Source of the DNA: Diadema antillarum
Lineage: Eukaryota
Length of the DNA stretch: 64,000 nucleotides
Reading direction: 5' to 3'
Assembly (NCBI RefSeq): GCF_040938485.1
Contig: NW_027271288.1
Span: 1,116,001 to 1,180,000 of the forward strand
The position numbers were made by a program, and so were the translations under genes. Positions 1-64,000 of the stretch are shown here, piece by piece. Each line of letters begins with the position of its first letter. Within the stretch, counting starts at the first letter, position 1. Under the pieces are notes generated by a model. It saw only the letters and a list, made by a program, of their open reading frames with translations. It had not been told where the DNA came from and did no database searches.

Positions 1-1086
1 CTTTTTGTCTTTTACTCTTCACCAAATTTGTGATACGAGCCCTCATCGTCCTTCATCAAACCTGAATTAGAGAAAATAAACAGAGAAACAAAAGGAAAAA
101 CAAAGGTTGCTATGAATGATGAGGCAACAAGCAAACCCGGGATGCAAGGTAGTCAAGATAAATATGCAGATCAGTAGCATGTCACATGCAAATTGTAGCT
201 TTCTGGATAATGATCTTTGATTTTGATAAATTGATGCAAAACATAGTCAAGGAAATGCAATCAATAACATGAAATACCAAGAGAAGAATTCTGATTAAAA
301 CAAAAATTTCAACAAAAATTGTAATATTGCTTACTGTACAAGCACTATAACTTTTGATGCATACACTGTATGAAGGGTGATGTTCTTCAGGTAAGATCCT
401 AGTAAGCTGGCAACTGGCTAAAGACCAACATTATTACATAAGAGTGCAAACAAATCCTGGTGACAATACAGATCTATAGAAAATAGGAGGAAATTGGAAC
501 ACAAAAACATGCTAAATCTGACTGACATGGTTGTCAGTTTATGGTTGCCATGGCAACCAGCAATATTGGACATAACTAAAACATCAAAATGTTTGTAATA
601 AAATTTCAGGTACAGTCACCAAATTTGATTGAAATTGAGTCAAGGGCATAGGAGTGGCAAATGAAAATAATTATGATGGGGGCTTGGGCTTTATAGGGCT
701 AACAATTCTCATGTCAATTATGATATTTTCCTTGTACTAGATTAGAATTTAGATCTAAATTAGATTGAGTCAAACTGTTTTTTTTTTACAACTTCATTAC
801 TGACCATTCAGAGCAAAAAAATGTTTTTATGCAACCACTTTTTTCAGTGAGGAGGATCTTCCTGAGGACTTGAATAGTAAGCAATGGCCTTTTATGCTGC
901 ATAGTAGCTATGCATGAAGTGCTGTGATCAATCGACTACATGATGACCAATATTGCCTGGCTAAAAGCAGCTGCAGCACCCAAAATGAACTTAATTTAGT
1001 ATATTTACATGTAGAAGGTTCAAAATATCAGTATTCTTTTTTTTACCATAGTAACAGGAAGGTAACGTGGGCTTCAGTTGTATGTA

Positions 1087-1566
1087 TACCTCCGCCAAGG
1101 GAGGAGATTATGTTTTCATTACCGTTGGTTTGTTTGTTTGTCCATGTGCACGATAACTCAAAAAGTTGTGCACGGATTTGGATAAAACTTGCAGTCAAAG
1201 GTTTAGTATGACACAAGGAACTGACAATTAAATTTTGATAGTGATCCCGACATTTTTATGGATTTTATGAAGGATTTTCGATATTTTGACAGGTTGGGTC
1301 AATGAACTTGAGAGTTCAAGCAGCTATTTTTTTAGGATTTCATACGCACACTAAAGTGCATGTTCTAGTTTCTGCTAGGGCAAGGCGCGCCGAACAGCTC
1401 AGGGTTTATGACATAACAAAGGCTTCTACAGTGTATATTGGGAAATGGGCAATTTTTCAGCCTGCATATGTATGAGTGGAAATCACTGATCGCTATGGAA
1501 GAGCAAGATCATCGGTGGAAAATACTGCTTGGCGGAGGTCTGCGCTCTCAGAGTGCTTTTCTAGTT
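1087..1566 (-). mobile_element. Helentron/DINE-1-like non-autonomous element, family A copy 1
   Basis: Subterminal inverted repeats CCTCCGCCAAG (1089) / CTTGGCGGAGG (1528), GTTT/GTCC microsatellite, terminal hairpin, AACTAG 5' end on the minus strand; second copy at 62467-62943. Confidence 0.7.
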
Positions 1567-3922
1567 TTGTGTATTACATATCGTCGCTGGGGTGACAAGA
1601 CCTCGTATCTGCAAAATGTCAAATGTTCAGGAGAGCCAAAAAACATGGCGGCCAAAGCACTATAGCAAATGGGATAGCCTTTCCTTTGACATGCCATGGT
1701 GGCTTCATTTTAGGAGTAAGACAGTTGGGATTTGGACAGGACATCACTTAACCCATTATTTGACTATTAATCAAAAAAAGTCATTTTCGCCAAAATTGCA
1801 GATACAAGGTCTTGTCACCCCAGCGATGATATACTTGTATCAATATCCAAAAGATTAATTTCCTCATTTCAGCAGCAACAAAACTGCTGAGACTGTCGAA
1901 GTGAGACTGACCCTTCTTTTGGTTTAATGTCTCCACAACATCTGGTCATCAATGCATAAATCCAACAAATTAAATTAAACTTAAAACTCCCCTGGATAAA
2001 GAGATGAGTGACACTGAGAAATTACAGACTGAAGCAGAATTGACTTAATTATGGTTGCCTGAGGATTATACAGTACACTTACTTTTTCAGAGAAGTTTTA
2101 GTCTTAGAGTTACATTGTAGTCTATCTTTTGCTAAACATAGTATGAATAATAACAACCCACTTCACTCAAGCTGATTTTGATTGCATTTTGTGTCTCACT
2201 CATCCACTCATATTTAATACACAATGTAATAGTTTCCAATCATGGCAAACAGTTCTATTAATGCTTGGAAGAAAAAAAAAGAAGCAATCAACAATCAGTT
2301 TCTAGAGATACAAGTAGGTGCTCTATGATTCACAAATATTTTTCACCCATAGGAGCTTCGCAGTGTCTCTTCCTATCTGTTTTCATTCATGCAATAATAT
2401 AAGAGCATCATGATACAGTGCCAAAACAAAGTATACAATGTAATGTGTCATATAGGAATGTTGCAACAAGTTTCATTTGTGCATCATGCAAGTAGCAATG
2501 TTTAGTGGTTACCATGCTTTTGTTATATTAGTAGCAATCATGCTTGCATTTTGACCCAATTAATAGCATTTTCATGAATATGCAACCATGCAAATATACC
2601 AGGCTTACCACATCATGCTCTGTACTTTATGAAAATCATTAAATACACATTATAATGCATACTAGGGTCGGACAATGGCACAGTAACTAATGTGTTATTA
2701 ACCATGGAGGCAGTCAGGGTATTCAACATGTCATGTATCATGTGCGCTGATAAGCAGTTTTCAGCTAATTGTTCAGTTTCCAAGCATAAGTTTGTATCTA
2801 AGATAAAATGTGAAGGCAATATCTGACGTTGTACAATGCAGAAATGTGATCTTAACATGAAATTACATTATTTACAATGTGCTCCTTCTCCCTCCATGAC
2901 AGATTATAACAAATAAGAAAACAACAGACAGCAGGGTTTAAAAATGACTATTTGCTCACAGATATTTGGCTGAAACTTTCACTAGCAGGATCAGAACAGA
3001 TGCCCCCCCCCCCCCCGAGAAAGAGAGAAAAGAAAGTAGAAAGATCATCACAAAAATACAGAACATAGAACAGAGAGTACGAGCTACCTACTCACATCCT
3101 GAGAATTCACATAATTGAAGATAACAATTTATACTCTCTGCACTTGTGGTTTTCTGTTTAATTCAGTATATGCCGTATTTAGCGAGTCTAGTTTCCATGA
3201 ATCGGGACTTCCCGACAATTTTGCGAGTGGTTAAATTCACTATCGTGGAGTGCAGTGCTGAATATAGAAATGTATGCATGCACGTCACATTCATATCGGG
3301 ATCGGAGTCAATATTTTGCGCGTGCCTTTAAATTCGCGAATAGCACCTAACTCACGAAATTTGTGGAAATAAACACCTCGCAAAAATTAAGCGTATACAG
3401 TAAACAAAATTTGGATACAATTTATACAGTTCACACACTATACTCTCTTTCACAAGTGTTTTCATTTCTCTCTGTTTATTATTATTCAATATCTTGATGA
3501 TACGGTTGTAATCATCACACAAAGTGAGTATCACATTGTTCTGGCCTAATATTATCTGGAAATAATCCCACTGTACTAATCGCAAAGAACCGCAGATATC
3601 AGTTAAGTTCCAAGTCCCCTGAATTGGCTAAAACTGAGTCACGTTTGACATACAGTTTCACAGTACGAAGTCTCTAAGAGAGGAATATGATATGATGTGA
3701 AATATATCTGATGTATTACTGTATTTGTAGAGCCTTAGTTTCATGCAGGCATCAAAGATTTAAAACAACAACAACAACAATTGGGGATAAAGGGATTACT
3801 ACACTGGCTACTGCCCAGCACAGAATTTTGATATGTGGAGAAGGACTTTTTATAAATGAAAACACTGGCTTTCATTAACGTTAGTCTTTTGTGTGTAAGT
3901 TACTCATAAACATTAAGAGCTC

Positions 3923-4027
3923 GTATAAGATAGTATAAGATAGTATAAGAGTCTAGGTATAAGATAGTATAAGAGTATAGGTATAAGATAGTATAAGAGT
4001 ATAAGTATAAGATAGTATACGAGTATA
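3923..4027. repeat. 24-bp minisatellite (GTATAAGATAGTATAAGAGTATAG)n
   Basis: About 4 units; produces the YSYTILYL repeat in the spurious ORF 3900-4091. Confidence 0.85.
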
Positions 4028-4193
4028 AATCTTGATATTGAATTATTTGCAACACTGAAATGTGTATAACTCTGTGATTATCAAGAACCATCCAATACCT
4101 GGCAAAGTAAACATACAGTGAAATATTTCATGGTATGAAAATGTTTGCAAAATTTATATTCTGCTGACCTATTCAGTGGTAATAATACAAGTA

Positions 4194-4400
4194 CTGTAAA
4201 ACACAATATATTCACAGCATGAAAATTTTGCGAATTGGAGCCGACGGCCTTTCTCGCAGCATGAAATCTTCGCAACTTGCCACTGGCATCCAATGCATAT
4301 TGTGTAGGCAAGAACTTTAGCATGCATTTTAATTTCGCGAATGTTGCCGATCGAGAAATTCACAAAATTAAAATGCATGCGAACATTTCTTGTTTTACAG
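4194..4400. mobile_element. Tc1/mariner-type MITE
   Basis: TA-CTGTAAAAC...GTTTTACAG-TA termini. Confidence 0.75.
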
Positions 4401-4949
4401 TATTCTATGAAACATCAAATTGCATACAACTTCAATAATTGAAGTGCTGCACAGACCCAACAGGGATGTCTCTGCTTCTAATACAAGCACTACACAGACC
4501 ACACAACAAAGTACAAATCTTTTCATTTACATTTTGCTGAGGCTCAATGATCTTGACAACTAAGGATTGACCTTTTACTCTCTCTAGTCTGCACAAAGAA
4601 GATACTTTCTGTATTCATTACACTAAATATCATTATAATCATATTGAATTCTGATATACGCCTAGTAGAATTTGTGGCCATAAACAGATTCAAGCTACAA
4701 TTAGGTAACCACTGGCTTTGACATATATCTTACTTTTTGCTCCAACATTTCAGGCTACTACCTGGACTTGCTTAAATTCATTGCTATCCTGCTTACCAGA
4801 TAATATTACCATGTGCAGGACATTCCTAGCTGAAGTCACGACCAAAGTGAATCAGAATGACATCTTTATTCAGAACACAATAACCTTTTAAGTGACAGCA
4901 CCTTAGCACCCCCCTCCCCCCCCCCCCAAAAAAAAAAAAGAAGAAGAAG

Positions 4950-6030
4950 AAGAAAAGAGACCCGGGGGTCTTGCGCTCACCTGAGTATCGCAAGTTCACC
5001 TTTCATGCAGTCACTTACCTAAATCACACACAGCTCCACCAAAATTTGACCCTGAGGCATTCTCAAGTACAAGATGTGACAATTAGGGCCAAAATTTGGA
5101 CCCCACCCCCCCCCCCCCCCCACCCCTACTCATAGTTTCAATTTTAGCTCTATCACTTCTGGTTCTAAAGGAGAAGATTTTTTTTTTTAAGATTCCTTAA
5201 TTTGGGGGGATAGGGCCCCCCTGGGGCCCCCCTGGGTGGGGCATGGTGCCAATTTTAACAAATTGAGATTCTAACCCCCTAGGGATGCTACCTGTCAAGT
5301 TTGGTGAAAATCCATCATGAAGTTTTCAAGAAGAAGATGAAAATGTACAATTTAGGAACCAATTTGGACTTCCCCACCCCTCCCCCTGCCCCTTGAGGGA
5401 GGCATCCCTGGATCTGCTATGAACAAACTTGAAACTACAGTCATTAATGTACTAGTTAACTCATAGTATTAACTTAGCTGTATCACTTCTGATTCTAGAG
5501 AAGATTTTTAAAGATTCCTTGATTTTGGGAGGTTTAGGCCCCTTGGGGCCCTCCAGGTGGGACAGGGTGCCCATTTGAACAAATTGAGATCCTATGCCCC
5601 TAGGGATGCTACCTGCCAAGTTTGGTGAAAATGGGTCATGGGGTTCTCAAGAAGAAGATAAAAATGTACAATTGGGCCCCATTAGGACCCCTCCCCATCT
5701 CCCTCCCTTGGGTCCCAAGGGGGGCATCCCTGATTCCGCCATGAACAAATTTGAAACTACAGTCATAACTGTACTAACGCATAGTATTAACTTAGCTCTG
5801 TCACTTCTGGTTCTAGAGAAGAAGATTTTTAAAGATACCTTAATTTGGGAGAGTTTGGGCCCCCCTGGGTGGGTTATGGTGGCCATTTTAACAAATTGAG
5901 ATCCTAACCCCCTAGGGATGCTACCTGCCAAGTTTGATGAAAAGCGGTCTTGGGGTTTTCAAGAAGAAGATGAAAATGTAAAAAGTTTACGGACTCCGGA
6001 CGCCGGACAGAGAACGATCACAATAGCTCA
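4950..6030 (+). mobile_element. Helentron-like element family B with about 3 internal 320-330 bp tandem units, 3' truncated
   Basis: 5' GCTCACCTGAG subterminal repeat (4975); units start at 5151, 5481 and 5799; ends GGACGCCGGACAG...GATCACAATAGCTCA without the expected 3' hairpin. Confidence 0.65.
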
Positions 6031-7203
6031 TAAACATCAGCATCCATTACAGCAGAGGCACAAAAATACTGTTGTCCATGAAATCATCTTTTTTTTCATG
6101 TAATTTCCTATTTTCTCAATATCATTCTACAGATGTTTGTCTTAATGCATAGTTTGCAAGTTTGTCAGAGAAAGGTGCAGGTGTGATCATGAGGAACAGT
6201 ATGCTACATGGTCACTTGAACTGTCTTTCAGTCAGGGCTGTACACACACAGAACTTGTGAAGACTATCCTGGTTGCTGGGAATCTTTTACAGTTGTACAT
6301 TGGTGGGGAAAACCAGTTTAATAATAGGCTTCAGCAAGACTGGTTTCAATCATCCAGTTCACTTGTAAAAAATTACAGCGTGACCCTGAACCCCCTTAGC
6401 AGAGTATTCCTAAAGCCACTTTCAAACTTGTTCAAAACATTATCATTAGGATTCAAAGCAATGTACAAAGAGGGTTAATGGTGCAGAACTTGTTAGACCA
6501 GTATACTGCAAACTCCTACTTAATGGAAGAATCATTAATGTGTGGTTAGGTTAGAAGGAACATAGCAGATTAGCACATCACCTGATGTCAGCATTAATGT
6601 GAAAGTTATAAAAGTGTGAGGCAAGAATAGGCGTAGTTCTAACAAAAGTAAAGGTTGTGAATTGTCTTTGCAGCCACATCTATTTCAATGCTGTCATTAA
6701 GAACATCATTTTTTTTGTTAATTTATCTTAAAAAGAAGACATTATGCACATTACAAATATTTTCTGGGATCACATAACACTGTGTGGGTGGTTACATGAA
6801 TGAACTTTGAGGTTTGATGGATACGTCTGTTGCTCTACAGCAGCATAAAAATACTTTGAAAAGAGTAAAAATTACTACATTTATAAGAACAATTGAACAA
6901 TATGATCAAATCTACACTGCCATGAATTATACAAAAAGTATATCTGTACAGGGAAAATCTATAAACTGCATTAAATCAGAATTGCAGTGGCATAAATGTA
7001 TGTGCAAACAGTGAACAATAACACTTCATGAGTTTTTTCTCCCATGACAAATGCTGGCTACAATGTGTCTTAAGGCGTCTTTCAATGGAAGGAATGGACT
7101 TGATATCACGGATATCACACAGTAAACTCTGATGAGAGGGTAGAACAGCACTATTGGCATAAGCAGCAAGGAAGAAGCAGAGGTCAAGGGTCAGAGGATG
7201 AAT

Positions 7204-7232
7204 TCAGGTGGATGATGGGTCGACATGCAAGC
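7204..7232 (-). CDS. PTTG1IP: PTTG1IP-like probable terminal coding exon
   Basis: Strongest downstream acceptor (tttattttgtttccatgtcaacag) gives in-phase (G)LHVDPSST-stop, completing a 173-aa protein. Other in-phase candidates exist (see findings). Confidence 0.55.
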
Positions 7233-10200
7233 CTGTTGACATGGAAACAAAATAAATGTCACGACAATGGGATGAAATGTCTATGGGACTGGGTCACCTG
7301 ATCTGGGTCACCTGATGCAAAACACATCATGTTATACAAACATGCATGCATGGCTTTTATAAAATGTCCCTACTTTTCATTTTACAATGTATTTCACATC
7401 TGAGCGCACTTATTAGCCATTTTTTCCTTTAACTGTGAACAGAGCACATGACCAAGGTAAAACAACTCATCTCTATCAGGCGATAAAAAAAAAAAAAATA
7501 GCCAAAAAGGAAATCATTTTGATTCTAGGAAATCCTGTCTCCAAATAAAGGTAATGCGCTACAAACTTTGCAACATACTTTGTTGACATTAGTGCAGCAT
7601 ACATGTATTGCACCATCAAAATGTTTGATTGCATTGTTGTTATTTTTTTTATTTCTCTTATAAAAGCAAGCACGTGAGGGTCAGAGAGCAGTCAATGGGG
7701 AAGAGACATCCATTATGCCATACTAAATAATGGGGTAAAAATAAACAGTTGTAAGGATATGGATCATACCATGTCACCTGCAGAAGATTATTAGTATATT
7801 GAATAGGTACACATGCATGTGAGAGTTGTTACAAGTGATTGCTTTACAACGTAAATAAATAAATAAATAAATAAAAAATGTTGTTTCTCTTCCTTTAGCT
7901 GTTAGTTTGGCAATGAAGAAGTTCACTTGATTTCTACAATGACACTAATCAGATACTACAGAAATGGCTGATCAGCATTAAAAAGAAGTCAACTACATGT
8001 ATTAAACAGCACTACACCATGTAACAGGACACACAAAAAAGAAAAACAAATGCTTACACCACCTTCATCTGAAGAAATTTACAAATATATAATTCTAAAG
8101 TGGTTAACAATGGAGGGGGAAAATTGGCATCGGATATCTTGTACAGATGGTACAAATGAATGTTTCAAAGTATTCTAAAACTTCTTGAGTTAAATAGTGA
8201 GTAAACTGATATTTGCAAAATCAACAAATGACCATAATGCCTTCCATAATAGAAAATGCACTACATTGTATTTATACAGTATAGTAATCCAAGGTGGAAA
8301 ATAAAACAAGTTTTCTCCTGATAAGAGGTGAATCTTATTCCTCATTCTGTATTTATGGTTCTCAACCATGAATGCAATCATTCAAGAAATTATCTGACAA
8401 ATCCAGCTCCTACAAATTATACTTGTAAAATATATGGCGCACACAGTAGCCTAGAGCTAAGAGTCCTAGCAGTTACACAATTCATGTATTCACTCTGCCA
8501 CAGACTCTTCTTAAAAAGTCACCTCCAGCCTATTACAGAGAACTGGATGATAAACCTGCCAAAGACTGTATGAGGAGATTATCAGCCCACTTGCTCATTT
8601 ATTCTTGCTTCTTATTACATGCCCTGAAGAGGTTTATCAGCCAGTAAATCCTATGGTACTCAGGTGTTTGAAAAGCTTTTGAAAGCTTTCTAATTCTCTG
8701 CCTAGTTACTTTAATATAAGATGATACTCACTCACATAAATATGCTATTTTTGTCAGAAAAATCCGTTTCATAGAGGTCCTTAGTCTGGTCAAAGACCTC
8801 GAAAAACATTTTCACCAATCCTGTCAATATAGGCCGACTTTATAGTCTAAGCCTTTTTATGAAAAGTAAATTCATTTCAAAGAAGAATATCAGCACGTAA
8901 TACGGTAAGCATAGAAAACAGAAATTTGTAATTACATCTTTGCACGTATTTTCTTCCTCTAAAGAAGAGAAAAGAAAATTGTATGATGATATCACTACAC
9001 ATGACATTCACTGTACAAGCCTTTCTGGACAGTACATCTAAGCAATAAGAGGCAATGGTGCTACCACAAACCTTTCTCCCTCATTTACTTCACCATGCAA
9101 ACCTTCATGCAACATATACAATATGAGGCAACTTTACTTCAGCAAAGAAATGACTGCCCCTTGCATGACAGGCACCATATACAGTATTGTAAATTCAGAA
9201 AGGAAAGGAAAGCTTCATATTCAGAGCAAGGGTAAGGTCATCAAACTGATAAAGCATTTTCCTTTTGGTCTAGATGTTCGTTTAGTCAATAGTGGCACAA
9301 ACATAACTTCCCTCTGCACATAACACAAAACAGCATACATGTAACTTGTATCAATGTTCATATTCTCATAATTGTTCACTTCTGGTTCCTTTCATGTAAG
9401 CACAACTCTAGTATCTATGTCCTCAAGAACACAACATTTTCCACTTGATAGAAGTAGCCACACCAGACTTTGGGTCTTCTTGAAAGCACCTAGGGATCAT
9501 CTTGAAAGTTTTGAGTGGTCTTCTTGAGAGTTTCTAGGGGTCTTCTTGGACTGCAACTCTCCATGCACGGCCAGGAATCCAGAACACAGACTCTGAATAT
9601 CTTCAATTTGAACAATCTAAGACTGGAGGTCCTTGACATTGCTGTATGAATGTCAGAGTCGTCTACACTCAATAACCCACTCACTAGCTGGAGGCCTTTC
9701 ATTAAGCGTTTTGTCCAACAAATTTGTTCAACAAATTTGCTCTCAGTCAGTCTGATGCAAGGATTTCAGTAGCTTATAACAGTTTGTCAGAAAAAAAAAA
9801 ATGACCAATCACTTCACGAAATTCCCTCCAGATTGCAACTAAATAAAGTGTGGTACTTGTACTTTATTGACTAACGTGTAAATCACTGAAATAGCACAGT
9901 ATTTCTGAAGGTTTAAAAAAATCTGCACAACTTTGAAGTGTTACAGCACTGTAAAAGACATAGTCAGATATTTCACTTTGTAACTGAAGCATGAGAACAC
10001 CACAGTCAGTGTCAACAAAGCCAAACACAGTATATTCTAGGTTTCTTGTTTGGTGGAAAGAAGGATTGATTTTAATACCTGCTTTATATACTACACCTCT
10101 TAAAACAATACATGGCGTAATGGTAGTGACATTACTGTACGCCCAATATCAAAGAGGAATCCTAGGGTTCTTAGAACATTGTATTTATGTACATCATTTC

Positions 10201-12416
10201 CACCAGGCTGTTTTCTATGAAAGTACGCTTTTCTTGTCTACACAATCTTTCAAGATATCTTGTTACTCTGTATCTCATATCAATAAATACATTATCATAA
10301 TATGACATGTGGTTTGTCCATACTGTTGGGTTGTGATGAAGAATGCAAAGATAATAACACGGCACGTTGGCAATACTACAACACATCACTCTGATGAAGA
10401 CAAGGGTGTTCACACAGAAGCACAGACACATCAACATGAATTCACATTTGACATTTACACCCTGCTGCATGAACAGAAAAAAAAATACAGAAAAAAGACA
10501 GATACTCTTTGTGATTTGTGACTTTCTTGCTCTCACAATGATATAGAGGATTTGTGACTTTCTTGCTCTCACAATGAAGAGGATTGTGACAGTCCAGACA
10601 CACTGGGTTCAGTGAAGAAAGAGGCACACTGCAGGCTTTAACACACAAGTGATGACAATGTACTGAAAGGTACAATATACTGAGTGTGTAATATTCTGTG
10701 AAGAGCAAGACTTACACACATACAAAAATATGCATCATGTTGAGAAAACACATGAAGTTGCAGATGTTTGATGATATACAATGATGTAAACTTGGGATTT
10801 ATCGTAAGATATTGAGGTGAATACCAATTCACTACAGTACAGTAAGCTGCAAATTTAGGTAAGCACATGGAGTGCTTTGGTGCGCGATGATGACATTTGC
10901 AACCATGGAATGACTCACAGGTTTGCCCCCGCATTATGCCAAAGCTTTTACAGCATTGATAATCTCTGGATTTCTATTTTCAATTTTGGAGATTCTCCAG
11001 AATGAGACAAGGCTTAATAACTTTGAGAGTAATAGCTTTTAAGATGAAACCACAAGGGTATAGTACCTTGGATTCAACACATTAAAGTAGTTACACTTAA
11101 AAAAAAAGAATAATGAGAGAATGTCAATGTGCTTTGAATAAATATTCATAATAATTCACTCCTTTCATCTCCCACTTCTATAAGAGAGAAACATTTAATA
11201 TGCTCATGTTTCTAAGGTTGGCACCAACTATGACTTTTATGATGATGCAAGCAATGGAGAGTTTGAAGGAACTGAAATACATGTCTTGTGAGTGATCTTT
11301 GCAAAGAAGATGACATACAAAAATTGTAGCTTCTATGTAATTTGTACAAGTTTACTGATTTATCTTCTGTGAAGGACTATACAGTTGATTTGCTTTATGT
11401 TTCAAACCACATGTGCAAAGGAGAAATTACTTTTTCAAGGTATATGACTTGAGGCAACAGATTTACAATGCTCCACAAATTGTTCACTTACCTGGATGTC
11501 ACACATGAAAGGGCTGTACTTTATACAGCTGTACCTTCCCTTTCTTAATTCCTTGAGAATTTATGGTTGATGACATTTATTAGCAAATTACATTAACCCT
11601 AGACAACAATACAGTCTATAGATATCGCAGAATGAATACACAATCAGGATAATGATGCTATTGTATAATATAATCACAGCTGTTTTACTGTCTATCTGGC
11701 TAAAGTCCTACAGATAACAGCTTTGAATCAAATTTTCTACTTGGGACTATTGTGTTCTAAAGTACAATCTACTATATGGGGAGACTGTCCTGGTGTTACT
11801 GTCCAAAAAGAAGTTATTATTAAAGGGGACTGTTCACAAGCCCAATTTTGAACAATTCAATGTCAGTTCATCTATCGCTGGGCTTTAATTTTTTTCTTAC
11901 TACCTAAATTCTCTATGCCTTACAGAATAGAACCTATGATCAGGTTTTTGAAAAACTGAAGAGTAGCATTGTCAATATACAGAGTAGAGGAGCTATCATT
12001 GATAACTGAAGGAACAGCCAACATAGGCTAAGTTTGACACTTGTTCACTGATATTCATATAATTGCATTTTGCAGAGATATTCTTCTTTAATAAAGCATA
12101 ATATCCTTGAAGCACCCTTCCTTCTTTTTTTTTTTCTTTAAATGATGCTATCTGGTCAGTTACTGCATAAATCACTAAGACTTCCAAAATGTGCTGGGAT
12201 GTCCCTTACAATTTCTTATTTGATTATTTCCATTAATCTTGACATCTATGGACACCTTCTGTATTTTCCTACTAAGAGAGATTCCTCAGATTTGCCATGA
12301 CCAGTGTTAGTGTTAGCCACCATCTGACATTTCCTTATTACCACAATGCACTCTGGAGGTTAGTTTTCCATTCCCACATAATGCCAGGTAGATACCAGAT
12401 GCCACAACAGACTTAC

Positions 12417-12463
12417 CGTATTTACGCCTTATCTCGTCATTCTTGGCCTTGCGCTCTGCTTTC
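12417..12463 (-). CDS. PTTG1IP: PTTG1IP-like exon 6
   Basis: Acceptor ctactccttttcag, donor gtaagt; 47 nt; KAERKAKNDEIRRKY(G) matches the family motif DEIRKKYG. Confidence 0.93.
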
Positions 12464-13408
12464 CTGAAAAGGAGTAGGAAAGAAAAAAAAACACAAAAAT
12501 GTTGTTTCATTTCCTGCTGCAAAATTTGATATCATGAATGTAAACACAAGAGTATAGAGGTTCAAGTTTCTCTGTGAGTGTATGCACCTAATCATATCAA
12601 AACATAATAACAAATACATATGTACATAGTCAATATTTAGGTTTTCATTATGGTCTAAAATATAATCAAATATGAGTTCCCATCAAAAACATTCTTGTAA
12701 TAAGGAAACTACTGTACACTCCTCTACATGATCTCAAAAAATCTTCTCTGGTTTGTATGTGTGCATTTCTTTTTGCACAAGTGTAAAGTGTTCATTAAAA
12801 AGCTATTAAATGGATACTGGTATCTGCCAATGGGAAGGAACAACAGATAAATTCTAGTGTAAATTGTTCCCGACTACATGCACTGATGAAAGAGGAAGTA
12901 AACTGTCTTAACAGAATGAAACTGAATGTGTGTAAACAATTTAGCAAAGGCTGATGTATTCAATGAATATCTCCGTTCAATCATGAAAATGGTTTGAGTG
13001 GCATTTTGTAGCAGTGGTTTCAAAAAAAGTGCTGCAACCAAACAATATTTGTGAATGTTGGCCCAAAATAAAAGTGGATACTCAGGAATGGGTTCATGTT
13101 CATCAAACTCACTATACTGGGTATCGTAACAGAATAAATATGCCCAGCATTATACAACCATAGTATCCTATTTACTGTATGGTATACATAGAATGCTTCT
13201 GCTTACAAATATGGAGAACTTACCATCATAAGAAAAGTGAACAATGCAATATCTGTACTTATTTATCTACAAGTACAGTTTATTCTTGAACTAGCGTATC
13301 CTGAATGTGAAAGTGTTCTAGTAACAATTCAACAAATATTATGGAGAACAAAATGACAGAAATCTAAACAAGATCAAGATAATCAAGTGAGATCAATTAA
13401 TCTCTTAC

Positions 13409-13474
13409 TTCTGTTCATGTTTCATCTTCCTTTCTTCCTTCTGTCTCTCTGTCTTGGCATCTTCCCGAGCCCAT
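13409..13474 (-). CDS. PTTG1IP: PTTG1IP-like exon 5 (charged cytoplasmic helix)
   Basis: Acceptor cttcctctttcag, donor gtaaga; 66 nt, phase 2 to 2; WAREDAKTERQKEERKMKHEQ(K). Confidence 0.9.
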
Positions 13475-13929
13475 CTGAAAGAGGAAGTTTTAATGAGAGT
13501 CGTGATGTGTACCATGAACACCATGACCCATGAACACGCAATGCAATTTTTAACAGCAGGCAAATGACTAATAAGCAGAGAGTTTGTACTGTACACACAA
13601 ACTATCCTGTTGGACTGAATCTGTCGAGACTATCTTGTATATAATGCCTTTCTGATCCCATTTATCTATTTTTTCTTCCTTCTCTTGTCCAACTTTCCAT
13701 AAATGAAACATCCTTACATACATACAGTGCGCTCAAGATTTATCTTTCAAATTGTGTATTCCAAGAATTCTTGTACTTTTATGCACTTGCCGGAATGACT
13801 ACATGTATTCAATAGGTACAATGTATCAAACCATAAAACATATAAACCATATACATTGTACTACATATATCACCTACTACGGAAATCTAGAACAGCCATT
13901 CTAGTACTCTTTGATCAAAACAATATTAA

Positions 13930-14014
13930 CCCGTTGAGGAGGGTTTGATTTTGGTATAACACGCATTTACAATAGACGCTTGCCCGAGTATACTCGGGAC
14001 TCGTCCTCAACAGG
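13930..14014. mobile_element. 85-bp TTAA-flanked (piggyBac-type) mini-MITE
   Basis: TTAA on both sides, termini CCGTTGAGGA / TCCTCAACAGG, internal perfect palindrome CCCGAGTATACTCGGG (13983-13998); partial relative at about 52350-52430. Confidence 0.65.
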
Positions 14015-14450
14015 TTAACTGAGAGAAAATTATCCAGATTCCCGCATCAGGATCTCTTATTACATGAAACAGTACTACAATGATATCCTCTGCACGATCT
14101 GAGTCACTCTTCATAAACTGACAGGAATAATTGCTTGCAGCCAGGTGGAATCCCAAATTGTGACGATGTATCACAAGACCAGACTATTTTACACCTACAC
14201 CTGTAGCAAACATGTCTATGATCAATTTTAATGACAGTTTAGTTGGAGAATGTAGCAATAAGTTGCTGAAGATTCATGAAAAACACTTGTCAAATGAAGT
14301 TCAACTACCAGTAATGTCTCAAAGCCTAACTGGCTAAATATGATTTTCATAGGAAATCATGTGCATGTGATGACCAATCAAAAACCTGCTAATTAAGCAA
14401 TTGACACTAATGTCTTGTGGAGAACCAGGCAAAGTTGACAATGAACTCAC

Positions 14451-14562
14451 TTGGCTTTGTTTCCTGAGCCTCTACAGCAGCAGCAGTAGATACAACATGG
14501 CACTCCAATGAGAATCATACCAGCAATCACACTCATACTGATAATCAGGGCCTCAAAGTTGA
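14451..14562 (-). CDS. PTTG1IP: PTTG1IP-like exon 4 (transmembrane helix and Cys cluster)
   Basis: Acceptor ctttctctgcag, donor gtgagt; 112 nt; (I)NFEALIISMSVIAGMILIGVPCCIYCCCCRGSGNKA(K) carries the NFEALII motif and poly-Cys typical of PTTG1IP. Confidence 0.95.
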
Positions 14563-15508
14563 CTGCAGAGAAAGGAAGTGTGATCACAGACATAGGTCAA
14601 TATCAGAAAATCTCTAGCAATTCACGGTTTACAGACAGTGACTAAATGCATTTGGCACAAAGGGAGAATGACAAGCAGAGAAGAATATAAATATTAGTAA
14701 CATATCTTATTTGTAGCAAATCAGCAGCAGCACGTAGTAAAAACTATGCTTTTTTCCTGAAAAGGGAAGAAAGGGAAGAAATAGAGTGGTTTCCCATTGT
14801 TTTAAGTAGAAAAAAAAATCAGATAAGTTTAATAGTAATACAAGCGGTTACCTTTTGAGATTTGATAAATTAATTTTCTCTTACATATTTGTACTTACAT
14901 GTGAATCAGATAGCAATGATCATCCAGCATGCAAGACAAAGGCAGTGAAATTCCCAGAAAGTGCAACTTACTGTCACGTTCAGACTGAACGTGCTTCTTT
15001 ACAAGTTGAGTGAATTCATGTAGTGTCCTTCAAAATAAGCATCTTGGAGGCAAAAGTGTCTAAATTTGTCATCAGGTTACTCCCACATTACAAATTCTTC
15101 ATGCGAGTATATCATGCTAACTCTCTAACATGTATTTTATCTGACTTGCAGATTTCAGTTTATATCAGCTCAAAACATTAATACTCAGGAAATCTGTCTG
15201 AATAACTCATCTGCAATGAGTGCTACATTGAAAGACAGACTTGACTGCCAGTGCAAGTGGTGCCCAAAGTTCACTTCAGACTGACTATAAGGAATGGTAG
15301 TCCCTGGTGCCTACTGAGGGCATGCAAAAACAAGCTCTTTTCTGTAAATCTCTTCGCAAAGACAGAAATGTTTTGTTTTGTTTTCATAGCTTGTTTGTTT
15401 ATTTGTTTGTTTGTTTGATGGGGTGGTCACAGGCAACAAGACCAAGGAGTCTGGCAGTCAACCTCATAAACTGACCATTATGTATGAAGACACCTTGCAC
15501 TGACTTAC

Positions 15509-15614
15509 TCAAACAGGTGCCCCATCTTGCCTCACTAAGAGGGCACTCTTTGTTGGGTAGGATGTCTGAAGCTGGGTAGAGAGAGCACCGTTTGGTAGAC
15601 AAGCAGTAGTAGCA
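15509..15614 (-). CDS. PTTG1IP: PTTG1IP-like exon 3
   Basis: Acceptor tttcacccatag, donor gtaagt; 106 nt; CYYCLSTKRCSLYPASDILPNKECPLSEARWGTCL resembles human CLWCNTNKACLDYP...CKLSSARWGVCW (recalled). Confidence 0.92.
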
Positions 15615-16949
15615 CTATGGGTGAAACAAAGAGAGAATACTATAATCACATCACACATTGGTAATCAGGACAAATACTGATGATGGGGATAGGGAGGATA
15701 GAACGAATAAATCGACTGAAGAGTAACATTTTTAAAGTGCATAATCCAACATGCCACGTCGCATACGTAGCTTGGTCAAAGGCAGATGACATGATAACCA
15801 ATGTTGGATATCTCCTGTCACTGTGTATTATACTCTCCATAAATCCCCTTAAATGTATCATGCATTATGTGACTTCATGATAAAGAAGTCTCATCTGCCC
15901 TTTCCTGCATTTTCTCTTTTGTTTTTTCTTTTCATGTGACCTATGGAAGTATTAAACTAATAAAAAACACTGCACCAGAGAAGTGCATCTCATTGCAATT
16001 CAGAAGTTCATAGTAATGCTTCACACGTACATGTATCATACTATTTCATAGGTTAAACTTCTGGGTGGTATGCTATAATGCAGAATGCTATGCACAATAG
16101 CTGCATGCACCTGATTAGGAAGGAGCCCCCCCCCCCCCGTATTTGTCAAACCACAGACTCTAATCCCATCTAATGCAGGCTGTAAGACTCAGGTTTGCAG
16201 TTAAGTGTAAGTCACTGTGGTCTACTATCAGTCATTAAGCTCACTTCCTATACATACATGTAGACAGGTTGATTTAATCATTGCACTTAATACTGAAAGA
16301 GTTCAGGCAGAACATACTGTATAATGGTCTACCATGAATAAAGTCTGCTCATAGAGCAATCGAGAAAACTATTAGAATAGCAATAGAGTTCGACAGACAT
16401 TTAATGGATAATGCACCCCATTTCTACAAAAGAGCAAGATAAAAAATCTAATTCCAAACCTTTCCCATGATGTAAAAAGGTATAGCCTCCTTAAATACTA
16501 AAATGTAAAATTTGAAGCAGAATGGAATTTACACAACACTACTTGGATATAAGTCTTGCACATTGTACACATTGTCCAGGCTGATTAGCTGTGTCAAGAG
16601 ATTTGCCTATTATATTGTATTCTAATGGATGTCAATCACTACTTTATACATGTACTTTCTAACCACATAATGCCAACCTGAAGCTTCTTTCACCCTGACA
16701 CACAATCAGCTATCAGGTCATCTACTCATTTATGCATTGTGTGCCTTTGATCCAACACAGAATACACTCTTACGAGTCCAATGACTTATTAGAAAACACT
16801 TCCTTTGGACAAGAAGTACACACAGAATAGCATACAACACGTCCTAACAGAATCAAGGTCGCATAAGGAGATGGGGGGAAAAATGGAACCTGTTTCTGAG
16901 TATGGTAGTAATTTCAGCTTCTAGACAAACATATTGAAAAGAAACTTAC

Positions 16950-17005
16950 TTTTGCTTTTGGTGCTTTGACACAGGCATCACAGCTAGTATTCAGACGACT
17001 GCACT
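16950..17005 (-). CDS. PTTG1IP: PTTG1IP-like exon 2 (first half of PSI-like domain)
   Basis: Acceptor ttttttcttcctttgcag, donor gtaagt; 56 nt, phase 1 to 0; ECSRLNTSCDACVKAPKAK has the C-x-SCxxC pattern of PTTG1IP. Confidence 0.88.
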
Positions 17006-18589
17006 CTGCAAAGGAAGAAAAAAAAAATGAGCATAATTTCAGAAACAGATTTGAAATTGTGTCTGATGTCAGTTACACAACTATTAGTGAGCATCAAGTA
17101 GCCAGTGTCGTCACACTGGCTTATCCTTTGAGACACTTGTGTATAATGAATGCTTTGTTCATAGCTTGTAGTGCCTTTAGTGACAAAAAGGGCAAATTAA
17201 TGAAATGGTAATCTCCTTGTAATCTGTTTTATACTCCTCAAGATGTACTGCCTTTATCCACACATTACTGTTGGGCACTCATAGTAGGCCCTATAATATT
17301 GTATGAGAAAAGTTTGATTTATCATCCCTGAATCAGGTTGCATCATCCCACATGCAAACATTAGGCATGCTTTACTGTAATAACTTTAGACAATCCAAAA
17401 ATGTATTTTCTTTTCCTTTCCACGTTTACTGAGGAAATACTTGAACGTCTAGAATACAAATGTTGACGTATTAACTACTGTGCCTACAAGCATAAATTCA
17501 TACCAGGATCATCTTACAACATACAGGTCAACACTATAATAGCTGAGGGTGACATGCACTCTTCAGCATAAAATATCATAGAGATCCCTACATTGTAATA
17601 TTCAGACAAGGACTGTATGTTTATCTTTTATGATATTTACGTTATAAAATTACTTGCTTTCCTGAATCATCTCTTATTTTAATCATTCAGTATTGTTTCC
17701 ACATGTACAATATACAGCAGATTGCATGATGAAGGGCAAGGTGTTTGATCACAATACACTAGTTCTATCATAAAAACATTTCAGAGGCTGCTGACTCCAC
17801 TGATTCTGTTCATCAGGCTACAATGTACATGTACATAGAATAAACTGTAATTCCTTTGACCTGAATGACTTTAAGCAAACCAGGAACTGTACTTTGCAAC
17901 TAATTCACACTACAGTGTAACTATAAACACACCTCAGTTTACTGCCATGACTTGGGGGGGGGGGGGGGGGGGGGGTGTCAGGAGGAATCAATGGAAGACC
18001 TTTGTATTCATGTGTTTACTGTTTTCCTACAATGGCTGTACTTCTGTGCACAGACAAAGGGAGAGAACACAATAGGTTTGGGTAGCCCTTGAAATGACTC
18101 ACTTGCTGTACAAGAATGCAGTGCATGCTGTATAGTGTACACAATTGTACACTGGTGTACATGCAAACCCTGAACATGCCTGTGGTCCGTGTGGAGAGGG
18201 CAAACTTTTTGTCTTTTATAATATTATATTGTATGAGTATGGTGGGTATGTGTGTGTGTGCGCACATGAAAAGTAAAATTCAGATGGTACTTACATGTAC
18301 AACTAAGTGTATTTTCAGGTGTAATTGAAAATGCTACAGTGTACATTGAAGATCACACATGTACATTTGTATGAATGAAACTGATTTGCCATACATTGTA
18401 TTTTGGAAAAAAAAAAGTCAGCATGACAGTGTCAGTCAAAAAGTAGATAAATACTACATTTCATTCTGAATTGTAGACTTTTTAGAACCTGAAATTCAGA
18501 AATATTTCAATTTAGTTTTTCAAAGGTACAGGTTTTCCAAATGTGTTAGTTTGTTAGCTAGATTAGTTAGCATTTGTAAGTTAGTTACA

Positions 18590-19016
18590 CTTTGTAGTTG
18601 GTTAGTTAGTTAGTTAGTTTGTTTGCTTGTTTGTTTGTTTGTTTACTTGTTTGTATGTTTACTTGTTTGTTTGTTTGTTTTCATAGGAGAAGATGTCTGG
18701 ATAGCCCTTGTGCAGCTGTTGGCTGGTCTTCCATGGGGTCCCGTTGGATGTGAGGCAGACCACTCACTGGGTTCAAAATCAATGTACCCTGCTCTTTGCG
18801 ATGAATGAATGAAGAGGGATCTTTCATGTGCCTCTGACTCTCTCACACATGGGACCTCCATTTTAAGTCCTACTGTATCTACGGGACAGAGTGTTTTCCC
18901 TCTTACTAGAGGGGATGGTATAATTACACACAACATTGCTCTTGATGAGACTCAGGAATTGAACCTGGGTTCTTTGGATCTGGAGGCAGACGTGTACAGA
19001 CTGAGCCAAATCACTG
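18590..19016 (-). mobile_element. tRNA-derived SINE, apparently full length, with Nin/Deu-like core and (AAAC)n/(AACT)n tail
   Basis: A-box TGGCTCAGTCTG (18997-19008) and B-box GGTTCAATTCC (18955-18965) on the minus strand; core GGACTTAAAATGGAGGTCCCATGTG...GCACATGAAAGATCCC...CATCGCAAAGAGCAGGG resembles the Nin domain (recalled); simple-repeat tail 18590-18683. Confidence 0.7.
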
Positions 19017-21670
19017 TCCATCATACAGTGTACATGAACTGCACATCAAACATCTAAAATAGTGAAAGTTTGTGAGGAAATCAGATGATCCATTGGAAGG
19101 ATGGTAAGGTCTATCATGAATTTCGGCAGTTTGGAAAATCCCATGTGCTGCCCTCTATCTATAGGAGTTCTACAAGAATTTGTGATGTCACTATATAAAG
19201 AAACCAATTAAAAGAAATTGTATACACACACAAAAGAGAACAATACTTAAACAATATTTTTTTTCTTTCTTTCTGTCTCTCTATGTAAAGATGCCAGAAA
19301 TGAGGTGTCATGTCACTAATGTTCATTTCATCCCTTAATTGTCTACATTTCCTCTGTTTAAAAAATTGGATTTTCCATAACATGGATGTAACAGTAAAGC
19401 TTGCACTACATGTAAATCTACACAGTCTGTATACCAAATACGATTCAATGTGGTTGACTTGGTCATGAATGTAAAGTGTCTTTGCACTCTTGAGTGTGCC
19501 TGTCAACTTCCTGCATATTTCCATTTGTTTGACATCTATTGGAACACTGTTACTGTAGTGTATAAGCTGTTATTTTCACAAGGGTCCAATTCTGGAATAA
19601 ATGTTGGAACGCAAGGTTATTTAACCACACACAAAAAATATCTCAGACTAACAGGCATCAACTAGTGCACAATGTACAAATGTATGATAGCCAAGGTGTC
19701 AAAATCGCAAAAATAACATCTCGCGAAAATGTTCTTGACTTCCTCATTTGCGAAAATATCTGTTACGAAAATAATAGCTTGTACATCATGGCATTTTGCC
19801 ACAATAATCTAGCATTATTAACATGTGTACACCTTACTAATACAATGTACAAAATATGTACGCGCTGTAGGTTGTACACATGATTGGCTAACCATAACAA
19901 TTTTGAACATCAGCTGTAATCGCCAATACATTGTGATACAAGTAACCAATTTATGCATCATATGCCATACACAATGCTGCACACTGGCACTGGCCGATGG
20001 TCCCTGACCAGTAAAAAGCACTGTAGGACCAGTAACTTTTTCAGGAATGGACCTGTAGAACATATGAAAGCAGGGTACCTCCTGGTCCGACAGACAGGTC
20101 AGACCAGTAGTAAAAATGGGTTAGTGTGCAGCCCTGCCATACAACACACGTACAACTGTAGCTCTGCAATACTGACTTGACACAGCACATTTAGTCAAAA
20201 TGGGGAGTCTCCTGCATTCTCTGGACAGACCGGATGGTTTAGCATGACTGCCGATTATGATAACAAGCTACAAGTTCAAGGAAAGCTGCCATCTCTGGTC
20301 TAGATCATCAATAGCAACAAAGTTTATGCTGACAGGGAAGGATTCTATTATCACATTTGCACGTCTACAGTGTACAGATGTGTATCATTACACGTACAAT
20401 ATGTATGTACTTACGTACATTGTACAATGTAATTGGTTCATGCATGCACTGGTGATGTACAGTTGAACCAAGTATCTCAACTTGTAATAGACTTGTAAGA
20501 AACATGCTACACTTTGTATAATGACTGTATTGAACATACATTGTACGTTATTGTGTACAAGCATATTTTGTTGAATAGGAGTTGTAATACAATGTAATTG
20601 CCTATGCCTTTCCAATTAAAAAAGGTGCTCATTACTATTTGTAGTATGTATGTTTGTTTGTTTGTTTGTTTGTTTTTGACATTTGACATTGAATGGAGGA
20701 TGATATGATTAAAGGCACTGCATTGGTATTAAGACAAACTCATCATCCAATGTTCACATCAGAAATGACCTGGATACACACAGGTCTACACTGTATGTAC
20801 TTTATACAGAGAGTATTAGATAAAGCATGATTTTTAATTTTTTTTTATTTATTTTTTTTAATACAAAACACAAAACAGAGCGCTCTGTTAATACGAATTA
20901 CAATGAAAAAACAAACAAACAAAACTTCATGTATGGGTACAGCTGGCTGACTGCTGTACGTGTATTTAGTTTATACAACTGTATAGTTTCAGATAACTGA
21001 CTCATACATTGTACAGGTACTTGTAGAAAGATTTGCTGAATATAATTTCGGTATTTCACCCTCATCATATACTACACAACCTCCTGACACTGGCTTGAAA
21101 GCCAACATGTTTGGTGCGCACTGATATTAATTGTAGCACGCAAATTGCGGCATGGGGTAAATCATAATTAAATTACATACTGTACAACGTACTGTGGTAC
21201 ATGCATGCATTGTTTGTGTGCTGAAGCCTGAAGGGACATATTGTTAAGGTACATATACAATATGTACAATTTACATGTACTTCATGATGTACTCCATGGT
21301 TTAATCTTGTTCACATTGAATTAGAAAGACAATTTTTGGATGATAGCAGTTTCATAAAAAAATAAAAGATCAGAGGATGCATGTATGGCAAACTCGATAA
21401 ACGATGAGGATGACTTGACTAGATACAATTGTACATGTCTAGTATTGAAAACCTCTTTGGGTCTGGTATAATGCATAGACTCTACAGTATTTGAGAATCA
21501 CTCAATATTCAGTTTAGGGGTATCAGTGCTTCTAAACTTGCTCTTCACTCCTCTGCTGATTAGCCAACATACATTATACAATGTAACTGTGAATTTCATG
21601 TTTAAGGTACACAGCACCAGAGTCAATAGAGAGCATTTGCAGAGCTTTATGCAGAGCTCATCACCTCAGG

Positions 21671-21905
21671 GAAGAGCAACAAAGATGGTACCTGAAGTTA
21701 AATCATTGTCATATCCTGAGAGACTAAAGTACATGGTATTTGGGGATTCCATCCCTAGAGTATTGACATGAACGTTCAGATATGATTCCAGTGTTCGAGA
21801 TTTTGTATGATTATTATGGAAGACTTTGATCCAGCTCTTCTCTCTGTTATCAATGATCAAGTTACATTGTACATGCGGTCTGCTGTAGGTTTAAGTTATA
21901 CAAAC
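21671..21905 (+). mobile_element. CR1-like LINE 3' fragment
   Basis: RATKMVPEVKSLSYPERLK followed by a frameshifted RSDMI.VF.IL matches the CR1 ORF2 C-terminal consensus RRATKL...LSYEERL...RGDMIEVYKI. Confidence 0.75.
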
Positions 21906-23083
21906 ATTGTATAAAGGAAGGTGTTGAACTAGTAAAATAATTGAACTCTTTCAATTATTTTACTAGTTCTCTATAATTGACTCTAATTGACTTTCAGTCA
22001 GAGAGTACACTAAGTAGTAAATACCAGGACTTGAAATAGCCTTTGTGCAGAAGCTGTCGAGGCAACATCAGTGAACAGCATCCATCAAGTCTAAGCTCAA
22101 TGACAATGATCACTGCAAGCAGAAATGTAACATTATAAAACAAATTTAATCCTGATTGCATAAACTGACCATCCCCTGGATACATGATCTCCTCAGGTTC
22201 AGGACTGAATCCTTTGAAATTGAATGGTCCTCTAGCAAGTCTTCAACTTACCGGGCATCATCGTACATACATGTAGGTAATTCAGCACTGACAGCAGGTA
22301 GGCCTAGATTCTAATGTACAATGGAACAGCGAAATAGAGCACAGCTACTAACAGTTTATAACACTAACACTTTAGTTTGAAACAGATTCAAGTCAGAAGT
22401 TGATGCATTCCTGTCACAGAAGTAGGCCTACAAAAAATTCACATTACTCTGCAGAGTAATCATCTCAAATACAAGAAGCACCAGCAGTAGCACTGCAGTC
22501 ATTACCTGTAAATTTTAGCTGAAGTTGTGTACTGCAATAAAGAAAATGAAGTAGGGTTCCTAGGCCTAAGTTTACCCAAGTTTGACATACAGTGGAAGCT
22601 TACTGAAAAGTGGGAGGGCATTACAGGAATCAATAAGTTCTGACTTTTAGCTGACACTTGGTTTATCGTCAGCCAATGATTACAGCATGTCTACATGCGT
22701 ACAAAAACAGAAGAAATTGCAAGTACATATTAGAAAACCATAATCCTATAAAGAATATTGTCTTTCCAGAAGCCTGACAAGACAGCTGACTGGTGAATAC
22801 AGCTTAGACTTGTCTACTTGGTACTACAGGTGAATACAGCTTCACACGAGTCACAGGTGAAGACATCACATGGAGATAGCGCTACACTAGCCCTAACCCC
22901 GGAGCGGGCGCTGTAACACAGGACGGTACGTATTGGGGTCGCTGCTGCGGTTACACTAACCACCTGTTAGCCCCTACTGACAGTTGATGCTACCCAACTG
23001 TGTTAGGCCTACATTTGTCATTGGATACCAGATGCGATGTACCATTCAATTGTGAGTTTAACTGTTACACATGCATGTAATCT

Positions 23084-23241
23084 GGGGGGTGTTTCATCAA
23101 CGTTTGTCAGCGCTGACAACTGTCAGCTCTGACAATTACAGCAAAATCCTTGGTTTTGATTGGCTGAGATGCTCTGGTAACTGACTGTTACTATGGTGAT
23201 TCAAGTTGTCAGCGCTGACAAACGTTGATGAAACACCCCCC
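23084..23241. mobile_element. MITE, Harbinger-like GGGG termini, in PTTG1IP intron 1
   Basis: TIRs of about 35 bp: GGGGGGTGTTTCATCAACGTTTGTCAGCGCTGACAA / TTGTCAGCGCTGACAAACGTTGATGAAACACCCCCC; related copy at 28931-29087. Confidence 0.8.
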
Positions 23242-23561
23242 ACCAGCCAGGCCAGGTCTGGTCTTTCATGTTTATGAATGTTTGATAGGCCTACACCGCC
23301 TAGATTCTACCTGCTGCCTGCATTTATGTATGCCAGCTAACATAACAGTCTTCGCAGTTTATACAACTTCTATCGTTAGATCTAGAACAGTCCAACGTTA
23401 CCAATAACACCATGCTTGCAATCCAAGTTTTTAGAGCAGTGGGCCAGTGCAATACAACATAACACTGACTACTGTACTAAACAATTACCTGGTACTTAGA
23501 AATTGAACTCACGTTCACTGTGTAAGACAAGTGAGCAACGACCCACGCAACGTTTACGTAC

Positions 23562-23667
23562 CTTCTTCTGGGGTTATTGTGGTTGTTGGTTGTGTAGCTG
23601 CCTCAATAAGAACAATGGCGAAACACAATGACAGTGCGAATATGAAGAAACTCCTCGTTTTATCCAT
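23562..23667 (-). CDS. PTTG1IP: PTTG1IP/PBF-like, coding exon 1 (signal peptide)
   Basis: ATG at 23667 reads MDKTRSFFIFALSLCFAIVLIEAATQPTTTITPEE (hydrophobic signal peptide plus Thr-rich linker); 106 nt; phase-1 donor GTACGT. Confidence 0.8.
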
Positions 23668-23859
23668 TCTGACAGTGGTGTGGACTTAAAGTAGTAAATT
23701 AAAATATTATTACTGTGGCTCTTTTCAACTTCACACACGCCAGGTAGACTACATACATGTAACTGATGTTATTTGATAGTGTATGCGCATATCGCATATG
23801 CGTAATACATGCATACAGAGCTACAATGTGTAGTGTGTACAGTACAATGACTCCAAGTG

Positions 23860-24070
23860 CAGCGATCGAGCGCGAGCGGGCGCTCAACACACACAGCAGA
23901 ATGGATATGGGTATTGCGTATTACACTAACTTTCACGTACGTGCTGTACTGCACTGTCGTATACGGCACTGTGTGATAGCAGTCGTACTGCTCTTGTTTT
24001 CGTCGAAAACCGTCGATGATCGACGTCATGTATCGCGATAATCTACAAACTTCCGGGTTGGATCTACGTC
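23860..24070 (-). promoter_or_regulatory. Probable PTTG1IP promoter / first non-coding exon region
   Basis: CpG-rich patch 200-400 bp upstream of the ATG with a CRE-like GACGTCA (24022-24028), palindrome TATCGCGATA (24031-24040) and ETS-type ACTTCCGG (24049-24056). Confidence 0.5.
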
Positions 24071-26347
24071 AAGACAAGTGATTGTAGTAGCTCACTTTTA
24101 ACCAAGGTTGTAGTTTAACACTTCGAACAATGTTTTCTTTTCCCTGGATAAATTCTTGATCCATTTCCACATCAATGAAGAGAGCAATGTGCTATAAAGA
24201 TAATGTTCTTGCTTTCAGTTCTTCCGATTCAAAAAAATCCGAAAACAAAACAAATCTATATCGTGCAGGTTCTCTTTTAAACCTGATCAAACATTTTCAA
24301 TATCAATTATGTCATTCAGTGGCGGATCTCCCTTGTGTGGTTTAGGGCAGGGTTGCCAACCTTCAAAAAGCGAAAAACAGTATTCTGAGAGGGAAAAAAC
24401 AGTATTTTGCCCCCAAGCATTTTGTAAGAAATGACGAAAACGAGGGAGTGAAGCGATCGACCGAGCCGGGGGGAGGGGCACCCCCCCCCCCCCCCCCACG
24501 GTAAGGAGATTTTTCAATTTTGCTGTTCAGAATCATGCAAACTGGTGCATTCTCTGGTAAGATGATTCCATATCTAACATAACACATAAATCAAACCAGA
24601 AAAAAAAAAACAGAAACCCGCAAAAGAGGATATAATTTTCATATGAAACTATAGGGGTTTATAACCCCCTCCTTGGGCGGCTGTGTTTATTTGTTTCAGG
24701 TTTTTCGGAGGTTTTTTTTTTTTTGTCAGCCGATTTTGGGAAAGAAATGGTGACAAAAATGTGACGACTTTTTTGTTTCCCTCTTGATATGACCCTTCGT
24801 CAATGGGCTGACCCCCCCCCCCCCCCGCCCCCTTCGCAAAAAAGAGAAAAAGATACGCCCCTGTCATTCAAAGAACGATCTTCTTTTTTTTTTTCAAGTT
24901 TGTTGTGTGCCGATCAAACTACATTAACTGTGGCAGCATCTTGTATGATTTGAGAGATGAATATTTGTCTGTTGCACTGTCTTGTTTTATCAAGACTAGT
25001 GGGCTACGTTTGCACTTTCTTCTCTTCTTACTTCCTCCTATGGGATAGGCCTATTAATTAATTCTTAGACCAATCAAGAATTAGTCTGAAAAGAAAGACT
25101 AATTTCTATGGCAAACACAAATCACCGTTCTTTGAAAATTAATGAACAGAGTCGGAATGAAAGCATACTGATGTTATGAAATTCGAAGATTCGCTAATTT
25201 TAATTGTACAACCGTTCATGTGAAATTCCAGTTGCTTTTATTCCAACTGATTTGCAAATCACCCTCGGGGCATCACTCGATGAAGGGCAATTTGTTAGTT
25301 ATAAGTTCATGAACAGTTAAAAGAGTGAGCATAAACGTGTTATCACCTCACAATTCTACATTGACCATGTTGAACACTTTCTTTTTTTCTGAAATCATAA
25401 TTCTATAATCATTATCATCATCATACCGTGATCATCTCAGTGTGGTGTCAAAATCATTAACCCTATCGTCGTCGTCATCACCATCAGCATTATCCTTATC
25501 AATATGGAGAATGAAAATCGATCAGGCCTACAGACCAATCAAATGTCAATAAGGCAAAGAATGACAAAATTGACAAAAATTGCAAGAACCTTATTACCTC
25601 TTGTCCCCTGTATTTCCAAGAAGGGCTGCATGCAGGAAAGAGAAAGGGCCGTGTGCAGAATGCCTCTCGTGATCAGAGATAACTCCTTGATATATGAATT
25701 TCAAAGGAAAGAATATAAGGTAGCTTCACTTGTGATTCAATGTTTCTAGTGGCAATATGATTATATTTAGTATTCGGTTGTTTGTTTGTTTGTTTATTTA
25801 TTCCCGTCACAATCAATCAAACATATACAAATATAAAAAATGATACAATGTTGAAAGCGGCTGGATAAGCCTCACTCAGTAAATATTGCCATCATGGCTT
25901 ACTGTTTTTCAGGAGGGTCCAGTTACATTTACAAATCATATACTACATAAAACTTCTTATTACACAATTACACACGAACAAATCAAAAACGTCCCCCCCC
26001 CCATCCTAAAAAAAAAAAAAAACCCAACATAATCAACTTTAATTAAACTCAAGCCCTGCATAGAGCATTATACCTGTCTATAATCTGTCACCTTTTATAA
26101 ACATGTACTTTATACTCTATTACCGTTTCACTCTGTAACATATATAATCTAATAAATATAAAACACAAATCAAATCTATTAACCGGAAAGAAAAATTCGG
26201 TGAGAGCTGGAGGGCAAGAAATTATACTGGGTTCACCAGCATTTGATTAATCTTTTCTTTTTCATCTTTGACCAATAATTTCGAAAAGACGGTGTACAGT
26301 GATGGAAAGAGAAACTTTCTTCCACAGTCCGGAGCAAGTGCATATCT

Positions 26348-26526
26348 GGGTCCTGTTTCATAAGCTGTTCGTAAAGTTACAAATTACGAGCAACTGGTGA
26401 TCAGTTTTGATGTGCTATTATACTTATCAGAATTTCCATAATTCCGCACAAGAACTGATCACCAGTCGCTCGTAAGTCGTTCGTAACTTTACGAACAGCT
26501 TTATTAAACACCCCCCCCCCCCCCCC
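26348..26526. mobile_element. MITE with TGTTTCATAAGCTGTTCGTAAAGTTAC-type TIRs
   Basis: Left GGGTCCTGTTTCATAAGCTGTTCGTAAAGTTAC; right GTAACTTTACGAACAGCTTTATTAAACACCCC. Confidence 0.75.
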
Positions 26527-27267
26527 GGTCTTTCGATCCCGTCAAACGTTTCAGCCAAACTATCGATAGCAGAAAGAGAAGTATCGAATGATCGGGCCGG
26601 TGGGAGTTTCTCAGTTCTTTGCTGTAACAATGACGTCATTGTCCCTCAATAAAGTTTACGTTTTCAGCAGAGAATAAAGTATTATGATACACAGTCACAT
26701 GTACGCAATACCGATGGAAAATATACTTGATAGGCAATGAAATACAAGTACCCCAGAAACATCAATGTCAATGAAGTGGGGGGGGGGGGGGGAGGAGGGA
26801 GGGGGCAATTGCATATCAGTCCCCCCCCCCCCATAGTTCCAGAGATGTGGGCAACCTTTTTTTATCTTAATCTTAATCATTCTGAAAATGTAAAACCTCC
26901 CTCGCCCCATCACCCATGAAAAAATTGAGGGACAAAATAAATATATCATTTTGCCCCAAATGATTCCCGAGATGCGGAAATTTTTCTTACTTTTTTTGAG
27001 AGAAAATGTTCCAAATATTTCACCGGTGTGCACCAAATCATTGAATTTCAATCCCAAAAATCCAAAGTCTCCCTCTCTGAACCTCGCCTTGCCGGGTCCC
27101 CTATAGGGCGCTTTTGGTTTGACAATTTGCCGAATATTCCACAAAAATCATGCATCGTTAAGCCCCGTTCGTGACGAACTGGGATACCCCCTTCTCCCTC
27201 ACGGACCTCGTCAACTGACACCCAGTAATGACGCACACGCAGAACATGAAGAGGGATACCCCCCCTC

Positions 27268-27298
<31 letters not shown>

Positions 27299-27789
27299 AC
27301 AACACACACACCTTTCACCGCTCTGTCGCTCTGCTCCCTCGCACACGATTGTTATCCAATTTTGCCTCCCCCGCCCCATGCCACCCCATCCCACCCCCGT
27401 CCCATCGATCGTGAAAACGGATGGACGCCCTCGCCATCAAACATTTTAGTCAATCAAATATTCATAAACAAGCAACAAGAAATCATCTTACACAGTGCTT
27501 GTGGCATTCTCTAAAAGTAAATAAATGCCGTTAAGACTGAATTGAATTGAATGAAAATTGCCATCAGCACAACAGTTACTGTATCCAAGCAGTAAAAAAG
27601 AGAGCTCGCTGTACTCGACTCATGCACACACGACCGTGACGGCGCGGCGCGCCGCGGCGCCACGCCAGGCCTTGTTGGGTGGGTGCAGGGAGCTGGCTTC
27701 CCACCTCCCTGGTGCTTGCCAGTCCATAAACTCCAGCGGGAAACACCAGTGGGGAACACTTCATTTGAATTAGCACTTAAAATGGAAAA

Positions 27790-28506
27790 GGAATCAACTC
27801 CAGGCTAAGATGGTATCTATAAACGCCATAATTGCATATATACGTCAAAAAGTGCTTAACAAAAACATACTGGAATTGTTTAATCGTATTTGGGGGACCT
27901 CCGACCTTCAAAAATGACTGGTTCCATGCATGCTATTCATATCCCAGTATTCAAACAAGGAAAGAGTGAGACAGATCCTCATTCGTATATTGAATATAGA
28001 CACATTGCTATATCGTTGCCTTCATAATTTTGTGTAAGATAATGGAGAGAATTATATATCATAATGAGATTGGAATGCTGCTAAAAACATGATATATTAT
28101 CCGAATGTCAAACAGGATTTAGGAAGGGTAGAGGTATCCTTGACACGATAGTCATGTTGGATACATGGATGTTAAGAAAATTATGTATGTTAGATAAAGG
28201 TTACAGTATTTGGTTGTGATTTTAGATAAAACGTATTATTTTGTTAGGAAGAGTAGTATTGTAGTTAAAGATGTAATATGGGATCAACGGGGGATTGTTA
28301 TCAAGGAATTCATCCTTATTATCTAACAGCTTTTAAAGTATAATAAATATAAAGAGTCAAATGATAATTGTCTCACAACTTCCGTAGTGATAGAGGTCAA
28401 ACTCAAAGAATGTTTTCTTAGCTGTTTGATATTTTTAAGCTATATATCCTATAATGATGAATCGGCTGCTACCACGTTTGTATGCTGATGATATCGCTGT
28501 GTGGAT
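27790..28506 (+). pseudogene. Degenerate non-LTR (I-group-like) reverse transcriptase fragment
   Basis: Frameshifted remnants of RT motifs in order: STPG*DGI, IPVFKQGK, YRHIA, CKIMERII, QTGFRKGR and LYADDIAVW (TATGCTGATGAT at 28481). Confidence 0.85.
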
Positions 28507-28597
28507 TTTTTAAGCAAAAAATAAAAAAAGTGCTGCTGAAAACTGCTTATCCTGATTGTGGCGAGCCATTGGAGTTAAAAAAATCTAGTCAAAAGGG

Positions 28598-28636
28598 GCC
28601 TGAGCTTTCGATCCTAGCAGAATCTTCGTCAGAGGC
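28598..28636 (-). ncRNA. Minimal type I hammerhead ribozyme (Penelope/retrozyme type)
   Basis: Minus strand reads GCCU-CUGACGA-A-GAUUCU-GCU-AGGAUC-GAAA-GCUC-AGGC: stem I GCCU/AGGC, conserved core, 6-bp stem II, palindromic AGCU mini-stem III, CUC cleavage triplet. Confidence 0.8.
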
Positions 28637-28930
28637 AAAGTGACAAAGGTTGACAGGCAAGGAAAGCAATCACTATTTATAGGGACTGCACAATAACAAA
28701 AACAATCATGGGAGGGCTATTTGGGACACAGAACAAAGAAAATAAAAGGGAAAGGTCGGAGGTCATGGGCAAGGAGCCCAACAGGTAAAGGGAGGGGGAT
28801 TAAAGCAGGAGGGTGGACAGACAAAAGCAGAGGAGGGTCAAGGGCCCTAATGATCCTGAGGACCAAGGGGGCAACCTAAGAACGATAAGGATGAAAAGGG
28901 AGGCAACATCAATCAAGATAATGAACAACA

Positions 28931-29087
28931 GGGGGGTGTTTCATCAATGTTTGTCAGCGCTGACAATCACCATAGTAACAGTCAGTGACCAGAGCATCTC
29001 ATTCAATCAAAAACAAGGATTTTGCTGAAATTGTCAGCGCTGACAACTTGTCAGTGCTGACAAACGTTGATGAAACATCCCCCCCCC
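28931..29087. mobile_element. MITE, same family as 23084-23241, opposite orientation
   Basis: Same TIRs; internal sequence is the reverse complement of the 23084 copy; CAG/CTG at the junctions. Confidence 0.8.
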
Positions 29088-31262
29088 TGTTGTTAATTAT
29101 CTTGTTTGATGTTGCCTCCCTTTACCTTTCATCCTGATCCTTCTCAGGTTGACCCCCCTGAAGGATAAAGAAAGGGAAAAAGTGAAATAGCAACAGTATG
29201 AGGGGGGGGGGGGGGCGGAGCAAGCAGCGAGCCCAAACCTGATGTACCAAGAAGAGGCAACAAAATGAAAGGCGACATGAGAGTCAACCAGCAAATACAA
29301 GTTACTAAACAGAGCAAAGAAGGCCTATAAAATATTTGAAATAACAATAACATTAATGATAACATTGCTTATATAATAATGATTTTTTTTCTGGGGGGGG
29401 GGGTAAAATCTGAAATTATCAGAAAAGAAACTGCAGTGCTGTGCTTATTTATCTTATACGAATGTAGTAAATGTTGGAAATGACTTTTTCAGTAGAAAAA
29501 ACTGTTACTCTCTAAAAAGAAATCGAGTGAAAATACATATGGTATTTATCATATTATGGTATTTACTAATAAAGAAAGGTCATACTGGTGTGAATTCATG
29601 TATTAATGTTTTGAAGTTAGAGCAAGTTTCAGTATTATAAAATACAATATCTGATATGAGAAGACACGTTCTATAGTAATTTGAATCGGTCAAATTATAG
29701 AAAAAATAAGTTGTCAAAAGGAATTAATTTGATGAGACGTGTATCTGCTGCATCATGAGAAGTGATATTCATGTCAGCGGCCTCAATTTGATGTATAAAT
29801 GTGTATCTTATTAGATCAATAGTTACTTTGCTTCAGAGGTGAGTGCCTGCAAGACTTATCCTCGTTTTACTCTATGCAATAGCAATGTCTATGAGGTTAG
29901 TTACTGGAGCAGTACTCTGTCAAGTGTCTTCTTTCTACGTCTTCAGAAGCTCTTTAAGCGGAGTGTGGAGAGATGCCTTTATAGAACTCAGACATCTACG
30001 TTCACCATTGGTTGATAGATTGAAATACACAATGTTAATATCTAGTACCAACCACCCCACAAGATTTAACCTGGACTATATGATATCACACAAGAAAATT
30101 ATGAAGAAAATAAGAAATATCAACCCATATAGCTGTTCGATTTACAACAATTATGTGTAAGTATGAAATGTCTGTGCACCGTTGCAGGGCACCCTCCCAG
30201 GCAGATGGTAGAACCTGAAACATTCAAAACATGGTAAGCAAATCTGAATTTTAAAGTAATTTTTAAATGATTATAACGCGGGGTATGTGCAACATAACAA
30301 GCCTATTCTGGCTTTCTACGCGCATACCATTTTCCGATCAACCAAACACACAATGTTAATGAGTTTCTGTTCTTTATTATTGTACCTGTGATATCTGTTT
30401 TCCCGATGTGGTTTTTTATTCTTTTGTCTTTATCATAATCTCGCCTTGTTTTGTTGTCGTTTGCATTGTTTTTTAACTCACTTTTTGTATACAATTTGCT
30501 CATAATTATTCACATGTATTTTTGTATTATTATATGAATCGGAAATAAAGATTGAATTGAATTGAATAAGATATGATTGCTCATCAAACTATAAGGGAAT
30601 ACGAACATTTTAATGGATTCTTTCACATTGTAATATCCATGGTAATATTCCAAGTGGTTGACTCTCTCGGGACGCAAAATTGCAGCCTTGAAGAGAATAA
30701 TAATAGGCCTATATAGTGTATACGGCCGGCAATGACTGGAGGACCTCTGGTCTATGATAAAAGATTGGACATCAGGCTCTTCGGTACGATCTGGCAGTCA
30801 GACAGTCGTGGGATGCGTCCGATAGAGGGCGACATTTGTAACCGGCACTGACAGTACCGTCAGTGTATACATCAAAGCCACCGTACAGCAGTACACCCGC
30901 TTGTCTGCGACTCTCTCCACGTACCCCAGGCCCACCACAGAGAGTTCTTTTAGCTAGCTGTAGCTGTGCGTACTCGATCCACTCGACACCTGCAGCACCT
31001 CCACCAGCAGAGCTTCCGGCCGGCCGCGACGTCGGCGACCGAGTCACACCGATACCGACCAACAATACTGAGCTGCTGACTGATACTCTGCAAAGCTTGG
31101 ATGGGTTCGTTAGTTTGTTGTTATCTGTTTCTCATACTAATACCACCCCCCATTATCTTCTAGACCTAGTGGGACGTTGCATCTGTCTGCAGTTGGGAAA
31201 GGGCGTTTGTATCACCATGCCTGATTATGAATTTTATGATCACTCACTCAGTTAAAGTCACA

Positions 31263-31310
<48 letters not shown>

Positions 31311-31464
31311 AATTCTAATTAATAATAGCTGTAAACTTACTTCTGAGTTCTGTAGTGTACTGTAGTTATTGTAACTGTTACAGTTACATCCAAAGCAGTA
31401 TTTAGAGATACTAACAGTGATAACATGTTAGATGTGATTGATGTTGATCAAGCGTTTCTAAGTA

Positions 31465-31690
31465 CAGTCAAACCTGCCTAACTAGACTTCTAAGGCTTAG
31501 CGGCCACCTGTCTACAGCGCAGCGGCCAATGAAAAATCCCCCCGAGAGAAAAGACCTGTTAAAGACCCTGTGTATAGCGGCCACCTGTCTATAGCGGCCA
31601 CCTGTCTACAGCGGCCACTGAAAAATCCCCCCAAGAGAAAAGCCCTGTTATGTGTTCAATGAATAAAGACCCTGTGTATCAGTCCGGGAA
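31465..31690. mobile_element. Tc1/pogo-type MITE with internal GCGGCCACCTGTCTA repeats
   Basis: TA-CAGTCAAACCTG start; three copies of AGCGGCCACCTGTCTA plus partial copies, and a duplicated GAAAAATCCCCC(C/A)AGAGAAAAG block. Confidence 0.65.
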
Positions 31691-31939
31691 ACCCGCTCAT
31701 CACGAGGACCGCTCCCGCGTACGAGGACTGCCCCGCCTCATGAGGACCGCCCCCACGCCTCATGAGGCCCGGGGGGGAACGCTTCATGAGGCCCCCTATT
31801 CACTTCTTATTCATCTCCCATCTGACGTATAAATTGTCGCAACTTTGCACGGTGATTTTTTGTTACACACACATGTCCACTATCCATGATGAAAAGAAGA
31901 AAAAAACCTGTCTGTTTATTTTTTCAAAAATCGAGTTTT

Positions 31940-32100
31940 AATCAACCGATGCAGAGCGCCCATCAAAACACGGGTGCCAGCGTGTTCGCACAATGCAAGA
32001 CTGCCGCACCTAGCGGCCTGATCTGACTAGTCGGAGCTGCACTGAATTGACGGCCAGCGCATGCGCACACATCACATGCGCACAAATTTCAAATCCATTG
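31940..32100. promoter_or_regulatory. CpG-rich patch with NRF1-type site, candidate promoter
   Basis: Perfect GCGCATGCGC at 32057-32066 plus CATGCGC about 20 nt downstream; 4.7 kb upstream of the PHOSPHO2-like CDS. Target gene unknown. Confidence 0.35.
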
Positions 32101-34429
32101 ACTGGATAATTCAGTGTTATAGATCTCCCAGGTTCCTCTCAACTGAGTCACATTAAGTCATCAATTCGAACAGAAAGGGACTATTGGCAGAACCAAACGT
32201 TGCACGTTACCTGTTGTCAACGCTTCAACCTCACCTCTAAGTCTTCAATTGAATTAAAAACATTTTTTTTTTTATTTCAAGTTGATATTTATCCACGATA
32301 CTACCCCTGTCATGATCCTGAATGCTACAGTCCACAGCCCCATTACGCTACGCGTTTTGGGCTGCTGGTCGCACTTAGGCCAAGACCTACTTAAAAAATG
32401 ACATAGTCACATTATAGACCACTAAATAGCTTCTGAATTGATTGTTGGCACTCACTGGGATGATGAAGAAGAAGGGTGTGGTCAAAATATATTGCCAATC
32501 AGGGAGATGTTGAATATCTACACTGTTTGCTAGTGCAGTGCAACTAGCCCATATTACATCATGTCACTGTATGTGAGCTGTTCAATATGCCATTCTTTAT
32601 TGGTACAGGTATACACAGTACATGCACTATGTGCTCAGCTTTCTTCATATAGTCTCATTTGTTTAGCCACCTAGACTCTACAGTCTCTAGCCTGGGGATA
32701 GTGATCCCTTAGTATGAAATGTTCAACATTGGAGCTACATTTGTATATCCTGTTTATTCTTTAGATCTTACATCTCAAAGCTGGAATTATGACAATCCAT
32801 TCTTGGACCTTGGCCTCATACCTATATAAAGCTGACACTATCTTCAATGACCCTCCTTCACACCAACCCACACCAAAGATGAAAGCTACAAATAAATGCG
32901 ATTGAAATTACAGAAAGTATGTTACATGCGTGTACTTTTACTCTACTCTGAAAGCGAACGCATAAAATAAGTTAAGTGTAGGGCCTATTCATCATACACT
33001 GTCATAATAATTCATGATTGATTGTGGGCATCACTAGCAAGACAAGACAGGTGATAATAGGCTGATAACAAGCGTGGTTGTATGAGGGAATGCACAGGTG
33101 TTTGTCAGCGTAATGTCCCTCAAGGATGCAGGCTGAAATTTGTGGACTCTATTCGCCTCGACACTTTGATAGCTGCTTTAAAAATTAAGATTAATAATGT
33201 AGCACCCCTCCCGGAGAGGGGGGCGTATCTATTGAAAGAAGAAGAAAGAATCCATGTGATGCTTGGATGGTGGTGATGAGCGCAACTACTTTATTCATAT
33301 CATAACTCAAATCATTGCCATAAATCATGGTTCTGTAAAACCATTTATATCTCATTCCACTTTCATCTCTGTTCATAGAAATTTCCATGTCTTGTCACTT
33401 CACCAACTTATTCTTTATATCATAGAACGGATTAAATATGAATATATGTAATACTGAGTTTGTCTCTCTCTAGTCTAAACTCCTCTTGTCATAACCACAT
33501 TTTGATTGTCGACAGTCTATATTATAAATAACGCATTTACAGCACATAACATAATCTTTACCATGTCAGAATTTGACACATTACTGTACGTAAATGTAGG
33601 TGTAAACACACTTGGATAACGTATATCCTTACAACCAGTTACATCTTAACATAACTAGAGTACAAGTTGCTAAAAACTGCGTCCATATAGGAACATTGCA
33701 AAGAATTATCCCTAATGTAACAATCAGTCTTTATCAACTTAATACATCTATCTCAGGACTGAGGGTTATTCATGCATACTTAACCCTAGGAGTATATACT
33801 TCTACTTTCAGGCCCAACTCACATATTTCACACAACATGTACAAGGGAAAACCTTGTATGAGACAAATACATAATGCTTCTCCCGAGAATAATAAATCTC
33901 ATCGGATTGACATGTACCAGGGTCATCTCTTCATGTGTGATAACTTCTCATTCTTTTAGCTTGTTCAATACCATCAGCTAAGGTAATAAGCCTTAACATT
34001 TGTTGTTGATCACAATATTCTGAGTATTCTACCTATGGGATGCCCCATTAACATGTACATGTATAACTACAGTATAATAATACACAAAACGTTCCACATA
34101 CCAAGTACAGAAGTATTATACGGGTATATGTCTTCTGCTATTTGTGCAGTGATGTTGCCCTGGCAACCCTCTTAGTTATCACGAAATAACCCATTTCTTC
34201 ACAAGCAACACACATATAATCACTATCTATACTATACAAATTATTCTTATAAACACCATACTACCAGTCACCTACCACACATTTTCATCTCTGTATTTCA
34301 GTAGGCCTATACATAGAAATGGAGGTTGTTGTATCGCATTTTTTTTTTATTGACATGTTTATGTACATGTATAATGCCATCGCCAGTGTCGTATTAATGT
34401 ACTGTATATTACGTTGTGTTTCTAGAATG

Positions 34430-34650
34430 TGTATTGTATGTGTGCATTGTTTGTGTGAGTATTTGCCTGTGATATGTCATCTTGTGTTGTATCACTGCAT
34501 GTGGTGCGAGTGTGTGCTCGAGTGAGTTTTGTGTGTGGTGTGTCTGTTGATGGTGTGCGTGTGTAATTGTGTGTGTGTGTGTATGTATGTGTGTGCGCGT
34601 GTGTGTGTGCGCGTGTGTGTGTGTGCGCGTGTGTAAGTGAGTGTGCCATG
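34430..34650. repeat. Compound (TG)n/(CG) microsatellite
   Basis: Seen directly. Other microsatellites: (CA)n 31264-31308 and 63930-63992, (TA)n(TG)n 47841-47910, (TA)n 48512-48545, (AG)n 57622-57654, (AATGT)n 39731-39775, (AAT)n about 63655-63728. Confidence 0.9.
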
Positions 34651-36830
34651 TGTGAACTGTAGGCTTGACCGAGTGTCTGGTGTTGTATAAATGGGGTTGC
34701 TGAAAACTGCGTGTTTCAGTCTTGTGTGTATTGATTCTGTTTGGTGTGAATAGTGGGCAGAATATACTCCAAAACTTGGCATTTTTCTTTTTTTTTTTTT
34801 ACGAATTGTGCATTTGTATCCCAGTCCGGCAGTCCTTTTTGTTCTAAATCTGTTGAAAATGATTTTTTTTTTTCGCTTTTTGATGGTCTCTCTTTTATAG
34901 TATATACATGTATCCCCTGTGCAGGAAAATCCATTGTTTTTACACAGGACTTCGATGTAAAACAGCTTTTAGCTGATCGTTTTTATCCTGTATAAATATG
35001 TTTCAATAAATAAATAAATAAATAAAAATCATCATATCTTTAATATTGAGTTGATAATGCTGTGTAGATATCATGCACTGTATAAAGTCACTGCCCTGTG
35101 TTGCACCCCAAATGAAAAGGAGAACAAGGTTGAAAGAGAGCAACGGACAAGAAAGGGGGGGGGGGGCTGAAATACGCAATGAGACCGAGAGGGAGGAGAG
35201 AGAGAGAGAAAGAGAGAGAGGAGTAGTCAGACAGACAGGCGGAGAAAGGAAAAAGAGGGGAATCATCTCAAACCAGAGAGTATTGAAAACCTAGTATTGA
35301 CTAATTTATTTCTTATATCATCCAACATAAGTTTGTGTTCTCATAAGTTCTGTTTAAATCTTCCAATGTGTACCATTTACCAATTAAGCGTTAAAATGCA
35401 CAAACTTCTTCACTACACAGCACTGTACCAGTATCAATAATGTTTTCATCCTCTCACTTTTGTCAAAAGCAAAAACAATCTCTCTTTTCCCTGTCTACCA
35501 GTGAGCATATAATTAGTCTCTTCGCTTGGGAGTATGGCTGGTAGTTGACATAAAGAAACCACTTCTTGCCCTCTTGGTTCTCTCTATTGTTTAACTCTTC
35601 CAGTCTGGAATATATTCTGACCCACGGAAAACCTATGAACCCTCCCATTTCCAGTGCGCACAGAGCACTTTCCCCTGGGGTCTAGTGGTTTGGCGCTTCC
35701 AAGATAAAACAGTGACTGGGCTGCAGTGGAATGCACTTGTGGTTAGTCTAGCGGGCTTGGACAAGCATGCATGGGGTGTGTTCTTATACTTTCCACTGTG
35801 TGAACTATTCCCCTGTTCGATTTCACTGTATGTGATGTGTTCATACTGCCCTTCCATTACCATAACTTGCTGCTTAACATCCTTGCAAAGTTAACACATA
35901 AATTCAAAGTTTCTTACTCAATTATGGCAAGAAAAGTAAATACATTATACATGGAGCACACATCATAGGATAATATACAGTGTACGTTGACAGTCATACT
36001 CATACATGTAAAACACTTCATTCATTCACTTCAACATATCAAGATTAAAGTTAATCTTGGTCACATAAAATGTTAAAATACATATTTCTTTACACCAACT
36101 ATGGATACAATATAGATGATAATAGCAATTTATCAATCACGGTGCACGTACCTCTGACAAAGCAATCAGTATCAGTTATATCTCTGTAATTATAACTTCA
36201 TCATCTTTTCAACTTGGACTTTCTTTGGCTCTAAAATTATGGCAAAGTTCCAATATAAATTGATTTTATGCTTCAATGAATGTTACAACATTAAACTACC
36301 ATGTTGAAAATTAAATCAAAGCAGTTTAACATATAATCTGATATAAAGATAATGGATAAGAAAGTGTGTTTCTTACCTATTGAAAGAAGAAGAAAGAATC
36401 CACGTGATGCTTGAATGGTGGTGATGAGCACAACTACTGACCTCCACCAATACCGCATCACCATGGATCCACCTTGCACCCTCCATAGGGCTGGGATGCT
36501 TCACTCTCGGATTGGGGTGGGACATGGTGTTTCCTTGGAGGGACAACTTGAGTATTTAGGGGATAATTGTATTGCTGTTGTGGGGGGGGGGGGAGGGGCT
36601 GTATGCTTGGTTTCTGTTAGTACCCATTCTCAAAATGTGTTTTGTCTATAATTACGTAATAATTAAACAACTGCTTCAAAAATTTGTAGGGGGGTCGTAT
36701 TTGTGGGGGCTCCACAAAGCTGCGTTCATCTGTTTTTACCAGTGATTGGTCAGATATCATCTACCTCTCCCATTTACTCATGTTTGTCTTCTCTTCATTG
36801 TTTATTGACCAGTGCATTCCAGTTAGTGCC

Positions 36831-37601
36831 ATGGCCAATACACAGCCTCCCAAGCCACGGATGCTTCTAGCCATCGACTGTGATCATACCATCATTGATG
36901 GAAACTCGGACACCTGGATCATGGCCCTTCTCCCTGACCACATGGTTCCTAAGGACATCCGCCGCCGACTCAAAAATGACCACAAGAGTTGGACCATCTA
37001 CATGGGTGAGGTGTTTGAGTACATGAAGTCAGTGGACATCAAGGAGGATGCTATTCGTGCATCTATTGCTGGGATTCCCCTGGTTCCAGGCATGAAGGAG
37101 CTCTTGGCATACCAGCAATCAAGTTCTCAAGTTGACACCATCATTGTTTCTGATTCCAACTCCTACTTTATCAATGTTATCTTAGCAACACATGGCTTTG
37201 AAGATGGAGTTCAAGGTATTTTCACTAATCATGCCGAGTTTGACTCCGAGGGGTGTCTTAGAATCCACTTCTCCAACCCCCACACTTGCCCTCGACGATG
37301 CCCCAAAAACCTGTGCAAGCACACGTCAATCCAGAAGTTTCGTGAGGAGCAAGAAAGTGCTGGGGTGGTATACGATAAGATTTGCATGATTGGAGATGGT
37401 CAGAATGACCTGTGTCCGTGCTTTTTCCTGAAAGAAAGTGATTATGTGTTCCCAAGGAAAGGCTATACTCTGGCTAAACTTCTTGCAGAGTTGCAGAACG
37501 GACAGGGAGAGAAGTGTTTGGCTTCTGTGGTTCCATGGAGCTCCGCCACTGAAATCTTAGATGTTGTCAAAACTTTTGTTGACAGTGGTACATCATGTTA
37601 G
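36831..37601 (+). CDS. PHOSPHO2: PHOSPHO2/PHOSPHO1-family HAD phosphatase (pyridoxal phosphate / phosphoethanolamine phosphatase-like), 256 aa
   Basis: Motif I IDCDHTIIDGNSD (DxDxT), motif II SDSNSYFI, Cys loop HTCPRRCPKNLCK, motif IV GDGQND and VFPRKGY all match the family. The ORF-track start (36780) lies in a polypyrimidine tract ending in AG at 36812, so the likely start is ATG 36831. AATAAA at about 37728. PHOSPHO1 versus PHOSPHO2 orthology is unresolved. Confidence 0.93.
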   Translation: MANTQPPKPRMLLAIDCDHTIIDGNSDTWIMALLPDHMVPKDIRRRLKNDHKSWTIYMGEVFEYMKSVDIKEDAIRASIAGIPLVPGMKELLAYQQSSSQVDTIIVSDSNSYFINVILATHGFEDGVQGIFTNHAEFDSEGCLRIHFSNPHTCPRRCPKNLCKHTSIQKFREEQESAGVVYDKICMIGDGQNDLCPCFFLKESDYVFPRKGYTLAKLLAELQNGQGEKCLASVVPWSSATEILDVVKTFVDSGTSC

Positions 37602-40600
37602 ATGAGAGGACTGAAAAAGGAGTCTCAGGACATTTTACAAAATATAAATGAGAAGTTTGACAATATTACAATTCCAAACAAAAAATTGTAAACTGCATGA
37701 CTGCATGTTTTTATACATAATCTGGAAAAATAAAGAAATGAAACGAAATGACTAATCTATGCAAAATTTTATTTCCCTTTCTCTTTCATGGGAGTGAATG
37801 GATATTGGTGACGTCAGCCATGCGATATCCATTTTTGCTCGCCAAAAAATTGCATGGCTGACTGAGACAGCGTGCGATGTTACTTTTAACTGAATGTCAC
37901 ATGATGGGCAATCAACCAATCGGATAGCTACATTCATGTTAGGTGTTGTATAATTTCCATTGACTCCTTTGTTAAACCTGTGATGGACTCAAAAGTTTTT
38001 GTGCCATTGTACGACTCTGATGTCACAATGAACAAACATTTGGTGCGCGACTCAATTTCAAGTGTGCTTTATGAACATGTATTTTGTCTTTCAGTTTTGT
38101 AAATAACTTAAGCCGATCGGTTAGGGTACGTACGTATACATGTGTACACAGCTGACTGTGTCTGTGCTACTCAGTTGCCTTTCACAGAAAATGGTTGCCA
38201 TTTCTGTGCTGAATGTAAGAATCTGTGTGGACCACATCTGTTGTAATCTGAAGTGTTACATGTAACACAAATAGTGTATGGTCTTTCCTCATGCAGTGGA
38301 GCAAGATTTTACTAGTGTGAAAAATGAGGCGCACTATTCAACTTGTCTTCGCCTCATTGAATAGAGTGCCTCTATTATCTTTCACCCAGTGCAAAATCTT
38401 GTCTCATCGCACTTGTGACCATTCACTATTTGTATATTTACCTGAGATCGAGGTAACTGGTCCTGCTTCTATGTAAAATTAGCATTCCAGGAGTTGTGTT
38501 GTGTCAGTCATTTGTGAATTTGACAATCCCACATGTACATTTCTGTTTGGTGCTTTTCAAGAACATTATTTCTAATATGTGCAAAACAATGAAATGAGCC
38601 AAGCTCAACAATCTTTGTTTTATATCTAACATCAGGGTTCCAGAAAAAAAATGCAGTGTGTACAGAAGACAAAGTGTCTTCAAACATGAGACAACATGAG
38701 TCGGGTCCCACCATTAATAGCTGTCCCCAGTCAGGCGTCCACACACCTAGTGCAATATACAACCTCTATAAGAACATTGAAAAGTTCTAAGTTATGACGT
38801 AAGTGCAATGTGCAATAATTGCACCAGCCGTTTCAACCATCTGCAACATGTATTACATACATACAGGCCTGTGTAGTATGTTCTGATGTACAGTCATCTC
38901 ACATTTAAGACAGATGATTGCTTTCGTCGAAGGTCTTTTCAAGTCCTTTTCTCTTTATATTCTATCGATTTTCATCCCTCATAAGTTGAATTTTCTCTGA
39001 GTAGAAGTTTTTTCGTTGTTTAGAGTCAACCTCACTCATTAAAGATTTGACCTAGGCGAGGTTGACTGTATAATGTACAGGGCTCAACAATAACTTTTTT
39101 CTCTGGTCACCTGTTTGGGCCTTTAAAATCTTCAAATCATATATTATGGTGGCCAAAAAAATTAATGTAGTGACCAAGATAAACTGAAACATAGCAATCC
39201 ATTTTGAATCTTAGTTGCCAAATTGGGCCACCAAAAGATAAATCTGGTGGCCCAACACCAATTTGTTAGTGGTCCCGGGCTACCCCTTGTATGTCAAGCC
39301 CTAAGACATGTTTCCTACATGTCCCTTATGATATTACATACAGTACACATAATTATGTGCATACAAATAGCCTGGTATTTTCTGTGCAATTTTAATTTTT
39401 CTTTACATGTTGTTTTGGTATATATTGTTCACATTTTGTGATATGTCTGTGGTGTACTTGTGATGTACATGTATTTGATGTTATTTTGATGTGATACAAA
39501 ATGTACAAAGAATTTTGGACAATAAAGTAATCAATCAATCAATGTATAAGAAATGTGTTTGCAGAAACTGTCAATCATTATTCAGAACATACATACATGT
39601 AAAAGTGTACTGAAATAGGGCATATCATATGTGCAGTTTCTCATTACATGTAATTAGAGGTTGACCATTGCAACCATGGTACAGCTGTAGTCTAATCCTT
39701 GTAAGAACATTCATGCATCTTTATGTAAGTAAATGTAATGTAATGTAATGTAATGTAATATAATGTAATGTAATACGTTATTAACACAAATTCCATTTTT
39801 GTGTTTTGTCTCTTCAGAAATCATTTTGCTATACATTTGCTGGATGCATTTCATTAGTTACAGTCACTTGAACAAGGCAAAGATAAGTTGATTGTCTCAT
39901 CATTTACTGCATGCAATGTCTTAGATTTAAAGCATGGACTTCATGAAAACTTCAAAAATTCATAACTTTTGAATGGCTTTTAAATTTTCCCAGAGCGTAA
40001 GTGATGTCTTCTTTACTATTTCTGCATTCACGGGATCCACGTTTTTGGGAAAGTTCCCTTTATTCATGTAAACGTGAATTATTTTCATATTTTTGTGAAC
40101 AAGCCAATAATTGAAGAGTTGGTAAATATCATTAACTATAGCTGTTAATTTGCATTTATAATTTCCATTTATAATGGTTGTGACCAATGTTCTGATAATG
40201 TTGATAACATGTGGAACTTTAGTTCCCCGTCTTCTTTTATTGTAGGACAAATTGAAATGTTACAACTTGTGCTTTCCTGATTGTTTAATTATAATCTTTG
40301 TAATGGAGTCAACTTATTACGGTGTGGATAGCACATTCAGATTGTTAGTGTAACTATTCAGACCATTTAGCCATTTGTTCAGTTACGTGTCCCCTTCACT
40401 GATCTGTCAAGTAAACCTTCATGATTACGGTACATGTACATACATTGTACTTTGCATTTACCTTGCCCATACACTGTATGTATAATTTGCTTCGGAGGTT
40501 GTATATCAATACAGGCAATTCCCATTTCAACAAAATGATTCTTTCATTTTATCAAAATTGTTATATAATATAACAAATATAAAAGATATTACATGTTTTA

Positions 40601-40786
40601 GATCATTTTTGGACCTGAATTCTTACTTACAAAATGCTACAATTTTTTTATTAAAATCATATACCTTGGGAGTACACTGTGTGTGGCCTTATTTCTGTGA
40701 AGTCTTAGTCACTACAACTGGGATAGTGATGCATGTACAACGTATGTGTCTCTATGAATAAATTGGACATTAATAATACAGATTTT

Positions 40787-41161
40787 GGACTCCCATTATA
40801 ACGAAGTCCTGGGGACTGGCAGTTTTCTTTTGTTATATCAAAATTTTGTTATATTCATACAAATAGATAATAAAAAACAAAGAGCGGATAATGTTGAGGC
40901 CGGAATTATAACTTCGTTGAAACCGGAATTTCATAATAACTGTGTTGGTTATAACAGGAGTGCACTGTACAGGGAAATGTATACATGTGCATACAGTGGA
41001 CTCCCGTTATAACGAAATCCTCGGGACCGGCAGTTTTCTTTCGTTATATCGGAATTTCGTTATAACCGAACAAATAAACAATAGAAATACATAGAGTGGA
41101 TGACATTGCAGCCAAAATTTTTACTTCGTTATAACCGTGTTCGTTATACGGGAGTGCACTG
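40787..41161. mobile_element. Two adjacent copies of a Tc1/pogo-type MITE
   Basis: 40994-41161 reads TA-CAGTGGACTCCCGTTATAACGA...CGTTATACGGGAGTGCACTG-TA; 40787-40967 is a related copy with a degenerate left end. Confidence 0.75.
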
Positions 41162-41855
41162 TATATGCAAGTTTTTGTTTCTCTGTTTTAAATATAAACT
41201 GGACACAGCAGCTGACTGACAAAATGAGGCAATAAAAATGAGTTCATCTATTTAATAAGTATGTATTACCCTTTTATTTACTGTAACTTCCCACAGTACA
41301 ATTCATAGGCAAAATACTTGAACAAGAAGTACAATTGTACAAAAAACAAAGGACTTAACAAAAGACATCATCATGCGAGGGTGTGCCACAAAACAATATG
41401 GACAGTGAAAAACAAAGGTAATACATAACATGGCACATAACATTTTGGCTGTTGGTTGGTACAACATGGTACACGTAAATTTAGAGGCTGGATGCCTATA
41501 ATATACTCTTATACACTGTAGAACATTTCTATCTTATTTCACACACAAATTACCAAAATATGAACTCTGTTAGCTACACATGTGTATGAACAGCATGATT
41601 AATATCTTGAGGCTTTAACTTGTATATGTATAAAAGTATCAGTCTGAACGATTTAAGTAGCATACATATGTATCAAAACATTACATCAACATACTGAAAT
41701 TCTGTGGCACCAATTTCTTATCAAAATACATGTTCATTGTAGCAAGTTCTGAATAAGATTACAAGAAGCATTCATAATTGCTTTACACCACCCATCGGAG
41801 TAATAACAGATAAAATAAGTACAAATGGTATCATATATATATATATATATATATA

Positions 41856-42360
41856 CAGTCCGACCTCTTCCATCTGGCCTCCTCTTATCCCGATCATCTC
41901 GGCATGTTGTTTGTTTTTTCATTTCAATCTAATAACTTTGGGAAAAGTGGGAATTTCAAACTCTAACAAAATTCCTACACAAACTCAGAAATTCCTACAC
42001 AAACTCACAGAAATTACATATCATTCCCAACATAATGAACACAACATTCACATCTAATTTTCATCTAAATAACGTGCATTCAGACATTCACTACCCCCAA
42101 ATCACACCAGGAAGATGAACAGAAAACTTTTCATGAAATCAGGGCACAGTGCAGGCGATCGTTCATCGAGCAAATTATCTGAGAATGTTGAACGCAGACC
42201 AGCTGTCAATGTTCGCGAAAAAAAAATCAATATGTTGTACGTGTAGCTTCTATTGGGTAGACAGCCGCATGTATTAAACATCGAGTCTTCCATATCCGGC
42301 CACATCCTTTATCCGGATGAGTGCCGGTGCCGACATGTCCGGATAGGAGAGGTCGGACTG
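41856..42360. mobile_element. Tc1/pogo-type MITE
   Basis: TA-CAGTCCGACCTCT...AGAGGTCGGACTG-TA. Confidence 0.8.
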
Positions 42361-43663
42361 TATATAAAGAGAGAGAGAAGAAATTTGGCCTACAGCACAA
42401 GGGTTTATGGGATTAACATATCACATACATGTACATGCATTGGCACTGTCAAATGAATTAGATCTTCCATCAAATGAAAACAAGAATAAGTTTGGATATT
42501 TTTTCTGATATCTTCTACTCCCTATAAATCATAACTTGTTTGAGTTTCAGCTAAAGAACTGACAAGACAAAGCTTTAAATCTGATATGTTTGCTTAGATT
42601 TGTTCATTCCTGCCTGCTTGCTTCCTAATCCCCTCCCCCCCACCCCACCCCAACTCCCTTCCTCAAACCCCTCCAAGCCCTGCAGAGTCAAGCTCTCTAA
42701 CCACGTCATACTGTAGATGTGAACATTTTTGTGGCATAGAAATTTTCGTGCAACCAGAAACTAGCACGAAAATAAAAGCATGTGAATACAATATTTTTGC
42801 TTGCCATATGTTCCTGTAATCAATATCTTGATTCCGCAAATGAAATACATGTGAAACTCATCTTACCCAGCCGAGTGCAAAAAATTACACAAAAATATCC
42901 ACTTCTATCTACACTATGCAACTTCCTCCAAACACTACATTCTTATAGGCTAAGAGTTCAACTATCAAATAAAAGACTGGTAACATAAAGCCTCTATTCA
43001 AACTAGAGCAAGACCACATACACCTTCCCTCAAAAATTTGTATAAAATGCATTTCATCCATCAATCTAGAAAGATGTTGGCCTAGTGACCACTGATCAGC
43101 AATATTTGCAATGCCTGTGGTACATCACATTAGAATGTCACGTTGATTATCACTGATCATTTTTTTTTCTGATATTTTACACATCTGCTCCTTGTACAGA
43201 TATTACTTTCTCATTAAGATTGCAAATAGTAATTTGCTTTAGGAAAAGTTACCTATAAAATTCATAACTCTTATCCAAAGTAAACACATTTTTAGTCTTT
43301 CTGTATCAGACTAAGAAAATGAATAATCTAGATTCAATCAAAGGGTCTACCATGTGACTAACTTTGATATATGAACTTACCTTTCACTAACAGACCATAC
43401 ACATACTTATTAAATGTACTTTCACAGTATTGGGGGATGGAAGTGCAACATTTCTCATAGAAATTATCAGAATACAATAAAGTACTTTCTGGCAAATTTT
43501 GTGCTATGTGTGACATATAGTCTACAGACCTTTACAGAATTCCTCAAATAAACATGAATTTTCAATGAGCACATACAGTCAACCTTGCTTAAAGTGAACC
43601 TCGCATAAGTCGAAGGTCTTTTCCAGTCCTCTTCTCTTTATACATGTATTCTACTGATTTTAA

Positions 43664-44043
43664 AGGGATCGTACAGTTTGGTTGAGACCTAATTTCAGGT
43701 TACTAACATTTTTGGTGAAATAATGAGAAACCTCTTATAAAATATGAAAGAGCATGTAATTCTATGAGGAATTGAACGTTTATTTGATGAAAATTGGTTT
43801 TGAAATGACTGAGATATCCAAAAAAGAGCGATTCTAATAAAGTGTGGGACCCACACTCTATTACGATCGCTTTGTTTTATTTTGTTTTTGGATGTTTCCG
43901 TCATTCCAAACCCGATTTTCATCACATAAACTTTGAATTCCCCTTAAAATGGTATGCTCTGTACTATATCATAAGTGTTTTCTTGGTATCTCGCGAAAAG
44001 TTAAAAGCCCAATTCTCAGCTACACCAATACTGTACTATCCCT
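43664..44043 (+). mobile_element. TTAA-flanked (Kolobok-like) MITE nested in a Tc1/mariner-type MITE
   Basis: TIRs AGGGATCGTACAGTTTGGT / ACCAATACTGTACTATCCCT with a TTAA duplication; interrupts the host 43576-44136 (CAGTCAACCTTGC...GCAAGGTTGACTG), whose empty-site relative is at 38925-39068. Confidence 0.8.
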
Positions 44044-44244
44044 TTAATCCCTCATAAGTCAATTTTTTTCACACAAGTAGTCGAAGCTAATTCTTCAGAC
44101 CAAATAGATTCAACTTTTAATAGGCAAGGTTGACTGTGCGTACTACTGGTAATTCGTGTCAGCTGTGCTTCGTGTCCAAAATAACGATAGAGTTTAATAC
44201 CCAAGTTTTATAAATTTCCTTGTTTCTTAAGATGTAAGGATATG

Positions 44245-44258
44245 CAGGCCCGTAGCCA

Positions 44259-44289
<31 letters not shown>

Positions 44290-47200
44290 GCGTCGGGTGC
44301 GTACGCACCCCCCCCCCCCAATTCTGAAAGGTCCACTTTTTCATAATAACGGTTTTTAGCAATTCTCAAGATAACAATCCAAATAAATATAAAGACACAT
44401 TATATGCTACGTAAATGTGGAAGAGTACGTTTAACAATGTTAAAAATAATTGTACGAAACCCTTTTGTTGTATGAACCATCGGATCGTCCCCATGCACAC
44501 AAACACAAATGTTATGTATCAATTTGTGCGAGCTATTATTATATTGGCACTGCATGCCATGGCCCTTGGCGCGTGTGACCGGTGTTTTTTTTTCCACTGG
44601 CCGCCCGAGTACGTGCGATTCGTGGATGACATTGAGGTTGACACTTGCATTTTTTCACAGGTACAGAGGTAAGTGGATGAAAATCTAATAGCCTCAAGTT
44701 TACATATAATGTGACCCTGCACCTCAAAACAAACAAAAAGTCGCCAGACATGAATTTTTAGTTAAGACCATATTCTGAAAGAGCACACTTTAAGCTTTAA
44801 AATGATGTATAACTCAAATCAAATGGACTCTCCTAACCTATCTAAATATTGGAAAGAAAGCACAAACTCAGGAAAAGTGTGAACTGAGAAAAGAGGCTCT
44901 TATTAAAGTACAGTGTCTATTCAAGCCCTTAATCTTTACCAAACCGTGCTGGCTGTGCGATGAATGAGAAAAAAAAAAACAGGAAGTAAACCACCAGAAT
45001 AACAACAATGAAGGGATTATCAGATTAAACTGAAATTAAGCATGCCTCATTAACACATTCTGTCCATAATCAATGCCAACTTTCAAAGCGGTAACACTAT
45101 CTTTTCAAAAGTTATCAGTTGAAAGTGAAGAGTGTGGTTAAGGTTTTTCAGAAATGAAAAAGGGATTCTAAAGACACACCTAACCACACGATTCTACCAA
45201 AAAATGTTCGAGATAAACTGCTAAAAAACACAGTAATTCCTGCCCATTTTATGATACCAAATTTTAGCATAATGTAAAGGAAGACCCTCTCTTTCAGAAA
45301 ATATGAAAAAGTCAAGTTCGGTTAGGTTGACCCACTTCACTTATTTTCAGTCCTCACGCAAAATCAGTGTGTGCGACTTTATGTTCGTTTTGAAGTGCAC
45401 GGTCACATATGATAAAAATTAAAGAAATTCCTCGAAATTACTATAATCGAAAACCTGAGACATTTTATATCTACGTCTCACAAAGATATAGTACATGTAC
45501 ATATAAGTACATGTTGGCATGATAATGCCTGGGGATAGATTATTATGTCAACTATTTTCCATTATGAATGCATGCTCCAATCAAATTGTGAAAAGGTGGT
45601 CATGAATTAGCATTTCTTACGAACGATCAGGAGAGACGAAACAAAATGAAAGGCCTGTCTTACTCCAGTTCTCTATTAGTTATACATTTTCTCATGTTGT
45701 GACAGTTCGATTGGTTCTCATTTTGAAGTGAGCCAAAACCTAAGAACATTCTCACTTATAATTTCCAAAGAGTATTATGCAGGCACGCAAACTCAATTTA
45801 GTTGTATTTCATTTAAATGTAATGGGTAAGAGGGTATGAGAGAGAATGCTGAGCTATGAAGTAAAATGGTAAAGTAAAAAGTTTGTCAGATAGTATTACA
45901 AAAGCCTGAATATTGCAAGAGCTCCGGAGTAAAAACAGTCAGGGAAAAACCCTATGTATGATAACATTGTGAGAGCGTTAGACTGCATTGTGACGCGTCG
46001 TTATTTAATTTACATTGTTTATTCATCTTTTTCATAAAAAACACAGGTAATGAGCCGGATTGGGTTAAAATTCTTACTTACAGCTTTGTAGAAGTCTGAG
46101 TCAACAGTATCACACAGTACTTCAAGACGTATTAGTACAAACGATTTCTTGAGCCTGCACCGTTTCAGGCTCTGTTCTGGATACGGCGGTAGAAACTCAT
46201 TCTTTTTTGTTGTTTATTTTATCATTATTTACTAATCTCTTTTCTAACTTACAGGTAGCGGATTTCTTTGCAGGCCAAATTCGGAAATGTACTGTTGATT
46301 ATTACTTATACATTTTCTCATGTTGTGACAGTTCTATTGGTTCTCATTCTAAAGTGAGCCAAAACCTAAGAACATTCTCACTTATAATTTCCAAAGAGTA
46401 TTATGCAGGCACGCAAACTCATTTTAGTTGTATTTCATTTAAATGTAATGGGTAAGAGGGTATGAGAGAGAATGGAAAGTGCTGAGCTATGAAGTAAAAT
46501 GGTAAAGTAAAAAGTTTGTCAGATAGTATTACAAAAGAAACTCATTCTCTTTTGTTTGTTTATTTTATCATTATTTACTTATCTCTCTTCTAACTTAAAG
46601 GTAGTGGATCTCTTTGCAGCCCAAATTCGAAAATGCTTAGAGACAGCTAGTAACCAAATATGCTACTATAATTACTTTAATAAATAAGAAATAACCATTC
46701 CAGTATGTATCTTAGTGTGCACAGTAAGACAGATCAAATCAAATAGGATAACATCTGAGCACTAAGCCTGAGGTCTGAATTTGCACTCAACTTCTTCCAA
46801 TGGCTAACGGATGTTTAATTTTTGAATTTCACTGACCTCCAAATTTCACAAAGAAAACCTTCTTAGCATAATGGTTAATATGACATTTGACTGATATTGG
46901 AGATGTTTGCGAATCGGATCTACTACCTTTAATATTATTAAATCTAAAATGATTATTTGAAAGTTCGGAAATGCTGGAAATATCTTACCACAAGGAGGCA
47001 AAATATAAATGGTTCACATTTACAATTCATTTTGTTTTAAAAATTTTCTTATTTATTTTCGTTTTTGACAAACTCGCATACCAACGGCTGATATACTGTA
47101 TAGTAAAGTGAATGTTTCATCTTCCAAACAGCATCCAATGGGATGGAAAACTCCAACTGAAAGGTGGACACCGTGACCATACTCGCTAAAGAAAACGCGT

Positions 47201-47864
47201 AATAGGGGTCGTTTTTTCTCACGGATTAGATGGAAAGTGTGATGTACGAGCGTATATAATCAAAGGGTATCAAAAAGGCCGAAATTTGGGAAAATGGTAT
47301 ATTGTTCAATCATGATGAAGTACTTCTTTAGGGTGCAGGAAACATTTAAGGAATACTTGTTTTTAAGGCCCAAAAAAATCATATGATCATTACTCGTTTA
47401 GGGGCCATTTTGAAAGTCCATGTATGAGCATGGTGTCCACCTTTTAATTGTCGCTACCCCTCCCGGGACAGTATCAAAGGACCGTTTTGTTAATTAACGC
47501 AATCCCCCCTTCCTTTATAAATCCTGGCTTCAGGCCTGCTAACGCGGGTATACAATAGAAAAAATAAAAGTTAAAACAACACCAGGAAAATCACTATTCT
47601 CAATTTTGCGGCGCGCTACGCGCGCAGAGTCTCGAACACAATTAAACTTTGCAACTTCCTGGCAAAATGAGTTTTTACTATTTCCTAGATGAAATACCGT
47701 AACGCAATTGCATGCAACAGACAAAAATACAAATTTCCTCGATACTTTAAAACGTCATTAAAACAGTCAAAATTCACAATTTGCGGCGCGCTTCGCGCGC
47801 AAATTCTTATACAACTTTTGTAGTTCGGTCGTCCAAAGAATATATATATATATATATATATATA

Positions 47865-47910
<46 letters not shown>

Positions 47911-48001
47911 ATCATTGGTATTGGTACCGAAGGTCCATTTTTTTAGTGACCGCACCCCCCCCCCCCCCCCCCCCCCTTGAAAAATCCTGGCTACGGGCCT
48001 G
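44245..48001. mobile_element. 3.75-kb non-autonomous TIR element with nested insertions
   Basis: Perfect 16-bp TIRs CAGGCCCGTAGCCAGG / CCTGGCTACGGGCCTG flanked by the direct repeat GATATG; no recognisable transposase ORF. Confidence 0.75.
44710..45407. mobile_element. MITE nested in 44245-48001
   Basis: Imperfect TIRs of about 35 bp: TGTGACCCTGCACCTCAAAACAAACAAAAAGTCGC / GCGACTTTATGTTCGTTTTGAAGTGCACGGTCACA. Confidence 0.75.
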
Positions 48002-48509
48002 GATATGTCCTCTTTTTTTGTGTGTATGTATAGATTTCATTAGCCATTTTCTTTACAAAAATATTGCTTTTGTTTGGGTGAGGATAATTTCTTATGTCTA
48101 ATTCACACAGCTGCAACATGTGTTACCCGAGGCCTGAGGGTTGGACAAGGGTTGGACAACAAACTGAAAGTTGCAGCATTATCTCCAGGACCTAAACCTG
48201 ATGTTTCACTTTGCATGTTTTTGATAAACCTCCACGAGTTGATTTCAAGATGCAAAATTTGAAGATACTGTTAGTGAGATGAGGTAGAACAGCTGATGAA
48301 AAATTCAGCTGTAACTCAGCTGTAACTCAGCTGTACTCAGCTGTAACTCAGCTGTAAAATTCAGCTGTAACAGACAACAAAAAATATCCACTAATTTTAA
48401 TACTCAATACACTGTACTTTGGAGGAACATACAACCCATGCTGATCTGAAACTTTGGAAAGACGATAATAAATCTTCTGAGCTAAAATTTATCCAGTATA
48501 GAAAAATAT

Positions 48510-48550
<41 letters not shown>

Positions 48551-48560
48551 CATATATATG

Positions 48561-48954
48561 CGGTTCAACCTCGATTATCCGGCCTCCTTTTATCCGGAAA
48601 TCTCTATTATCCGGACGCTTTCACGCAGTGAAGGACTTTTTTTTTTCATCCAAAAATTGAGAAAAAACAGTGACTTTGAACTCGATTAAAATTTCTACAA
48701 AACTCACACGATTTACCTGCAATATATACATGTACATGTACTTTATTTTTGTGAAGAAGGGACTACAATTTTGCGCAGGCTAGCATAGATTACACCACCG
48801 TTGCGGGGCACGCTACCTGCCTAGCTGCCAGTGCACCGGGACGGCAGCTTGGACGGCAGCTATATACATTAACATTGTGTCTCCCATATCCAGCCAATTT
48901 GCTTACCCGGATGAGCACTGGTCCCAACATGGCCGGATAATCGAGGTCGAACTG
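48561..48954. mobile_element. Tc1/pogo-type MITE
   Basis: CGGTTCAACCTCGATTATCCGGCC / GGCCGGATAATCGAGGTCGAACTG-TA, next to a (TA)n tract. Confidence 0.8.
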
Positions 48955-49225
48955 TATATTATATAAGCATAATCGAGTATAATATAACAAGTACATGAAA
49001 ATCCAAAAGCATATCAACTGAAGGGCTACATTACCACAAGTTTAAATAATGATTGTACATGTTGTAAATCTAATACACTGAATGTACTGCTTACTTGTGA
49101 AAAAAACTTTACAACACTCGAGTAATAATTAAGATTGTGATGCACAATGTCCTCAGTCCAGGTGTATATTATCTGATGATTTATTGTATCTCTACAGAAT
49201 CATAATGAATAACAAATATAAAAAC

Positions 49226-50328
49226 AACAAGGAAAAGTAGAAATTACGCAGTGCGTAATATATGTCCCCGCCGGAAGTAGCATTTTGTAGCAAAATGTAC
49301 AATATAGGTCAAAAATCAAGGTCAAAGGTCAAAGAAGTCAAAGGTCAAAATTCTGTGTAGAAGTTTTGAAGGGCTCACCTAGTGCCATCACATAAAGCAA
49401 ACGGAATCGAAATCGGGTTAGAAATGGCAAAGGTAGCATTTTGTAGCAAAATGTACAAGAAAATAGGTCAAAAATTAAGGTCAAAGGTCAAAATTCTGTG
49501 TAGAAGTTTTGAAGCCCTCACCTAGTGCCATCACATAAAGCAAACAGAATCGAAATCGGGTAAGAAATGGCGAAGGAGTAGCATTTTGTTGCAAAATGTA
49601 CAATAGAGGTCAAAAATCAAGGTCAAAGGTCAAAGAAGTCAAAGGTCAAAATTCTGTGTAGAAGTTTTGAAGCCCTCACCTAGTGCCATCACATAAAGCA
49701 AACGGAATCGAAATCGGGTTAGAAATGGCGAAGGAGTAGCATTTTGTAGCCAATGTACAATATGGGTCAAAAATCAAGGTCAAAGGTCAAAGAAGTCAAA
49801 GGTCAAAATTCTGTGTAGAAGTTTTGAAGCCCTCACCTAGTGCCATCACATAAAGCAAACGGAATTGAAATCGGGTAGGAAATGGCGAAGGAGTAGCATT
49901 TTGTAGCAAAATGTACAATACAGGTCAAAAATCAAGGTCAAAGGTCAAAGAAGTCAAAGGTCAAAATTCTGTGTCGAAGTTTTGAAGCCCTCACCTAGTG
50001 CCATCACATAAAGCAAACGGAATCGAAATCGGGTTAGAAATGGCGAAGGAGTAGCATTTTGTAGCAAAATGTACAATATAGGTCAAAGGTCAAGGTCAAA
50101 GGTCACGACTGAAATTCTGTGTAGAAGTCTCAAAGCTCCCATGTAGTGCTATCATATAAAGCAAACAGAATCAAAATTGGCTCACAAATGACAGAGAAGT
50201 AGCAAATTGAAGATTTTGATCACACACGGACGCACACACGGACGGACACACGGACGGACACACGGACACACACACGTACGGAGCCCGTTTCATAGTCCCC
50301 TGCTCGAACTCGTTCGGCGGGGACAAAT
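49226..50328 (+). mobile_element. Helentron/DINE-like element family C carrying a roughly 158-bp tandem array
   Basis: AACAAG start, hairpin ATTACGCA-G-TGCGTAAT (49243-49259), subterminal repeats TGTCCCCGCCG (49263) / CGGCGGGGACA (50315), six units starting at 49277, 49433, 49578, 49736, 49893 and 50051, (ACGG/ACAC)n microsatellite, 3' stem-loop. Confidence 0.8.
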
Positions 50329-52869
50329 ATGAGCAAATCTGACCTGCAGTCTCTGTAATGGTGGAATCGATGACAACAAAGCACATAAAAAAAAAAAAAA
50401 TGATCCCTTGAGAACTGGTGTCCACAGTTCATAAGAAAACTCCCCTTTTAATGTTTTCCTTGAACAGAGATAATGAAACAAAGACTATGCACTGTGTTGT
50501 TTTAATGCTTGTTTGCATCAAGGCCTCAGTGTTAGGATTGGTAAACTCACTGATGGTGTGATAAAGTCTTTCCATGGAGACCAGTGGGACTGCAACCCAT
50601 TGCAAGGAACAGTCAACATTTAGTCACAGTTGATACATTTGTTACAGAATCAGTAGAAATTGAACACAATCACTTGCATGCTCCATTCAGAGAAAAAAAA
50701 ATACATACATAAAATAAGCACATACATTCATCACACACTTTTATGAAGAAGTCCGAGATATAAATTGTATACACTATGAACAGAACAGACCTCGTACAGC
50801 AGGTCTACGTACACTGTATTATACTACCAAGAGGGAATTCCTGGATTACCTTCAACACCCTTACTGAAATAAAATCACTCCTAAAATCTTGTACTTGCCC
50901 GTGAGTCGATTCACTTTACTCTGTATACACAGGCAGATTTAAAGGTTAAATATGATTTCCATACACGTGCAGACACTTTTGTCTTTTGCTCTAAAATAGA
51001 CACATATTTATAATACACATATGAAATAATGCTGATGATACAATTTCTGTTGGGTAACAACAAAAATGTGAAATATTACCCAAAAAAGTTTACCAGATGT
51101 ACTACAGTCTCAGAGCATTATACGCGATTGTGATTACGAAGTAATTTTTATAACCAATTGTGGATAATCAACAAATCGGGTCACAGCAGTCTCCATCACT
51201 CATCCATGCGAGAGTGAATCACACACAGCTTGATTGGAAAATACAACAGCTAGGGAAAGATTGATCATCACGTAATGATTTTCTTACCCAATAACGAGGG
51301 CGCTTCAGGAATAAAATTCATATGCATACAATAAAAACGATTTTACACATTTGATTTCAAAAGAGTCCAAAATAACTTGTTCTCCTGATAAATCGCTTCA
51401 GTCAGAAAAGATTCTTGGTATACCCTTTTGATGTTTTGAATGCAAATTCCACATGGTGGAAGAAGAATTCTGAGTCCTTCTAAGAAAGCTATTGGCTTTA
51501 ATGCACCCCTTCATGTGCAAATAGATTTTTGTTTCTTTTCTCTTTTGATTGTTAGGAGGGGTGGCAAGGAAAGGAATCAAGATGATTCAGATCTTCACAA
51601 AGGCATCTACAGTGAGGATGAGTAGAATTAATAACAGCATAATACAACAATGGAATGAATATATTTTGTCTTGGTCCATCTTCTGTAATAGACTCGTTCT
51701 TAGCCAGCCTCAGACTACTTCTGAAATACAACAGGGAACTTCAAGTAGATTTATAAGAATCATATCATTCCTGACCAAAGTGAAGTATTTCTAGCACACA
51801 TACATGTAAATTATATATTTTTTCAGTTATATTTGATATTACAGCTTATATCTGATATTTCATTTCTCTGGATGAATAATAAACATCTCTTCATTCTTTT
51901 TCCAGTTCATATTTAAGTTTCTCTTTTCTCTTACATGCAATAGACATCTTTTACTAAAGAATATTGGACCCCTTGGCCTGCCAGCAAAAAAAAAAAAAAA
52001 AGATCCAGAATGAAGAAATCCCATTGAGGATGTAAATCAAACTGAAAGAATGCTTTAATCATTAGTGCATGGCAAACAGCAATATCACAATAACCTATCC
52101 TAGCTTCATGTTTTCATGCTGCATGTAGAGTATAGGGCACATATGATACAATGTGTGTGGCAGTGAGTCCACTAGCTCTACCTCGACTATGGCAGTGGCA
52201 AATTTCAATGCACCTTGAAAAAGTGATTTTTTTTTTTCTCCTGATGAAAGCATGAATTTGAATGGACTAGATAAAACAAGCAATACTCTTAACATAATAA
52301 TCAATCAATCAAATAATCAATCACAATCAATCATTATCTATCAATTAACCTGTTGAAGACGAGTCCCAAGAATACTCGGACACGTGTCTACGGGAAATGC
52401 GTGTTATAGCAAAATAGTCCATCATAAATGGGTGAAGATAATGACCTGTTGGTGAAATGGTGCAGTCAAGGTTATATCTATCACCAACAAACTTCACAAA
52501 AGGACACATGTGACTCCAATTTGGTACAAATGAACATTGAAAAAAAGCCTAATGCAATATGGAGTTTGGCTTCCATCGTTATTCTTGGTTAAGAAATGTG
52601 CTCTATATACAGTATCATGTATGTGATACTCCATTTTTTCAACATTCATCTGAACACACAAAGATGTTTCCAAAGCCTTCAGGAAGCAAAGAACGGCTTG
52701 CTTACATGTTCATTATCTTTCAAATTGATGAAATTCTCGCATCAAATTGTTTTTTACTGCAACTGATTGACAACCACCCTACATTGACTTACATACATTG
52801 TAAGCACTGAATTGACCAGTGTTTAAGTAGTAGCCATGACAAAAGAAGTTATGGGCATACATACTCAAG

Positions 52870-52930
52870 CAGGATATGAATCTGCAACCTCCTGATCACC
52901 AGACAGGTGTCTTATTCACTAGACCACCAA
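52870..52930 (-). mobile_element. tRNA-like SINE head fragment
   Basis: Minus strand TGGTCTAGTG...CCTGTCTGGTGATCAGGAGGTTGCAGATTCATATCC; same family as 59095-59135. Confidence 0.55.
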
Positions 52931-54458
52931 CCTTCCACCAACAGCCAGTGCTGGTTCGAATCCTCATACATGTAACAGCAGCGAGTACTGGGTAATTATT
53001 CAAATGGATGAAATGCTTGTGTTGAGGTGTTTGCTAATCAGTTGTGTTGTTCATTATCACCTCGGTTGATGCACTGAATATATCCCTTCAGCACGTCACA
53101 TGAAACTCATCTGTTTATTCAAAACTCCCTCTCAACACTGCTATTTGAAGACAAATTCATAAATCTGGATGTACATGGGGGTGTAGATACTACATTAAAT
53201 ACCAAACTACAGTACAATTTAATAAAGTTTTTTTGTTTTGTTAACAGTGTACATCAATAGGCAATCACATAAATTTGCACCTTGCTAAAGATATCTTATG
53301 CACTCTGTTAAACTATCTTGTAAGTGACTCCTCATACTTCAACTTTCTGCTTGCATCTTTTTTATGTTAACCTGGGATTTGACTGCTATATTTTCATTAC
53401 CTGAATTTTGGCACTTGTGAAGACAATAACATTAACACTAAATTTTCCTCAATGCACATTCCCACAATACACTGTCTACCTTTAGGAATGCATAATCATG
53501 CTTCACTACAGTACAGAATTCATTTGCCAGACTGCAAAATGCAATGACATTCACAATCCACAGATGTCTGAATGCTGCCTGTGTTATACAAAATATATCT
53601 TGCACATGAATGTGGCCACTCATCTCCAACTGTAGGGAATTAATGAATAGAGGAACCTGCCAATCAAACATTAACCCATCCATCCCTCCTAGATGAACCT
53701 GTCATCAGAGGATCAGCATCTCATGATGTACTTTGACAGCTAAAGGGTTAAAGCTGTACTGAGTTGGATTACCCTGGAGAGCAGTGTTTAACACTGAGCC
53801 TGCCAGACTGGTAACACGTGACCTGAGGATAGTGGTCAGTTCTGGCTTGAGAAATCCAGCTTCCATTCATTACTTATGTTCCTCCAGAAGAACAAATACT
53901 GACCATTGTCTAGGGAAAGTTTGACTCTCCCTGTTTTGTTTTTTTACTGACACATACAGAGTCAAGAGATATCAAAGTTCAGTGATTGGCACCAATTACG
54001 TCTCACATCAATTCTCATGGTCCAACATCCAGGTCTTTATGTGACAAGGAGAGCAATGACTGGAGTGAAAACAAACCCACACACTCGTCAATCGATCAGC
54101 GAACTTTTAAGATGAAATTATTTGTCTTTCTTCCATAAGTGGCTTTGAAATTCCCTGAAACATCCTGATATGGTCCAACGTAACATTTCTGATAGCCACT
54201 AGAAATTTCATTGACAAATTACGGAACGGAGTGGCAGGCCGAAGATTTACAACGCTGACAGTCCAAGTACATGAACGGCGTATTGCGTCATCCGTATCAC
54301 CCTAGATTCGTACACTGAATTCATGTCCCAGCTCCGCAGGTGTGTACCTGCAAGTTGTTTGTTTTCTCTCCAGCTACCAGAAGTGACACATAGATGACCA
54401 TGAGAATAGATGACATGAAAGGTGGACATGTCCGTGTCTGTAAATTTTCTGACGGTCA

Positions 54459-54549
54459 TCATATGTCGATGTCGGCACACTTGATGGCGCTGTAGTAAGT
54501 GTTGGTCAGCTGCTGGTTCTGAGCCATCAGTCTAAACTGGAGAGTTGCT
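54459..54549 (-). CDS. TMEM106: TMEM106-family terminal exon
   Basis: Acceptor attgtcttctttcag; ATLQFRLMAQNQQLTNTYYSAIKCADIDI-stop aligns without gaps to human [24 protein letters not shown] (recalled), with the Cys conserved. Confidence 0.85.
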
Positions 54550-54637
54550 CTGAAAGAAGACAATGTCATCCAAAACGAGTACAGATAGATCTGACCACAA
54601 AGATTTCTCAGTGAAGATTTGTGAAATGTGGTCATTA

Positions 54638-55021
54638 CTAGCCTGTAATCTGGGCGGAGGATGCATCAATTGCATGGTCCTTTACTGTCACGCTAAATGT
54701 CTGATGCAGCAAGACTATTGTCTTTGCTAAGTGATACATGTACGTCTGATGTGACGAGACTATGAACAGTGGATGCACACAAAGCATGCATTGCCTATGA
54801 CCACTCGTCTTGCTTTAGTCGTTGCTTATCGACTATGAATCGCTGGCAGTTTTCGTCCTAAGAACTGCCATCGATTCATAGTCGATAATAAGAAAACAAT
54901 GACTAAAAGCAAGATGAATGGATACAGGTGGTGGATGCTTCCACTGTTCATAGTCTTGCCACATCAGATGTATCGCTTAGCAAAGACAATAGCTACATCC
55001 TCCACCTAGATTATAGGCTAG
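54638..55021. mobile_element. Foldback (long inverted repeat) element
   Basis: Arms pair across a loop at about 54852-54862; flanked by the direct repeat GTCATTA(C). Confidence 0.8.
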
Positions 55022-56031
55022 GTCATTACAGACAGGTGGCCTCTCTAGAAAGCCAGACACATGAAGAGATATTAAAGTGACAGATAAGTGACAACAGCTG
55101 TGAGCTCTTGTACTGTCCTTCATTGAAACCAGGATGTTATGTTCATATCTTCAGCATTTTCTAACAAAAGAAACTTCTACCATTTCATGCAACAGCGTTT
55201 TCTGTAATAAATAATCATGGATAAAATGCCTGTCATGTGCATTTATTTTTGTTTGTTTGCTTTTTTTTTTTGGGGGGGGGGAGGGTCACTATCACTTTCA
55301 TTATGTTCAGATTCACATATTTGGTTAATCATATTAAATGCCTGTTTTTAAATGTTACAATTTTTTTTTCATTGCATGGTGTGAGACTAAGCTGCAATGA
55401 ACCAAAGCATTGTTGGTATATGGTATATCACTCAGTGCCTTGTGTGCTATGTAGTAAGAAGATAAAAGTCAGCGAATATTTTGGGCAGTCCTCACGAAAT
55501 ATTGGATTTCTCAGAGTCTTGCACTAATGAACGGTACAAAGTGGGGCAATTTCAGTGCACCACTTTACTTAAATAAACAACACACAAATTATTACATTAA
55601 AGGCAAACAGAAGATAGAAATTCCGCTAAACACATTGATCAAAACTTCCTCAGCCTCAAATAAGAAAAAAAATAAGGTTGCCAATTTGATGATCCAATGT
55701 ATCTACTGATTCTTCAGTCATGCGGATAAATCCTGAGTACATGGGAGGAGTTAAGTAGAGAATATGGGCTACACAAAGATCAAGTTGTCTTCAATATGTA
55801 TGATCATTATTCCTAATTGATCTGCATCAAAAACAATATTTCTTTAGTAAAGCCACGATACATACAAGCATTACAACACCCAAGCTAAAGGGTCTACTAC
55901 CTTACTTTACAGGACTTTCCTCCAGCCAGCAAAGTCTCAATTACCACTATACGTTCTGTAATGAATCTTTAAATGAATTTTAAATGGCACATCCCCAAGC
56001 TGAAGAGTTGAAACAATAAAGCCATACTTAC

Positions 56032-56082
56032 ACAAACTGCATGTAAATGATATGAGTGGGAGAGGGGCCATCACAGTAAGAC
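56032..56082 (-). CDS. TMEM106: TMEM106-family exon (first luminal Cys)
   Basis: Acceptor tcattcatgtatctacag, donor gtaagt; 51 nt, phase 2 to 2; SYCDGPSPTHIIYMQF(V) versus human DFCTLISIKVHNIVLMMQ (recalled). Confidence 0.8.
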
Positions 56083-57174
56083 CTGTAGATACATGAATGA
56101 CACAAGGAAAGTTTGGACAAGATTAGATAGTTGAAACATAAAATATTGCCCATATGAAAGCAGTGCACGGAGATCAGCATAAACTGGGTTTTCCAGATTT
56201 ATAAGTACATGTATGGGTTATCAAAAAATATACCAGGTATGACTGAAGATAAGAGCTTCAAATCATATCCTGAGAGCTAAAAATATATATTACTAAGATA
56301 TTCAGTCACTCAATTCAAATTGCATGTACCATTAACATCAACATGGTACACTGTTTAAGCATCAAACTTGTAGCTATGCTAGGAAGTAAGCACGAGGCAA
56401 AAGTTTATTCCTGTAAAATCTAAACTCTTGTGATATTATCCATGACATTCTTTGCCTCTTTGGGCAGGTCAGACCAGGAAATAAATTCCAGCATGGCAAT
56501 GGTCAGCACTACTTAATAAACTCAATCAGCTGCTCATATGACTGCTGTCACAGATTGGGCAAAGATCTTCAAATATTATGATTTCTCTTATGACTGTATC
56601 TTTATCAATGCACTTATCTTGGTTAAAGATCTCATTAATGAGCACCAAATATCTTATTTTGATTATGAGCAAAAAATATTGCATCACTAGTAAATGATGC
56701 ATCACGCATTACCCTGGGGTACTGTAGTACCCCGGGTTACCGCGTTGTGTACCACCTCACGTCCACTCGAGGACAGCCGCAGAGAAATGCATGCACTGTG
56801 TGTGCGTGTACATAGTCACTCCCATGCCACTGCATGTAATACGATGCATGCATGGCAGGCTGTGCTAGCAATAGCGTGTGCTTCAGTGCACTGCAGTGTA
56901 GTGGCTAGCGCCGCTAGCTCCACCACCAAAATAATTTCCACTTTTTGGCAACCCAGGGTACAACCTTTTCAAAAAAAAAAAAATAATTCAACAAAATGGC
57001 TGATTTTCATTTGGTACCCCTGGATACCATTTATGTCATCAAATGCAAAGACAAGATCAGACTGGCAGTGTTCATGTGATAATTGAACTGTAGGTATACT
57101 GCTGTACTATTCCCCAGATCATTCATACTAAGAAAACTGTCAAATTTGATCCCCACCCACTGTACCTTGTATAT

Positions 57175-57490
57175 GGGCTGTGACGCGAGAAAAGGGCCCT
57201 TAGCTCCGCTGCGCGCAAACGCCAGAAAACGGCGCGGAAGTTTGACAAAGCAATACGCGCAAAAAAAGATCAACTAGCTAACTGCGCGCACATGCATATA
57301 GACTCATCATAAAGTGACAGGATTTGGACAAAACATGCTTTTTTGAATGTCGTGATGGGGTCATTTAGGATTGGAATTTCAGAAGAAGGTTTGCATATCT
57401 AAATACGTCAGAGTTCCTTCCACAATGTGGAGGTGAAAACTCATTTTCGGTATTTAATGCCCTAAGGGCCCTTTTCTCGCGTCACGGCCC
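57175..57490. mobile_element. MITE adjacent to a TMEM106 exon
   Basis: TIRs GGGCTGTGACGCGAGAAAAGGGCCCTTA / TAAGGGCCCTTTTCTCGCGTCACGGCCC; ends 40 nt from the donor of exon 57530-57573. Confidence 0.8.
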
Positions 57491-57529
57491 ATACATATTC
57501 ATACACATAATTTTCACAAGCATACTTAC

Positions 57530-57573
57530 ACAAGAAAGGGTTCTATGAACGTGGCTGTGACATTGGCAAAGAT
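57530..57573 (-). CDS. TMEM106: TMEM106-family exon
   Basis: Acceptor ctttccctcaatttcatttcag, donor gtaagt; 44 nt, phase 0 to 2; IFANVTATFIEPFL(V). Confidence 0.75.
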
Positions 57574-57618
57574 CTGAAATGAAATTGAGGGAAAGAAAGA
57601 GAACTAATTATCTGCTGC

Positions 57619-57657
<39 letters not shown>

Positions 57658-59094
57658 ACTGTACCTGTAAATTACTTCATCAAACAACATCAGATAAAAG
57701 CTCTGAATAACAAGGGACCATTTTTTGTCAAGCTACACTGTAAAATGTATGTTGGCAAGTTCCAGAATCAGGGGGCATTCTCAGTAACAATGACAATCAT
57801 TTAAAAAGCTGAAAGTTACATGGGTACAGTATGCAAGCTGGAAAAGAAGACATTTGGGTTGACTAATTTATTTAAACCTCTCTGTATCAACAAACTATTC
57901 ACTGCTGAAGTGCATGTTTCAACAGCCTGCTGTGAAGTGCAGTTCCTGGGTCTGGCACGAATCCAGTAAACAAAAGGCCACACAAGAGATCTTCATACTG
58001 AAGGTGATTATACCTCCACCAAGTAGAATTACCTTATGAGAGTCATTAAGACAATGAGTCTGATAAACACACTTTAGCACTGATACTGCAATAGTTATGA
58101 GGACAAGCAAGTCATCAATATACAATAACACAGCTAAGGTCATTATCATGGTACCAACTGGTATATCTTTTCACATCGAGAATGGGTAAACATTGCTCAA
58201 CGCAATACAAGAATGAAGATAGGCTGAGGAAATTTTTATGTGAAACATACAGTGTCAAACAAGGAAGTATGGTGTGGTACAGTATAAACGTATATTCACC
58301 AATACTTGTACATGATCAAAGACTACCTGTGTCTGGGCTGTGGTCTACATTCTCAACTGCAATTGCAACATCTGCTTAATTAAGAGGAGTTTAGATAAAA
58401 ACTGCCCCTTCCATGTGACTCACAAAGATTTGGAAAATGAGAGCTTTCTTCTGCTGCAAAAGCTTCAAATGATAAAAATGCTTGTACCAAGTAATCAGCA
58501 AAGAAGTTTTTGTTTTTTTTTCTCCAACAAGAAATTAAAACAGACCAACTGATTAATCACTCAAATGACCATACACATATCACATACATATACCCCTTCA
58601 CATGCATACTGTACTTGGAGAGCTTTTGAAAGACACACACAAGCAGTGGCATGATATCATATGAAGATTTTAAATCTCATTTAATGAGTCTTCAATTCTG
58701 ATTGGTTGAAATCGGACCCTGTGTATGAATTTAACCATTGCCTGCAGCCTCATAGTATCAAGCCAGCCCCTATAGTGCCAAGCTGCTCCATAGCAGTAAT
58801 CTGCCCTCTTTTCAGTCTGTACACAGCAGTATTTTCATGGACATTTGTACACGTATTGTAAATGCTTGGTTTCCATAGTGTGTGAGGTGACCTGTGTGTG
58901 ATACGATTGCAACGCAAACTTTTATGGCAGCACCTTATATGTGAACTGGCCACCGCGATGGTGATAGCACAAGTGAAATTTCACTTACTTCTACAGTCTG
59001 CATTCAAAACAGATATAGCCTGTTCAAATTCATGAAATTCTTCCGTCGAGGTGTTTTCATTGCAACTGATTGACAAATAGCCCTACATCGACCT

Positions 59095-59135
59095 GTCCGG
59101 TGATCAGGAGGTCGTAGGTTCGAATCCTGTTCGAG
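59095..59135 (+). mobile_element. tRNA-like SINE head fragment
   Basis: CCTGTCCGGTGATCAGGAGGTCGTAGGTTCGAATCC contains the B-box GGTTCGAATCC but has no acceptor stem. Confidence 0.55.
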
Positions 59136-59351
59136 TACTGTATGTACGCCCATGATTTTTTATCATGGCTACTACTAAAACACTGATCAATTCAGTGCTT
59201 ATTTACATCGATGTAGGGCAATTTGTCAATCTGTTACAAAGATATAGACTGTTCCTATTTGAGGAGGTGTTGCTATCACTGTCTCAAAAGGATCTACACT
59301 TCATGTTCTGGAATTCCGAGCAAGCTCCTCAGGTCATAGCACACGAGTTAA

Positions 59352-59752
59352 AGGGATGATACAGTATTGGTGGAGATGAGAATTGGGCTTTTAACTTTTT
59401 GCGAGATACCAAGAAAACACTTATGACCTAGTACAGAACATACCATTTTAAGAGGAATTCAAGGTTTATTTGATGAAAATCAGGTTTGGAATGACTGAAA
59501 CATCCAAAAACAAAGCGAAACATCCAAAAACAAAGCAAAACAAAGCAATTGTCATAGAATGTGGGTCCCACACTTTATTAGAATTGCTCTGTTTTGGAAA
59601 ACTCAGCCATTTCAAAACCGATTTTCATCAAATAAATGTTGAATTCCTCATGGAATTACATGCTCTCTCATATTTCATAAAAGCTTTCTCATTATCTCAC
59701 TAAAAATGTTAGAAACCTAAAATTAGGTCTCAACCAAAACTATACCATCCCT
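59352..59752 (-). mobile_element. Kolobok-like MITE, second copy (TMEM106 intron)
   Basis: TTAA-AGGGATGATACAGTATTGGT...CAAAACTATACCATCCCT-TTAA; reverse complement of 43664-44043. Confidence 0.8.
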
Positions 59753-59912
59753 TTAAGATAGCGATATAATGGAGTGAAGACCCCTCAAGCAGGCAATAAT
59801 ATTAAATGAAAGCCAAGCGTCGACTGTACATGTACACATGTCCATGTGCATATCATGTAACCCCCAAAAGGCAGTCCATATCTGTATGTACTAGATGAGC
59901 TAGTGTTTATAC

Positions 59913-60053
59913 CGCATGTGATTTTCTGCCTCCAATGGTTGCAGACATGATGGTGGTATTCACTCCCTTGATCTGGTCACTCCAGTACGCTGTGACGGTG
60001 GCATTCTGGCTGTAAGCTGACACAAAATTCTTGTTGTAGACAGAGAACTCCGT
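59913..60053 (-). CDS. TMEM106: TMEM106-family luminal (LEA-2-like) exon
   Basis: Acceptor gttttctttgttttcag, donor gtataa; 141 nt = 47 codons, aligning without gaps to human NTLNITNNNYYSVEVENIT...IIGPLDMKQ (recalled); TEFSVYNKNFVSAYSQNATVTAYWSDQIKGVNTTIMSATIGGRKSHA. Confidence 0.88.
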
Positions 60054-60839
60054 CTGAAAACAAAGAAAACAAGGATAATACTTTCAATCAAATGCTTTTG
60101 CTTTCATAGAATTCACCCAGTACCTGCTATAGATTTGGAAATGGGCAAAGATTGCATAATAACTGAAGATGCCATATCTAGCAAGTCAATTTTTTGAAAA
60201 CCGGGACTTCCTGACAATTTTGCAAGTGGTTCAAGAATTCGCAATCACGGCGCAAGGCAATGGCCAAATATATCGGTATCATTCAAACATATTCAGGAAG
60301 CAAAATTAGTGATCCGGCTATGAAAACAAAAATTTTATATACTTACAATAAAGTGTTGAGAATATCTGGCACTATGATGTATTCCTAAAATTATTTCAAG
60401 ATGATTCCATTAAAATAGACAACCAGGGTATTTGTACATTTGTACGCACACAAACATGATTTATATGGACCATATCAGGATAATTAACCCCTAGTTAAAA
60501 TATCAGTTAGTGATAGGGTTAGAGTATAACTTAGGGTTAGGATTAGGTTTAGGGTTAGGATAAGGTTCAAAATTAGGATAAGGGTTAGTGTTAGGGTCAG
60601 GGAAAGTGTCTGGGTAATTTTACAGGGGGTAATTGTCCTAGAACCAATTTAGACACACGCATGATCGTGTTCGTGCAAGTAATTATCATGTCTTGTACGG
60701 AAATATGCATTTTTGAAAGATTTGATGACATGTTTAAACAGCACATCGTTCTGCTTCTCAAAGAAAGATGTAAAGTAAGGGGGAAACCCCTTCCTAAGGG
60801 GAAACCCCATCCTATGAAAGGGGGATACCCCATTCTGAC

Positions 60840-60999
60840 CTGCAGGAGGAGACTCATGCTGGTGATGGTGGTATTGATGGACACTGCCTGAGTCTCCACC
60901 CCTATCACTTTCATCTCCAGCTGCCTGGGTACCAGGAAGGCACAGAGCACCCCAGCCAGAGTGGCACAGGCCAGCACTGACACCAGCACGGAGAGGAAC
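60840..60999 (-). CDS. TMEM106: TMEM106-family gene, transmembrane exon
   Basis: Acceptor ttttaccacacag, donor gtcaga; 160 nt, phase 2 to 0; FLSVLVSVLACATLAGVLCAFLVPRQLEMKVIGVETQAVSINTTITSMSLLLQ, compare human ...AVFFLFPRSIDVKYIGVK (recalled). Confidence 0.85.
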
Positions 61000-62466
61000 C
61001 TGTGTGGTAAAATAAGACCAGACAGATGTATGGAGAGATTAACTTCATTTTATTTTATCATCATCTTCAACAAAAAACATATACATTTACAAAACATATC
61101 ATGCTATTAAAAAAAAATATATATATATATTTTATATACATCCAAATATGTTGAAACAATAATAGTGTGCTCATAACATAATAGGTTCTAAAGCAAAGAT
61201 GCATTATATTTACTTGACAATGTTGAAAACGGAGAAGCTAAAAGGCATGACTTGTATGCATTCCCCTCAAAGCAATTTTAATATTGGTCATGATGAAGAA
61301 AAAAAATAAATATATCTTTTTAAAAAATGTTTGGAAAGTGACAACAAACATCACTGGACAACATCCCTGAACCCAGTGTTAGGATTTCTGGTCTAGAGAT
61401 CTTAACGAATAATCTGCTAACAATGATCTCTGCAGGAATAGGGATAGTGGACATTGTAGGAAAATTGACAAATAGGTCCTGGTCAGCATTTTCCGACACT
61501 GGGGGGGGGGGGGGATAAATCAGGACAATGGCTAAGCAACATTAAATACACACACACACATGCAGTTAGGCTGCTTTAAGGTTTTTGGTCAGAATCATTT
61601 GATCGCTGCTGACTTGTTTGTTGTGGGTTTTTTTCAATTTCTATTGAACATTGCGGTTAGTTATTTATGAGAGTTTATATTTTTTTTTTCTTTGTTTGTC
61701 ACTATGGAAGGAAATGGAGGGAGCAAATTACTTTTTCTCTCTCACAGCTTATATACACTGTAACTGTAAAAGTAATGAGCCTGCATAAATGGACAAGCCT
61801 TTTTCAACAAGATTCCACCTAGCATCCTGTACTGGTGGCACTAGGTCAGTGAAAAGTCACAAAAAATATTTCAGTGTACTACTATTACACTGTTTGTAGC
61901 TGCCTCCGGTCATCCTACAGCAAGGCAACCAGGAAATGTCGACATACCATTCAGAATACCAGACACAGCACCAAAGTGCATTACAGAATTGATTACTGCC
62001 ATAGATTTGAAGGACAACTTCTCTGAACTGATCAAAGCAGGTTTGTTCTTCCAGACAATACACAAAGGCCCCCTGCCTCATGAGTCTAGATTGCAGGCAC
62101 AAATCCTTGTTGGTCATAAAGGAGTCTGCGCCAAAGCATCTCTCATACAGTAATTCCCTACACTGTAGGTGCTCCCAACAAGGAGAGGCTACACTACAGG
62201 GCCCATGGGACAGTGCCAGTGTTGCATTTTCAGTAGTGTGGCGTAGACTCTGTTACAACCAACAAGGGTTTGTGTCTGCAAACTACGTTGTCTCCTTCGG
62301 CCTTCCTTCTGCAGTTTTGGGTAATGACCTTCCTTGAAGGTCTACCAGCTTACATGACCAGACAGCGGCTCAATGTCTACAAAAACTGTAAGAGTGGGAT
62401 GATCTTTGGACAGAAAATGTTTGTTTATGTGGCGTGGAGAGAATATAAAGAACTTCTTGATCGAAT

Positions 62467-62943
62467 TACCCCCGCCAAGGGAGGTTATGTTTTCATTAGT
62501 GTTGGTTGTTTGTTTGTTTGTCCGTGTGCAAAATAACTCGAAAAGCTGTTTAAATGGAATTGGATGAAACTTTCAGGAAAGGCTGAGAATGACATAAGAA
62601 ACTGATGACTAAATGTAGGAAGTGATTCAGAAATTTCTCTAGTATGGATTTTATGAAAAATTTTCGATATTTCGGCCAGTAGGGTCAATGAACTTGGGGA
62701 GTTCAAGCTGTGAATGGTTTTTATCCGCGCACTAGACTGCGTGCTCTAGTTTCTGATCCAGGGTAAGGCGTGCCGGCAGCTGGCATTGATGACGTAACAA
62801 AAGTCTTCTATTTTTGGGAAATCAGGCAATTTTCAGCATGCATAAAGTATCTCAGAAATCACTGATCTCTATGGAAGAACAAAATCAGTGGTTAAAATGA
62901 GCTGCTTGGCGGAGGTCTGCACTCTCAGAGTGCTTCTCTAGTT
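62467..62943 (-). mobile_element. Helentron/DINE-1-like element, family A copy 2
   Basis: Collinear with 1087-1566: CCCGCCAAGGGAGG start and CTTGGCGGAGGTCTGCACTCTCAGAGTGCTTCTCTAGTT end. Confidence 0.7.
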
Positions 62944-63211
62944 CATATAGATATTTGGTCAAGGTTTGCAGACATGGCTGCACAAGAAAAAAAAAAGTAA
63001 CCCATTAAAAACACTTTAAGCATTCCCTCCAGCATTTATTCCACCATTCTGGTCCTCACCCAGAATGATATCACCACCTTTAATCAACGTCTTCCACACG
63101 AGAAACACATTAGTACAGGAAGTACCAATCTTCCCTCATGCATACAACTCACTGGCATAGACACGTGAGACTGAGGAAGCTAAGCTTGATACAGGGCAAT
63201 GTAAATACTAG

Positions 63212-63585
63212 AGGGATCGCATAGTTTTGGTTGAGACCTAACTTTAGGTTTGTAACTTTTTTTTTTTTTTTTGGTGAGATAATGAGAAACTTCTTTTGAA
63301 ATATGAAAGAGCATGTAAATCCAAGCGAGATTCGACATTTATTTGATGAAAATTGGTTCAAATATGGCTGAGATATCGAAAACTGAGTAATGCTAATAAA
63401 TGGTGGGACCTACCTTTTATTAGGATCTCTTTGTTTTTGTTTTGAATATCTCAGCCATTGTAAAACCGATTTTCATATATATCAACTTTTCCTCTTCAAT
63501 AGAAAGGTATATTCTGTATAATCTTATCAGTAGTTTCTTGGTATCTCGCAAACAGTTAAAAGCCCAATGCCAATACTATACCAAT
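63212..63585 (+). mobile_element. Kolobok-like MITE, third copy
   Basis: AGGGATCGCATAGTTTTGGTTGAGACCTAA start, collinear with 43664-44043; right end degenerate. Confidence 0.7.
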
Positions 63586-63937
63586 GGCTCATTGCCCCGT
63601 TATACCAGCACTGGCTCACAGAACTAGACATTGTAAAGGAGATCACCCTAAAATAATAATTATAACTAATAATAGTAATAATGATAACAATTATGATATC
63701 AATAATGATGATAATAATAATAATAATTGGGGAAACTTGCCCTTGATAGATATTTTCAGAAAGATATCTTTGTGGAAACTTCTCTGCCTTCATGTGATAT
63801 CCATGAGACTCACGTGGATGCTGATAAGGAGATTACTAGTCTAGAGCAGCCAGATTTCTCCCTAATCATTCTGATCAAACAGTATAAAGATTACAGGCAA
63901 GTCTCTCACTAAGGTTGTGTAAAGAAGCACACTCACC

Positions 63938-63995
<58 letters not shown>

Positions 63996-64000
63996 ATTTA

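What the first reader, a model, noticed from the sequence alone, without database searches (positions are those of the whole stretch)
28598..28636. Intact-looking minimal hammerhead ribozyme on the minus strand
Seen: 5'-GCCU CUGACGA A GAUUCU GCU AGGAUC GAAA GCUC|AGGC-3'. The core (CUGANGA, GAAA, NUH = CUC) is complete. Stem I (GCCU/AGGC) and stem II (6 bp, one G-U) pair fully, and helix III is reduced to the palindrome AGCU. Known: this is the architecture of minimal type I hammerheads in Penelope-like pseudo-LTRs and metazoan retrozymes, which are thought to cleave as dimers. Inference: the surrounding pyrimidine-rich segment, with TATAAATA about 40 nt upstream, is a non-autonomous PLE/retrozyme family that may be undescribed in this lineage. 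Predicted cleavage is between 28602 and 28601.
Basis: partly seen in the sequence, partly recalled or inferred. Interest (0 to 1): 0.78.

Follow-up and report, generated by a model that had tools for sequence, protein, structure and literature searches.

The report
Hammerhead ribozyme in Penelope-element tail
The motif is a real minimal hammerhead ribozyme, but it sits in the broken-off tail end of an abundant Penelope-like jumping gene of an echinoderm genome, an arrangement already described for animals, so it is ordinary.

Summary
It is not a chance match. The 31-nt core occurs about 1,500 times in this 1.75-Gb assembly, which probably holds both haplotypes, against 0 for the reversed control. 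A covariance model built only from 20 other minimal-hammerhead families of the same genome finds it as the single significant hit in the window (29.5 bits, E about 2e-6).

Pairs of the motif 4.1 kb apart enclose intact 908-911-aa ORFs with reverse transcriptase and GIY-YIG endonuclease. The family is therefore an autonomous Penelope-like element, not a retrozyme. The window copy (about 29388-28511, minus strand) is a 5'-truncated tail fragment with no ORF, interrupted by a 148-bp MITE.

It shows every hallmark of the "min-HHR" described by Cervera & de la Peña (2014). Genomic copy ends show no trace of cleavage: copies begin a few nt upstream of helix I and end 18 or 78 nt after the cleavage site. 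RNA data were inconclusive.

This scan has already reported the same kind of feature several times on other DNA of this genome. It is a known kind, of low interest.

The parts
28511..29388 (-). 5'-truncated copy of a Penelope-like element, covering the 3' part of the pseudo-LTR, the hammerhead and the tail. The 5' limit is approximate. The copy has no ORF.
   Evidence: blastn against full-length copy L061 (positions 586-1103, 78-80% identity) and against about 60 other copies. tblastn with the 911-aa ORF finds nothing in the window.
28598..28636 (-). Minimal type I hammerhead ribozyme motif (min-HHR)
   Evidence: Sequence. Covariance model hit of 29.5 bits from a model built on 20 other families. 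The 39 nt are invariant between the window copy and two subfamily consensuses, while flanks differ by 22-33%.
28633..28636 (-). Helix I, 5' strand (GCCU). It pairs with 28598-28601 (AGGC).
   Evidence: Helix I covaries across 21 families: 73 of 84 positions paired against 46.2 +/- 3.4 for shuffled partners.
28625..28632 (-). Core C3-A9 (CUGACGA, 28632-28626), followed by the unpaired A (28625) between A9 and G10.1
   Evidence: The extra nucleotide is A in 20 of 21 families and is listed as a hallmark in PMC4209133.
28610..28624 (-). Helix II: 6 bp, closed by G10.1-C11.1, with loop GCU at 28618-28616
   Evidence: the minimum-free-energy fold of the 39-mer forms helices I and II. Helix II columns are 100% paired across families.
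28602..28609 (-). G12 A13 A14 (28609-28607), the helix III palindrome AGCU (28606-28603) and C17 (28602). Predicted cleavage is 3' of 28602.
   Evidence: The inner dinucleotide is GC, AT or CG, and therefore palindromic, in 19 of 21 families.
28584..28601 (-). The 18 nt from the cleavage site to the position of the family's short 3' terminus (consensus ...GACTCCA)
   Evidence: 24 of 73 sampled copies stop here.
28511..28583 (-). Optional 3' extension ('tail'), ending GCTTA at 28515-28511. This is the family's long 3' terminus.
   Evidence: Alignment of 3' flanks of 73 copies. It corresponds to the PLE 'tail' and the two RT start sites of PMC11167929.
28674..28681 (-). TATA-like box (TATAAATA here; TTATAT or TATAAT in other subfamilies)
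   Evidence: In the consensus it lies about 30 nt upstream of the clustered 5' ends.
28640..28648 (-). Zone equivalent to the clustered 5' ends of short and full-length copies. I infer it to be the transcription start. This copy itself extends further upstream.
   Evidence: 17 of 72 sampled copies begin here. A genome pattern search gives 34 hits here against 3 for the same design at the cleavage site. L063 is a complete insertion with a target-site duplication that begins here.
28936..29083 (.). 148-bp MITE with terminal inverted repeats, inserted into the PLE fragment
   Evidence: At least 40 other copies at 90-97% identity, with self-inverse ends. Absent from all other PLE copies, where the equivalent of 29160 joins that of 28935 directly.
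29084..29159 (.). 76-nt inverted duplicate of the adjacent PLE sequence (28867-28935), next to the MITE. It is specific to this locus.

Best explanation
The motif is the minimal hammerhead ribozyme carried by an abundant, autonomous Penelope-like retrotransposon of an echinoderm genome. The element has C-terminal GIY-YIG and a Neptune/Nematis-type linker.

In full-length elements the ribozyme lies in the pseudo-LTR, about 0.5 kb upstream of the ORF and again about 0.84 kb downstream of it. It sits 18 nt (short form) or about 78 nt (with 'tail') before the element's fixed 3' end. The window copy is a dead, 5'-truncated tail fragment made by target-primed reverse transcription, and was later hit by a MITE.

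As RNA, the motif can form helices I and II but has no helix III hairpin. Cleavage after C17 would need two copies pairing through the AGCU palindrome (a double hammerhead), help from the element's protein, or both.

Shown here: the sequence anatomy, copy number, linkage to RT/GIY-YIG ORFs, invariance between subfamilies, cross-family covariation, and the termini of the copies.

Inferred, not shown: that transcription starts about 10 nt upstream of helix I from a TATA-like promoter, so that a full-length RNA carries the ribozyme at both ends; that cleavage occurs in vivo at all; and what cleavage would be for. Inserted copies derive from uncut RNA.
For: - Sequence and coordinates.
- Copy number: 1,497 core copies against 0 for the control.
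- Linkage to ORFs: direct pairs 4.1 kb apart enclose 908-911-aa ORFs with RVT_1 (E 3e-10 to 5e-11) and GIY-YIG (E about 1e-3, below Pfam's cut-off). The translation shows CX5CxxC upstream of a VVY...C..C...YVG core. Copies are 97-99% identical.
- Window homology is limited to L061 positions 586-1103, with no ORF remnant.
- Older subfamilies are also joined to ORF ends.
- All four published min-HHR hallmarks are present.
- There are 0 differences in 39 nt against 22-33% in the flanks between the window copy and two subfamily consensuses.
- Other min-HHR families: 2,959 pattern hits against 661 for the control.
- Covariation: 92.8% of cells paired against 63% when shuffled and 21-44% when slid; covariation score 0.71 against 0.17. 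Helix I, which played no part in selecting the sequences, has 73/84 positions paired against 46.
- A model built from other families hits only this site.
- Termini: short and long 3' ends; clustered 5' ends; a complete insertion with target-site duplication.
- Partial tandems, inverted 5' copies and tails match the published PLE structure.
Against: - No cleavage was demonstrated.
- Rfam hammerhead models give no hit.
- The designed double hammerhead (-16.3 kcal/mol) is less stable than two monomers (-18.8). In 65-nt context, alternative hairpins that sequester both halves of the core are favoured.
- There is no excess of genomic 3' or 5' copy ends at the cleavage site.
- Contigs from possible RNA runs bridge the cleavage site uncut. 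Those runs may contain DNA.
- The GIY-YIG Pfam score is below the gathering threshold.
- The clade was assigned from motifs only, not from a tree.
Confidence: 0.87

Rival explanations
1. The 39 nt are conserved mainly because they are part of the 3'-terminal RNA element that the PLE reverse transcriptase recognises and from which it initiates. On this view the hammerhead core is a passenger or vestige that rarely or never cleaves in vivo.
For: The short 3' terminus lies only 18 nt after C17. Conservation extends beyond the ribozyme into AGGCCCCTTTTGAC and upstream TTTGTCA. Predicted alternative hairpins (UCGAAAG with CUUUUGA; UUUGUCA with UGACGAA) overlap both halves of the core. No copy ends lie at the cleavage site. 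Published work shows that HHR mutants do not affect insertion in vitro and that no RNA-seq ends fall at the cut site in Anolis (PMC11167929). Naiad PLEs thrive without HHRs (PMC8557442).
Against: At least 15 families with unrelated helix sequences keep the exact catalytic core, the G10.1-C11.1 pair, the bulged base and a palindromic helix III, and show compensatory changes in helices I and II. That pattern is what selection on the hammerhead fold itself predicts. The Anolis PLE hammerhead does cleave when its protein is present.
Confidence: 0.25
2. The segment is a non-autonomous retrozyme-like element that is transcribed from tandem copies, self-cleaves and circularises.
For: The dimer-dependent type I architecture is shared with metazoan retrozymes. 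One locus (L065) has two hammerheads 314 bp apart.
Against: The window holds a single hammerhead and no tandem repeat. The segment is collinear with the pseudo-LTR of ORF-bearing 4.1-kb elements. The junction of the 314-bp derivative occurs only at two places, probably the two haplotypes of one locus.
Confidence: 0.03
3. The motif is a chance resemblance to a hammerhead in pyrimidine-rich repeat DNA.
For: Rfam models give no hit. The loose core pattern is common in the window, with 11 hits against 4.6 expected.
Against:: high copy number, invariance between subfamilies, covariation across families, and a significant hit from an independent model.
Confidence: 0.01

Closest known systems
min-HHR of metazoan Penelope-like elements (Cervera & de la Peña 2014, PMC4209133)
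   Same: Type I topology. Short helix I (4 bp) and long helix II (6 bp). An unpaired base between A9 and G10.1, and a G10.1-C11.1 pair. No helix III hairpin, only a palindromic 15.2-16.2. Located in both pseudo-LTRs flanking an RT ORF. Thousands of mostly solitary copies, with frequent close pairs on opposite strands. Many sequence families per genome with compensatory changes.
   Different: Nothing in kind. This host (an echinoderm) and this sequence family are not named in the papers I could read. Within this family the motif is nearly invariant rather than highly variable.
Poseidon PLE of Anolis carolinensis (PAc; Frangieh et al. 2024, PMC11167929)
   Same: Two alternative 3' termini ('tail') that match two RT start sites internal to the RNA. 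No sign that cleaved RNA is the template for insertion. The hammerhead needs help to cleave.
   Different: In PAc the ORF starts inside the hammerhead. Here the ORF starts about 0.5 kb downstream of it. Here the tail is about 60 nt rather than 30-40 nt. The linker motif points to the Neptune/Nematis type, not Poseidon.
Metazoan non-LTR retrozymes (de la Peña et al. 2020, PMC7229834; 2026 preprint 10.64898/2026.07.22.740005)
   Same: Dimer-dependent type I hammerheads related to those of PLEs.
   Different: Retrozymes are short tandem units that give circular RNAs. Here the hammerhead is part of a 4.1-kb autonomous element, and the window copy is a solitary truncated tail.
Rfam Hammerhead_1 (RF00163)
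   Same: The same catalytic core and type I topology.
   Different: The Rfam model expects a helix III hairpin. This motif scores below every reporting threshold.

Membership tests
Hammerhead ribozyme (catalytic core) | C3 U4 G5 A6 N7 G8 A9, G12 A13 A14, the A15.1-U16.1 pair, and H17 at the cleavage site | tested here: met
   CUGACGA ... GAA A-GC-U C, read directly from the sequence. The A15.1-U16.1 pair can only form between two copies.
Hammerhead ribozyme (catalytic core) | Site-specific self-cleavage 3' of position 17 | not testable with these tools
   The only runs available were assembled contigs of uncertain RNA origin. They bridge the site. Genomic copy ends give no trace of cleavage.
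min-HHR of metazoan PLEs (PMC4209133) | [quoted passage not shown] | tested here: met
   A at 28625. It is A in 20 of 21 families of this genome.
min-HHR of metazoan PLEs (PMC4209133) | A conserved G10.1-C11.1 pair, a long helix II and a short helix I | tested here: met
   G28624-C28610; helix II 6 bp, helix I 4 bp. The 10.1-11.1 pair is G-C in 20 of 20 other families.
min-HHR of metazoan PLEs (PMC4209133) | No helix III hairpin; positions 15.2-16.2 palindromic, so that two copies can pair | tested here: met
   AGCU at 28606-28603. The positions are palindromic in 19 of 21 families; the two exceptions look like CpG decay.
min-HHR of metazoan PLEs (PMC4209133) | Consensus families with covariation and compensatory changes within one genome | tested here: met
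   92.8% paired against 63% when shuffled; 43 cells changed on both sides against 11.4. Helix I has 73/84 paired against 46.2. A model from other families hits this site at 29.5 bits.
min-HHR of metazoan PLEs (PMC4209133) | Located in the pseudo-LTRs that flank a PLE reverse-transcriptase ORF | tested here: met
   Shown for the family (L061-L064, L067). The window copy itself is a fragment without an ORF.
Penelope-like element, EN+ | A single ORF with RT followed by a C-terminal GIY-YIG endonuclease that has cysteines between GIY and YIG | tested here: met
   RVT_1 E 3e-10 to 5e-11. GIY-YIG E about 1e-3, below Pfam's cut-off. C..C lies between VVY and YVG in the translation.
Penelope-like element, EN+ | Partial tandems forming pseudo-LTRs, variable 5' truncation, an adjacent inverted 5' copy and an optional 3' tail | tested here: met
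   compared with the description in PMC8557442.
Neptune/Nematis clades of PLEs | A CX2-5CxxC motif in the linker upstream of GIY-YIG (absent in Penelope/Poseidon) | tested here: met
   C-x5-C-x2-C lies about 40 aa upstream of the GIY core in the L061 ORF. The criterion is from PMC8557442.
Neptune/Nematis clades of PLEs | Placement within the clade in an RT phylogeny | not tested
   No reference PLE sequences were fetched, and the large protein search was spared as the operators advised.
Rfam Hammerhead_1 (RF00163) | Score at or above the gathering threshold (34 bits) | tested here: not met
   No hit at the gathering threshold, none at E <= 10 on 251 nt, and none in the genome-wide search. The model requires a helix III hairpin.
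Metazoan retrozyme | Short units in tandem, each with a hammerhead, and no coding capacity of the family | tested here: not met
   One hammerhead in the window. The family is autonomous. The single 314-bp two-hammerhead derivative is not amplified.

The most novel reading that the evidence does not exclude
The hammerhead lies inside a short terminal redundancy of the element's genomic RNA. Transcription would start about 10 nt upstream of helix I, about 30 nt after a TATA-like box, and the RNA would end 18 or 78 nt after the second hammerhead. Each full-length RNA would then carry one half of a double hammerhead at each end. The two ends could pair within one molecule. Cutting would remove both the cap-proximal leader and the RT initiation site. 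That would sort RNAs between a retrotransposition-competent uncut pool and a cut, possibly circularised, pool. The genomic record here, in which all inserted copies derive from uncut RNA, fits a role for cleavage as a switch or brake rather than as a processing step for the template.
Probability: 0.12. Interest if true: 0.45.

Novelty: new member of a known kind. Interest (0 to 1): 0.14.

Why it matters
It matters little for this locus, which is a dead transposon fragment about 8 kb from the nearest recognisable gene.

The family as a whole could be useful material for the still open question of what hammerheads do for Penelope-like elements. It is young (copies 97-99% identical, with intact ORFs). 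It has sharply defined 5' and 3' termini and a complete insertion with a target-site duplication. Many sister families in the same genome show textbook covariation. The ends of its copies show that cleaved RNA is not what gets inserted, which agrees with the in vitro result for the Anolis element.

Tried and rejected
1. Rfam scans at the gathering threshold, at E <= 10 on 251 nt, and genome-wide with RF00163 gave no hammerhead hit. I read this as a limit of the model, not as evidence against the motif.

2. I tested whether inserted copies end at the cleavage site, which would be a fossil of in vivo cleavage. For 3' breaks there were 3 hits against 2 at a control position. For 5' starts there were 3 hits, two of which are indel variants. 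There is no enrichment, so the idea is rejected.

3. A control pattern for 5' ends, placed 40 nt upstream, was confounded by a subfamily with a different TATA region. I used the design centred on the cleavage site as the control instead.

4. RNA evidence was inconclusive. No listed run is on record as RNA. Four small 'echinoderm metagenome' runs labelled RNA-Seq are held only as contigs. They cover parts of the element and bridge the cleavage site, but they cannot show ends or exclude DNA. I laid them on the young full-length copy L061, not on the window copy, so expression of the window locus itself was not examined.

5. Retrozyme reading: the 314-bp two-hammerhead derivative is found at one locus only, on two contigs.

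6. No PLE ORF remnant is present in the window, and ORFs next to the fragment have no Pfam hit.

7. Thermodynamic folding does not favour the double hammerhead. This is consistent with the published low activity and is not decisive either way.

8. Covariation within the family could not be tested, because the motif does not vary between subfamilies.

Full report
**Observation.**

Read on the minus strand, 28636-28598 is GCCT CTGACGA A GATTCT GCT AGGATC GAAA GCTC AGGC.
- All invariant hammerhead positions are present: C3-A9, G12-A14, A15.1, U16.1 and C17.
- Helix III is only the palindrome AGCU.
- C17 is 28602, so the predicted cut lies between 28602 and 28601.
- TATAAATA is at 28681-28674.

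Rfam finds no hammerhead at the gathering threshold, none at E <= 10 on a 251-nt slice, and none with RF00163 across the genome. That model expects a helix III hairpin.

**More than chance.**

The 31-nt core with up to 3 mismatches occurs 755 + 742 times in the 1.75-Gb assembly, against 0 + 0 for the reversed pattern. The assembly probably holds both haplotypes:
- The window locus has a 95-96% identical twin on contig C1479, including unique flanks.
- Many sampled loci come in such pairs.

So about 750 copies per haploid genome is a fair reading.

A generic min-HHR pattern that excludes this family gives 2,959 hits against 661 for the control. These hits fall into many sequence families. I fetched one example from each of 20 distinct-looking sequence types. 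I picked them by eye for distinct helix II sequences, which biases helix II. Helix I played no part in the choice.
- With the window copy added (21 sequences), helix I is paired at 73 of 84 positions, against 46.2 +/- 3.4 when 3' strands are swapped between families (0 of 10,000 shuffles).
- On a MAFFT alignment of the 20 fetched sequences, 92.8% of cells pair, against 63% when shuffled and 21-44% when slid. There are 43 double-sided changes against 11.4.
- The inner helix III dinucleotide is GC, AT or CG in 19 of 21, and the base after A9 is A in 20 of 21.
- A covariance model built from those 20 families, without the window's family, finds 28637-28597 (minus strand) as the only significant hit in the 64-kb window: 29.5 bits, rough E 1.8e-6, next hit E 0.65.

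**What it belongs to.**

Several core copies lie in direct pairs about 4.1 kb apart. Four such loci were fetched.
- Each encloses one long ORF of 908-911 aa. [quoted passage not shown]
- The translation shows C-x5-C-x2-C in the linker and two cysteines between the GIY-like and YIG-like motifs.
- By the criteria in PMC8557442, this marks a canonical EN+ PLE of the Neptune/Nematis type rather than Penelope/Poseidon. No tree was made.
- Copies are 97-99% identical, so the family is young.
- Left ends vary and right ends are fixed. Left pseudo-LTRs are partial second units, and inverted 5' copies abut some elements. All of this is published PLE anatomy.

**The window copy.**

Homology to the full-length element covers only its positions 586-1103, at 78-80% identity. 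To an older subfamily it is about 83%.
- It runs on the minus strand from about 29388 to 28511.
- tblastn with the ORF finds nothing in the window.
- Older subfamily copies are also joined to ORF ends, so this subfamily was autonomous too.
- Relative to every other copy, the window copy has 224 extra bases (29159-28936). These are a 148-bp MITE with at least 40 other copies at 90-97% identity, plus a 76-nt inverted duplicate of the neighbouring PLE sequence.

**Termini of the family.**

Among 73 sampled copies, 24 stop 18 nt after C17 (...GACTCCA). Another 45 continue through a further ~60 nt to ...GCTAC(A), or, in left pseudo-LTRs, on into the unit. The window copy has the long form. This corresponds to the PLE 'tail' and the two internal RT start sites shown for the Anolis element (PMC11167929).

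The 5' ends cluster:
- 17 of 72 sampled copies begin 4-12 nt upstream of helix I, many of them as head-to-head pairs joined exactly there.
- A genome-wide pattern for breaks in that zone gives 34 hits, against 3 for the same design centred on the cleavage site.
- L063 is a complete 4.17-kb insertion that begins in this zone and ends at the short terminus. It is flanked by a 5-9-bp target-site duplication.
- A TATA-like box lies about 30 nt upstream of this zone in all subfamilies.

From this I infer, without RNA evidence, an internal promoter whose transcript starts just before the ribozyme.

**Does it cleave?**

This was not shown.
- The motif is invariant between the window copy and the two subfamily consensuses (0 of 39), while flanks differ by 22-33%. 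This suggests selection in the active lineages. Individual old copies decay, mostly at CpGs.
- Copies do not end (3 against control 2) or begin (at most 1) at the cleavage site. Inserted copies therefore come from uncut RNA, as reported in vitro for the Anolis PLE.
- Folding gives helices I and II for the 39-mer (-9.4 kcal/mol).
- The designed double hammerhead (-16.3) is no better than two monomers (-18.8). In a 65-nt context, conserved alternative hairpins sequester both halves of the core.
- This agrees with the low in vitro activity of min-HHRs and their dependence on a dimer or a protein.
- The only candidate RNA runs are assembled contigs from 'echinoderm metagenome' libraries. They cover parts of the element and bridge the site, and they cannot show RNA ends.

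**Comparison with what is known.**

[quoted passage not shown] They also describe long helix II, short helix I, pairs about 3 kb apart around an RT ORF, close opposite-strand pairs, and mostly solitary copies. All are met here.

The retrozyme reading fails. There is no tandem array, the family is autonomous, and the one 314-bp two-hammerhead derivative is a single locus.

The papers I could search do not name echinoderms for PLE hammerheads. This is therefore at most a new family and host of a known kind.

Earlier notes of this scan had already described the same kind of feature at several other places in this genome and called the host a sea urchin. I did not test the host myself. The run labels say only echinoderm. 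No earlier notes exist near this window.

**Verdict.**

Interest is low.

Noticed in passing
window 28936-29159: A 148-bp MITE (29083-28936) with G-rich terminal inverted repeats, with at least 40 scored copies at 90-97% identity and about 2,000 first-look candidates. It sits inside the PLE fragment next to a 76-nt inverted duplicate of the adjacent PLE sequence. A MITE insertion with an inverted, rather than direct, flank duplication is unusual.
   Followed up: partly
L002 = G000:C1479:171027-174249 against window 28200-30200: A second contig carries the same locus, including unique flanks and the MITE, at 95-96% identity. Many other sampled loci also come in near-identical pairs on different contigs. 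The 1.75-Gb assembly therefore seems to contain both haplotypes, which would halve all copy counts.
   Followed up: partly
genome-wide; examples L074-L093: At least 15 further minimal hammerhead families with unrelated helix I and II sequences: about 2,300 pattern hits above control. Many occur as closely spaced opposite-strand pairs. Helix III is AGCU, AAUU or ACGU.
   Followed up: partly
L063:991-5158: A complete 4.17-kb element flanked by a 5-9-bp target-site duplication (shared string around TAGAA). Its only terminal repeat is the ~60 nt that contains the hammerhead. This is a minimal pseudo-LTR that looks like an R region.
   Followed up: partly
L065:955-1363 (G000:C137): An internally deleted derivative with two hammerheads 314 bp apart and no ORF. 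Its junction occurs only here and on one other contig, so it is not an amplified non-autonomous family.
   Followed up: yes
window 28584-28648, minus strand: Two conserved alternative pairings overlap the ribozyme: UUUGUCA with UGACGAA upstream, and UCGAAAG with CUUUUGA reaching the short 3' terminus. They may belong to the RT recognition structure or act as a switch.
   Followed up: no
window 36780-37601 (+): An uninterrupted 273-aa ORF with a strong Pfam Put_Phosphatase (PHOSPHO1/2-like, HAD family) match, E 8e-64. It is the nearest recognisable gene, about 8 kb from the fragment.
   Followed up: no
window 52869-52926 (-): A partial tRNA-like match (Rfam tRNA, 32.3 bits, model positions 8-63). 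It may be a tRNA-derived SINE or a pseudogene.
   Followed up: no
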